Shown here piece after piece: positions 1-41,412 of a stretch of DNA of 41,412 bases (position 1 is its first letter; each line of letters opens with the position of its first letter). Source of the stretch: a virus; the IMG/VR virus record IMGVR_UViG_3300029580_000011, one strand, 5' to 3'. Both the position numbers and the translations under genes were made by a program. The notes under the pieces are model-generated. The model was not told the origin of the DNA. It was given only the letters and a program-made list of their open reading frames with translations, and made no database searches.

Positions 1-194
1 CCAGCACGGCTGGTTCCAGCGGCTATTCCAGCACGGCGGGTTCCAGCGGCGATTACAGCACGGCGGGTTCCAGCGGCTATTACAGCACGGCTGGTTCCAG
101 CGGCAATTACAGCACGGCGGGTTCCAGCGGCTATTCCAGCACGGCGGGTTCCAGCGGCGATTGCAGCACGGCAGCAGCCACTGGGGCTTATTGC
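1..194 (+). repeat. 27-nt tandem repeat (coding, nonapeptide STAGSSGxx), six full units then a degenerate unit
   Basis: Units agcacggc[gt]ggttccagcggc[tga]att[act]c start at 3, 30, 57, 84, 111 and 138. The same repeat occurs at 41326-41412. Confidence 0.9.
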
Positions 195-407
195 AGTGCA
201 AAAGCACACGGCAAAGATAGCATTGCCGTTGTAAACGGTGTTTGCGGCAAGGCGTGCGGCGCACTGGGCTGCTATCTGGTGCTGACCGAGTACGATGATG
301 ACGGCCACATGATCTGTGCCAAAATGGCGAAGGTTGACGGAGCCGTTATCAAGGAGAACACCTGGTACACGCTCAAAAATGGTGAGTTCGCAGAGGCAGA
401 GCCGTGA
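3..407 (+). CDS. C-terminal part of the nonapeptide-repeat protein (continuation of 40987-41412 across the circular join)
   Basis: Frame 3 is open from the window edge to TGA 405-407. It translates as (STAGSSG[YDN][SYC])x6, then a Cys-rich tail ending ...NGEFAEAEP. Confidence 0.65.
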   Translation, partial: STAGSSGYSSTAGSSGDYSTAGSSGYYSTAGSSGNYSTAGSSGYSSTAGSSGDCSTAAATGAYCSAKAHGKDSIAVVNGVCGKACGALGCYLVLTEYDDDGHMICAKMAKVDGAVIKENTWYTLKNGEFAEAEP

Positions 408-447
408 AAAAGCACTGCAAAACCAAATTGGAAGAAAGGAGCGCGCC

Positions 448-687
448 ATGCAAAAGCCGAGCCTTACGATAGGCGAATGCGTCCAGATCCTTCGGGACAA
501 CAACATCTCAAAGACCGAAAAGGTCTTGGGAGCACAGATTCAGGCGGGGCTGTTTACCAGCTGGGCGATTCCGTCCGTAGGAACAAAAGAGCCCTGCCCG
601 GACATCTCCCGCGCCGGTTTTATGGCGTGGGTGAAGGACTTTTACAAGCTCGAAAAGGTTTATACAAAGGAGGAACCGAGAGAATGA
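448..687 (+). CDS. hypothetical early protein (79 aa)
   Basis: ATG preceded by AAAGGAG with a 7-nt spacer. The stop overlaps the next start (ATGA). Confidence 0.6.
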   Translation: MQKPSLTIGECVQILRDNNISKTEKVLGAQIQAGLFTSWAIPSVGTKEPCPDISRAGFMAWVKDFYKLEKVYTKEEPRE

Positions 688-1004
688 GAAAGAAACCGAT
701 GAATTTTCGGCTCATCTTAGCGTTGGACGGACTGGCTTTGCTGGCCATTATCGGCGCGGTGCAGGTGGTGCGCTGGGCCTGCTCCTGGCTGGCCGTTGCG
801 CTGACCTACTGGGGAGGCTGGGACATCGCCGAGGCTGCGCATGCCGCACCTTGGATTATTGTTGCATCCACTGCCGGGCTGGCAATGTCGCTTTATGGGA
901 TATATGAGGACAACAAACGGTATAAGCGCAGCGGCTACGGCAAAATCGTCCGCAACCATGCCCGGAACCCGGAGTATCCGCAGGATGAGGAGAAGGGCGC
1001 ATGA
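684..1004 (+). CDS. small membrane protein (106 aa, two hydrophobic helices)
   Basis: ATGA coupling to the upstream ORF. Hydrophobic segments LILALDGLALLAIIGAV and WIIVASTAGLAMSLYGI. Confidence 0.6.
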   Translation: MRKKPMNFRLILALDGLALLAIIGAVQVVRWACSWLAVALTYWGGWDIAEAAHAAPWIIVASTAGLAMSLYGIYEDNKRYKRSGYGKIVRNHARNPEYPQDEEKGA

Positions 1005-1195
1005 AGTTGGAATGGTTGATTCGGCAGCAGGCCGAAGAGTACCTGAAAACAGCCACACGGCTTGCAACGGAGTCCGTGCTCACGGGGGACATCTGGCTGC
1101 GGGTCATCTGCCGGGAAAAATCAGGGGTCTATAGCGCGGCAGCAGATGGGCTGCTCACAGCCCTCCACGATGCGGAGGATGTCGCACATGGCTGA
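1001..1195 (+). CDS. hypothetical protein (64 aa)
   Basis: ATG overlaps the upstream stop. Part of a tightly packed same-strand early operon. Confidence 0.5.
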   Translation: MKLEWLIRQQAEEYLKTATRLATESVLTGDIWLRVICREKSGVYSAAADGLLTALHDAEDVAHG

Positions 1196-1466
1196 TTACA
1201 TCAACTATATCACATGGTACACCGTGTACAGCGCCAAGACCGGTGAGGTAGTGGCAGCGGGAACGTCCGCCATGTGCGCTGCGAAGCTTGGATACAAGAC
1301 CGTCAACAGCTTTGCGTCTGTCGTTGGACACCGGCGCCATGAAAAAAAGCGCCCGTACAAGTACATTTTTGAGCAGGAGCGCATTGATCGTGCGGAGGTT
1401 GACTGTCTCCCTCCGCTTCGACGTTACTGCAAAAAAGTGAAAAGGAAACAGAAATATGAACGGTAG
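1188..1466 (+). CDS. hypothetical protein (92 aa)
   Basis: Internal ATG of track ORF 1062-1466, overlapping the previous stop. Basic C-terminus. Confidence 0.5.
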   Translation: MADYINYITWYTVYSAKTGEVVAAGTSAMCAAKLGYKTVNSFASVVGHRRHEKKRPYKYIFEQERIDRAEVDCLPPLRRYCKKVKRKQKYER

Positions 1467-1716
1467 ATATATGCGAGCCGCAGAGATTCGCTGGCATGAT
1501 CGTCAGCCGGAGCGGCTGCGGCACATCCACCAGAAGAAGGAGAAGAAAAAGGTGAGCACGGTACAGATTTTTGACGCGGATTTGCGTTTTGTCAACGAAA
1601 TCCCCATGCCGAACACGCTGGCGGGCATCCAGTACGCCGACCAGCTGGCGGCAGAAAAGCCGGGCCGTCTGTACGTCGTTATGGACGAGCACCGGCAGAA
1701 GGTTTACCAGAGGTGA
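1456..1716 (+). CDS. hypothetical protein (86 aa)
   Basis: Track ORF that overlaps its neighbours in operon fashion. Confidence 0.55.
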   Translation: MNGRYMRAAEIRWHDRQPERLRHIHQKKEKKKVSTVQIFDADLRFVNEIPMPNTLAGIQYADQLAAEKPGRLYVVMDEHRQKVYQR

Positions 1717-1721
1717 CATAC

Positions 1722-2168
1722 ATGACCCTAGAACAAAAGGAACGCCGCAAAGCGGTTCTGCGGTATGCAGTCAGCGTCCCCGAATGGAATCTTGCGCTCA
1801 AGCATCGGGCAGCAGCAGAGCTTACGAAATGCGCAAGCCTCTTGATGAGCGTAAGCCAGATGATGCTTGCGACTGACGCGGAAGACCGTTTTTATCCTGG
1901 CAGATTAGATTATGGAATGTCTCCGACGGGATATGCAAAAGCCATTTCGGATGCAGAGTACAGCCTCGGCACAGCCGCTTCAGCGCTGGAAACCGTAGTT
2001 GCTTTGGCAGATGAGTCAAACGCCTTTCCGCTTATCAGCTCCACCCAGACCGGCGGGTTAGATGACGCGATGGGCAACATTGAGGCGGCATACAATTCTG
2101 GTCTTGGGCAGCTCGCAGATCTGTGCCGGGTACACGGGATGGATGAGGTGACATACAATCATGGATAA
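1722..2168 (+). CDS. hypothetical protein (148 aa)
   Basis: ATG 1722 sits 6 nt after AGAGGTG. The track ORF itself starts at GTG 1713. Confidence 0.6.
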   Translation: MTLEQKERRKAVLRYAVSVPEWNLALKHRAAAELTKCASLLMSVSQMMLATDAEDRFYPGRLDYGMSPTGYAKAISDAEYSLGTAASALETVVALADESNAFPLISSTQTGGLDDAMGNIEAAYNSGLGQLADLCRVHGMDEVTYNHG

Positions 2169-2787
2169 AATGACCATTTACGAGCAGTGCCGGGAAGTCC
2201 CCAAAGACGCCCAGAAGCCTATCGCAGCGGGCCGCCTGAAGGGCAAGACCGACATTAACCCCATGTGGCGCATCAAGAAGCTGACTGAGCTTTTTGGCCC
2301 GGCTGGTATGGGCTGGAAGTTCGACCCGCCGGTGTTCGAGGAAAAGACCGGAGCAAAGGGCGAAGTTGTCGTGCAGTGCTTTACGAATCTGTACGTCAGG
2401 CAGGACGATGGGGAAGCGTGGAGCGCCCCCATCCCCGGAGTGGGCGGCTCTATGCTGATCGCGATGGAATCCGGCGGGCTCCGAACGGATGATGACGCTT
2501 ACAAAAAGGCGTATACGGATGCCCAGAGCGTGGCCTGCAAGGCGCTTGGAATCGGCGCGAACGTGTACTGGAAGGATGACTCCACCAAGTACACCCCGCT
2601 TCCGGACATTCCCGCCCCGGTGTGCGCCTGCTGCGGAAAGAAAATCATCGGCATCAAAACCAAGGACGGGAAAAAGATGACTGCTGAGCAGGCGGCGGAA
2701 CGAAGCAAGGCAAAATATGGGCGTATACTCTGCGTAGAATGCGCAAAGAAACAGCCGAAAGAAGATGGAGGAATGTCTCATGCTTAA
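2161..2787 (+). CDS. Rad52/Sak-like single-strand annealing protein with C-terminal CxxC...CxxC zinc ribbon
   Basis: Motifs INPMWRIKKLTELFGPAGMGW and DDDAYKKAYTDAQSVACKALGIGANVY match the Rad52-type SSAP signature. It lies directly upstream of SSB. Confidence 0.7.
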   Translation: MDKMTIYEQCREVPKDAQKPIAAGRLKGKTDINPMWRIKKLTELFGPAGMGWKFDPPVFEEKTGAKGEVVVQCFTNLYVRQDDGEAWSAPIPGVGGSMLIAMESGGLRTDDDAYKKAYTDAQSVACKALGIGANVYWKDDSTKYTPLPDIPAPVCACCGKKIIGIKTKDGKKMTAEQAAERSKAKYGRILCVECAKKQPKEDGGMSHA

Positions 2788-3268
2788 CATCGTAGCATTG
2801 ATGGGCCGTCTGGTCTACGACCCGGAACTCAAGACCACCCAGTCCGGCACCAACGTGTGCAGCTTCCGCATCGCAGTTGACCGCAGCTTTACCCGGCAGG
2901 GCGAAGAGCGCAAGGCCGATTTTATCGACGTCACCGCGTGGCGGCAGACCGCCGAGTTCGTCTCCAAGTATTTCCAGAAGGGCAGCATGATCGCCATCGA
3001 AGGCAGCCTGCAGACCCGTCAGTATCAGGACAAGAACGGCAACAACCGCACGGCTACCGAGGTTCTTGCGTCGCAGGTGAGCTTTTGCGGCGGAAAGGCC
3101 GCAGAGAAGCCCGCTGTGCGCGATTTTGACCAGCAGACGCAAAATCATGTGCGCGAAGCAAACGCCGCTCACAGCGCCCCGCAGAAGCCTCAGAGCGTAC
3201 CGGAGTATTCGCAGGGCAGCGCAGACGACTTTTCTGTCATCGACGATTCGGAGGACTTGCCGTTCTAA
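2780..3268 (+). CDS. ssb: single-stranded DNA-binding protein
   Basis: OB-fold N-terminus MLNIVALMGRLVYDPELKTTQSGTNVCSFRIAVDR and an acidic tail DDSEDLPF. GGAGGA RBS. Confidence 0.9.
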   Translation: MLNIVALMGRLVYDPELKTTQSGTNVCSFRIAVDRSFTRQGEERKADFIDVTAWRQTAEFVSKYFQKGSMIAIEGSLQTRQYQDKNGNNRTATEVLASQVSFCGGKAAEKPAVRDFDQQTQNHVREANAAHSAPQKPQSVPEYSQGSADDFSVIDDSEDLPF

Positions 3269-3318
3269 CCCGAGAGCTGCGCTATCTGGCCATACGGGCG
3301 CGCAAAGGAGGTGATTGA

Positions 3319-4053
3319 GTGGCACAGGACGATAAAAAGTCATTTGTGGCGTATCTGAGCTGGTTCGACGCGCTGGAAGAATACTCCGACGCAGAGGTTG
3401 GACAGTTGATGCGAGCTCTTGCACGGTATGCCAAAAACGGAGAAGAGCCCGAATTTTCAGACCGTGGGATGCGTGGCAACTGGAAATTTATGTGCAGCGA
3501 CGTAAAACGGGCGTCTGAAAAATGGGATGAAACCCGCAAGAAACGCAGCAACGCCGGAAAACGCGGTATGGCAAAACGCTGGGGAAAGCCTGACGACATA
3601 ACAAAAATAACAAACGATAACAATGTTAATGACGACATAACAAAAATAACTGTAGATGTAGATGTAAATGGAGATGTAGATGTAGATGGGGATGTAGATG
3701 TTGTAAAGCGCGATAACACCGCCGCCGTTGATATGGAGTTATCAAAAATCGTCCAGCATTACCAGCGGGCTATCGGAGACTTCCCGCGTTCGGCGCTGGA
3801 AAAACTGCAAAAATGGCGGCAGGAGTACAGCACGGAGATGATTTTGCTGGCGATCGACAAGGCCGCAGAGGCCGGGAAGCGCTCGTGGAACTACATCAAC
3901 GGCATCCTGTCTGGCTGGCAGCGGGACGGGATACGCACCCCGGGGGACGTGGCAGCGAATGAGCAGCGCCGACAAGAGCAGCCTCGCGGGAAGCAAGCCA
4001 CAGAAAGCACCGCAGAAGCATACGCAAATATTTTCAAGGGGGTGAAACCGTGA
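3319..4053 (+). CDS. replisome organiser / DnaD-domain replication initiation protein
   Basis: GTG start after AAAGGAGG. The C-terminal region AIGDFPRSALEKLQKWRQEYSTEMILLAIDKAAEAGKRSWNYINGILSGW is DnaD-like. An AT-rich repeat block lies in the linker. Confidence 0.8.
   Translation: MAQDDKKSFVAYLSWFDALEEYSDAEVGQLMRALARYAKNGEEPEFSDRGMRGNWKFMCSDVKRASEKWDETRKKRSNAGKRGMAKRWGKPDDITKITNDNNVNDDITKITVDVDVNGDVDVDGDVDVVKRDNTAAVDMELSKIVQHYQRAIGDFPRSALEKLQKWRQEYSTEMILLAIDKAAEAGKRSWNYINGILSGWQRDGIRTPGDVAANEQRRQEQPRGKQATESTAEAYANIFKGVKP
3592..3705. repeat. candidate replication origin iterons inside the DnaD-like gene
   Basis: A 20-bp perfect direct repeat gacgacataacaaaaataac at 3592 and 3631. GATGTAGATGTA modules at 3655, 3673 and 3691 with 18-bp phasing. 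Locally AT-rich. Confidence 0.55.
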
Positions 4054-4388
4054 CAGTGGAGATGATGACAAAGCTCCTTGCGGACGCTGAGGCCTATTTT
4101 GGACGGTCTCAGACCGCAGAGAGCCGCGCAAGCATCGCGGAGATCTGGGCGAACTCAACGCTCAAGGACGTGCCGGATGAGATGGCCTACAAGACATTCC
4201 ACGAGGTGATTTCGGAGTGCAGCTGGCAGAGCCAACTTCTCCCGGCGTGGAAAAAGGCCATCGAAAAGGCCCAGGGCGAGCAGATGCTGGCAAAGCACTG
4301 CCTTACTGCCCGCACCCGGATGCTCAAGTCCAGGGCGGAAAGAAGGCTTCTTGGACAGGAAAACCAGAACGGAGGACAAAATGCCTAG
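4050..4388 (+). CDS. hypothetical replication-module protein (112 aa)
   Basis: GTG start 7 nt after AAGGGGG, overlapping the upstream stop. Confidence 0.6.
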   Translation: MTVEMMTKLLADAEAYFGRSQTAESRASIAEIWANSTLKDVPDEMAYKTFHEVISECSWQSQLLPAWKKAIEKAQGEQMLAKHCLTARTRMLKSRAERRLLGQENQNGGQNA

Positions 4389-4563
4389 ATACAAAGTCAT
4401 CGTAGAGTGCAGCAACCCGCACGGGAACGCTGCGCTTACATACCGCATCAACGCCGCGAGTCAGTTTACGGCGGAGTTTCGGGCCTGCCAGTTGGCGGGC
4501 GACCACTACCCCGAGTATCGTGACATCAAACCGGTGAGGACGGAGGTGCTGAAAAATGGCTAA
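4381..4563 (+). CDS. hypothetical protein (60 aa)
   Basis: ATG after GGAGGACAAA. Internal start of track ORF 4351-4563. Confidence 0.5.
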   Translation: MPRYKVIVECSNPHGNAALTYRINAASQFTAEFRACQLAGDHYPEYRDIKPVRTEVLKNG

Positions 4564-4705
4564 AATCATGGACCATCTTTCGCAGGGCAAAATTCTCGCC
4601 CAGATGGCAGAAGAGCTGGCGGAGGCCGACATCACCACTGCCCCGCGTGAAGCCGCAAGGCTGCGGGCGAGTGAACCAACAAGAAAGGAGCTGCAAAATG
4701 GGTGA
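4556..4705 (+). CDS. possible small ORF (49 aa)
   Basis: The ATG overlaps the upstream stop. It is below the track size cut-off and has no recognisable motif. Confidence 0.3.
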   Translation: MAKIMDHLSQGKILAQMAEELAEADITTAPREAARLRASEPTRKELQNG

Positions 4706-4743
4706 ATTGATTGTGACTTTGTCAGAACAATGGGGGTGATTGT

Positions 4744-4968
4744 ATGGCACAGAAACAGTTTATCAAGCAGCTGATGAGCCGCGGCGTTTCGCATTCGGAT
4801 GCCTGCGGGTTGGTGGCCTACATGAAAGAGCTTCGCCAGCTGATCGAAAAGCATGAGGACGTTGTGATGCTGGCGGATGCAAACACAATGCGGTTCGTCC
4901 CGGCAAAGGTTTACTCCTACGAGGAAACCTTCCAACGGATGCAGGAAGGGAGGGACATCTTTTGCTGA
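4744..4968 (+). CDS. hypothetical protein (74 aa)
   Basis: Track ORF in the same-strand operon. Confidence 0.55.
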   Translation: MAQKQFIKQLMSRGVSHSDACGLVAYMKELRQLIEKHEDVVMLADANTMRFVPAKVYSYEETFQRMQEGRDIFC

Positions 4969-5351
4969 AAACCATGAAGATTGTACTTTACGGCGACCCC
5001 CGCACAAAGAAAAACTCCGCCCGCATCTTTAAAAGCCGCTCAGGCGGGCGCTTTGTGGCCCCTAGCAAGGCCTACGTGGATTATGAGACGGACTGCCTGC
5101 GGCAAATCAAAAGGCCGCACAGCCCCATTTCTGCCCGCGTGAACGTGAGGTGCGTGTACTACATGAAGACCGCCCGCCGGGTCGATCTGGCGAACCTCAT
5201 CGAGGCGACCACGGACATTCTGGTAAAAGCCCGGGTGCTGGAGGACGACAACAGCAAAATCGTTGCCGCCCACGATGGCAGCCGGGTGGAGCTTGATCGG
5301 AAGACCCCAAGGGTTGAAATTGAGATTGAAGAAATGGAATGTGCAACATGA
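4962..5351 (+). CDS. rusA: RusA-family Holliday junction resolvase
   Basis: Segments KIVLYGDPRTKKNS...DLANLIEATTDILVKARVLEDDNSKIV fit the RusA pattern. TTG start 6 nt after GGGAGGGA; ATG 4974 is an alternative start. Confidence 0.8.
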   Translation: MLKTMKIVLYGDPRTKKNSARIFKSRSGGRFVAPSKAYVDYETDCLRQIKRPHSPISARVNVRCVYYMKTARRVDLANLIEATTDILVKARVLEDDNSKIVAAHDGSRVELDRKTPRVEIEIEEMECAT

Positions 5352-6265
5352 AGATCGGATTGGTTGACGTAGACGGGCATAACTTTCCAAACCTTGCATT
5401 GATGCGGATTTCGAGCTATCACAAGGCAAAGGGAGATGATGTTGAATGGTGGTGGAGTGATTTTATCCACTATGACATCGTGTACATGAGCAAGATTTTT
5501 TCAGACGTGTACAGCCCTGACGTGCCGGAACCCTTGAACGCTGACAAGGTGATTAAAGGCGGCACAGGATACGCAATCCGCACAGTGGACGGCAAAGAAA
5601 TATTCGATAAATCAAAAGACGTTGATTTGCCGCCTGAAATCGAAAAGTCTTTTCCCGATTACAGCATTTACCCACAGTTCCAGTTTGCAGTCAGCATGAC
5701 AAGCCGGGGATGCCCAAGAGGATGTTCCTTCTGCCATGTTGCAGCAAAAGAGGGAAGATGTGCCGTAAAAGTGGCGGATGTAAGCGACTTTTGGTGCGGT
5801 CAGGACGAAATCAAGGTTTTAGACCCAAACATCACAGCTTGCAAAGATAAGCGTGACCTTATGCAGCAGTACATTGATACCCACGCCAAAATCGACTTCA
5901 CGCAAGGTCTGGACATTCGCTTGTTGAATCAAGCAGACATTGAGGACATCAACAAGATGCGTATTGGTACGCTACATTTTGCATGGGATAACCCAAATGA
6001 CGACTTGGAAGGAAAGTTTGAAGACTTTGCAAAAGGATTTCGGCGCAAGTCAAACATTGGCATGGTTTACTGTCTAACGAACTTCAACAGCACATTAGAA
6101 CAAGACCTGTATCGCATCTACACACTTCGCGATCTGGGCTATGACCCATATGTGATGATTTATAACAAGCCATCTGCACCGAAAGAGATTCGGCGCTTGC
6201 AAAGATGGTGCAACAACAAGATTATCTTCAAGTCTGTAAAACGGTTTGAGGACTACATGACGTAA
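5348..6265 (+). CDS. radical SAM enzyme with N-terminal B12-binding-like fold, unknown substrate
   Basis: CxxxCxxC motif (SRGCPRGCSFCHV). N-terminus KIGLVDVDGHNFPNLALMRISSYHKAKGDDV. ATGA coupling to rusA. Visibly lower GC than its neighbours. Confidence 0.8.
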   Translation: MKIGLVDVDGHNFPNLALMRISSYHKAKGDDVEWWWSDFIHYDIVYMSKIFSDVYSPDVPEPLNADKVIKGGTGYAIRTVDGKEIFDKSKDVDLPPEIEKSFPDYSIYPQFQFAVSMTSRGCPRGCSFCHVAAKEGRCAVKVADVSDFWCGQDEIKVLDPNITACKDKRDLMQQYIDTHAKIDFTQGLDIRLLNQADIEDINKMRIGTLHFAWDNPNDDLEGKFEDFAKGFRRKSNIGMVYCLTNFNSTLEQDLYRIYTLRDLGYDPYVMIYNKPSAPKEIRRLQRWCNNKIIFKSVKRFEDYMT

Positions 6266-6278
6266 GGGAGGATGATAC

Positions 6279-6800
6279 ATGGTGAACACGAGGACGACTG
6301 ACGCTGACACGCCAAAGCCGGACAGCGGCGTGGACTACCGAACTGTCAAGGCGTGGTTCCAGCAGTGCCGCGACCTTGCGGCAGCTATCGAAGTCCAGAA
6401 GCAAAAAATACAACGTATCCGGGACGTGGCAGAAAAATGCACCCAGAGCCTGAGCGGGATGCCTGCGGGTGGTGGCAATGGGGACAAGGTAGGCTTTGCT
6501 GTAGAGCAGCTGGACACCGAGCGCCGACAGCTTCAGAGGATGGAGACGGACCTGTGCAATCTGCGTGTCGAGGCCACCCGGAGGGCATACTGCCTGATAG
6601 CCGAGCCGGAATGCGCCGAAGCGATTTGCGAGCACTATGTCATAGGCAAGTCTCACAAGGAAATTGCAAAAGAAGTCGGCGTGTGCGGGGCAGATGTGGT
6701 CTACCGGAGAATCAAACGCGGATGCATGGCCCTGGCTGAGATATGGGACGAGTTTTCTGACGTGCAAAGTGTACAACATGCACAAGAAAACACAGCGTGA
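6279..6800 (+). CDS. putative late-gene transcriptional activator (sigma-70 region-4-like HTH, ArpU/RinA position)
   Basis: C-terminal segment HYVIGKSHKEIAKEVGVCGADVVYRRIKRGCMAL resembles a region-4 HTH. It is the last gene before the packaging module. Confidence 0.55.
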   Translation: MVNTRTTDADTPKPDSGVDYRTVKAWFQQCRDLAAAIEVQKQKIQRIRDVAEKCTQSLSGMPAGGGNGDKVGFAVEQLDTERRQLQRMETDLCNLRVEATRRAYCLIAEPECAEAICEHYVIGKSHKEIAKEVGVCGADVVYRRIKRGCMALAEIWDEFSDVQSVQHAQENTA

Positions 6801-6972
6801 TTTTGGCAGGGGTCAGCTCTTTTCAAGTCTGTAAGCTTAGATGTAAAATTCTAATAAGCGGTTCAGCGCTAAGCGGTAGCCGCTTGCCACGCAGCCTCCA
6901 GAACGGTCCCTTCCTTGTGACAGGTTTTCATGCTTTCCTGTTCTCCTTCACCGTTTTGCGGGCTGCTTCTAT

Positions 6973-7043
6973 GCGATACACTGACACAAAGGCAGCCTGT
7001 CGCTCACGAGAGACAGGAGGCGGTTCGATTCCGCCGTATCGCA
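6973..7043 (+). ncRNA. tRNA-like element with aberrant anticodon arm
   Basis: Perfect 7-bp acceptor gcgatac/gtatcgc, T arm ggcgg-TTCGATT-ccgcc, and GG in the D loop. The anticodon arm is a 6-bp helix (6996-7001/7012-7017) closing a 10-nt loop gctcacgaga, with a 1-nt variable region. Confidence 0.35.
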
Positions 7044-7162
7044 CCGTATGGCGCATGGACTCATCCCCCACAAAGCTGCACGCTTAACCTCCCGTGCCAC
7101 GAGAGAAAGCTTTGAATCCCCGAGGGTGTGGGTAGACTTCCCGACGGGATGTGCGTCAAACA

Positions 7163-7196
7163 ACAGCCCTGGCGGAGAACCGGGGCTGTTTTATAT
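7163..7196 (+). terminator. terminator-like hairpin
   Basis: acagccctgg / ccggggctgt stem (about 11 bp including one G-U), followed by ttttatat. Confidence 0.5.
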
Positions 7197-7197
7197 G

Positions 7198-7267
7198 GCC
7201 GCCTGAGCGCAGTACGGAGCGCGCGTCAGCTGAGATATTGCTGGCTGGTTCGAGTCCAAGGGCGGTG
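7198..7267 (+). ncRNA. tRNA-like element, degenerate
   Basis: Acceptor gccgcct/gggcggt (two G-U pairs), D arm gcgc-agtacgga-gcgc, T loop TTCGAGT with only 3 Watson-Crick stem pairs. The anticodon-like helix 7225-7230/7240-7245 closes a 9-nt loop tgagatatt. Confidence 0.3.
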
Positions 7268-7273
7268 TTTTAT

Positions 7274-7348
7274 ACTCCGGTAGCTCAAGTGGTAGAGAGC
7301 AGCGGTCTCCAAAACCGCATGTTGCAGGTTCGAGTCCTGCCGGGAGTG
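7274..7348 (+). tRNA. tRNA-Trp (anticodon CCA)
   Basis: Manual cloverleaf: actccgg-ta-gctc-aagtggtaga-gagc-a-gcggt-CTCCAAA-accgc-atgtt-gcagg-TTCGAGT-cctgc-cgggagt-g. One G-G mismatch in the acceptor; no encoded CCA. Confidence 0.8.
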
Positions 7349-7414
7349 CTTGCATGATCTGACGAGAGCGGGGAGTGCAATAGCGGGGCATCCAGCCGCG
7401 AAAGTTCTGGACGC

Positions 7415-7445
7415 AGAGGCTTTGCACCCGACAAGCAAAGCCTCT
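7415..7445 (+). terminator. terminator-like hairpin
   Basis: Perfect 11-bp stem agaggctttgc/gcaaagcctct with a 9-nt loop, followed by a weak T tract (ttatta). Confidence 0.45.
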
Positions 7446-7453
7446 TATTATAT

Positions 7454-7589
7454 GCCGTCATAGCTCAATAGGCAGAGCGCCGCCCATTTAAGGCGGGACA
7501 ACGGTGGTGACACCACGGGAACATCACTGCACAGCCAACCACTGCGCACATCCATTCCGTGGGTGCCGGTTCGAATCCGGCTGGCGGCG
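7454..7589 (+). tRNA. tRNA-Lys(UUU)-like gene with A33 and a 68-nt insertion at the variable-arm position
   Basis: Canonical acceptor (gccgtca/tggcggc), D arm (gctc-aataggca-gagc), anticodon arm ccgcc-CATTTAA-ggcgg and T arm gccgg-TTCGAAT-ccggc. nt 7497-7564 replace the 4-5 nt variable loop. Confidence 0.45.
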
Positions 7590-7659
7590 CATTCGATATT
7601 TTGACCGTTCGGATTTCCGGGCGGTTTTTCTTTTGCATGAGTTTAGAGAGGTGGTGGCG

Positions 7660-8172
7660 GTGGCCTACAGCAAAAACAAAAGGATAGGCAGACCGCCCGT
7701 CTTTGAGAGCAAAGAAGAACTTGAGAAAAAAATCGAAGAGTTCTTCAAAAGCTGCGAAGGGAGCGTCCTAGAAGACGAAACCGGAAAGCCTGTTTTGGAC
7801 AAATACGGAAACGTGATAAAAATCGACGAACGTCCAGAAACGGTCACCGGTCTAGCTTTGGCGTTGGGATTTAAGTCTCGGCAATCTTTGATTGACTATC
7901 AAGGCAAGCCCGAGTTTTCTGACACGATAACGCGCGCGAAGCTTCGATGCGAGAGATACGCCGAAGAACGGCTCTATGATCGTGACGGAAACGGCGGCGC
8001 AAGATTCAGCCTGCAAGTTAATTTTGGTTGGAACGATAAGCCGAAAGAAGCGGAGCAGGAAGAGCGTCACGATGATGGTTTGATAAAGGCATTGAATGCT
8101 GCCGCAGATGTCAGCCCGCCGGATGACGTGGAGATGCTGCCAGAGGAAGAGGATGACCATGCGGAAAAGTAA
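7660..8172 (+). CDS. terS: terminase small subunit
   Basis: GTG 8 nt after GAGAGG. N-terminus AYSKNKRIGRPPVFESKEELEKKIEEFF is HTH-type. It overlaps terL. The upstream part of track ORF 7504 covers the tRNA-like gene and is rejected. Confidence 0.7.
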   Translation: MAYSKNKRIGRPPVFESKEELEKKIEEFFKSCEGSVLEDETGKPVLDKYGNVIKIDERPETVTGLALALGFKSRQSLIDYQGKPEFSDTITRAKLRCERYAEERLYDRDGNGGARFSLQVNFGWNDKPKEAEQEERHDDGLIKALNAAADVSPPDDVEMLPEEEDDHAEK

Positions 8173-9406
8173 CGGTTTTCGCTGGAAAGCCCTCAGCCAG
8201 CGGCAAAAGATGGTTCTTTGCTGGTGGACACCGCAGAGCGCATACAGCGGCTACAACGGCATCATTGCCGATGGCGCTATTCGCTCGGGCAAGACCTTTG
8301 CCATGAGCTTTTCGTTCGTTCAGTGGGCCATGACCTGCTACAGCGGCCAGCAGTTTGCCATGTGCGGCAAGACCATTGCCAGCTTCCGGCGTAACGTGCT
8401 GGGGACGCTCAAACAGCAGCTTGCAGCCCGTGGCTACAACGTCAAGGAGCATCGGGCAGAAAACTGCATGACCGTCAGCAAGGGCGGAAGAACCAACGAG
8501 TTTTATTTTTTCGGCGGCAAGGACGAGAGCAGTCAGGACCTGATTCAGGGTATCACCCTTGCGGGCGCATTCTTCGACGAGGTGGCCCTGATGCCGCAAA
8601 GCTTCGTCAATCAGGCCACAGCCCGTTGCTCTGTCACCGGGTCAAAGTTCTGGTTCAACTGCAACCCGGGCAGCCCGCAGCACTGGTTTTATCTCGAGTG
8701 GGTGCGGAAATGCCGTTCCCGCAAGATGATGTATCTCCATTTCACGATGGACGACAACCTGTCGCTTTCCGAGGACATCAAGGCCAGATACCGCAGCCAG
8801 TACAGCGGCGTTTTCTATCAGCGCTACATTCTGGGCCTGTGGACGGTGGCTGAGGGCCTTGTATATGACATGTTCGACCGCAAAAAGCACGTCGTTGACG
8901 AGTTGCCGGAGCTTTCGCCAAAGAGCGCCTATGTGGCGTGCGACTTTGGAACCCAGAACGCAACGACCTTTTTGCTGTTCCAAAAGCAGGCAGATGCAGA
9001 CTGCTGGATCGTCACCCGGGAGTACTACTACAGCGGCCGCGAACAGAAGCGGCAAAAGACCGTGGGCGAGTATGTTGCAGACCTCAAGGCATGGCTGAAT
9101 GGTCTCAAGCCGGAGAGGATCATTGTGGACCCGTCGGCCCTGCCGCTGATCACAGAGTTGCGAAAGAACGGCTTTACCCAGACGCCCGCAAACAATGATG
9201 TCCTGAGCGGCATTCTGGACGTACAGACCATGCTGCAGACCGGGCGGCTGAAAATATACAAGGACTGCAAGCACACGCTGGAAGAGTTCGGCGTGTACGC
9301 TTGGGATCCAGATAAAGACGACACCGTGCTGAAGGTCAATGACCACTGCATGGACGCTATCCGCTATTTCGTGCGCACAAAGCGCCTTGTGAAACTGAGG
9401 GATTGA
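8159..9406 (+). CDS. terL: terminase large subunit (PBSX/Terminase_3-like)
   Basis: Walker A motif ADGAIRSGKT. Conserved FFDEVALMP and a C-terminal nuclease region HCMDAIRY. Confidence 0.9.
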   Translation: MRKSNGFRWKALSQRQKMVLCWWTPQSAYSGYNGIIADGAIRSGKTFAMSFSFVQWAMTCYSGQQFAMCGKTIASFRRNVLGTLKQQLAARGYNVKEHRAENCMTVSKGGRTNEFYFFGGKDESSQDLIQGITLAGAFFDEVALMPQSFVNQATARCSVTGSKFWFNCNPGSPQHWFYLEWVRKCRSRKMMYLHFTMDDNLSLSEDIKARYRSQYSGVFYQRYILGLWTVAEGLVYDMFDRKKHVVDELPELSPKSAYVACDFGTQNATTFLLFQKQADADCWIVTREYYYSGREQKRQKTVGEYVADLKAWLNGLKPERIIVDPSALPLITELRKNGFTQTPANNDVLSGILDVQTMLQTGRLKIYKDCKHTLEEFGVYAWDPDKDDTVLKVNDHCMDAIRYFVRTKRLVKLRD

Positions 9407-10803
9407 TTTTGAGCACTGTATACACATTCCAGACATTTCAGCAGGCGCAAGCCGCCGGGGAACAGCCTGATTTCATCCGGCGGTTCGTGCAGCAGCACTG
9501 CAGTTCCGGACCATACAAGATGGCACTGGACGCCGACCTGTACGACGCACAGAAAAACCCGGGGGCTGAACGCTTCGCGCAGGCTTACGCTTTGATGCTG
9601 AAACGCCTATCCAAAAACACCAAGCAAGACATCCTACACCCCGATATGGTCAAGAGCAATCTTTTTCGGCGGCTCAACAAGCAGAGAGCCACCTACTCCC
9701 TCGGCAACGGCGTGGTCTTTGCGGACGATGGCGTGGACAAGGGCAAGCTGGGGCAGAACTTTGATGAGCAGATCCAGAAAGCCGGATATTTTGCCCTGAT
9801 CCACGGCGAGAGCTTTGGCTTCTGGAACAACGACCATCTGGTGGTTTTCAAGCTGACCGAGTTCGCTCCCCTGTACGATGAAAAGACAGGACTTTTGCAG
9901 GCGGGTGTGCGCTTCTGGCGGCTGAACCCGGACACGGATATGCACTATATCCTGTACGAGTTGGACGGCTTCACTGAGTACACGGAAAGCAAAATCGGCA
10001 ATGTGATGCAAGAGACAACGCCGAAGCAGGCATACAAGAGCGTGACCGTCACCACACCCGGCGGCGGGCTGGAAAGCGTGGAGGGCGAAAACTACAGCGC
10101 CCTGCCAATTGTTCCACTGTGGGGCTCCGACCTGCACCAGAGCACGCTTGTGGGCTTAAAAGCCTACATTGACAACACCGATTTGGTGATGTCCGGCTTC
10201 TGCAATGACCTGCAGGACTTTTCGCAGATCTACTGGCTGTGCGAGAACTTCAACGGAATGACCGATGACGAGCTGCAGGAGTTCCTTGTCAAGCTGAATC
10301 TGTACCACATTGCAGGCGCAGACACCAGCGAGGGCGGCAAGATCACCCCCTACACCACCGAGATTCCTGTGACGGCCCGGCAGGCGCTGCTGGAACTGCT
10401 GCACACCCGGGTGTATGAGGACTTCGGCGGTCTGGATGTGCACTGTGTGAGCGCGGACAGCACCAACGACCATCTGGATGCAGCCTATGAACCGCTGAAC
10501 CAGAACGCGGACGATTTCGAGGCTCAGGTCAAGCCGTTCATACGGCAGATCTGCGCACTGGCGGGCTTTGACAACGCTATGCCGGCATTCAACCGCAGCA
10601 AGATCACCAACACCGCCGAGCAGGTCGCAACGGTGATTTCTGAGGCACCGATCATCGGGCAGGACATGGCCATTGATCTGCTGCCCAACCTGACCCCGGA
10701 ACAAAAGGAGCAGGCAAAGGCCGCGCTGATGGCGGAGAGCGCAGAACGGGAAACCGCGGGCGAGAATGAGGAAGAGGAGGACAACGAGGATGAAAATTCA
10801 TGA
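9403..10803 (+). CDS. portal protein (SPP1 gp6-like)
   Basis: 466 aa directly after terL with an acidic C-terminus. The TTG start at 9403 is uncertain. Confidence 0.8.
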   Translation: MILSTVYTFQTFQQAQAAGEQPDFIRRFVQQHCSSGPYKMALDADLYDAQKNPGAERFAQAYALMLKRLSKNTKQDILHPDMVKSNLFRRLNKQRATYSLGNGVVFADDGVDKGKLGQNFDEQIQKAGYFALIHGESFGFWNNDHLVVFKLTEFAPLYDEKTGLLQAGVRFWRLNPDTDMHYILYELDGFTEYTESKIGNVMQETTPKQAYKSVTVTTPGGGLESVEGENYSALPIVPLWGSDLHQSTLVGLKAYIDNTDLVMSGFCNDLQDFSQIYWLCENFNGMTDDELQEFLVKLNLYHIAGADTSEGGKITPYTTEIPVTARQALLELLHTRVYEDFGGLDVHCVSADSTNDHLDAAYEPLNQNADDFEAQVKPFIRQICALAGFDNAMPAFNRSKITNTAEQVATVISEAPIIGQDMAIDLLPNLTPEQKEQAKAALMAESAERETAGENEEEEDNEDENS

Positions 10804-10969
10804 CAGGATGAAAATATTTTTCTGGATTTTCTTTGGCGTGTGCGTTGCGCTTATCATTGGAATCGTAATTTTGAACGCCGTTTTAGCTGTTTACTACGTC
10901 AAAGGCATTTTTAGCGCAGATATGCCTGAATGGGCTAAATGGGCGCTTGTGACTTTTGCAGTGTCATGA
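10790..10969 (+). CDS. small membrane protein (59 aa)
   Basis: Hydrophobic core IFFWIFFGVCVALIIGIVILNAVLAVYY. ATG 10766 and ATG 10808 are alternative starts. Confidence 0.45.
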   Translation: MKIHDRMKIFFWIFFGVCVALIIGIVILNAVLAVYYVKGIFSADMPEWAKWALVTFAVS

Positions 10970-12006
10970 AACAGACCGACCGTGACCGCATCTCTACCCG
11001 CCAGCTGAACCGCCTGCGCCGCCGTATTCTCCGGGTGTATGGCACTGCCCGCCGGGAGATGCAGGAGCAGCTTACCGAGTTTCTGGCAAAGTACAAAGCG
11101 CTGGACGAGCGCAAGCGGGCGCAGCTGGATGCAGGCGAGATTACCGAGGATGATTACCGCATCTGGCTGCAAAATCAAGTCTTTCAGTCCGATTTGATGC
11201 ACGCCAAGCTGGACGGCATCACGCAGACCTGCACCACGGCCCAAGATACGGCCTACAAGCTGGCCCGGGACGAGCAATACAATATCTTTTCCTTTGGCGC
11301 AAACTGGGCTTTCTACGAGCTTGAACAGGCCGCAGGCGTTACGTTCGGGCTGACCCTGTACAACACCGAAGCGGTCAAGCTCCTGATGAAGGAAAACCCC
11401 CGCATGGTGCCCAACAAGCGCATCAAGAGCGAGAGCAACCGCACCTATGACGCCCGGGTGTTCAACCGCTATGTCATGCAGGGCATCGTGCAGGGCAAGA
11501 GCGTCCACGACATCGCCGTGCAGGCCGTCAACGGCATGGCTGACACAGAGATCCACTGGGCCATGAACAACGCCATCACAGCCCTTACCAGCGCCCAGAA
11601 TGCCGGGGCTTTGCAGCAGATGCGCAACGCCCAGGCTTTGGGAATCGAGGTCAAAAAGCGCTGGAACTCAACCCACGACTATCGAACCCGTGAGATGCAC
11701 CGCCTGCTTGACCAGCAGACGGCAGAGCTTGACGAGCCGTTCAAGGTCATGGGTTACGAGATTCAGCGCCCCGGCGACCCCAACGCAGCGCCGGAGATGG
11801 TTTACCACTGCCGCTGTGTGCTGTCCTCTGCTCTGGGCAAATATCCCCGGCAGAACGCCATGCAGCGGGACAATGTGACCAAAGAGACCACCCCCGTCAT
11901 GGATTACACCGAGTGGTATAAATCCAAGGGCGGAACAGAAGCCGAACAGATGTGGTGGGTGGAAGAGAGAAAACGGAGAAAGGAGAGCGCAAAGCATGAA
12001 AAATAA
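10966..12006 (+). CDS. head morphogenesis protein (Mu F / SPP1 gp7 family)
   Basis: C-terminal motif RPGDPNAAPEMVYHCRCVL. Sits after the portal, with an ATGA overlap. Confidence 0.8.
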   Translation: MKQTDRDRISTRQLNRLRRRILRVYGTARREMQEQLTEFLAKYKALDERKRAQLDAGEITEDDYRIWLQNQVFQSDLMHAKLDGITQTCTTAQDTAYKLARDEQYNIFSFGANWAFYELEQAAGVTFGLTLYNTEAVKLLMKENPRMVPNKRIKSESNRTYDARVFNRYVMQGIVQGKSVHDIAVQAVNGMADTEIHWAMNNAITALTSAQNAGALQQMRNAQALGIEVKKRWNSTHDYRTREMHRLLDQQTAELDEPFKVMGYEIQRPGDPNAAPEMVYHCRCVLSSALGKYPRQNAMQRDNVTKETTPVMDYTEWYKSKGGTEAEQMWWVEERKRRKESAKHEK

Positions 12007-12193
12007 GAAGTTTGGGATTGTCGTAATCAACGATGACTTTTTCTTGAACTTTTGCCGTGATTTTAAGCCACCGTGTGGTTACATTAAGCCAAAACACGCG
12101 CGGCCTTCCTACGGAAATGGCGCAAAGCCGCATGGAGCACACAAACGCCTTATTAGGACAATGGAAGGATTCAGAAAAAGAAAGAAGGGATGA
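11996..12193 (+). CDS. possible small basic protein (65 aa)
   Basis: ATG 8 nt after AAGGAG, overlapping the upstream stop. It marks the start of the lower-GC island. Confidence 0.3.
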   Translation: MKNKKFGIVVINDDFFLNFCRDFKPPCGYIKPKHARPSYGNGAKPHGAHKRLIRTMEGFRKRKKG

Positions 12194-12196
12194 GCC

Positions 12197-12832
12197 GTGA
12201 TTCTGCCGATGGAAAACACCGAAAAGATGATTTTTTCGGGCGTGGGCAAGTATGGCATCCCTGCGATTAAGCCTGAAACGGACATCCGAATTGACAAGCT
12301 GGAATGGATCCCTGTCAACTATGCACTGACTGCCAAAGACAAGGCCACAAAAGGCGTGCATTTTTACAAGGACGATTACCAGTTTGAACGGTTCTGGAAC
12401 AACCCAGACAAGTATATCCCGCTTTTGCAACAGTTTGGCGCGGTATGTTCGCCGGATTTTTCACTTTACAGCGATATGCCGTTGGCGGTGCAGCTTTTCA
12501 TGCACTACAAAAAGCACTGGCTTGCTGCCTACTGGCAAGCCCACGGCATCCACGTCATTCCAACGCTCTGCTGGTGCGGCGAGCAAAGTTATGACTGGTG
12601 CTTTGATGGTGAGCCCAGAAACGCCATTGTGAGCATTTCGAGCCACGGCACACAATCTGACCCATACGAAGCAGAGTGCTTTGCCAAACACTGCCGCAAG
12701 GCGCTGGAAGTGCTGCAACCAAGCGGTATTTTGTGGTACGGCAAGTGTCCGGCAGAATTTGACTGGAACGTGACCAAAATCAAGCCATTTGAATTTGAGA
12801 GAAAGGGGTATCGATGTGAGCAAAAGAGGTAG
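12197..12832 (+). CDS. DUF4417-like protein
   Basis: Motifs GVHFYKDDYQFERFWNNP, CSPDFSLYSDMP and WLAAYWQAHGIHVIPTL match the DUF4417 signature as I recall it. Confidence 0.7.
   Translation: MILPMENTEKMIFSGVGKYGIPAIKPETDIRIDKLEWIPVNYALTAKDKATKGVHFYKDDYQFERFWNNPDKYIPLLQQFGAVCSPDFSLYSDMPLAVQLFMHYKKHWLAAYWQAHGIHVIPTLCWCGEQSYDWCFDGEPRNAIVSISSHGTQSDPYEAECFAKHCRKALEVLQPSGILWYGKCPAEFDWNVTKIKPFEFERKGYRCEQKR
12771..12794 (+). repeat. cassette junction repeat, copy 1 (tgaccaaNNtcaagccatttgaat)
   Basis: 22 of 24 nt are identical to 13242-13265. It encodes the C-terminal TKIKPFEF of the DUF4417-like protein. Confidence 0.85.
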
Positions 12833-13220
12833 CGGCTCCGGCAGCACCCGCATGGGTGGCAGCAAAGATGGTACCATTGCAGGCGGCGCAAAAAGAACGA
12901 TAGAGGCCCGCTACATTGAGGGCCGTGGGTGGCAACGTGGACGGTATGATACAGAGGTGCTGGAGGCGACCACGGACGGAAAGGGCAACTTAACGTTCGA
13001 GTATGCACAGCCAGACACAAAAGAAAAGACCGCGAAAACCAACAAAACCAACTATCTGACGTACAATGTTCAGGCGGGCGCTGTTGATGGAGAGTCTTTC
13101 GGCATCAACTGGGACAAGGTGCAGTCTATCAGCGGCCAAACTTACAGTATGCGCGCAGAAGCAAAAGAACACGGCCTTTCTTGGGACGGCGCGACAAAAT
13201 CGTGGAAGCGTAAGAAATAG
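12816..13220 (+). CDS. cassette protein 1 (134 aa): SKRGSGS leader plus C-terminal K..G..WD...K.W (DUF5710-like) motif
   Basis: GTG 7 nt after AAGGGG; the start lies inside the last codons of the DUF4417-like gene. C-terminus GQTYSMRAEAKEHGLSWDGATKSWKRKK. Confidence 0.6.
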   Translation: MSKRGSGSGSTRMGGSKDGTIAGGAKRTIEARYIEGRGWQRGRYDTEVLEATTDGKGNLTFEYAQPDTKEKTAKTNKTNYLTYNVQAGAVDGESFGINWDKVQSISGQTYSMRAEAKEHGLSWDGATKSWKRKK

Positions 13221-13240
13221 CTATGAAATTTTGATGGGCT

Positions 13241-13291
13241 ATGACCAAGTTCAAGCCATTTGAATACGAAAGGAGGAACTACCGTGAGTAA
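13241..13291 (+). other. 16-codon mini-ORF MTKFKPFEYERRNYRE, a remnant of a DUF4417-type 3' end
   Basis: Parallels VTKIKPFEFERKGYRCEQKR at the end of 12197-12832. Its stop lies just after the GTG of the next gene. Confidence 0.4.
13242..13265 (+). repeat. cassette junction repeat, copy 2
   Basis: 22 of 24 nt are identical to 12771-12794, including the exact 15-mer tcaagccatttgaat. Confidence 0.85.
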
Positions 13292-13703
13292 ACGAGGTTC
13301 GGGCAGCTCTGCGAGAGCGGGCGGCGGAAGCGCTGATGAGCACAAGTTTGAATCATTTGTAAATGGCCGCTGGATAACAGACGACAGAAAAGTTGAAGCA
13401 GAACGGCAAAGAAAGCTTGCGACTATTGTTGACAATTCGAGATATAAGAAATCACACAACGAAACCATTGACTTTGTGAAAAAGCAAGTTGGCGTTGACC
13501 TTAACAAATACAGAACTGGTGATGGTTCTGAACCTTACATGACAACATTTTGGGAAAAAGGCCCAAAAGTTGCATTTGATTTCAAAGGAATGTCTCGCGG
13601 CGACTGGGACAAGTTAATGCAGCTAACAACAAAGCCGTATGGCGTTACTTTTGAGCAGGGAAATGCGTGGATTGGTTACATTTCCAGAAAGAAGAAAAAG
13701 TAA
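13284..13703 (+). CDS. cassette protein 2 (139 aa) with the same SKRGSGS leader
   Basis: GTG after AAAGGAGG. The N-terminus VSKRGSGSSARAGGGS matches VSKRGSGSGSTRMGGS of cassette protein 1; the remainder is unrelated. AT-rich. Confidence 0.6.
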   Translation: MSKRGSGSSARAGGGSADEHKFESFVNGRWITDDRKVEAERQRKLATIVDNSRYKKSHNETIDFVKKQVGVDLNKYRTGDGSEPYMTTFWEKGPKVAFDFKGMSRGDWDKLMQLTTKPYGVTFEQGNAWIGYISRKKKK

Positions 13704-13910
13704 ATGTGCAAGTACTGTGATACAAGCCAAATGCATGAAGAAAATATTGCTGACAGTGGGGTTGGCGATTTTTTAAGCATTGGTGTTGATAAAGCAAAAA
13801 AGTGCTATTTGAAATCGTGGGGAAACGATGAAGCCGTTTGGTATCCGAATTTTTGCCCTGAGTGCGGTCGCGTCTTAAAGAAAAAGCGAGAACCGAGGGG
13901 TGAACCGTGA
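13704..13910 (+). CDS. small zinc-ribbon protein (68 aa)
   Basis: CKYC near the N-terminus and CPEC near the C-terminus. AT-rich. Confidence 0.5.
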   Translation: MCKYCDTSQMHEENIADSGVGDFLSIGVDKAKKCYLKSWGNDEAVWYPNFCPECGRVLKKKREPRGEP

Positions 13911-14371
13911 ACTTTAACTACGACATCAAATTCACCGACAACACCCCACAGCTGCATGAGGCACTGGACTCTTGGGCGGAGCGGGTGCTGACCCGCTGGG
14001 GCATGAAGGTGCAGGACTACGCCCAGCTGCTTGTGCCTACAGGCACGGCAGACAGCACGGGCATTGAGGGCTACGTGGGCGGTGCGCTCAAGCAGAGCCT
14101 GACCTATGCCCTCGACCTTGCAAAAAAGACCGTGACCATCGGCAGCAACCTGTTTTACAGCGTCTATGTGGAGTTGGGCACGGGCATCTTTGCCGAGAAG
14201 GGCAACGGGCGCAAAACGCCGTGGGTCTGGAAGGACTTCAACGGCAAGTGGCACTTTACCCGGGGTATGAGAGCAGCCAACGAGGGTAAAGGATTCCTCC
14301 GCCCGGCGGTGGAAGAACACATTGACGAGCTGCGGCAGATTGCCGTGGAAGAAGGAAACAAGGAGGCATAA
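13907..14371 (+). CDS. HK97 gp10-family head-tail/tail-completion protein
   Basis: YSVYVELGTG and surrounding pattern. GTG overlaps the upstream stop. Confidence 0.6.
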   Translation: MNFNYDIKFTDNTPQLHEALDSWAERVLTRWGMKVQDYAQLLVPTGTADSTGIEGYVGGALKQSLTYALDLAKKTVTIGSNLFYSVYVELGTGIFAEKGNGRKTPWVWKDFNGKWHFTRGMRAANEGKGFLRPAVEEHIDELRQIAVEEGNKEA

Positions 14372-14375
14372 AAGC

Positions 14376-14693
14376 ATGACAGAACTTGAAATTTTGAGCG
14401 CATTGCTTGAAGTTGCTGCGAAAAGGCAGGAAGAAGCAGAAAGACTTTATAATGAGACTTCCGAAAGAATTGAAGAAATCAAAAATCAGATGCTTGAGGT
14501 GAAGAAAAAGAACAAGCCCAAGGCTGCAAAAGTCAAAGAATTGTTTGCAGCTGGTGTTCAGGCACGCAAAGCGCTTCAGGAAATGTGTGATAACGCATAC
14601 GGCGAAGGCAAAGCCAAAATTTCTGTTTTGGTCTATGTTCCGGCCGAAGCACAGGACTATCCGACAGACACAGACTGTGAATTTTCGCTCTAA
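14376..14693 (+). CDS. hypothetical coiled-coil protein (105 aa)
   Basis: Internal ATG of track ORF 14322. Lower GC, K/E-rich. Confidence 0.5.
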   Translation: MTELEILSALLEVAAKRQEEAERLYNETSERIEEIKNQMLEVKKKNKPKAAKVKELFAAGVQARKALQEMCDNAYGEGKAKISVLVYVPAEAQDYPTDTDCEFSL

Positions 14694-14739
14694 AATTAAA
14701 TACTCAGCGGTTGGCGCACAGCGTCAGCCGCTTTTTTAT

Positions 14740-14816
14740 GCCGTTTTAGCTCAGTCTGGCAGAGCACCGGACTTTTAATCCGGGGGCCGTGGGTTCAAGC
14801 CCCACAAGCGGCACCA
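14740..14816 (+). tRNA. tRNA-Lys (anticodon TTT), CCA encoded
   Basis: Cloverleaf: gccgttt-ta-gctc-agtctggca-gagc-a-ccgga-CTTTTAA-tccgg-gggcc-gtggg-TTCAAGC-cccac-aagcggc-a-cca. Confidence 0.9.
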
Positions 14817-14891
14817 CACCGGCAGCACGTCCGGTAAATAAACCTTATTGCCAAGCATGGCAGCCCGAGCAAGGGCAGAAAGGACTATCAC

Positions 14892-15488
14892 ATGGCACTC
14901 AAAAGAGCTGACATCCGCACGATTCTGGAGAACCCCGAAACCTCCAACGATGACAAGGCCAAGGCCATTCTGGACGCCCTGCACAAGGAGACGGACGAAC
15001 TCAAGGACCAGCTGGATGCAGAAAAAGCAGCCCGCACACAGGCCGAGAAGGACCGGGACGCAGCCAATGGCGGCAAGGAAGCCGCTGAAAAGGCGCTGAC
15101 CGACTACAAGGCCCAGCAGACAGCAGCAGCCAGCAAGGCGGCCAAGACCGCTGCATTTAAGCAGCTGCTCAAGCAGGCGGGCGTGCTGGAAAAGTACATC
15201 GACGACATTGCCGACGACTCCAAGAAGGGCGACGAGTTCGCCGCCGGGCTGGAACTGGACGCCGATGGCAAGGTAAAAGACGCCGAAAAGCAGCTTTCCA
15301 GCATCAAAACCACATGGGGCGGCAAAATTGCCACCACCAAAACCACCGGCGCAAAGGTGGACACCCCGCCCACCAACACCGGCTCCAAAATGACCAAAGA
15401 CCAAATTTTTGCAATCAAGGACGCTGGCGAGCGCCAGGCGGCCATTGCAGCAAATGCCGACCTGTTTACAGGCGGCGGAAAGGACTAA
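14892..15488 (+). CDS. scaffolding protein
   Basis: 198 aa, Ala/Lys/Glu-rich coiled coil directly upstream of the capsid gene. Confidence 0.75.
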   Translation: MALKRADIRTILENPETSNDDKAKAILDALHKETDELKDQLDAEKAARTQAEKDRDAANGGKEAAEKALTDYKAQQTAAASKAAKTAAFKQLLKQAGVLEKYIDDIADDSKKGDEFAAGLELDADGKVKDAEKQLSSIKTTWGGKIATTKTTGAKVDTPPTNTGSKMTKDQIFAIKDAGERQAAIAANADLFTGGGKD

Positions 15489-15491
15489 CAC

Positions 15492-16391
15492 ATGGCAGCA
15501 AAGACCAATCTGATCACCACTACCGAGATCACTGTCAACCCTCGGGAAATCGACTTTGTGACACGCTTCCAGCGCAACTGGGAGCACCTGCGGGAGATCA
15601 TGGGCATCATGCGTCCCATCCGGATGCAGCCCGGCACCGTGCTGAAGAGCAAGTACGCCCAGGGCACCCTGCAGAGCGGCACCGTGGCAGAGGGCGAGGA
15701 GATCCCCTACAGCCAGTACACCGTCAAGGAGAAGGACTACGGCAAAATCACAATCGAAAAGTACGCCAAGGCCGTCTCCCTGGAGGCAATCCAGAACTAT
15801 GGCTATGATGTGGCCGTGCAGAAGACCGACGACGAGTTCCTGTTCGACCTGACCGCAAAGGTCACGGACAAGTTCTACAAGTACCTGAACACCGGCAGCC
15901 TGAAGGGCACCCCCAAGACCTTCCAGATGGCTCTGGCCATGGCAAAGGGCAGCGTGGAGAACAAGTTCAAGAATATGCACCGCACCGTCACCGGCGTTGT
16001 GGGCTTTGCCAACGTCCTGGACGTGGCTGAGTACCTGGGCACCGCCCCGATCACCATCCAGAACCAGTACGGCTTCCAGTACATCAAGGATTTCATGGGC
16101 TACAACACCATCTTCCTGCTGTCTGACGGCGAGATCGCAAAGGGCAAGGTCATTGCCACCCCCGTGGACAACATCGTGATGTACTACGTTGACCCCTCCG
16201 ACAGCGACTACGCAAAAGCTGGGCTGGTGTACACCACCGCGGGCGAGGCCAACAACCTGATCGGCTTCCACACCCAGGGCAACTACACCACCGCCGTCTC
16301 TGAGAGCTTCGCCATCACCGGCGTGACCCTGTTTGCTGAGTATCTGGACGGCATCTCTGTCCAGACCATTACCCCGGGTGAATCGGTCTAA
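15492..16391 (+). CDS. major capsid protein
   Basis: 299 aa after the scaffold gene. High expression-type codon bias. Position and size fit an HK97-fold capsid protein. Confidence 0.8.
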   Translation: MAAKTNLITTTEITVNPREIDFVTRFQRNWEHLREIMGIMRPIRMQPGTVLKSKYAQGTLQSGTVAEGEEIPYSQYTVKEKDYGKITIEKYAKAVSLEAIQNYGYDVAVQKTDDEFLFDLTAKVTDKFYKYLNTGSLKGTPKTFQMALAMAKGSVENKFKNMHRTVTGVVGFANVLDVAEYLGTAPITIQNQYGFQYIKDFMGYNTIFLLSDGEIAKGKVIATPVDNIVMYYVDPSDSDYAKAGLVYTTAGEANNLIGFHTQGNYTTAVSESFAITGVTLFAEYLDGISVQTITPGESV

Positions 16392-16412
16392 CCTGCAAGG
16401 GGGTGACTTTGC

Positions 16413-16823
16413 ATGACCGTCCCAGAGCTGTGCGTTTACACGCACAATTTTTTTGACCGGGCAGATGATCCCGTTGCCGGGGAGTTTGCTTTTGAGCCGG
16501 ATACCGTGCCCGCCGGGGTAGTGCCGGGGCAGTATTTCCTCGTGTGCGGATCCATCTTCAACAACGGCGTGCACAAGGCCGGGGACGGTGATCTGACCGC
16601 CGAGACCTTCACCGGGACGGTGCAGCCCATGCGCGTGCCGCCTGATTTTGTGGCGCTGGCTGAAAAAATCGACGCATACGACAAGGCGCTCCCGGCCGGT
16701 GGCGTGTATGTGTCCCAGTCCTTTGCCGGGTGGTCCGGCACGATGGCTACAGGCACGGACGGGCTGCCTGCAGACGGCAAGACCCGCTATAAATCCGAGA
16801 TCAATCAGTGGAGGAAGATGTGA
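16413..16823 (+). CDS. head-tail connector/adaptor candidate (136 aa)
   Basis: Called on position after the capsid gene only. Confidence 0.5.
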   Translation: MTVPELCVYTHNFFDRADDPVAGEFAFEPDTVPAGVVPGQYFLVCGSIFNNGVHKAGDGDLTAETFTGTVQPMRVPPDFVALAEKIDAYDKALPAGGVYVSQSFAGWSGTMATGTDGLPADGKTRYKSEINQWRKM

Positions 16824-16824
16824 C

Positions 16825-17193
16825 ATGGTCAATCCGTTCACTGCATCCACCGTGATGCAGAGCTTTACCCAAAAATACTGTTTTCAGACCCGCAGCTATG
16901 AGCCGGACGGCGTGGGCGGCTTTGTGTCCGGCTGGAAGGACGGCCCAGAGTTTGAGGCCGTGGAGCGCCACGACACCACCGTGGAGGCTCAGGTTGCAGA
17001 GCAGGCGGCTACAGCGTCCACCTATACGCTGCTGGTCAACACCGGTGTGCCTCTGGCTTTCCCGGACTACGTCAAGCGGGTGAGCGACGGGCAGACCTTT
17101 CAGGTGACGAGCGCAGCCGATGAGGGCGGCGCTCCGGAAGAATCCGGCATGGGCCTGCGGGCCGTGAAGTGCAAAAAGGCGGTGCTGCCGTAA
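16825..17193 (+). CDS. head closure / head-tail joining protein candidate (122 aa)
   Basis: Internal ATG of track ORF 16648. Position, size and the YEPDGVGGFVSGW pattern fit. Confidence 0.55.
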   Translation: MVNPFTASTVMQSFTQKYCFQTRSYEPDGVGGFVSGWKDGPEFEAVERHDTTVEAQVAEQAATASTYTLLVNTGVPLAFPDYVKRVSDGQTFQVTSAADEGGAPEESGMGLRAVKCKKAVLP

Positions 17194-17570
17194 TGGGACC
17201 GTCTGAGAGCATCAACCGGGCGCTGAACGCTTTTTTCAACGGCTTTGGCATCCCGGGCTATCTGGAAGACAACATTCCTCCCGGCGCAGAACTGCCGTAT
17301 CTGACCTATCAGCCGACAATTCCCGGCGGCTGGAATGAGTCCGGCACCTTCCACGCCCGGCTTTGGTACTCGAGTGCCAAAGGGCGGGCGCCTATTTTAC
17401 AGACCGAAGACAGGATAAGCGCAGCCCTTGCAGATGGTTTGACCATTGAATGCGAGGGCGGCGCTATTCTTTTGCACAAAGGCGTCCCGTGGGCGCAGCC
17501 GCTTGACAACCCGCCCGAGGGCTATCTGTGCGAATACCTCAATTTTGAACTCACACGGTTTATACCGTGA
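17193..17570 (+). CDS. tail completion/terminator-like protein (125 aa)
   Basis: ATG overlaps the upstream stop. Lies before the major tail gene. Confidence 0.5.
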   Translation: MGPSESINRALNAFFNGFGIPGYLEDNIPPGAELPYLTYQPTIPGGWNESGTFHARLWYSSAKGRAPILQTEDRISAALADGLTIECEGGAILLHKGVPWAQPLDNPPEGYLCEYLNFELTRFIP

Positions 17571-17583
17571 GTAAAGGAGCAAT

Positions 17584-18159
17584 ATGGCAAGAAAATTTTC
17601 CAAAATTTCGCAGAAAGCGTTCGAATCCATGCAGTTCAACGCAGGCATCGTGGTCAACAAGTTTGATGTAACCGGCGAGACCGAAGTTCAGGACGCAGAC
17701 ATTATCACTGCCACGACCGGCGGCATCACCGCGACCTGCAAGGCGAACTTCACCGATCTTGGCGAAGACGTGGACAACGCCCAGAAGAACACCGCAGAGC
17801 TGATGCAGATCGAGAGCTACGACTGCACGCTGGCTTTTACGGCCCTGAATGCCACAACGGACGTTATCAAGCTGGCGATGGGCGCTGCGGATGTGAGTGA
17901 CAAGAAGGTCACGCCCCGCATGACGCTGAATCCCGCCGCCAGCACCGGCGACTTCAAGGACATCTGGTGGGTTGGAGACACGCTGGATGGCGGTATGGTT
18001 GCAGTCCGGCTGATGAATGCACTGTCCACCGGCGGTTTGACCCTGAAGACGACCGACAAGGGCAAGGGCAACATTGCAGTCACCCTGACCGGCTGCCCCC
18101 GTCTGGGCAGTGACGTGGTGCCTATGGAGTGGTACTACAGCCCCAAGGCCGCAGCATAA
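17584..18159 (+). CDS. major tail protein
   Basis: 191 aa, directly upstream of the chaperone pair and tape measure gene. Confidence 0.7.
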   Translation: MARKFSKISQKAFESMQFNAGIVVNKFDVTGETEVQDADIITATTGGITATCKANFTDLGEDVDNAQKNTAELMQIESYDCTLAFTALNATTDVIKLAMGAADVSDKKVTPRMTLNPAASTGDFKDIWWVGDTLDGGMVAVRLMNALSTGGLTLKTTDKGKGNIAVTLTGCPRLGSDVVPMEWYYSPKAAA

Positions 18160-18171
18160 GGAGGTTACAAC

Positions 18172-18576
18172 ATGAAAACCCTGAACCAGATGGACGAAAC
18201 CGAATTCCTGCGCCGCTGCTGGCTCATCGCTGACGCGGTGTCTGACCTGCTGACCAAGACCAAAGTCATGGAGCTGCGCAAGGTCATGCCGGTTTTTAAC
18301 GGCAGCGAGACCGAGGAAGAAAAGAAGCAGAAGAGGGAAGAGCAGAGCCGAAAAAACCTCAAGGCAATGGCAAAAAGCCTGCTCTTTGAGAACGCTGAGG
18401 CTACCGCCAAGCTGCTTCCGCTGCTCTATGAGCCGGACGTGGACAAGGACGGCAAGACCGAGACCATGACGCCGTTCAAGATCCTGCGCGTTATCACTGC
18501 CACCATCGAGGACAAGGACGTGCTGGATTTTTTGTTATCGTTGGCGAAGCTGGGCCAGACGAGTATCGACGCCTGA
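18172..18576 (+). CDS. tail assembly chaperone (G-like)
   Basis: 134 aa, acidic, immediately before the tape measure gene. Contains the slippery heptamer near its 3' end. Confidence 0.8.
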   Translation: MKTLNQMDETEFLRRCWLIADAVSDLLTKTKVMELRKVMPVFNGSETEEEKKQKREEQSRKNLKAMAKSLLFENAEATAKLLPLLYEPDVDKDGKTETMTPFKILRVITATIEDKDVLDFLLSLAKLGQTSIDA

Positions 18577-18842
18577 CTTCGTCCATTCGGCTCGATATGC
18601 TGCGGCTCATCGGCAAGCCCTACATCGTCCAGCACATCATGAACACCCGGCGGCAAGAGGCTATTGCTTTGAGCTACCAGGCATACATGACGGACACGCT
18701 GGCAGGCTTCGCAGGAGTAGAAGAGCGCTGGGCTGACCGGGTGGCAGGAATCATCGATCCCCGCCCCTCAGAGCCACAGCAAAGCGCCGAAGAAGTGATA
18801 CAGAGAATCAAAAATGGCTTGAATGGAGGTGAAGAAACCTGA
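18172..18842 (+). CDS. G-T-like frameshift fusion chaperone (via -1 slip at 18528-18534)
   Basis: Track ORF 18597-18842 is in the -1 frame, and that frame has no stop back to the slippery site. Confidence 0.65.
18528..18534 (+). promoter_or_regulatory. -1 programmed frameshift slippery site T_TTT_TTG
   Basis: X_XXY_YYZ in the zero frame (GAT TTT TTG). The -1 frame is open from here to TGA at 18840-18842. Confidence 0.7.
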
Positions 18843-18856
18843 AGCTCTTTGAATTG

Positions 18857-21433
18857 ATGGCTACAGTCGGCCTCGATACGTCGGCGTATCAGCAGAGCAT
18901 TGAGCAGACCAAAGCCTCCACAAAGACAATGGTGGCGTCTCTTACCAAAGAGTACACAGACCTGCAAAAGCGGGTCAATGAGACCGCTCAAAAGTACAAT
19001 GAGCAGGCCAAAGCCACCGGTGAGACGTCGAAAGAGACCAGAGCTCTTTTGACTCAGCTACAAGCCGAGCGTACGCATTTGGCCGAGGTACAGCAGGCGC
19101 TGAACAATGCCAGCACCTACATGAAAAACTTTGGCGACTCGACCCGAAATACCGAAAGCAGCCTTGCAGGCTCTATTGCAAAAGGGCAGATTCTGGGCAA
19201 TGTTTTGACCACTTTGGCAAGCAAAGCGCTTGATGCTGCTGTGGGATTTGTCCAGACAGGCATCGAGTACAACGCCCAGATCGAGAAATACACCACCGGC
19301 TTTACCAATATGCTGGGCAGCGCAGAGGCCGCGAACGAGGCCATAAAAGCCATTCAGGAGGACGCCGCCCGCACACCTTTTGATGTGGCATCGCTTACCG
19401 AGGCAAACCAGCTGCTTATCAGCGCCGGTGAAAATGCCGGGTATTCCCGTAAGCTCATTATGGCACTGGGTGATGCTGTCTCGGCCACCGGCGGCGGCAA
19501 TGTGGAGCTGTCCCGCATGGCGGCAAACTTGCAGCAGATCGCCAACGTGGGCAAAGCGTCCGCTATCGACATCAAGCAGTTTGCCTATGCTGGCATCAAC
19601 ATCTATCAGGTTTTGGCCGACTACACCGGCAAATCGGTGCAGGATGTCCAGAACATGACGATCAGCTACGACCTGCTTTCTGAGGCCCTTATTGCGGCCA
19701 GCGAAGAGGGCGGGCGCTACTACAACGCCATGGACACCCAGAGCCAGACCATGAATGGCCGGGTATCCACGTTGAAAGATAACGTGAGCCAGTTGGCTGG
19801 CCTTATGACCGGCGATTTGTCCAACGGCATCGGCATGGTCATCTCAAATCTTAATGATATGACGGTGGCCGCGCAGGAAGCCTACAAAACCGACGGATGG
19901 ACGGGCCTTATCGGAGAGATAACCGGACTTTCCGGTGTGATCGACAAGGCAAAGTCCTCGCTTGTGGGCCTGAAAGCTGTTGCCGATTCCTTCAGAAAAG
20001 GCGAAATTTCGCTTTTTAGTGGCGACTGGGATGCTGTGTACTGGAATGCATTTAACGCTGACCAGACAACAAAACAGGGGGAAAAGGACTGGAATGAATC
20101 TCACGCTGGGATGGTGTGGGACGAGAATGACGGCTGGGTGCCTGCAAAGCCTTCTGGTAAAAGCAAAAGCTCTATTACCACTTCGCCCACCCCGACCAAA
20201 ACCAAGACCGAGACTCCAACCCAAAAGCACGTCGCCGCCGATACCAAAAAGCTGGCCGATACCATCAAGGAGACCTCTCAGGAGATACTTGCTGGTACTG
20301 GCAACATCGTTGGCAGCATCCAGCGCGTAACAGAGACTGCCGACAACACCTACAACGTCTATGACGGCACCACTAAGCAGCTCAAAGGCACCACCAAAGA
20401 GACGGTGCAGACTATCACCGACTCGTGGACTGAGGTAGTGGACGGCGTCGAAAAGACCATTAGAAAGGTCACAAAAAACGTGACCGATGCCGATGGCAAA
20501 ATCACCACCACGGTCAACCAGACCTGCGACAATGTGGTTTTGTCTGTCTCTGAGATGCAGTCTCGTATTGACAAAAATCTCAGCGAGGCAAAGACCAAAT
20601 GGCAAAACGGCATCATGGGGACGCTCCAAAGTGTGCTCACCGACCTCAAAAACGGCAACTGGACGAGCCTTGCCACCGACTTTGCAAAGCTGATTTGGGG
20701 CGAGGTCACGCAAGAGCAGCGTAACATCATCTCCAAATGGTTTTCGGACGCCCTCACTGCTATCAACAACAGCTATTCCGGCGGCGGTATGAGCGGCCTG
20801 AAAGATACGCTCCACAAGCTGCTCACCGATGGCATTACCTCGGACGCCAACGACGCAAAAGTGGCCGTGCAGGGCCTCTCTCAGGTCATAAACGGGCTGG
20901 GCGAGTCCGGCGGCATGGGTGCCAAGCTGGCGGGCATCGCCGGAAACTTTTCGGGCATGGCGGGCGTCATTACAAAAGCTCTCAGCGGCATTGTGGGCTT
21001 TATCATCGCAAACCCCGTGGTGGCTGCTATCCTCGGCCTGACAGCCCTTGTGGGCGGCGCAGCGTTTGCCAAGTGGCGCAGCAGCCGCGATAACGACGTC
21101 ACCAACAACTACAAGAGCCCCTACGGCACAACGCCGGTGTATGACTCTCTGGCAGAGTTCTCGGCCCGCGCCGACCAGCTCAACCGCTACAGCAGCGTCA
21201 CCGCTTCGCCGTTTGCTGGCAGTCAGCAGGACACCACCGGCAAGCAGCAGCTCAGTGTGCTCCAGCGCATCTCCAACTCGCTGGATGAGCACCTCCCGGC
21301 TATCGGCACTGGTACGCTGGTCATCGACGCTAACGGTGTGCAGGCTCTTGCAGGTGCAATGCAGCCGACACTCACCAATGGCATTGATGGAGACTTGGGC
21401 ATCCGCGCGGCCCGGAAAGCGAGGGGAGGCTAA
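18857..21433 (+). CDS. tape measure protein
   Basis: 858 aa, coiled-coil N-terminus, hydrophobic segment GIVGFIIANPVVAAILGLTALVGGAAFA. Position is typical. Confidence 0.9.
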   Translation: MATVGLDTSAYQQSIEQTKASTKTMVASLTKEYTDLQKRVNETAQKYNEQAKATGETSKETRALLTQLQAERTHLAEVQQALNNASTYMKNFGDSTRNTESSLAGSIAKGQILGNVLTTLASKALDAAVGFVQTGIEYNAQIEKYTTGFTNMLGSAEAANEAIKAIQEDAARTPFDVASLTEANQLLISAGENAGYSRKLIMALGDAVSATGGGNVELSRMAANLQQIANVGKASAIDIKQFAYAGINIYQVLADYTGKSVQDVQNMTISYDLLSEALIAASEEGGRYYNAMDTQSQTMNGRVSTLKDNVSQLAGLMTGDLSNGIGMVISNLNDMTVAAQEAYKTDGWTGLIGEITGLSGVIDKAKSSLVGLKAVADSFRKGEISLFSGDWDAVYWNAFNADQTTKQGEKDWNESHAGMVWDENDGWVPAKPSGKSKSSITTSPTPTKTKTETPTQKHVAADTKKLADTIKETSQEILAGTGNIVGSIQRVTETADNTYNVYDGTTKQLKGTTKETVQTITDSWTEVVDGVEKTIRKVTKNVTDADGKITTTVNQTCDNVVLSVSEMQSRIDKNLSEAKTKWQNGIMGTLQSVLTDLKNGNWTSLATDFAKLIWGEVTQEQRNIISKWFSDALTAINNSYSGGGMSGLKDTLHKLLTDGITSDANDAKVAVQGLSQVINGLGESGGMGAKLAGIAGNFSGMAGVITKALSGIVGFIIANPVVAAILGLTALVGGAAFAKWRSSRDNDVTNNYKSPYGTTPVYDSLAEFSARADQLNRYSSVTASPFAGSQQDTTGKQQLSVLQRISNSLDEHLPAIGTGTLVIDANGVQALAGAMQPTLTNGIDGDLGIRAARKARGG

Positions 21434-21940
21434 ATGGCAACATTACAGGGCGTCAAAATCGGAGACCACCACACCCTCAAGGACTGGGGGCTTTACATCG
21501 TGGTGGGCGGTACGACCGTCGGCCCGGCAGAACCGGACCAGAGCCTACTTATAAAGGTGCCGTTTAGCGACCGCATTTTGGACCTCTCCAAATCCCTGGA
21601 CGGCAAAGTCCATTACACCCAGCGCAAAATAACTATCACCCTCAAGTGCGTCAAGCCCAAAAAGCTTTGGCCCAGCATCCAGAGCGCCCTCGAAAACGCT
21701 TTGCAGGGACAGTGGCTGCGCTGCATCTTTGATGATGACCCGTCGTGGTACTGGGAGGGCTACTGGACAGTGACCCCCCAGAGCCGCGACCGGTGGGAGA
21801 ATGTCTTTACCATCTCCGGCATCTGCAACCCATACAAAGTCAGCCTCACCGCTGAGGCGGGTGCTGACTGGGAGTGGGACACCTTTAACTTTGAGACAGA
21901 CACTATTTATGATACGGCAACGGAGGTAAAAAGTCTGTGA
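21434..21940 (+). CDS. distal tail protein (Dit)
   Basis: 168 aa directly after the tape measure gene. Confidence 0.7.
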   Translation: MATLQGVKIGDHHTLKDWGLYIVVGGTTVGPAEPDQSLLIKVPFSDRILDLSKSLDGKVHYTQRKITITLKCVKPKKLWPSIQSALENALQGQWLRCIFDDDPSWYWEGYWTVTPQSRDRWENVFTISGICNPYKVSLTAEAGADWEWDTFNFETDTIYDTATEVKSL

Positions 21941-23580
21941 GTTACAAAGTCTATGCAGGCACCCAGACCGCCGTAGGCGTATGGGACACCAAAGCCTGCA
22001 TCTATGACCCGACTGGCGAAGACCTGCGCACTACGGCTACGCTGCTCATCTCCCCGACTCTCACCCGTGAGGCCGGTAAGGCTGGCAGTTTTGAGTTTAC
22101 GCTCCCGCTGGGCAATGTTGCCCACTCGGCGCTGCAAAAGCTCAAGACCATTGTGGAGGTGGAACAGGACGGCACGCCCATCTGGCACGGGCGGGTCATG
22201 AGCCACGACATGGATTTTTACCTAAGACAAAAAGTGTACTGTGAGGGTGAGCTCGCGTATCTCAATGATACCGCGCTCACCCCTTATCGGTACCCAGATA
22301 TCAGCATCCGGGAATTTTTGGAAAATGTCATCCGCAATCACAACAGCCAGACCGACAAATACAAAGCTTTTACGGTGGGCGATGTCACTGTTTTTGCAGA
22401 TGGCCCACAGGAGTCTTTCCAGACGGTCTACATGAGCGGTTGCAAAGTGGATTCCGAGAAAGACGACGACGGCAGCAACGATTATTTCCTTGTGGATGCT
22501 GATAAAAGTCGGATATGCGATATATTAAGCTACACCGTTTCAGCTGGGGAGTATATTAACAAAGGTAATGCGATACACGTTGTCTCTGAGGAGGGAAACC
22601 AATACGGCAAGTCATTTACGGTGGAGCGAAACATAGCCTACAAAAACGGCAGCTTTTACGCTGTGACCGTGACGGCTCATGGCTCTAAGTACATTTACGA
22701 GCTCGGCACCACCCCGCTGACAAACTGGAGGCTGGGCGATGACGGAGCGATTCAGAGCGGCGATTCCAGCACAGGAAGCTGGTCGACCCGCACGGGCTAC
22801 TATCTGCACGACTTTGACACCTCCACCAATGAGGCCATAAGCTTCGGCGACGGCAAAAACTTTGGCACGACGTGGGACATCCTGCAATCTGAGCTGACGG
22901 ACGTCTACGGCGGCTACCTTGTCGTGCGGTACTCAGACGACGGTAAAACGCGGTATCTGGACTATCTTGCCGACGTAGCGGAGAGCAACACGCAGACGGT
23001 CGAGTTTGGCGTAAATATGCTGGACCTCAATAACTATGTCAAGGCCGATGACATCGTCACCCGGGTCATCGCGGTAGGCTACCAGAAAAAAGGCTGGTGG
23101 ATTTTTAAGAGCACCAAAACCATCCAGGAGACGGCCAACGACAGAGCGGCACAGAGCGTCTATGGTATTATCACCCGGGTCATCGTTATCGACGGCAAGT
23201 CGATTACAAGGCAAAAGCTGCTGGACGCCGCAAATGAGGAGCTATCTAAAAATCTGCGGTATCTGGACGGCATGGAGATAAGCGCCGTGGATTTGCGAGA
23301 CGCCGGCATCGACACTGAGCGGCTTGGCTGGATGAAGAAGACTCACATCCTCTCAAAGCCCCACGGACTCGATACATGGCTGGTGCTTACCAAAGTTGTC
23401 GAGCCGCTGGACGCGCCCGACAAGAAAAAGTTTACGTTTGGGACGAGTTTTTACTCTATCTCCGACCTGCAAGCCCTCAGCAGCCACAAAGCGTCTATGG
23501 CGTACAGTATCGCTTTAAGCTCTATGGGATACCTCAACGGCAATCCGATACCCACTACAAGCAAAACGTCAGTACAGTAA
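21937..23580 (+). CDS. tail-associated protein (Tal / prophage tail endopeptidase-like)
   Basis: 547 aa after Dit. N-terminal pattern SFEFTLPLGN...IVEVEQDGTPIWHGRV. Confidence 0.7.
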   Translation: MSYKVYAGTQTAVGVWDTKACIYDPTGEDLRTTATLLISPTLTREAGKAGSFEFTLPLGNVAHSALQKLKTIVEVEQDGTPIWHGRVMSHDMDFYLRQKVYCEGELAYLNDTALTPYRYPDISIREFLENVIRNHNSQTDKYKAFTVGDVTVFADGPQESFQTVYMSGCKVDSEKDDDGSNDYFLVDADKSRICDILSYTVSAGEYINKGNAIHVVSEEGNQYGKSFTVERNIAYKNGSFYAVTVTAHGSKYIYELGTTPLTNWRLGDDGAIQSGDSSTGSWSTRTGYYLHDFDTSTNEAISFGDGKNFGTTWDILQSELTDVYGGYLVVRYSDDGKTRYLDYLADVAESNTQTVEFGVNMLDLNNYVKADDIVTRVIAVGYQKKGWWIFKSTKTIQETANDRAAQSVYGIITRVIVIDGKSITRQKLLDAANEELSKNLRYLDGMEISAVDLRDAGIDTERLGWMKKTHILSKPHGLDTWLVLTKVVEPLDAPDKKKFTFGTSFYSISDLQALSSHKASMAYSIALSSMGYLNGNPIPTTSKTSVQ

Positions 23581-23592
23581 AGGAGGAAAGAT

Positions 23593-25506
23593 ATGGAAAC
23601 GAACCTCACGGAAATCATCAAGAAAATTCGAACAGCTGTTTTAGGTAGAGAGGTGCGCAGCAGTATTGCAGATGGTTTGGAGTACTGTGGGCAGATTTCC
23701 GAAAACGCAAAGGCAGATATGGACGCAACAGCCGAAGCGGCCAAAGAGGCCATCGACAAGACCGCCGAAGACGCAAAAAACGCCATCGAATCAAATGCAG
23801 CATCTGTCAAAGAACAGCTATCTAAAGACATCGACGCCAAAGCCGCAGAGACACTCAAGACCATCCCGGAGAGCTATACGGAGCTTGATGGGAGCGTGAA
23901 GCAGCTAAAAGAAGATATAGGGCAGTTTTCTACTGCTACATACATTGTTAACATTCCTCTGAAACAAGGTGGAATCTCATTAGATGGTCACGAGACTGAA
24001 AGCGATACTGTCATACGGAGTATTACGCCTATTGATGTAAAACCTTCGGAATCTATTACTTTGACGGACACAACTCTTGAATACAGGATATTGGGTCTAT
24101 ACCAAGGAAATTTGCAAATAATTAAAGATTATGACCAAGGAAATTCTTTTACTTTTAAGTTAAATAAGAGTGGTGTTAGGTTTACAATCAGGAAAAAAAC
24201 ACAAGCAAACATTGTACCTTCTGAAGTTGACACAGGAAAAGTCTTTAAGAGCACTATTGCAGAAATTTTACAAAAAATTATTAACTTAAATGCTGAAAAG
24301 GTAATCCCTATTATTAAGGAATACGAGGATGGAAAGTACAACCCTATGAATCTAACTGATGTCGGGTACGACCATCAAAATATGATATGGTCATGGTGGT
24401 GTTATCCACAGGCCGTAAGCATGAATAATATTCGCAATCAGTTGTATTTTGGTTATACTACAAATGATGGCCATAGTGGTGTTGCGCAATATAACTTTGC
24501 TACAAAAGAGAAGAAAAAGACGGCACTAAAAATATCAGACATTGACGACCATAACGCACCTTGTGTGTTTTTGAGTAGTATTGGAAAGGTAATCGTTGCG
24601 TATAGTGGGGGTCACAATACAGATAAGCAGATGCACATTCGCATTTCTAAATCGTTGGAAAATATCGACGCGTTTGAAAATGTGATAAATATCGACTGCG
24701 GTGGTCGGACTACTTATGCTCAAATGCTATACAGCACTAATTATTATTATTTATTTTTCAGGTTAGATAATGTCGCTTGGTGTTACACACGTTCTTCCGA
24801 CCTTCATAAATGGTCTACTCCAGTTAAGTTGATTGACGCTTATAACATACAGTATTATGTGCGATTTGTACCTACAGACAATGACAGCATTATACGAATG
24901 GTAATGTATTCTAACCCTTCTGAAGGACATACTGAAATAAGACAAGGCTTCATAAATACTTATACAGGCAAAGTAAGAAATTCTGATAATGTAACTGAGC
25001 TTGGTACAGATACACAGACATATTCTTATACAAAGTTTACTGTGCTGATTTCTATCACAAGCGGAAAAGAAAACAGACTATTTGATGTTGCAGTTGAATC
25101 TTCGCGGGAAACGACAATCGCGTTTTGTACGTTCTCAACAAGAGATGACAGTGAGTATTACGTATATAAGAATGGTAATACTACCAAAATTACTAATGGC
25201 GGTAATTCTTTTTGGATTCCAAAATATCAAGGCGGTATGTCTTTTATCACACCAACAAAACTGGTTTTGTCACGTTGTAACGACGGCAAAGATAAAATCG
25301 AAATATGGGAGCTTAACGAAAATAGTTGGATTAAAACAGAATCAATATATGAGGCTAATAATTTTGCCACACAAGCTTATCCGGTTAGGAATGTGCGTCC
25401 TATTGTTGATGTAAACGGAAAAGCATTACTGTGGCATAGTGGATATTATAACAGTGGTGATTTTAGCTTATTTGATACTGATGCTGTAATTCGCGAAATT
25501 AACTAA
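23593..25506 (+). CDS. receptor-binding / tail fibre protein with AT-rich C-terminal module
   Basis: 637 aa. GC-rich coiled-coil N-terminus, then an abrupt AT-rich C-terminal region from about 23900 with propeller-like motifs (DDHNAP, GGHNTD). Confidence 0.65.
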   Translation: METNLTEIIKKIRTAVLGREVRSSIADGLEYCGQISENAKADMDATAEAAKEAIDKTAEDAKNAIESNAASVKEQLSKDIDAKAAETLKTIPESYTELDGSVKQLKEDIGQFSTATYIVNIPLKQGGISLDGHETESDTVIRSITPIDVKPSESITLTDTTLEYRILGLYQGNLQIIKDYDQGNSFTFKLNKSGVRFTIRKKTQANIVPSEVDTGKVFKSTIAEILQKIINLNAEKVIPIIKEYEDGKYNPMNLTDVGYDHQNMIWSWWCYPQAVSMNNIRNQLYFGYTTNDGHSGVAQYNFATKEKKKTALKISDIDDHNAPCVFLSSIGKVIVAYSGGHNTDKQMHIRISKSLENIDAFENVINIDCGGRTTYAQMLYSTNYYYLFFRLDNVAWCYTRSSDLHKWSTPVKLIDAYNIQYYVRFVPTDNDSIIRMVMYSNPSEGHTEIRQGFINTYTGKVRNSDNVTELGTDTQTYSYTKFTVLISITSGKENRLFDVAVESSRETTIAFCTFSTRDDSEYYVYKNGNTTKITNGGNSFWIPKYQGGMSFITPTKLVLSRCNDGKDKIEIWELNENSWIKTESIYEANNFATQAYPVRNVRPIVDVNGKALLWHSGYYNSGDFSLFDTDAVIREIN

Positions 25507-25548
25507 AGAGGGCTTTATCTAACCTTAAAAACCAAAAGGAGTCTTAAA

Positions 25549-26343
25549 ATGCTGCACACCATCCTCAACTTCCTCGCTTCCCTCTTCTCCGCCCTCTGCC
25601 GGGCGGCAGATGCCTCTACCTCTGACCCGGTGTCCACCGTGGACACCCAGAGCGCCGCTCCTCCCGGCTGGGAGGGCGCACCGCCCTACCGCTACATCGA
25701 CGTGAGCCGGTATCAGGGCAAAATCACCCTCGCCGGCTGGCGCAAGGTCAAAGCGGCTGGCTACAAGGGCGTCATGATCAAGACGGTATCCACCAACAGC
25801 AAGCTGAGTAAACGCAAGGACGGGTTGTACATCGACCCGACCTTTGAGACCAACTACCGCAACGCCCGGGCTGCCGGGCTGGACGTGGGTGTCTACTACT
25901 ACACCTACGCCACCAGCGAGGCGATGGCCGATGCAGAGCTTGCCCTTGTGCGGCAGGCGGTCTACGGCAAGGAGTTTTCTCTCCCCGTTTGCGTGGACGT
26001 GGAGGAGAACAAGCTCAAGCAGCTGTCCACGCTTGACCTGTCCAACCTTGCCGCTTACGCGCTGGAACAGGTGGAGCGGATGGGTTTTTACGCCCAACTG
26101 TACACCTACACCGGTTACAAGTATGAGCTGGACATGGCGAGGCTGTCCTCTCGATGGGACGTGTGGCTGGCCGACTACACGGGCAAACCGCCTGCTGTTA
26201 CCTTTAAGTACAACTCCCACCAGCACACCAGTAAGGGCGCTGTGCCGGGAATCTCCGGCGACGTAGACCTCAACGTGACCACCCTCAACTATCCGAAAAT
26301 CATCCGCAAGAAGGGTCTGACCCGTCTCCGGGAGGGCGTATGA
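25549..26343 (+). CDS. GH25 muramidase endolysin with hydrophobic N-terminal signal/SAR-like segment
   Basis: YIDVSRYQGKI, GVMIKT, DVGVYYYTYA and VCVDVEE fit GH25. N-terminus MLHTILNFLASLFSALCRAADA. Confidence 0.8.
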   Translation: MLHTILNFLASLFSALCRAADASTSDPVSTVDTQSAAPPGWEGAPPYRYIDVSRYQGKITLAGWRKVKAAGYKGVMIKTVSTNSKLSKRKDGLYIDPTFETNYRNARAAGLDVGVYYYTYATSEAMADAELALVRQAVYGKEFSLPVCVDVEENKLKQLSTLDLSNLAAYALEQVERMGFYAQLYTYTGYKYELDMARLSSRWDVWLADYTGKPPAVTFKYNSHQHTSKGAVPGISGDVDLNVTTLNYPKIIRKKGLTRLREGV

Positions 26344-26732
26344 CAGAAAAACAGGCTCTTATCTGGGTGCTTGGCATCTTGGGCAGCATCTGCGCCGGAG
26401 CAATCACGCTGGACAAGGTGCTGGACATCATCCACAAGTACATCAAAAAGGCGCAAGCCCCCGACGCAGAGCAAAACAAGCGTCTGGACGACATCGAGCG
26501 GCGGCTCAGCGACGTTGAGACCGGCTACGCACAGCACAGCGCAGCCCTCAAGCGCGACCTGACCCGCTTTGATGAGATAGACGAGGTAAGCCGTCTGACC
26601 CTCGACGGGGTGCGCAATCTGCTGGACGCCCAGCTCTCCGGCAACAACCGCGAAGGGATGCAAAAGAGCCGCACCGACATCGACAATTATCTGTTAAAAG
26701 GAGTGACCAATCATGGTAGCACTGGCAACTAA
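26340..26732 (+). CDS. lysis-associated membrane protein (holin-like, one N-terminal TM plus coiled coil)
   Basis: ATGA overlap with the endolysin gene. TM segment LIWVLGILGSICAGAITL. Confidence 0.45.
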   Translation: MTEKQALIWVLGILGSICAGAITLDKVLDIIHKYIKKAQAPDAEQNKRLDDIERRLSDVETGYAQHSAALKRDLTRFDEIDEVSRLTLDGVRNLLDAQLSGNNREGMQKSRTDIDNYLLKGVTNHGSTGN

Positions 26733-27054
26733 GTTTTTTGACCTTATCCCCGCCCCTGTGGCCCTCGTGCTGATGCTGGGCGGCTTTATCTTTTACGCCC
26801 TCGGCTGCGTCCGGTTGGGCTATGGCGCAGCGGTAAAGCCGCTGGTGCTGGACCTCATCGAGCGGGCAGAGCAGGAGATTCAGGGGACTAAACGCGGCGC
26901 AGAGCGCAAAGCGTGGGTCGTCAAGATGCTTCGTGCTGCCCTGAGTACCAGCAAATACGGCAGGCTCATCAGCTGGGCCATCACCGATGAGACCATCGGC
27001 ACTGTAATTCAATTTTTCTTTGACCGCGCCCGGGCGGCGCTGGAAAAGCAGTAA
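26713..27054 (+). CDS. holin (LL-H-like)
   Basis: TM segment PAPVALVLMLGGFIFYALG followed by RKAWVVKMLRAAL. AAGGAG RBS. Confidence 0.6.
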   Translation: MVALATKFFDLIPAPVALVLMLGGFIFYALGCVRLGYGAAVKPLVLDLIERAEQEIQGTKRGAERKAWVVKMLRAALSTSKYGRLISWAITDETIGTVIQFFFDRARAALEKQ

Positions 27055-27064
27055 GGAGATTATT

Positions 27065-27304
27065 ATGGCAAGCACTACATACCGCCATCTCGGTGACGTC
27101 ACCGAGATGTACGCCGCACAAGAGCAATTTCGGCACGTCACGAAAATGGTCTGCGCACGTTTTCGTGACCTCACGAAAACATACCATTTTGCCGTCATTG
27201 GCAATATGGTGCGCAACGCTGGACAGCTGCCGCAGCCTTTCTGGCTCGGTGCTGCCTGTGGCGGCGGCTCGTGTAGTGCTGCCCGCTGCGCTGCAAGGAC
27301 TTGA
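27065..27304 (+). CDS. hypothetical ORF with R-[HD]-x-V/L-T-[EK]-[MT] peptide repeats; possibly the 5' part of a frameshifted sigma-like gene
   Basis: ATG 7 nt after AAGGAG. The tail LGAACGGGSCSAARCAART looks out of frame. Overlaps track ORF 27093-27485. Confidence 0.35.
   Translation: MASTTYRHLGDVTEMYAAQEQFRHVTKMVCARFRDLTKTYHFAVIGNMVRNAGQLPQPFWLGAACGGGSCSAARCAART
27086..27109. repeat. 24-bp perfect palindrome catctcggTGACGTCAccgagatg
   Basis: Checked base by base. It shares the TGACGTCA core with the operator at 29253-29270. Confidence 0.9.
27137..27179. repeat. three TCACGAAAA half-sites forming mutually exclusive hairpins
   Basis: gtcacgaaaa (27137-46), ttttcgtgac (27160-69) and tcacgaaaa (27171-79). 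Confidence 0.8.
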
Positions 27305-27314
27305 CCGACAGCAG

Positions 27315-27485
27315 ATGACCGCCGCCATCAAAAACGCACCGCTTGGGAGGGTAGACCGTAAGATAGCCTTACTGCGGTACGTTGAGCGGCTCCCGCTGCC
27401 GGACATTGCGACACAGACACATTACAGCCGGACGGCGATAGGCTACCGGCTCAAAAGCATTGACAAAATGCTGGATGTGTTGTAA
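27315..27485 (+). CDS. sigma-70 region-4-like HTH protein (57 aa if it stands alone)
   Basis: RVDRKIALLRYVERLPLPDIATQTHYSRTAIGYRLKSIDKML resembles a region 4.2 HTH. The start is uncertain. Confidence 0.4.
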   Translation: MTAAIKNAPLGRVDRKIALLRYVERLPLPDIATQTHYSRTAIGYRLKSIDKMLDVL

Positions 27486-27586
27486 AATAATACCAACAAA
27501 TCCACCCGGCTTCTTGAAGAAGCACAACAGGGTGGATATTTGTACAACTGGCAAGTCTCCTGCGCATCCAGCGTGAGACGTAAAAG

Positions 27587-27621
27587 CCCCCGGTGTTCCG
27601 TTTGGAGCATCGGGGGTTTTT
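27587..27621. terminator. bidirectional Rho-independent terminator
   Basis: 13-bp stem cccccggtgttcc/ggagcatcggggg with loop gttt. AAAA on the left, TTTTT on the right. Lies between convergent genes. Confidence 0.8.
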
Positions 27622-27648
27622 GATTTTAAGGCTACTGGAGATCGCCTA

Positions 27649-28191
27649 TCATGCGTTATAGCCGGGGTGGCGGTCTCCGTACAGCTCGGTGACGGCCAGC
27701 ACCTTGACGGGGACGATTTTGCGGGAGCCGTCCGGCTGAGGCACGGACATTGTCAACCCTGCTGCAATGGTGCGGTCAATGGCGCTGCTGTAATCGTGCT
27801 CCGGGATTGTTGCGATACTGCCAGGCGCTGCCGGTTTGCTTATGGTGTCGCCTTGCTGAGGATTGCAAGAGACGTACACAATGCAGCCGTTGCCGTCCTT
27901 GCTTTTGTAGTCGGCATAGTATCCGATGCAATGACTACAGTTGGGGGCAGGCGCGTAATAGCCGTAGTGGACGCCCTCCGGCAGCTCGATGGTTACGGCC
28001 TTACGATAAGGGACGCCGACCGGCTCATATATTCCGGTGTAACCGTTTTTGGTGATGATGTCCACGCCTCCAATGTTGGAGCTGACGTTATTGCTGACGG
28101 AGCTGACAACGCCAAAGCAGACTTGTTTGTCGCCCTTATGGGCGATAATGGCATTGATGACAATCTCCGGGGTATAATTGTTATTAGACAT
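27649..28191 (-). CDS. hypothetical protein (180 aa), last gene of the minus-strand accessory operon
   Basis: GGAGG RBS (cataattaacctcc on the + strand). No recognisable motif. Confidence 0.7.
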   Translation of the reverse strand: MSNNNYTPEIVINAIIAHKGDKQVCFGVVSSVSNNVSSNIGGVDIITKNGYTGIYEPVGVPYRKAVTIELPEGVHYGYYAPAPNCSHCIGYYADYKSKDGNGCIVYVSCNPQQGDTISKPAAPGSIATIPEHDYSSAIDRTIAAGLTMSVPQPDGSRKIVPVKVLAVTELYGDRHPGYNA

Positions 28192-28235
28192 AATTAACCT
28201 CCTGCCGCTGTGCGGCTCTTGTATTGATTAAATTT

Positions 28236-28412
28236 TCACTCGTGGCAGTCTTTTTTTATCAGAGCTGTAATATAAGCGTTTACGCTCATCCCTTTTTCGG
28301 CGGCTCTATCTTGTATGACCTTTTTCTGGCCCTTAGGAATGCGCAGAGTCAGGCGGTCATAAGTAGCCTCATTGTAAGCGCTGATGTATGCGATTTGGTC
28401 AAATTTCTCCAT
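28236..28412 (-). CDS. ribbon-helix-helix (Arc/CopG-like) DNA-binding protein (58 aa)
   Basis: YDRLTLRIPKGQKKVIQDRAAEKGMSVNAYITALIKKD is a typical RHH pattern. ATG 6 nt after AAGGAG. Confidence 0.7.
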   Translation of the reverse strand: MEKFDQIAYISAYNEATYDRLTLRIPKGQKKVIQDRAAEKGMSVNAYITALIKKDCHE

Positions 28413-28740
28413 TTGCTTCTCCTTTCTTTTTGTTTTGACGGCATTTTCGGATTCTGAGAGCGTTGACGGTGGGGTATTCGGCGTTCTGCATCCCTCGGTC
28501 ATACGGAGTATAGCTCAGGACGGTATTCCGAGCTATCCCGAGAGATTCGGCGATTTCATCAATGCTCTTTCCACCCTCCCTCATCTTTGCGATTTTCAGC
28601 GAAAGAGGGCTGGACCACGCACCGGCAGTGATCAAAATTTTTCTGGTCTTCTGCTCACTGATCTTGAGCCTCCGTGCGATTCCGGCCACGCTCAATCCCT
28701 GCTCATTCAGGCGGAGGGTCGACGTTACAAGTGTATCCAT
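28399..28740 (-). CDS. DNA-binding protein with two HTH motifs (113 aa)
   Basis: GLSVAGIARRLKISEQKTRKIL and KSIDEIAESLGIARNTVLSY. ATG 28740 sits 7 nt after GAAAGGGA; the track ORF extends to 28788. Confidence 0.65.
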   Translation of the reverse strand: MDTLVTSTLRLNEQGLSVAGIARRLKISEQKTRKILITAGAWSSPLSLKIAKMREGGKSIDEIAESLGIARNTVLSYTPYDRGMQNAEYPTVNALRIRKCRQNKKKGEANGEI

Positions 28741-28791
28741 ATATGTTTCCCTTTCCAAAAGCCCGTCAAGCCGATAGCGCAGCCGCATCGT

Positions 28792-29199
28792 TTATTTGTT
28801 CATCATATCCATCACGGCGTTGTAATGCTTTTCGTATTCTTCCCCAACAGCAAGCTCTTTTTCAACTTTAGCCTTCTGGTAAGCACGCTCTTCGCCGTAG
28901 ATTTCGCTTTCGATCGCATCGGGGATCTCAACGAATGCTTTCTGCTTTTTGCCATTGGCCATCACATACACGCCGAATGCGTAATGCACGCTCTCCGGCC
29001 AACGGCCGATCTGCTGCTTGTAGGCACCAGCCTTCATTTCACGACCGTTCACGAGCAGGGAATTGATGGTATACTGCCACTTGCGGCAAGGGAACGTAAT
29101 CTCGTTGCCATCGTTCCAGAGGGTTTCTTCAGCAATGATCTTCACATCAATGTCAAGATCAATCTTTGCGCCACGAGCGGTAGTCCAAGAGTACTTCAT
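28792..29199 (-). CDS. hypothetical protein (135 aa), first gene of the minus-strand accessory operon
   Basis: GGAGG RBS. Directly downstream of the consensus promoter. Confidence 0.7.
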   Translation of the reverse strand: MKYSWTTARGAKIDLDIDVKIIAEETLWNDGNEITFPCRKWQYTINSLLVNGREMKAGAYKQQIGRWPESVHYAFGVYVMANGKKQKAFVEIPDAIESEIYGEERAYQKAKVEKELAVGEEYEKHYNAVMDMMNK

Positions 29200-29244
29200 T
29201 TTGTTTGCCTCCGTCTGTTTTGTGGGTGTTCTTCTGACACACTT

Positions 29245-29273
29245 ATTGTATCACATATGACGTCATATGTCAA
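29245..29273 (-). promoter_or_regulatory. near-consensus sigma-70-type promoter TTGACA-17-TACAAT
   Basis: On the minus strand, -35 = 29273-29268 and -10 = 29250-29245. About 45 nt upstream of ATG 29199. Confidence 0.7.
29253..29270. promoter_or_regulatory. 18-bp perfect palindrome acataTGACGTCAtatgt (operator in the promoter spacer)
   Basis: Lies between and overlapping the -35 and -10 of the 29245-29273 promoter. Confidence 0.7.
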
Positions 29274-29373
29274 TGTTTTTCGAAGGAAAAATTATATTTG
29301 TCCTTCGTTGTGCGTTCGTTGCCTCTTAACTCTCCTTAAAAAGGTAAACTGATCGCAAAGGGAGGGGAGCGCC

Positions 29374-29751
29374 ATGTGGCACAAGTTTAACCCCAACCCC
29401 CACGGGAGCAGCGTCGGAGACTGTGCTGTGCGGGCGGTAGCAGCGGCCACCGGCCGAAGCTGGGAGCAAGCTTATATCAGCCTTGCGCTCACTGGTTACG
29501 CCCTCGGCGATATGCCCAGCGCCAACCGCACATGGGGCGCATACCTCCAAAAGCAGGGTTACAAGCGCCGCATGGTGGAGGCGGACTGCGCCACCTGTTA
29601 CACCGTGGCGAATTTTGCCCGGGAGTACCCGCGCGGCGTGTATGTACTGGGCTGCTCCGGCCACGTTCTGGCCGTCATCGATGGCGAGTGGTGGGACAGT
29701 TGGGACAGCGGCGCGGAATGCCCAATCTATTACTGGTATAAGGAGGAGTAA
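29374..29751 (+). CDS. putative papain-like Cys/His protein (125 aa)
   Basis: GDCAVRA near the N-terminus and GHVLAV later suggest a Cys-His dyad. GGGAGGGG RBS. Confidence 0.55.
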   Translation: MWHKFNPNPHGSSVGDCAVRAVAAATGRSWEQAYISLALTGYALGDMPSANRTWGAYLQKQGYKRRMVEADCATCYTVANFAREYPRGVYVLGCSGHVLAVIDGEWWDSWDSGAECPIYYWYKEE

Positions 29752-29754
29752 ACG

Positions 29755-30204
29755 ATGCCTTACAATCCGTATGCGTATCAGATGCCGACATATTACGGCC
29801 AGCCAATGCCGGACAACCTCGCTCAACTCAGGCAGGGGGCAGGCTATCAGTCTCCCATGATGCAGCAGCCGACAGCTCAGACAGCACAGGCTACGCCCTC
29901 CATCATCTGGGTACAGGGAGAAGAAGGCGCAAAAGCCTATATGGTCGCCGCAGGCAACAGCGTGTTGCTGATGGACAGCGAAAACAGCGCTTTTTACATC
30001 AAGAGCACCGACGCCAGCGGGATGCCGCTTCCCCTCCGGGTGTTTGACTACAAGGAGCGCACCACAGCCGCAAAAACGCCGCCACAAACGGCGCAGCAGC
30101 CCGGTGTAGAGTTTGTCACCCGAGCAGAGTTTGACGCGCTGGCGGCTCGCTGTACGGCACTTGAAAAGTTAGAACCTTCAAAAAATGAAACGGAGGTCAA
30201 ATAA
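29755..30204 (+). CDS. P/Q/Y-rich N-terminus protein (149 aa)
   Basis: MPYNPYAYQMPTYYGQPMP..., then IIWVQGEEGAKAYMVAAGNSVLLMDSENSAFYIKSTD. Confidence 0.6.
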   Translation: MPYNPYAYQMPTYYGQPMPDNLAQLRQGAGYQSPMMQQPTAQTAQATPSIIWVQGEEGAKAYMVAAGNSVLLMDSENSAFYIKSTDASGMPLPLRVFDYKERTTAAKTPPQTAQQPGVEFVTRAEFDALAARCTALEKLEPSKNETEVK

Positions 30205-30206
30205 GT

Positions 30207-30431
30207 ATGGCGAATCCTCTTTTTAATGCACTAGGCGGCGGTATGCCCGCCATGCCAAACCCTATGGGTCAGTTTGGCCAGATGATGCAGCAGTTCCAGC
30301 AGTTCCGTGCAAACTTTCAAGGCGACCCGAAAGCAGAGGTGCAAAAGCTGCTGCAATCCGGCAAAATGTCACAAAACCAGCTGAACCAGCTGCAGGCGAT
30401 GGCTCAGCAGTTTCAGCAGTTCCTTCATTAA
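30207..30431 (+). CDS. Q-rich small protein (74 aa)
   Basis: FGQMMQQFQQFRANFQGDP...QLQAMAQQFQQFLH. Confidence 0.55.
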   Translation: MANPLFNALGGGMPAMPNPMGQFGQMMQQFQQFRANFQGDPKAEVQKLLQSGKMSQNQLNQLQAMAQQFQQFLH

Positions 30432-30494
30432 GTCGTAACCGTGGCCACGGTTCAAGCATAAAAATTATTCAAAACACACGAAAGGAGTACAAAA

Positions 30495-31271
30495 ATGTCT
30501 CTTTCTTCCGATTCTGCGGTTCTGACCATGCCTGTTCAGCCCGCAAACACCAACGGCGGCAACGGCTTTGGTTTTGGCAATGATGGCGCATGGTGGATCA
30601 TCATCCTGTTCCTGTTCGCCTTCTGCGGCGGCTGGGGCGGCAACTGGGGAGGCAATGGCAACACCGGTGTCGGTGTCGTTGACGGCTACGTCCTGACCTC
30701 CGATTTTGCCAACATCGAGCGCAAGATGGATGGTATCAACAACGGCATGTGTGATGGCTTCTACCAGCAGGCGCAGCTTGTCAACGGCGTGCAGCAGACC
30801 GTGAACAACGGCTTTATGTCCGCAGAGATCAGCCGCGCAAACCAGCAGGCGGCGTTCATGCAGCAGCTGTTTGCCATGCAGATGCAGCAGCAGGAGTGCT
30901 GCTGCGAGAACCGCTCTGCCATTCAGGGCGTCAACTACAATTTGGCCACTCAGTCCTGCGAGACCCGGAACACGGTGCAGAACACCACCCGGGACATCAT
31001 CGACAACCAGAACCAGAACGCCCGCGCCATTCTGGACGCTCTGACCGCACAGCGCATCGAGGCAAAGGACGCAAAGATCGCTGAGCAGGGTCAGCAGCTG
31101 TTCGCAGCACAGCTTGCGGCATCTCAGGCAGCCCAGAACGAAACGCTCAAGGCCTACATGAGCGGTCAGCTGGCCTACTACAATCCGCGCCCCGTGCCCG
31201 CATTCCCGGTTCCTGCACCTTACCAGTACGGTAACTGCGGCACCGGTTGCGGCTGCAACGGTTGCGCCTAA
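30495..31271 (+). CDS. G/N/Q-rich membrane protein with CCC motif and Cys-rich C-terminus (258 aa)
   Basis: GNGFGFGNDGAWWIIILFLFAFCGGWGGNWGGNG (YjcZ-like by eye), QQECCCENRS, and C-terminal GNCGTGCGCNGCA. Confidence 0.65.
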   Translation: MSLSSDSAVLTMPVQPANTNGGNGFGFGNDGAWWIIILFLFAFCGGWGGNWGGNGNTGVGVVDGYVLTSDFANIERKMDGINNGMCDGFYQQAQLVNGVQQTVNNGFMSAEISRANQQAAFMQQLFAMQMQQQECCCENRSAIQGVNYNLATQSCETRNTVQNTTRDIIDNQNQNARAILDALTAQRIEAKDAKIAEQGQQLFAAQLAASQAAQNETLKAYMSGQLAYYNPRPVPAFPVPAPYQYGNCGTGCGCNGCA

Positions 31272-31336
31272 CCGAATAACGGCAACTGACTACAATTTGT
31301 AGACTGTTCAGCCCCTGAGCTGATTTTGCAAACCAG

Positions 31337-31367
31337 AGCGCCGGGGCAGTAGTCCTGGCGCTTTTTT
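31337..31367 (+). terminator. Rho-independent terminator
   Basis: 9-bp stem agcgccggg/cctggcgct with an 8-nt loop, followed by TTTTTT. Confidence 0.75.
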
Positions 31368-31386
31368 GATGAAAGGAGCCGATAAA

Positions 31387-31809
31387 ATGGCCGAATTTAG
31401 CAACTCTAACACCGTCAGCGTGGCAGCGGGTGAAAACCTTCCCCTGACCGAGACCGCGGTGAAAGCCCCTGCCTGCATCATGCACCGTGAGGGCAGTGGC
31501 CTCGTGACCCTGCGCGGTCTGACCAATCAATGCAAAGCGCGCTTCAAGGTAAGCTTTGGCGGCAATATCGCCATTCCCACCGGCGGCACTGTGGGACCCA
31601 TTTCCGTGGCGCTGGCTGTCAGCGGTGAGTCGCTGACCAGTGCGACAGCCATTGTCACCCCGGCGGCAGTCGAAAATTACTTCAATGTGTTCGTGGCTGC
31701 GTTTATCGAGGTGCCGCGCGGCTGCTGCGTGACAGTGGCACTCAAAAACACCAGTACCCAGGCTGTCAGCATTGCAAACAGCAATCTGATCGTTGAGCGG
31801 GTAGCGTAA
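31387..31809 (+). CDS. beta-sandwich-like protein (140 aa), BclA-C/C1q-like by pattern
   Basis: ATG 8 nt after GAAAGGAG. Alternating beta pattern ...RFKVSFGGNIAIP...CCVTVALKNTSTQAVSIANSNLIVERV. Confidence 0.6.
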   Translation: MAEFSNSNTVSVAAGENLPLTETAVKAPACIMHREGSGLVTLRGLTNQCKARFKVSFGGNIAIPTGGTVGPISVALAVSGESLTSATAIVTPAAVENYFNVFVAAFIEVPRGCCVTVALKNTSTQAVSIANSNLIVERVA

Positions 31810-31824
31810 GAAAGGAGATAAGTC

Positions 31825-32226
31825 ATGCTGGATAAACTGAATCACCTGAAGGATGAGATGTGCGACGAGCTCATGGAGCTGACCGACAAAAAGAACCGAT
31901 CACCGGGCGATGTTGAGATGATCGGCGAGATCGTGGACATCATTTTGGACATTCACCGCATTGAGGATTACTGCGAGGGCGGCGAGTACAGCCGAACAGG
32001 CGAGTGGGAAGCTGACATGCGCGGGACTTTCGGCCACGATGCCGGAAACGGTTACACCCGGGGCAACAGCTACGCCAACCGTGGCCGTCACTATGTGCGC
32101 GGGCATTACTCCCGCACGGATGGCCGTGAGCGCATGATCTCTGACATCGAGGACATGATGCAGGACGCCACCGGCGCAGAGCGAGACGCTTACAAACGCG
32201 CGGCGGACATTCTGCGCAATGCATAA
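31825..32226 (+). CDS. hypothetical protein (133 aa) with R/G/Y-rich centre
   Basis: Track ORF. Central region GNGYTRGNSYANRGRHYVRGHYSRTDGR. Confidence 0.6.
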   Translation: MLDKLNHLKDEMCDELMELTDKKNRSPGDVEMIGEIVDIILDIHRIEDYCEGGEYSRTGEWEADMRGTFGHDAGNGYTRGNSYANRGRHYVRGHYSRTDGRERMISDIEDMMQDATGAERDAYKRAADILRNA

Positions 32227-32244
32227 GTGAGGAGGGTGGCAAGT

Positions 32245-32577
32245 ATGGACATCGACGAGATCAATGACCACATCCACAAGCTTAAATGCGGCTCGACCGA
32301 CTGGCAGAGCGTGGAGAAGCTTGCCGCCCTCTGCACTGTGAGAAATGAGCTGGAAGAAAAGCAGGCGCCGGCAGAAATGCAGACTCAAGCGCTGCCTCCC
32401 ACGTCGTACCCGGCGGCATACTCCACAAAAGCAAATCCGCAAAGCGAGTTCGTGGAAGCGGCCAGCGCCGCGCCCTTTGGCGGCTTGATGGAAGTGCTTG
32501 ATGAGCACATGAGCGCCATAAAGCTCGCATACCCGAAAGAGTATGAGTTAGTCATGCGGAAGATAACCGCATTGTAA
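32245..32577 (+). CDS. hypothetical protein (110 aa)
   Basis: ATG 8 nt after GAGGAGGG. Confidence 0.55.
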   Translation: MDIDEINDHIHKLKCGSTDWQSVEKLAALCTVRNELEEKQAPAEMQTQALPPTSYPAAYSTKANPQSEFVEAASAAPFGGLMEVLDEHMSAIKLAYPKEYELVMRKITAL

Positions 32578-32698
32578 AACGACACAAAATGTGTTATTTT
32601 TACATGCAGCCAAAACTTGAAAAGCTGAATTTTTGAGTTTGATAAGCTGACATGTGGCTAACAAATTTGACTTTATTCTCGATAAAACGCAAAATAAA

Positions 32699-32748
32699 AC
32701 TGATTTGTAATCAGTGGGTTGCAGGTTCAACTCCTGTCACCAGCTCCA
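32699..32748 (+). other. attP core: 3' half of tRNA-Thr(TGT), from the anticodon stem to CCA
   Basis: actga-TTTGTAA-tcagt-gggtt-gcagg-TTCAACT-cctgt-caccagc-t-cca. No D arm or 5' acceptor lies upstream. It is adjacent to the integrase gene. Confidence 0.7.
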
Positions 32749-32755
32749 AAAATAA

Positions 32756-32799
32756 ACGCACGAACGATGAAAACAAATCGTCCGTGCGTTTTGTTTTTT
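32756..32799 (+). terminator. Rho-independent terminator after the tRNA fragment
   Basis: 13-bp stem (one mismatch) acgcacgaacgat/atcgtccgtgcgt, followed by tttgtttttt. Confidence 0.7.
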
Positions 32800-32834
32800 G
32801 CTTGAAATGCCCTAAAATCTCCTGAATGAACGTG

Positions 32835-32858
32835 ACAATCTAACAAACAATCTAACAA
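32835..32858. repeat. tandem 12-mer acaatctaacaa x2 (candidate integrase arm-type sites)
   Basis: Perfect tandem copies at 32835-46 and 32847-58, between attP and the 3' end of int. Confidence 0.5.
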
Positions 32859-32859
32859 A

Positions 32860-33993
32860 TCAATACTTCATCTTTTGCATTTCCCGCAATAGATAATCCG
32901 GGTCGTTGTGGGAGACGTACTTGTTGGCTGTGGTGGAAAAATTTTTGTGGCCCAAGATGGCCTGTACGGCGGTCTTTTCCAGGCCGCACTCCACCATCTT
33001 GCTGCTGGCCGTGTGGCGCAGCGTATGCGGATGTACCCCCTCTATGTGGCACTCCTGCATCAAGGCCCGAAACTTTGTAGCCACGTTGCGCTTGTCCAGC
33101 TTTGTACCGGCTTTGGACGGTATCAGCCATTCACACCCGCTGTCCAGCATCCAAAAGGCAATGATCTTGTAAACGGGCTCAAGGATGGGGATAATGCGGT
33201 TTTTGCCCGCCTCGGTCTTTTCGCCGCCCTGCATATACCGCTCTTTTAGATGCACATCGTCGCAGCGTATGGAGAGCAGCTCATCGATACGCATACCGGT
33301 GTAGAGCAGCACCATTGCGATTTGTGCTGTCTGCCCAAGCTTCGGGTCGTCTTGTCGGCTGCTTATCTGCTCTATCTCTTGAGCGGTCAAGGTGCGCTCT
33401 GCCTTGCCTGTAGCCGCTGGGAGCTGCAAGAGCATGGCATAGTTTTTGTTTATGATGTCCTGAGCCATTGCCCACTCGCAGATCTGGCTGAAAAGTGTGC
33501 GCTGCTTTTCGCATGAGCTGCGGGAGAGGCCCTTTTCCACCATCTGGTCAATCACCTGTTGATAGTCTGCGGCTTTTAAGTCCCGAAGCTGTCGGTCATA
33601 CAGCGGCGCAGCCTTTGCATAAGCCAGCTCATAACCCTTTTTCATGTCAGTGCTAAGCTTGTCAAATTTGGGCTGAGCTTTCCATTGGGCATAGGCATCC
33701 GCAAAAGTGCATTTCAGACGCGCTGCGGGGGTGTTCTGGGCGTTGTAAGCGTCCAGTGCTTGTACTGCTTCGCCCGGCGTCGCAAACGTCCCCAGAACGT
33801 CTCGCTTGGCTGTCAGGGCCACATACGGCTTTGACCTCGTCCCGCTCAACTTATATACACTGCCGCTGCCCTTTGGGCGGCGGCGCTTTTTTCTTTGCTG
33901 CGGGGCTGCTTCGGGCTGCTTCTTGCCGCAGTAGGGGCAAAAAGATGCATCGTCCGGTATTTCCCGACGGCAGCAGGCGCGAATGCACTTCAA
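32860..33993 (-). CDS. int: tyrosine integrase with N-terminal zinc ribbon and AP2-like DNA-binding domain
   Basis: TGMRIDELL, HTLRHT, LGH and a C-terminal Y fit R..HxxR..Y. N-terminal CCRREIPDDASFCPYCG. Confidence 0.9.
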   Translation of the reverse strand: MKCIRACCRREIPDDASFCPYCGKKQPEAAPQQRKKRRRPKGSGSVYKLSGTRSKPYVALTAKRDVLGTFATPGEAVQALDAYNAQNTPAARLKCTFADAYAQWKAQPKFDKLSTDMKKGYELAYAKAAPLYDRQLRDLKAADYQQVIDQMVEKGLSRSSCEKQRTLFSQICEWAMAQDIINKNYAMLLQLPAATGKAERTLTAQEIEQISSRQDDPKLGQTAQIAMVLLYTGMRIDELLSIRCDDVHLKERYMQGGEKTEAGKNRIIPILEPVYKIIAFWMLDSGCEWLIPSKAGTKLDKRNVATKFRALMQECHIEGVHPHTLRHTASSKMVECGLEKTAVQAILGHKNFSTTANKYVSHNDPDYLLREMQKMKY

Positions 33994-34583
33994 AGCTCTT
34001 CACCTCGCTTTGCGGTATAGTCGGCCTCGCCGCTCTTCGCGGCCTCTTTTCCCGCCTGGTATGCCGACTGCAACAGACTCACCGGGGGCTGGACTTCCCA
34101 CGGGATCGGGTCTGTCCCTGTAGCCACGGCGAACCCGTAGTTGTCCAGTATTTGGCCGCAGACGGATACCTTGTTTTGCAAGGGAGTGTGCAGGTTTGCG
34201 CACACCTCAGCAAACACCGCCGGTGGATAGCTGCCATGTCGGCCCAAAAGGATAAACAGCACCATCTCTTTTACAATTCGCGGCGCTGTGCGAAAGTATC
34301 CCGTAAGCATCTCATCCAGCTCTTCGTCTGATTTGCGCTGTATGGGTTCTTTGTAAAGCTCTGGGTGCAGCATTTCTTGCATGGCGGGGAGCGGAGAAGT
34401 CCCGCAAGCCTCAAACCAGTCCATTATCTTGTCGGCCGGTGGGCTGGACGCCCCACACTCCCAGCTCTGGACCGTAGCCTTTCCCTTGTTGATACGGCGG
34501 GCCATGTCGACTTGGCTCAAGCCTGCCGAGACTCTGGCCCGCGCCAATGCGACACCAAGCTTTTCCGCAGTAAAGTAGCTCAT
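33990..34583 (-). CDS. XRE-family HTH regulator with C-terminal domain (197 aa), co-transcribed with int
   Basis: HTH segment GLSQVDMARRINKGKATVQSWECG. ATG 8 nt after GAGGT. 4-nt overlap with the int start. Confidence 0.8.
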   Translation of the reverse strand: MSYFTAEKLGVALARARVSAGLSQVDMARRINKGKATVQSWECGASSPPADKIMDWFEACGTSPLPAMQEMLHPELYKEPIQRKSDEELDEMLTGYFRTAPRIVKEMVLFILLGRHGSYPPAVFAEVCANLHTPLQNKVSVCGQILDNYGFAVATGTDPIPWEVQPPVSLLQSAYQAGKEAAKSGEADYTAKRGEEL

Positions 34584-34628
34584 CAATTATAACCTCACAA
34601 ATTTCCATGCCATAAAAGCAAAAAGTGA

Positions 34629-34645
34629 CATGGGGAAAACCCATG
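34629..34645. promoter_or_regulatory. inverted repeat catggg-gaaaa-cccatg (candidate operator)
   Basis: 6-bp arms in the divergent intergenic region. ccatgcca also occurs twice (34606 and 34641). Confidence 0.3.
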
Positions 34646-34667
34646 CCACTCGACAGAACAGAAGTCC

Positions 34668-34695
34668 TTCAAGTTTTCCCATAAAATGGTAAAAT
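34668..34695 (+). promoter_or_regulatory. candidate extended -10 promoter (TTCAAG-16-TGgTAAAAT)
   Basis: Sequence match about 45 nt upstream of ATG 34741. Confidence 0.4.
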
Positions 34696-34740
34696 CTAAA
34701 ACAAGTTGGACAAATTGAACAAAAACAGAGGTGAAATAAA

Positions 34741-34851
34741 ATGGATTTCGAGCAAAGAAACGGCAAAGAAAACGAAATGACCATCATCGACGGGATGCCT
34801 GCCACCATTTTGACCGGCACGACCCGAACACCTGAACCTTGGGAGGACTAA
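34741..34851 (+). CDS. possible micro-ORF (36 aa)
   Basis: ATG 7 nt after GAGGTG. Its stop is 2 nt before the next ATG. Confidence 0.35.
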   Translation: MDFEQRNGKENEMTIIDGMPATILTGTTRTPEPWED

Positions 34852-34853
34852 AG

Positions 34854-35063
34854 ATGGACAAGATGAAGCTGTTTTGCACCCACATCCGCGCCGCGCTGGC
34901 CTGCTACGAGGATATGCCGCCCGAGGGGCAGGCCCGGGCCTGCCTTTATGTAACCCGCAAGGCAAAGTCTGTTCAGGCTCTCCACGCCGCAGCAGACGCA
35001 CCCGGCGGGGATCTGGCCGGGGAGCTGTTGCAAAAAATGCAACAACCGACTAACCACGAATAA
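34854..35063 (+). CDS. hypothetical protein (69 aa), divergent from the XRE/int operon
   Basis: ATG after GGGAGGA. Internal start of track ORF 34839. Confidence 0.45.
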   Translation: MDKMKLFCTHIRAALACYEDMPPEGQARACLYVTRKAKSVQALHAAADAPGGDLAGELLQKMQQPTNHE

Positions 35064-35232
35064 TATCGCGCATATTTTGCACGTTGTTCGCGCAAAACGC
35101 GCGTATTTAGCAAAAAGTCAGCGTAAATTTCAGCGATTCAGCGCAAATACTAAATTTTTCGCGCATTTTTGCGCGATTAAACGCGCTTGACGCATTACAA
35201 TCAACGGTTGTATAATGCGGTTGTAAACGCGT
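35064..35232. repeat. CpG-in-AT intergenic repeat field
   Basis: TCAGCG x3 (35118, 35130, 35138). cgcgc/gcgcg hairpin at 35089-35103. cgcgca-tttt-tgcgcg at 35160-35175. aacgcgtt at 35226-35233. Confidence 0.7.
35187..35216 (+). promoter_or_regulatory. promoter-like TTGACG-18-TATAAT facing into the 3' end of the convergent operon
   Basis: -35 at 35187-92 and -10 at 35211-16. The predicted start lies about 10 nt before the stop codon (35233-35) of the minus-strand gene. Confidence 0.45.
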
Positions 35233-35964
35233 TCACGCATTTGCACGGTACATAACCTCAAGCCCCTGATCTGGATGATAGGTCCAAGAGACTGTCACGT
35301 CGTCAAAAGACTCTTTCTGTCTGCCATCCAAAGCGCGAGTCTGGCACATCTCTTGATAAAGCCAGTCCGGAAGACCAAGCGCGGCATTTGTTAATTGTAT
35401 ATGCTCTAATCCGAGGTCGTTGAAGAAAATAGAGCCGCCGTTGGTATTGAGCGGGTTCGAGTCAAGCGTCAAATAAGAGCCATCGTCCGAAGCCGAAGCG
35501 GTCACATCGTCGTAAAGCTCGCCAAAAAGCTTAAAATTCGGCGCCGTGCCAGCATGATAAAGCAACGGAGCAACATAATTATCTAAACGGTATAGATTGT
35601 TTCCTTTTTCGCCGCTCTGAACTTCCCAATATGCTTCGATAACGGGAGAGCCATCATCGGCCATTCGACGATACATTCCCTTAAGAGCAAGGTCTTTATC
35701 TTCGAAAGCTGCTCTAAAGTAATCATACAAATCTTCTTTGACGGCTGCATATTTGCGCTCGCCATTATTTACAACAGAAAAGCATTTGTAGTTTACTTTC
35801 CCATTGTCAGAAGTATAAGTAAAGAAATAGCCAAAATCGGTATGTCCGGAAAATTCAACGGCCTGCCCATTTTTGTACTTTACATCATCCGCAAAAGCAG
35901 TCATGGCAAAAGGGATGGACAAAGCCGCAGTCAAACCAAGCGCAAGAAATGTTCTTCTTTTCAT
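35233..35964 (-). CDS. secreted protein of unknown function (243 aa)
   Basis: Signal peptide MKRRTFLALGLTAALSIPFAMTAFA/DD. AT-rich relative to the backbone. Confidence 0.75.
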   Translation of the reverse strand: MKRRTFLALGLTAALSIPFAMTAFADDVKYKNGQAVEFSGHTDFGYFFTYTSDNGKVNYKCFSVVNNGERKYAAVKEDLYDYFRAAFEDKDLALKGMYRRMADDGSPVIEAYWEVQSGEKGNNLYRLDNYVAPLLYHAGTAPNFKLFGELYDDVTASASDDGSYLTLDSNPLNTNGGSIFFNDLGLEHIQLTNAALGLPDWLYQEMCQTRALDGRQKESFDDVTVSWTYHPDQGLEVMYRANA

Positions 35965-35967
35965 GAT

Positions 35968-37221
35968 TTATACCTCACTTTTCATTTCTTCTCTAGCTTT
36001 TTCAAGCTTTTCGAACTCGTCTTGAATGATTGATTTCAAATCATCGTTAAAATTTTGCGTAATCAAGTCAAGAGAGCTTTTCCAACGCTGGTTAGAGTTC
36101 AGACGGCCACGGTCTGTTTTTAATGAGCAGATTTTATCCATCTGAGCGCTGGACGAATTTTCAACCACAATCGAAAACAGCTCTTTGGTGTGCGTTTCGA
36201 CACTCCATAAAAGTAACGAAGGACTGTAGTTGAATTTTGCACCGTGCATCTCTGCGGCAGAAAGCTGTTTCAAATCTTTTTTGATAAAATCAATTTTATC
36301 AAAAAAATCAGTTACATCTTTTAAGCGCTCAATGGATAGAAAATTGTCCAGAACGCACCGCATTACAGCTTGCAAATATCCGACAGGAAGTTTGTTTGCA
36401 TAAGATGTGTCTATGCTCAAAGCCGCGGCTGTACGGCTCAACCCATCACGAAAACCAAGCTCGTTCCAGTTCAAGGAGGCGGATTCAAGCTTTTTTCTGT
36501 ATTTATCCACATCGATTCCGACGGCTTTGAGTTTTGCATCTTCCTCGGCTTTTTTGTGAGCCTTGTATTCGTCAATCTCGCGCCATATCTGATAGACGAC
36601 ATCTTCCCAGTTACGCGGGTCTCCTCCCGCAAGACGCCGATTGATACCCCAAACCGAAAAATCATCGGAAGCTTCAAGGTTATCAACCGTCATTCCGGGG
36701 GCGTTTCTCATATAAACTACATAAAAATTGTCATTTACTTCTTGCTCTCCAAGCTCTGTCGGTTTGTATTTTCCGTTTTCCTGCATCTGGATAAAACCTC
36801 TCTTTTCGAGAGATTCCAGATAAAAGTTGACGTTCTTCATACCGTATTCAAACCACCAGAAGCCCGGATACCGGCGCTTTGGGTTCGGATAATCACCAAA
36901 AGAGCAATAATGTATCAGTGCAATTTCGCCAACATACAGCCCTCTAGGGGACGGATAAGAGGTTTTCTTGCGCTCCGCAAAAGACTGTATCCGTAACATC
37001 CCGTTTTTAGCATTGAGCGAAAATGATGGGACAAAATCGGTGTAATATTCCGGTTTTTCGTAAAAACAGCGCTCTGACTCTGGGATTGGCGGTTCATCAA
37101 CAAAAGGCCTGGAAAGCTCGTTTTCTTCCGTTTTGGGATTTTCTGCCGCTGTATCAGGTTTGCTTTCTGGTTTTGCTTCAGAGGCAGGCTTTTTCCCAAA
37201 GACCAGAGACAAAAGCCCCAT
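35968..37221 (-). CDS. hypothetical cytoplasmic protein (417 aa)
   Basis: ATG 37221 sits 7 nt after GAGGTG. AT-rich. Ends 3 nt before the next gene. Confidence 0.75.
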   Translation of the reverse strand: MGLLSLVFGKKPASEAKPESKPDTAAENPKTEENELSRPFVDEPPIPESERCFYEKPEYYTDFVPSFSLNAKNGMLRIQSFAERKKTSYPSPRGLYVGEIALIHYCSFGDYPNPKRRYPGFWWFEYGMKNVNFYLESLEKRGFIQMQENGKYKPTELGEQEVNDNFYVVYMRNAPGMTVDNLEASDDFSVWGINRRLAGGDPRNWEDVVYQIWREIDEYKAHKKAEEDAKLKAVGIDVDKYRKKLESASLNWNELGFRDGLSRTAAALSIDTSYANKLPVGYLQAVMRCVLDNFLSIERLKDVTDFFDKIDFIKKDLKQLSAAEMHGAKFNYSPSLLLWSVETHTKELFSIVVENSSSAQMDKICSLKTDRGRLNSNQRWKSSLDLITQNFNDDLKSIIQDEFEKLEKAREEMKSEV

Positions 37222-37272
37222 ACCGCAACACCTCACACATATTAAATTTTACATTACATAGGAGGCATCAGA

Positions 37273-37386
37273 ATGAACACCACAGACCGACAAGGCTACA
37301 TTGACGCAATTATCAAGTTGCTGGAAAGGGCAGACCTGCGCAAGCTGCGCCTGGTCTGGGTTTACGCCAGCAGGCTGATTAAATAA
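37273..37386 (+). CDS. possible micro-ORF (37 aa)
   Basis: ATG 7 nt after AGGAGG. MNTTDRQGYIDAIIKLLERADLRKLRLVWVYASRLIK. Followed by the bidirectional terminator. Confidence 0.35.
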   Translation: MNTTDRQGYIDAIIKLLERADLRKLRLVWVYASRLIK

Positions 37387-37403
37387 ATCAAGGTAGCAAA
37401 AGA

Positions 37404-37436
37404 AGGGGAACCCTTACGGGTTTCCCTCTTTTTTTT
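37404..37436. terminator. bidirectional terminator overlapping the stop codon of the repressor gene
   Basis: 10-bp stem aggggaaccc/gggtttccct with loop ttac (contains the TAA of the minus-strand gene). T run on the + strand, A run upstream. Confidence 0.7.
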
Positions 37437-37794
37437 GCAGCTTTCTCGCCATCCGCTCAAGAAATTTCCAGTCTTCGGGCTCCAGCTCGGCCAGAACTTC
37501 CACAAACTGCCGTTTGAAGCTGTCTTCTTCGTTCGCCGTAATGTCAGCGAGGAAAGCAGCCAGCTTCTCCGACTGGGTGATCTGGTTGAACATCTCTCCT
37601 TCACCGGTCCGCAGCCACGTCTCGTTGACGTTGAACTCACGGCAGATGTCGGAGATCGTTCGGTCGCTTGGCTCCACTACGTTTACTTCGTAGCTGCCAA
37701 CTGTATTTCTTTTGAGGTTCAGTCTGTCTGCAAAGGCTTGCTGCGTCAAGTTAATCTGCTTCCGCAGTTCCTTGACTCGTTCGCCGATTGTCAT
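37414..37794 (-). CDS. CI-like XRE-family repressor (126 aa)
   Basis: HTH segment TIGERVKELRKQINLTQQAFADRLNLKRNTVGSYE. ATG 8 nt after GGAGG. Divergent from the early operon. Confidence 0.85.
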   Translation of the reverse strand: MTIGERVKELRKQINLTQQAFADRLNLKRNTVGSYEVNVVEPSDRTISDICREFNVNETWLRTGEGEMFNQITQSEKLAAFLADITANEEDSFKRQFVEVLAELEPEDWKFLERMARKLQKKEGNP

Positions 37795-37815
37795 GGAGCT
37801 CACCTCCGTGACCTT

Positions 37816-37844
37816 ATTATAGCACAGCGCAAAATGGAAGTCAA
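37816..37844 (-). promoter_or_regulatory. repressor promoter TTGACT-17-TATAAT
   Basis: On the minus strand, -35 = 37844-37839 and -10 = 37821-37816. Confidence 0.6.
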
Positions 37845-37877
37845 TGAATTTTGTTTAAGAAATCAACAAAAATACCC

Positions 37878-37906
37878 TTGACAAATGTTGTTTAATGACT
37901 TATACT
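37878..37906 (+). promoter_or_regulatory. early rightward promoter TTGACA-17-TATACT
   Basis: -35 at 37878-83 and -10 at 37901-06. Flanked by aatcaacaaa repeats (37861, 37915) and ttgtttaa repeats (37851, 37888). Confidence 0.7.
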
Positions 37907-37949
37907 TGTCATGTAATCAACAAACGCAAGCAAACAGGAGGCCTGAATC

Positions 37950-38126
37950 ATGAAACGCTATAAGGTGTACGTCTACAACACGGCTGATAGGTTCTGGGAC
38001 TGCTACGAGGTCCTTGCCGAGGACCCGGTGGACGCCCGGAACGTGGCGGTGCAGCGGTTGATCGACGAGACCGGGCATGGTCTGGACATCAACGAGCTGG
38101 CCGATGTGTGCGAAGTCAAAGAGTAA
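37950..38126 (+). CDS. first early gene (58 aa, Cro position; no HTH recognised)
   Basis: ATG 9 nt after AGGAGG. Below the track size cut-off. Confidence 0.5.
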   Translation: MKRYKVYVYNTADRFWDCYEVLAEDPVDARNVAVQRLIDETGHGLDINELADVCEVKE

Positions 38127-38140
38127 GGGAGGACTAAGGG

Positions 38141-38428
38141 ATGATGGACGTTTACGAGACCGCAGCTCGGGGCAGGCGCACCCGGGAAGTAGCTGATGCG
38201 GACAGCGTTAGTTATGTTGTACCCACAAGGGGTTACAACTGGTTCCGCTGGAAGGGATGCCGCCGGTCCGGCCAGTGGATTCACGGCGCGGAAGCCGAGA
38301 CGCATTGCGATGCACTACAAGTCTACGACAATGGCGCATGGCACCCGGTCGTTGCTTTTGCTTACGGTTATATAGGCCCGGCGGCGGACTACACCGTGGC
38401 CGGCGTGAAGATGTTTAAGGAGGCTTGA
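38141..38428 (+). CDS. hypothetical early protein (95 aa)
   Basis: Track ORF with GGGAGGA upstream. Confidence 0.55.
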   Translation: MMDVYETAARGRRTREVADADSVSYVVPTRGYNWFRWKGCRRSGQWIHGAEAETHCDALQVYDNGAWHPVVAFAYGYIGPAADYTVAGVKMFKEA

Positions 38429-38431
38429 ACC

Positions 38432-38677
38432 ATGGAAGAAGTAAAGAGCCGCCGTCACACTCTGACGGACGAAGAGGTAGAACAGCAAATTGCGCTGCTC
38501 CGGGATGACCCGGCCACGCGCCTGGCCCAGAAGGCCACCCGCGTGGCGTATCGCCGGCGCCGGTATCTGTATAACTTGCAGGCGGACAAGCGGCGAGGTA
38601 CACAGCTGCGCGAGGCTGGTATCACCTACAAGATGCTGGACGAGCAGGAAAAGCTCATGGGCAGAACGGAGGAATAA
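38432..38677 (+). CDS. hypothetical early protein (81 aa)
   Basis: Track ORF, basic and helical. Confidence 0.55.
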   Translation: MEEVKSRRHTLTDEEVEQQIALLRDDPATRLAQKATRVAYRRRRYLYNLQADKRRGTQLREAGITYKMLDEQEKLMGRTEE

Positions 38678-38680
38678 ACG

Positions 38681-38887
38681 ATGACCAAGACCAATTTTCG
38701 AAAGGCACTTGCAATCGCAGACCTCGGCAAGGCTTACACTTACACCGAACTCAGCCGAAACGGGAACCCAAACGAGTACCTTTTTCGGCGTGACCACGAT
38801 GGTTACACGCTCCGAAACGAGACCACCGGTTACACGGTCTTTATGGGCGAGAACCGCAAGTTTGCCGAAGAGATTATGGTACATTGA
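38681..38887 (+). CDS. hypothetical early protein (68 aa)
   Basis: Track ORF, tightly packed against its neighbours. Confidence 0.55.
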   Translation: MTKTNFRKALAIADLGKAYTYTELSRNGNPNEYLFRRDHDGYTLRNETTGYTVFMGENRKFAEEIMVH

Positions 38888-38980
38888 CCCGCCTGATGAT
38901 GGCCCTGTGGCAGGGGCCGAAACCACCCGGAAGCCAGCCGGGCAGGGTCGCGGGTGCCAACCGCAGAAGGAGTTGATTTT

Positions 38981-39187
38981 ATGGCAAAGACGAAGAAGAG
39001 CCGCACGGAGCTGGCAGCAGAGCGGTACAGCATCCCGGCAGATGGAGCACACGCAGCGGATACGCTTATCAACGTGCTGTTCGACGGCTTAGATCCGCAG
39101 GACAAGCTATCCCTGCTCTGGATGGGCATGGGCATGGCTGCGGTGCGTAAGAACGACCGCCAGACCGAGAACAACGGCGTGGCGTAA
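38981..39187 (+). CDS. hypothetical early protein (68 aa)
   Basis: ATG after AAGGAG. Internal start of track ORF 38954. Confidence 0.5.
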   Translation: MAKTKKSRTELAAERYSIPADGAHAADTLINVLFDGLDPQDKLSLLWMGMGMAAVRKNDRQTENNGVA

Positions 39188-39217
39188 GGACACAAACTTA
39201 TTTTGGAGGTTATCAAG

Positions 39218-39919
39218 ATGAAGAAAGCTACTACCAACGAGACCACGTTTATCTGTGTCAAACCCATCATCAAGGCCGAGTACACCATCCGCATTGTGGG
39301 CGACAGCCCCCTGCTGGTGCACGCATGGAGCGAGAAGGCCAAGAAGGAGATGCTGCAGGCGCAGCAGGGCAAGAAGCTCCTGAAAAAGGACAAGGTTGCC
39401 AAGAACCCGGCGGGCGAGTGCGCCGAGGCGCTCTACTGGCTGGATGGCAAGCCGGACATTGATTACAGCGACTGGACGGAAGATTTGCTGCACCAGTACG
39501 GCATGACCGCCCGCTTTGGCTTCCCGGCCTGCGCCGTCAAGGCTGCTGCCATTTCCGCAGCATACCGCATTGGCGCGATGAAGAACAAAGTCACCGGCAA
39601 CGGTCTGTTCCATGTTTTTGGCACTGACAACCCGGAGCTTATCGAGATTAAGACCTTCGATGAAAGCGAGCCGAAGTTTGAGATGGCAGAGGACGAGGTG
39701 AAAATCGGCATGGGTACCTCTGACCTGCGCTACCGCCCGAAGTTTTATAACTGGTACGCAGACCTGCGCATTGAGTACAACAGCGGCAGCGGCATGATCG
39801 ACCTGGACAGCATCCTGAACATGATCGAGCTTGGCGGCGACATGTGCGGTCTGGGCGAGTGGCGCATTGAAAAGGGCGGCAGCTGCGGCAAGTTCCACGT
39901 CAACAAGAACTTTGATTGA
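39218..39919 (+). CDS. conserved-looking early protein of unknown function (233 aa) with Gly-rich C-terminus
   Basis: ATG 8 nt after GGAGG. Motifs FGFPACAVKAAAISAAYR, DLRYRPKFYNW and GGDMCGLGEWRIEKGGSCGKFHV. Confidence 0.7.
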   Translation: MKKATTNETTFICVKPIIKAEYTIRIVGDSPLLVHAWSEKAKKEMLQAQQGKKLLKKDKVAKNPAGECAEALYWLDGKPDIDYSDWTEDLLHQYGMTARFGFPACAVKAAAISAAYRIGAMKNKVTGNGLFHVFGTDNPELIEIKTFDESEPKFEMAEDEVKIGMGTSDLRYRPKFYNWYADLRIEYNSGSGMIDLDSILNMIELGGDMCGLGEWRIEKGGSCGKFHVNKNFD

Positions 39920-40421
39920 TTTGGCTGGCTAGGCGAGCCAAGGCGGGCGTTGGCATGTTAAGCTTCGGCAGGGCCGGTTAGGCGAGCTACGGCGTTGTGT
40001 GGCTAGGCACGGCAGGCATGGTTAGACAGTCCGGGTTTAGGTAGATTCCGGTATGGCTGTTAAGGCGTGTTACGGTATTTTGTGTCTAGGCACGGCTGGT
40101 AGGGCTAGGAATGCCGAGGATTGGAAAGTCAAGGCGTGGCTGTCATGGACAGGCTAGTTTCGGAAGGTTTTGACCGGGTTTGGATTGGCTGGTTAGTCTG
40201 GGTGAGGCGCTTTTTGGAGTGGCTTGCTGAGGCAAGGTAAGGCTGTCCAGGTAAGGCGAGGCGGTGCCCCTTCGGGTAAGGTCAGGTTTGGTTATGCAGG
40301 GCAGGCATGGTTAGGAGCGGCGGAGTGAGGAATGCTCCGGTTAGGTATGTTTCGGCTGGCGAGGTGAGGCGAGTTGGGTTTTGCCGTGCTTCGGCTGGCA
40401 TGGAATGCCAAAATCAAAAAC
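39920..40421 (+). repeat. ORF-free G+T-skewed array of degenerate AGGC/YTAGG/TTCGG motifs
   Basis: 16 AGGC, 5 TTCGG and 5 CCGG(G)TT(T)(A)GG-type motifs. Exact repeats ggcaggcatggttag (40011, 40300) and ctaggcacggc (40003, 40086). The + strand is C-poor. Confidence 0.85.
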
Positions 40422-40433
40422 AGGAGGTTGCAT

Positions 40434-40994
40434 ATGAAAAATATCAAAGGTTATGCGTGGAAAAACGAGCGCACCGCAGCGTTCTACCACGCAACCGCAG
40501 AACAGGCGCATGAAGCGTTTGAAGAAATCCGCCAGCGGGACGGTAAGCTGACCCCGGAGGCGGTGGTGGACAGCGCAAGGCCGGAGGAATCGGTGCTGCA
40601 TGAGGACTTCGAGTGGCGGGACGATGTTGCCGCCGAGAAGTACCGGCAGGGGCAGGCCCGCCAGATGGTCGGCGCGGTGCGCATTATCCGCGAGGAGTGT
40701 CCGCCGGTGCGGGCATACGTCAATGTCAAGGTGGTTTCTTCCATGCCGCTGAAAGCCACTGATTGCATCCGTAAAGAGGATGAAGAGCCTGAGCAGACCA
40801 CCGAGGAAGAGAACGATGGCCGCTGCTATATGCCACTGGAAGAGGTTTTGCAAAAGCCAGACCTCTGCAATCAGATGATGGCAGATGCCCGGCGGGATGC
40901 TCAGACCTACAAGCAGAAATACAGCACGCTGGCAAGCCTTGCAAGCATCATGCAGGCTATCGACCAGACGTTTGAGGAGGACACCCATGAGTGA
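40434..40994 (+). CDS. hypothetical early protein (186 aa)
   Basis: ATG 6 nt after AGGAGG. Motif LTPEAVVDSARPEESVLHEDFEWRDDVAAEKYRQGQARQMV. Confidence 0.7.
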   Translation: MKNIKGYAWKNERTAAFYHATAEQAHEAFEEIRQRDGKLTPEAVVDSARPEESVLHEDFEWRDDVAAEKYRQGQARQMVGAVRIIREECPPVRAYVNVKVVSSMPLKATDCIRKEDEEPEQTTEEENDGRCYMPLEEVLQKPDLCNQMMADARRDAQTYKQKYSTLASLASIMQAIDQTFEEDTHE

Positions 40995-41412
40995 AAAGAT
41001 CATCGCATATAAGGCCATGGACAAAAATATGCAGTGCCGTGGCAAGCAGTACGAGGTGGGCAAGACCTACCATGAGGACAAGGCCGACTGCCGCAACGCT
41101 GGCATGCACGCCTGCGAGAACCCGCTGGATGTGCTGCACTACTACCCGTTGAGGGATGGCCCGCGTTTTTTTGAGGTCGAGTGCGGCGGGAACGTGGATA
41201 AAAGCGTAGAGGACAGCAAACTGGCCTGCACTGAGCTGACGGTGAAAGGCGAGGTGAATTTTGCAGGGCTGGTAAAAGCTACGGTGAACGCCGTTTTTAA
41301 TCGGGTGAAGGGCAAAGAACCTTTTTCCAGCGGCGATTACAGCACGGCGGGTTCCAGCGGCTATTCCAGCACGGCTGGTTCCAGCGGCTATTCCAGCACG
41401 GCGGGTTCCAGC
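40987..41412 (+). CDS. N-terminal part of the nonapeptide-repeat protein (runs off the window end, continues at nt 48/3-407)
   Basis: The ATG overlaps the upstream stop. 142 codons with no stop, ending in SSGDY-STAGSSGYS repeats. In phase with frame 3 at the window start. Confidence 0.7.
   Translation, partial: MSEKIIAYKAMDKNMQCRGKQYEVGKTYHEDKADCRNAGMHACENPLDVLHYYPLRDGPRFFEVECGGNVDKSVEDSKLACTELTVKGEVNFAGLVKATVNAVFNRVKGKEPFSSGDYSTAGSSGYSSTAGSSGYSSTAGSS
41326..41412 (+). repeat. 27-nt tandem repeat (same family as 1-194)
   Basis: tccagcggcgattac followed by agcacggc[gt]ggttccagcggctattcc units. Confidence 0.9.

What the first reader, a model, noticed from the sequence alone, without database searches (positions are those of the whole stretch)
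39920..40421. About 500 bp of ORF-free, G+T-skewed, motif-saturated sequence inside the early operon: not CRISPR, not a simple tandem repeat, not an obvious origin
The region runs from the stop at 39919 to the AGGAGG RBS at 40422-27.

Coding: there is no ORF of 60 aa or more on either strand until the unconvincing 40307 ORF.

Composition: the + strand is C-poor and G/T-rich. For example, 40021-40080 has 20 G, 21 T, 11 A and 8 C, unlike all flanking coding DNA.

Motifs:
- AGGC occurs 16 times between 39931 and 40370, mostly as [TCG][TAG]AGGCG[AT]G (ctaggcgag, ttaggcgag, taaggcgtg, caaggcgtg, taaggcgag, tgaggcgag).
- CCGG(G)TT(T)AGG / CCGGTATGG / CCGGGTTTGG occur 5 times (39974, 40031, 40048, 40174, 40337).
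- TTCGG occurs 5 times (39964, 40159, 40271, 40351, 40390), three of them as cTTCGg.
- GGCTGG occurs 5 times.
- Longer exact repeats are ggcaggcatggttag (40011, 40300) and ctaggcacggc (40003, 40086).

Spacing is irregular. The YTAGG core puts stop codons on both strands.

The motifs are all in one orientation and the region lies within a transcribed operon. Possible roles:
- A G/U-rich non-coding RNA carrying many SD-like (AAGG/GAGG/AGGAG) or GGA motifs, acting as a sponge or decoy.
- An oriented Chi-like or protein-binding site field.
- An R-loop-prone second origin.

I cannot discriminate among these from sequence alone. This is the least explainable feature of the window.
Basis: partly seen in the sequence, partly recalled or inferred. 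Interest (0 to 1): 0.8.

Follow-up and report, generated by a model that had tools for sequence, protein, structure and literature searches.

The report
Phage VIPR guide-RNA array (vrRNAs)
The 500-bp "motif-saturated" gap is an array of about ten guide RNAs built from GGYNN five-base repeats, placed right after a Cas7-like Vipr gene; it belongs to the VIPR systems described in 2026, which phages use to silence rival mobile elements.

Summary
One descriptor is wrong: the spacing is not irregular. The region (39927-40396) is a strict 5-nt periodic tract, G-G-Y-N-N. It is split into 10 blocks of 7-11 pentamers, and each block is closed by a 4-nt unit GGC[T/A/C], which shifts the register by -1. 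Period-5 power is 21 SD above dinucleotide shuffles, and no other tract like it exists in the window.

The gene immediately upstream (39218-39919) is a Vipr-type RAMP:
- Its profile matches the solved SUSP1 Vipr protein.
- Its AF2 model matches only Cas7-family proteins.
- The residues that read GGY in SUSP1 are conserved.

All 80 viral-contig relatives of this protein (38-98% identity) carry the same kind of array just downstream. In 89 of 95 loci a co-conserved 186-aa gene follows (40434-40994, candidate vap).

Guides from related ~57-kb elements match two adjacent in-frame sites in an antirepressor gene of the window's clade. They do so only under the published 1-nt-skip code.

So this is a VIPR locus (bioRxiv 2026) with a tail-less array that fits the paper's "staggered" architecture. 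Targets of the window's own guides were not found. The sponge, Chi-site and origin readings are not supported. It is a new member of a very recently described kind.

The parts
37878..37906 (+). Sigma-70-like early promoter (TTGACA-17-TATACT), paired with a divergent promoter for the HTH repressor gene. It is the presumed source of the transcript carrying vipr and the array.
   Evidence: 11 of 12 match; no promoter-like or terminator-like site on the + strand between here and the array. HTH repressor at 37414-37803(-). That this promoter transcribes the array is inferred.
39218..39919 (+). vipr: a 233-aa Cas7-like RAMP protein, the Vipr homolog. One protomer is expected to bind each pentamer of the RNA.
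   Evidence: - Start: ATG 39218 with GGAGG at 39205-39209.
- Family profile vs PDB: 36pp 'SUSP1 Vipr protein', E 1.9e-7.
- hhalign to a Felixounavirus Vipr: 96.6% probability.
- AF2 pLDDT 82.5.
- Foldseek: the listed top 50 matches are all CRISPR type III/VII effector-complex RAMP subunits, best E 2e-5.
- No Pfam, NCBIfam or PADLOC family.
39923..39926 (+). First GGCT junction-type unit. It sits 3 nt after the vipr stop codon and opens the array.
39927..39975 (+). Block 1: 9 pentamers + GGCC. NN string TA GA AA GG TT AT AA TC AG. Conserved guide.
   Evidence: The identical NN string is present in 11 close relatives. The same NN core recurs in the 82%-identity clade even though its GGY positions differ.
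39976..40014 (+). Block 2: 7 pentamers + GGCA. A paralog of block 4, sharing 10 of 14 NN bases.
40015..40058 (+). Block 3: 8 pentamers + GGCT.
   Evidence: shared with 1 relative.
40059..40097 (+). Block 4: 7 pentamers + GGCT.
   Evidence: shared with 6 relatives.
40098..40141 (+). Block 5: 8 pentamers + GGCT.
40142..40190 (+). Block 6: 9 pentamers + GGCT.
40191..40244 (+). Block 7: 10 pentamers + GGCT. Its NN string was found only in this window.
40245..40303 (+). Block 8: 11 pentamers + GGCA.
   Evidence: shared with L005 only.
40304..40357 (+). Block 9: 10 pentamers + GGCT. Its exact NN string is unique to this window. A 1-nt variant follows block 2 directly in L001.
   Evidence: The 15-nt repeat at 40011/40300 (a junction plus the first pentamers) is the likely recombination site that removes blocks 3-8 in L001-type arrays. 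This is inferred.
40358..40396 (+). Block 10: 7 pentamers + GGCT. It is conserved in 10 relatives and is self-complementary, forming a UUCG-capped hairpin. It may be structural rather than a guide.
   Evidence: Fold of 40358-40425: -25.6 kcal/mol, z -3.2.
40397..40421 (+). Array terminus: a small hairpin (GGCAUG-GAA-UGCC) followed by an A-rich stretch. A small hairpin occupies the same place in other clades.
   Evidence: window, L013, L028..
40434..40994 (+). Candidate vap (Vipr-accessory protein), 186 aa, with its RBS at 40422-40427. Fold and function are unknown.
   Evidence: - Homolog found downstream of vipr in 89 of 95 loci, down to about 21-39% identity.
- phrog_15946, function unknown.
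- No Pfam, NCBIfam, PADLOC or PDB match.
- AF2 pLDDT 71.7, pTM 0.42; no Foldseek match.

Best explanation
Bases 39218-40994 are a VIPR (Viral Interference Programmable Repeat) locus of a temperate human-gut phage. It consists of vipr, then a tail-less, 'staggered' array of about ten vrRNA guides, then a candidate vap gene.

Mechanism, with the basis for each step:
1. Inferred: the array is transcribed on the + strand together with vipr from the early promoter.
2. From the literature on SUSP1 and P. fulva VIPR: Vipr protomers coat the RNA, one per pentamer. Each GGY is sequestered through the G-loop, the thumb and a beta-sheet histidine. The two variable NN bases are left exposed.
3. Inferred: the -1 register shift at every GGC[T/A/C] junction delimits one guide of 7-11 pentamers from the next. 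The junction is the processing point or the filament boundary.
4. The rule comes from the literature and was shown here for relatives' guides: the NN dinucleotides of one guide read double-stranded DNA, skipping every third target base. The skipped base usually falls on the codon wobble position.
5. From the literature: binding forms a gapped R-loop triplex that blocks transcription.
6. Inferred: the natural targets are genes of competing phages or other mobile elements in the same host.

For: Protein:
- The family profile matches PDB 36pp 'SUSP1 Vipr protein' at E 1.9e-7. hhalign probability is 96.6%.
- The AF2 model (pLDDT 82.5) matches only Cas7-type RAMPs.
- The SUSP1 residues that recognise GGY are H17, R138, D177, W178, R179 and C173 (preprint 10.64898/2026.04.26.720927). 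They align to H40, R178, E219, W220, R221 and C215. Five of these are invariant and C215 is nearly invariant (at least 90%) among 34 family members.

RNA:
- Strict 5-nt periodicity is 21 SD above shuffles and unique in the window.
- The paper's criterion of at least 4 tandem YNNGG units is met at 40272-40291.
- The logo from 461 blocks in 81 loci is: position 1 G 91%; position 2 G 66% / T 24%; position 3 pyrimidine 89% (G 1%); positions 4-5 variable.
- My parser recovers the bona fide SUSP1-type vrRNAs in phage ekra, as a positive control.

Linkage:
- All 80 IMG/VR loci with a homolog (38-98% identity) have a period-5 array just downstream.
- The 186-aa gene co-occurs in 89 of 95 loci.

Guide-like evolution:
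- Blocks are gained, lost and swapped as cassettes between phages whose Vipr is 95-98% identical.
- Within homologous blocks, position 3 changes fastest, mostly C<->T (0.057 per site). NN positions are about twice as constrained (0.027 per site).

Code:
- With 196 guides against 1.38 Mb, only the 1-nt-skip rule gives excess matches. There are 21 hits at 90% or better, against 0, 3 and 0 in three permuted controls.
- On an enlarged database the count is 29, against 0-4 in controls.
- The significant matches are two adjacent sites 5 nt apart (19/20 and 21/22 bases). They lie in frame, with the skipped base at codon position 3, in a Rha/ANT antirepressor gene of the window's own clade.

Self-targeting:
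- The window's guides show no self-match above chance.
Against: - No target was found for any of the window's own guides. Exact-pattern scans of IMG/VR, JGI metagenomes and GTDB genomes gave nothing, or only chance hits in unrelated contigs of about 35% GC.
- Only 43 of 86 pentamers are strict GGY.
- Four blocks have only 7 pentamers, below the 9-16 reported for characterised vrRNAs.
- There is no 3' tail or pseudoknot as in type II systems.
- The sequence link to SUSP1 Vipr is significant only over the C-terminal ~65 residues.
- Transcription, processing and RNP formation were not observed here.
- Both papers are preprints.
Confidence: 0.9

Rival explanations
1. The region encodes a structured G/U-rich non-coding RNA that works independently of the upstream protein. 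One example is a sponge or decoy for an RNA-binding regulator or for ribosomes, acting through its SD-like or GGA motifs.
For: The + strand RNA folds much more strongly than the - strand: -195 kcal/mol (z -2.4) against -98 kcal/mol (z +1.1). Several AGGA and GAGG motifs are present.
Against: - No Rfam family matches at E up to 10, including the Csr/Rsm sponge families.
- Across 461 blocks the conserved feature is a 5-nt register, not a set of helices. Positions 4-5 vary freely.
- Fold energy is largely a composition effect. The terminal segments of two other clades have z of about 0.
- The obligatory linkage to a Cas7-like protein that retains its GGY-reading residues is left unexplained.
Confidence: 0.04
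2. The region is a DNA-level element. It could be a replication origin primed by an R-loop on the G-rich non-template strand, or an oriented field of protein-binding or Chi-like sites.
For: There is strong G skew on the non-template strand and all motifs point one way. The region lies in the early region of the phage.
Against: - There are no iterons of DNA-helical spacing and no AT-rich unwinding element. The repeat unit is 5 nt with freely variable positions 4-5.
- The phage has a DnaD/DnaB_2-type replication gene elsewhere, at 3319-4053.
- The ~57-kb relatives that carry the same kind of array have their own Rep3 and ParA replication module several kb away.
- The content of the array changes by cassettes between near-identical phages, which is not expected of an origin.
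- The GGCTGG strand bias outside the array is ordinary coding-strand bias.
Confidence: 0.03
3. The region is a decayed gene or another non-functional remnant whose composition happens to be skewed.
For: The region has no ORF and contains stop codons on both strands.
Against: - None of the 80 viral relatives has an intact gene in this position. All have the periodic array.
- The periodicity is 21 SD above a composition-matched null.
- Position-specific constraint is maintained across protein identities down to about 38%.
Confidence: 0.01

Closest known systems
Type II VIPR systems of Escherichia phage SUSP1 and a Pseudomonas fulva prophage (bioRxiv 10.64898/2026.04.26.720920 and 10.64898/2026.04.26.720927)
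   Same: - A small Cas7-like Vipr protein with a conserved G-loop (C-G-x-G-[DE]-W-R), thumb arginine and beta-sheet histidine.
- Guide RNAs made of GGY/NN pentamers on the same strand as vipr.
- A second, co-conserved small gene.
- A phage-borne location.
- The 1-nt-skip code, with the skipped base at the codon wobble position and a lysis-lysogeny regulator as target. This was shown here for guides of relatives.
   Different: - Protein similarity is about 32% identity and significant only over the C-terminal ~65 residues.
- The gene order is vipr-array-vap, not vipr-vap-array.
- The guides have no ~45-nt 3' tail or pseudoknot and no spacers between units. Blocks abut directly through a 4-nt GGCN unit.
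- Blocks are 7-11 pentamers rather than about 12.
- The candidate vap shows no detectable similarity to any solved structure.
'Staggered vrRNA arrays' mentioned in the same preprint (fig. S18: vrRNAs derived from positions overlapping by 1 nt, so that the end of one marks the start of the next)
   Same: The blocks here are contiguous and tail-less. Each junction is one base short of a pentamer. If it is read as GGCNG, it overlaps the next block's first G by exactly 1 nt.
   Different: The figure itself and the type assignment could not be read, so equivalence rests on the legend only. The preprint says that small-RNA sequencing confirmed the hammerhead-interspersed and single-vrRNA architectures, not the staggered one.
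Class 1 CRISPR-Cas effector backbones (Cas7/Csm3/Cmr4 filaments on crRNA)
   Same: The protein has a RAMP fold. The best structural matches are Csm3 and type VII Cas7. One protomer binds per fixed RNA step, with a thumb that periodically interrupts base pairing.
   Different: - There is no repeat-spacer array. The longest exact repeats are 15 and 11 nt.
- No adaptation or other cas genes are evident beside it.
- The step is 5 nt, with only 2 informative bases, instead of 6 nt with 5 informative bases.
- The element is encoded by a phage, not a host.
Csr/Rsm-type sponge RNAs (CsrB, RsmY/Z)
   Same: A non-coding RNA of several hundred nucleotides carrying many short G-rich motifs in one orientation.
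   Different: There is no Rfam match. The motifs are phased every 5 nt rather than displayed in hairpin loops. The element is linked to a RAMP protein, not to CsrA.

Membership tests
VIPR system | A Vipr protein: a minimal RAMP with an RRM core, a glycine-rich loop and a thumb. | tested here: met
   - Profile vs PDB 36pp 'SUSP1 Vipr protein': E 1.9e-7. hhalign probability 96.6%.
- AF2 pLDDT 82.5, with a beta-hairpin at 160-181 and a C-terminal Gly-rich loop.
- Foldseek: the listed top matches are all Cas7-type RAMPs.
VIPR system | The residues that sequester G1, G2 and Y3 are conserved (SUSP1 H17, R138, D177, W178, R179, C173). | tested here: met
   They align to H40, R178, E219 (D to E), W220, R221 and C215 in ORF numbering from 39203. 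H40, R178, E219, W220 and R221 are invariant and C215 is nearly invariant (at least 90%) in the 34-sequence family alignment. The H17/H40 alignment rests on a short N-terminal motif, IxIxGxxPxLxHA, that is not significant by score on its own.
VIPR system | Tandem YNNGG (GGY/NN) pentamer repeats, at least 4 units, in an intergenic region next to vipr. | tested here: met
   86 in-register pentamers lie directly after the vipr stop codon. A strict run of 4 YNNGG units lies at 40272-40291. Periodicity z is about 21. The positive control on a SUSP1-type locus is parsed correctly.
VIPR system | GGY positions are conserved and NN positions are hypervariable between guides. | tested here: met
   461 blocks give G 91%, G/T 90% and pyrimidine 89% at positions 1-3, and near-even base use at positions 4-5. 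There are 210 distinct NN strings.
VIPR system | Guides match foreign mobile elements under the 1-nt-skip rule. | tested here: inconclusive
   Met for guides of relatives: only skip = 1 gives excess hits, to two adjacent in-frame sites in a Rha/ANT antirepressor gene. Not met for the window's own guides: exact-pattern scans found nothing credible. A search allowing mismatches across public collections could not be run.
VIPR system | The guides do not target their own genome. | tested here: met
   The best matches of the window's 10 guides, in the window and in all loci, are at the level of permuted controls.
VIPR system | An associated accessory gene (vap). | tested here: inconclusive
   A 186-aa gene is co-conserved downstream of vipr in 89 of 95 loci. 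Its relationship to the published vap1-6 could not be tested because no sequences were available. Its fold is not recognisable.
VIPR system | vrRNAs are expressed, processed and co-purify with Vipr, and they repress transcription of targets. | not testable with these tools
   This needs small-RNA sequencing, a pull-down and reporter assays.
VIPR type II architecture (SUSP1-like) | Each vrRNA ends in an invariant structured 3' tail (a pseudoknot), and units are separated from one another. | tested here: not met
   Blocks abut through a 4-nt unit with no tail. Tails are obvious in the control locus L096.
VIPR hammerhead-interspersed architecture | Hammerhead ribozymes lie between the guides. | tested here: not met
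   No hammerhead or any other Rfam match at E up to 10 in 39700-40600.
CRISPR array | Direct repeats of about 23-50 nt separated by unique spacers of similar length. | tested here: not met
   The longest exact repeats are 15 and 11 nt. TRF finds no array.
Csr/Rsm sponge RNA | A match to CsrB/RsmX/Y/Z-type covariance models, with GGA motifs in hairpin loops. | tested here: not met
   No Rfam match.

The most novel reading that the evidence does not exclude
In this large gut-phage clade the array may work as a single long 'punctuated' transcript. The -1 register shift at each GGCN junction, rather than a tail, a ribozyme or a dedicated nuclease, would end one Vipr filament and start the next. 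Ten independent guides, some with only 7 pentamers (14 informative bases), could then be deployed from one ~500-nt RNA. They would be exchanged between phages by recombination at the junctions. The co-conserved 186-aa protein of unrecognisable fold would be an accessory factor of a kind not yet described for VIPR.
Probability: 0.25. Interest if true: 0.6.

Novelty: new member of a known kind. Interest (0 to 1): 0.6.

Why it matters
VIPR is a newly reported mode of RNA-guided DNA recognition and a proposed ancestor of CRISPR effector proteins. So far it is characterised in only a few proteobacterial systems.

This locus shows the same logic in a temperate phage of the human gut. It also anchors a large uncultured family: about 1000 protein relatives, with 95 loci examined here. 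That family has a compact, tail-less, multi-guide array.

The relatives give an independent computational confirmation of the 1-nt-skip code. They also give a concrete natural conflict: phage-plasmid-like elements aiming two guides at the antirepressor gene of this phage's clade.

In practical terms:
- Such regions are invisible to ORF callers, Rfam, Pfam, NCBIfam, PADLOC and TRF. They are trivially found by a period-5 G test next to a Cas7-like gene.
- The short guides and the junction 'punctuation' are directly testable, and they are relevant to engineering minimal programmable repressors.

Tried and rejected
1. Rfam, at gathering thresholds on the whole window and permissively on 39700-40600. 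Only tRNAs were found elsewhere, and nothing in the region.

2. blastn of the locus against GenBank phages found no match. Pfam, PHROGs, NCBIfam and PADLOC on the flanking proteins returned only 'unknown function' families.

3. Single-strand folding. The strand asymmetry is real but mostly reflects composition. I did not pursue a covariation model, because what is conserved is a register, not helices.

4. Targets of the window's own guides.
- Full-length exact 1-nt-skip patterns for blocks 7, 8 and 9 in IMG/VR gave 0 hits.
- Block 8 in GTDB genomes gave 0 hits.
- Block 9 in metagenomes gave 0 hits.
- Block 6 in IMG/VR gave 0 hits.
- Block 1 gave 4 IMG/VR hits and 52 metagenome hits. Nearly all are in unrelated, mostly AT-rich contigs, many with stop codons in the relevant frame, so they are chance.
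- Blocks 3 and 5 gave 17 and 94 hits, with a median GC of 35%, so they are chance too.
- Local scans allowing mismatches, over 1.05 Mb of related loci, reached only the level of permuted controls.

5. I tested whether the junction contributes an extra NN (TG or AG) to the guide. The bases following the two antirepressor target sites do not fit (and the sequences).

6. Other period-5 spikes in the window, at 37316-37366, 38061-38111 and 39091-39156, do not parse as arrays.

7. The Chi-like reading of GGCTGG. Its strand bias is typical of this genome's coding strand.

8. The structure of the downstream protein has moderate confidence and no structural neighbour.

9. The VIPR type (I-VII) could not be assigned. 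The classification figures and sequence tables are not available as text.
Full report

Yes, in every countable detail.
- The upstream ORF stops at 39919. AGGAGG lies at 40422-40427 and the next ATG at 40434.
- The region 39920-40433 has G204, T131, A92 and C87. Its GC skew is +0.33 to +0.44, against about +0.1 in the flanking genes.
- Apart from the implausible 68-aa ORF at 40307, no ORF reaches 60 aa.
- All listed motifs are at the stated positions and only on the + strand.
- They exceed dinucleotide-preserving shuffles. For example, AGGC occurs 16 times against 4.3+-1.9.
- Tandem Repeats Finder and Rfam report nothing.

**2.

The spacing is not irregular.
- Distances between GGY triplets pile up at 5, 10, 15... 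and at 4, 9, 14....
- A phase-tracking parse for G-G-Y-N-N divides 39927-40396 into ten blocks of 9, 7, 8, 7, 8, 9, 10, 11, 10 and 7 in-register pentamers. Each block is closed by a 4-nt unit (GGCT, GGCA or GGCC) that shifts the register by -1.
- Of the 86 pentamers, 77 start with G, 76 have a pyrimidine at position 3 and only one has G there. Positions 4 and 5 use all bases.
- Local period-5 power of G is 1.39 against 0.24+-0.06 in 1000 shuffles. The parse score is 125 against -13+-9.
- No other tract of this kind exists on either strand of the window.

GGCTGG is the block junction. AGGCG.G is two successive pentamers. The 15-nt repeat at 40011/40300 is a junction plus the first pentamers of blocks 3 and 9.

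**3. The neighbouring gene.**

The ORF ending at 39919 really starts at ATG 39218, with GGAGG 8 nt upstream. It has no Pfam, NCBIfam or PADLOC family and only a PHROG of unknown function. Further evidence identifies it:
- A profile of 34 homologs matches one solved structure, PDB 36pp 'SUSP1 Vipr protein' (E 1.9e-7). The match covers the C-terminal beta-hairpin and Gly-rich loop.
- hhalign against the identical protein of Felixounavirus ekra gives 96.6% probability.
- An AlphaFold model (pLDDT 82.5) matches Cas7-family backbone proteins (Csm3, type VII Cas7, Cmr4), with a best E of 2e-5.

**4. The literature.**

Two 2026 preprints describe VIPR systems (10.64898/2026.04.26.720920 and 10.64898/2026.04.26.720927). 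Their account is as follows.
- A phage-borne minimal RAMP, Vipr, polymerises on vrRNAs made of 9-16 YNNGG repeats.
- Each protomer hides one GGY and exposes NN.
- The NN dinucleotides read double-stranded DNA while skipping every third base. This forms an R-loop triplex that silences transcription of competing phages and satellites.
- Seven types are described. Their array architectures include tailed units (type II), hammerhead-interspersed arrays, single vrRNAs, and 'staggered arrays' in which adjacent vrRNAs overlap by 1 nt.

The SUSP1 residues that read GGY are H17, R138, D177, W178, R179 and C173. They align to H40, R178, E219, W220, R221 and C215 of the window protein, in ORF numbering from 39203. 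All are invariant in the family alignment except C215, which is nearly invariant.

**5. Comparative evidence.**

- All 80 IMG/VR loci encoding a homolog (38-98% identity) have a strongly G-skewed, period-5 tract on the same strand. In most it starts immediately after the gene. In a few it comes after one intervening gene.
- The block architecture holds in every clade inspected: 7-14 pentamers with a mode of 9, and a GGCT or GGCA junction.
- Over 461 blocks the logo is G 91% at position 1, G 66% / T 24% at position 2, and pyrimidine 89% (G 1%) at position 3. Positions 4 and 5 are variable. There are 210 distinct NN strings.
- The window's array is almost identical to that of L004. L001 has a Vipr 97% identical, yet it keeps blocks 1, 2, 9 and 10, lacks blocks 3-8 and has other blocks instead. 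Blocks therefore behave as exchangeable cassettes. The 15-nt junction repeat is a plausible recombination site, which is an inference.
- Between nearest-neighbour homologous blocks, position 3 changes fastest, mostly C<->T (0.057 per site). NN positions change at 0.027 and 0.026 per site, and position 1 at 0.018. This is expected if any pyrimidine is acceptable at position 3 and NN carry the information.
- The 186-aa gene after the array (40434-40994) has a homolog downstream of vipr in 89 of 95 loci. That makes it the candidate accessory gene. Its fold is not recognisable.
- As a positive control, the same parser recovers the published type of vrRNA in a SUSP1-type locus: about 12 pentamers plus a ~45-nt tail. 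The control also shows that the window's array has no tails.

**6. Test of the recognition code.**

I converted 196 distinct guides from all loci to NN strings and scanned both strands of 1.38 Mb of local sequence with 0-3 skipped bases.
- Skip = 3 returns only the arrays themselves, as expected.
- Only the 1-nt-skip rule gives an excess of foreign matches. There are 21 hits at 90% or better, against 0, 3 and 0 in three permuted controls.
- On an enlarged database the count is 29, against 0-4 in controls.
- The significant hits come from guides of the ~57-kb relatives (L028, L032, L040, L041, L051, L068). Those elements carry Rep3 and ParA genes and look like phage-plasmids.
- The hits fall on two sites 5 nt apart (19/20 and 21/22 bases) in one gene of the window's own ~42-kb clade (L003, L007, L015, L016, L019-L021).
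- The sites are in frame, with the skipped base at codon position 3.
- The gene encodes a Rha + KilAC/ANT antirepressor (Pfam E 1e-34 and 1e-31).
- The window itself lacks this gene.

This independently reproduces the published rule and the published biology: lysis-lysogeny regulators of rival elements are the targets.

**7. The window's own guides.**

- They show no self-match above chance, in line with the preprint's finding of no self-targeting.
- No external target was found. The collection scans accept only exact patterns. They returned nothing for blocks 6, 7, 8 and 9, and only chance hits in unrelated AT-rich contigs for blocks 1, 3 and 5.
- Block 1 keeps its NN core (TA GA AA GG TT AT AA T.) in the 82%-identity clade even though its GGY bases differ. 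That argues it is a conserved guide whose target is not in the searchable data.
- Block 10 is self-complementary, with a UUCG-capped hairpin (z -3.2). A small hairpin follows the last junction in three clades. These may be structural end elements, which is an inference.

**8. Context.**

The window is a temperate phage from human gut samples.
- Integrase: 32860-33993 (-).
- HTH repressor: 37414-37803 (-).
- Divergent promoters: 37816-37906.
- DnaD/DnaB_2-type replication gene: 3319-4053.
- Terminase and portal: 8096-10803.

No promoter-like or terminator-like site on the + strand separates the early promoter from the array, so co-transcription with vipr is inferred. Relatives in GTDB genomes lie in Lachnospiraceae, Oscillospiraceae, Christensenella and similar MAGs at 47% identity or less. 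The host of this phage is therefore not identified.

**9. Verdict.**

The finding is a genuine and well-observed feature. It is a VIPR locus: vipr, then a tail-less multi-guide vrRNA array, then a candidate vap.
- It fits the 'staggered' architecture as described in a figure legend. The equivalence could not be verified, and the VIPR type could not be assigned.
- The sponge, Chi-site and origin readings are not supported.
- Because VIPR was described in 2026, this is a new member of a known kind. It adds a large gut-phage clade, shorter guides, a defined junction signal and a natural target example.
- Expression, processing and the window's own targets remain untested.

Noticed in passing
window 7454-7589 (+): A tRNA-like sequence scores 48.5 bits against the Rfam tRNA model. 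It carries an insertion of about 65 nt after the anticodon arm and has an unusual anticodon loop (CAUUUAA). ARAGORN does not call it. It lies beside a normal tRNA-Trp at 7274-7349.
   Followed up: no
L097-L106 (e.g. L097 5239-7133): The ~57-kb relatives whose guides hit the antirepressor gene encode a Rep3 initiator and a ParA ATPase beside their HTH switch. They look like phage-plasmids rather than integrating prophages.
   Followed up: partly
GenBank phages, e.g. MW534375.1 10331-10948, NC_051636.1 38222-38827: Homologs of the Vipr-like protein (32-35% identity, about 90% coverage) are annotated 'hypothetical protein' in 25 Mycobacterium phage records, 5 Gordonia phage records and one Pseudomonas record. 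I did not check them for arrays.
   Followed up: no
L069 3616-3840 and 5416-5515; L041 6771-7030 and L044 6731-6990; L056 8001-8095: Some related loci have additional period-5 G tracts away from the main array, either upstream of vipr or 2-3 kb downstream. These are possibly extra vrRNA arrays.
   Followed up: no
window 39976-40014 and 40059-40097: Blocks 2 and 4 are paralogs. They share 10 of 14 NN bases and an identical ending, GGCAC+GGC. This suggests duplication and divergence of a guide, perhaps to cover two variants of one target.
   Followed up: partly
window 1-32800: GGCTGG is strongly strand-biased outside the array (30 on +, 3 on -). Other hexamers show the same degree of bias (ATCGAC 23:2, TCAAGG 23:2), so this reflects coding-strand usage rather than a Chi-like signal.
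   Followed up: yes
window 41330-41412 (+): The DUF7666 protein that starts at 40987 runs into a Ser/Gly/Tyr-rich tandem peptide repeat (SSGYSSTAG...) at the end of the window.
   Followed up: no
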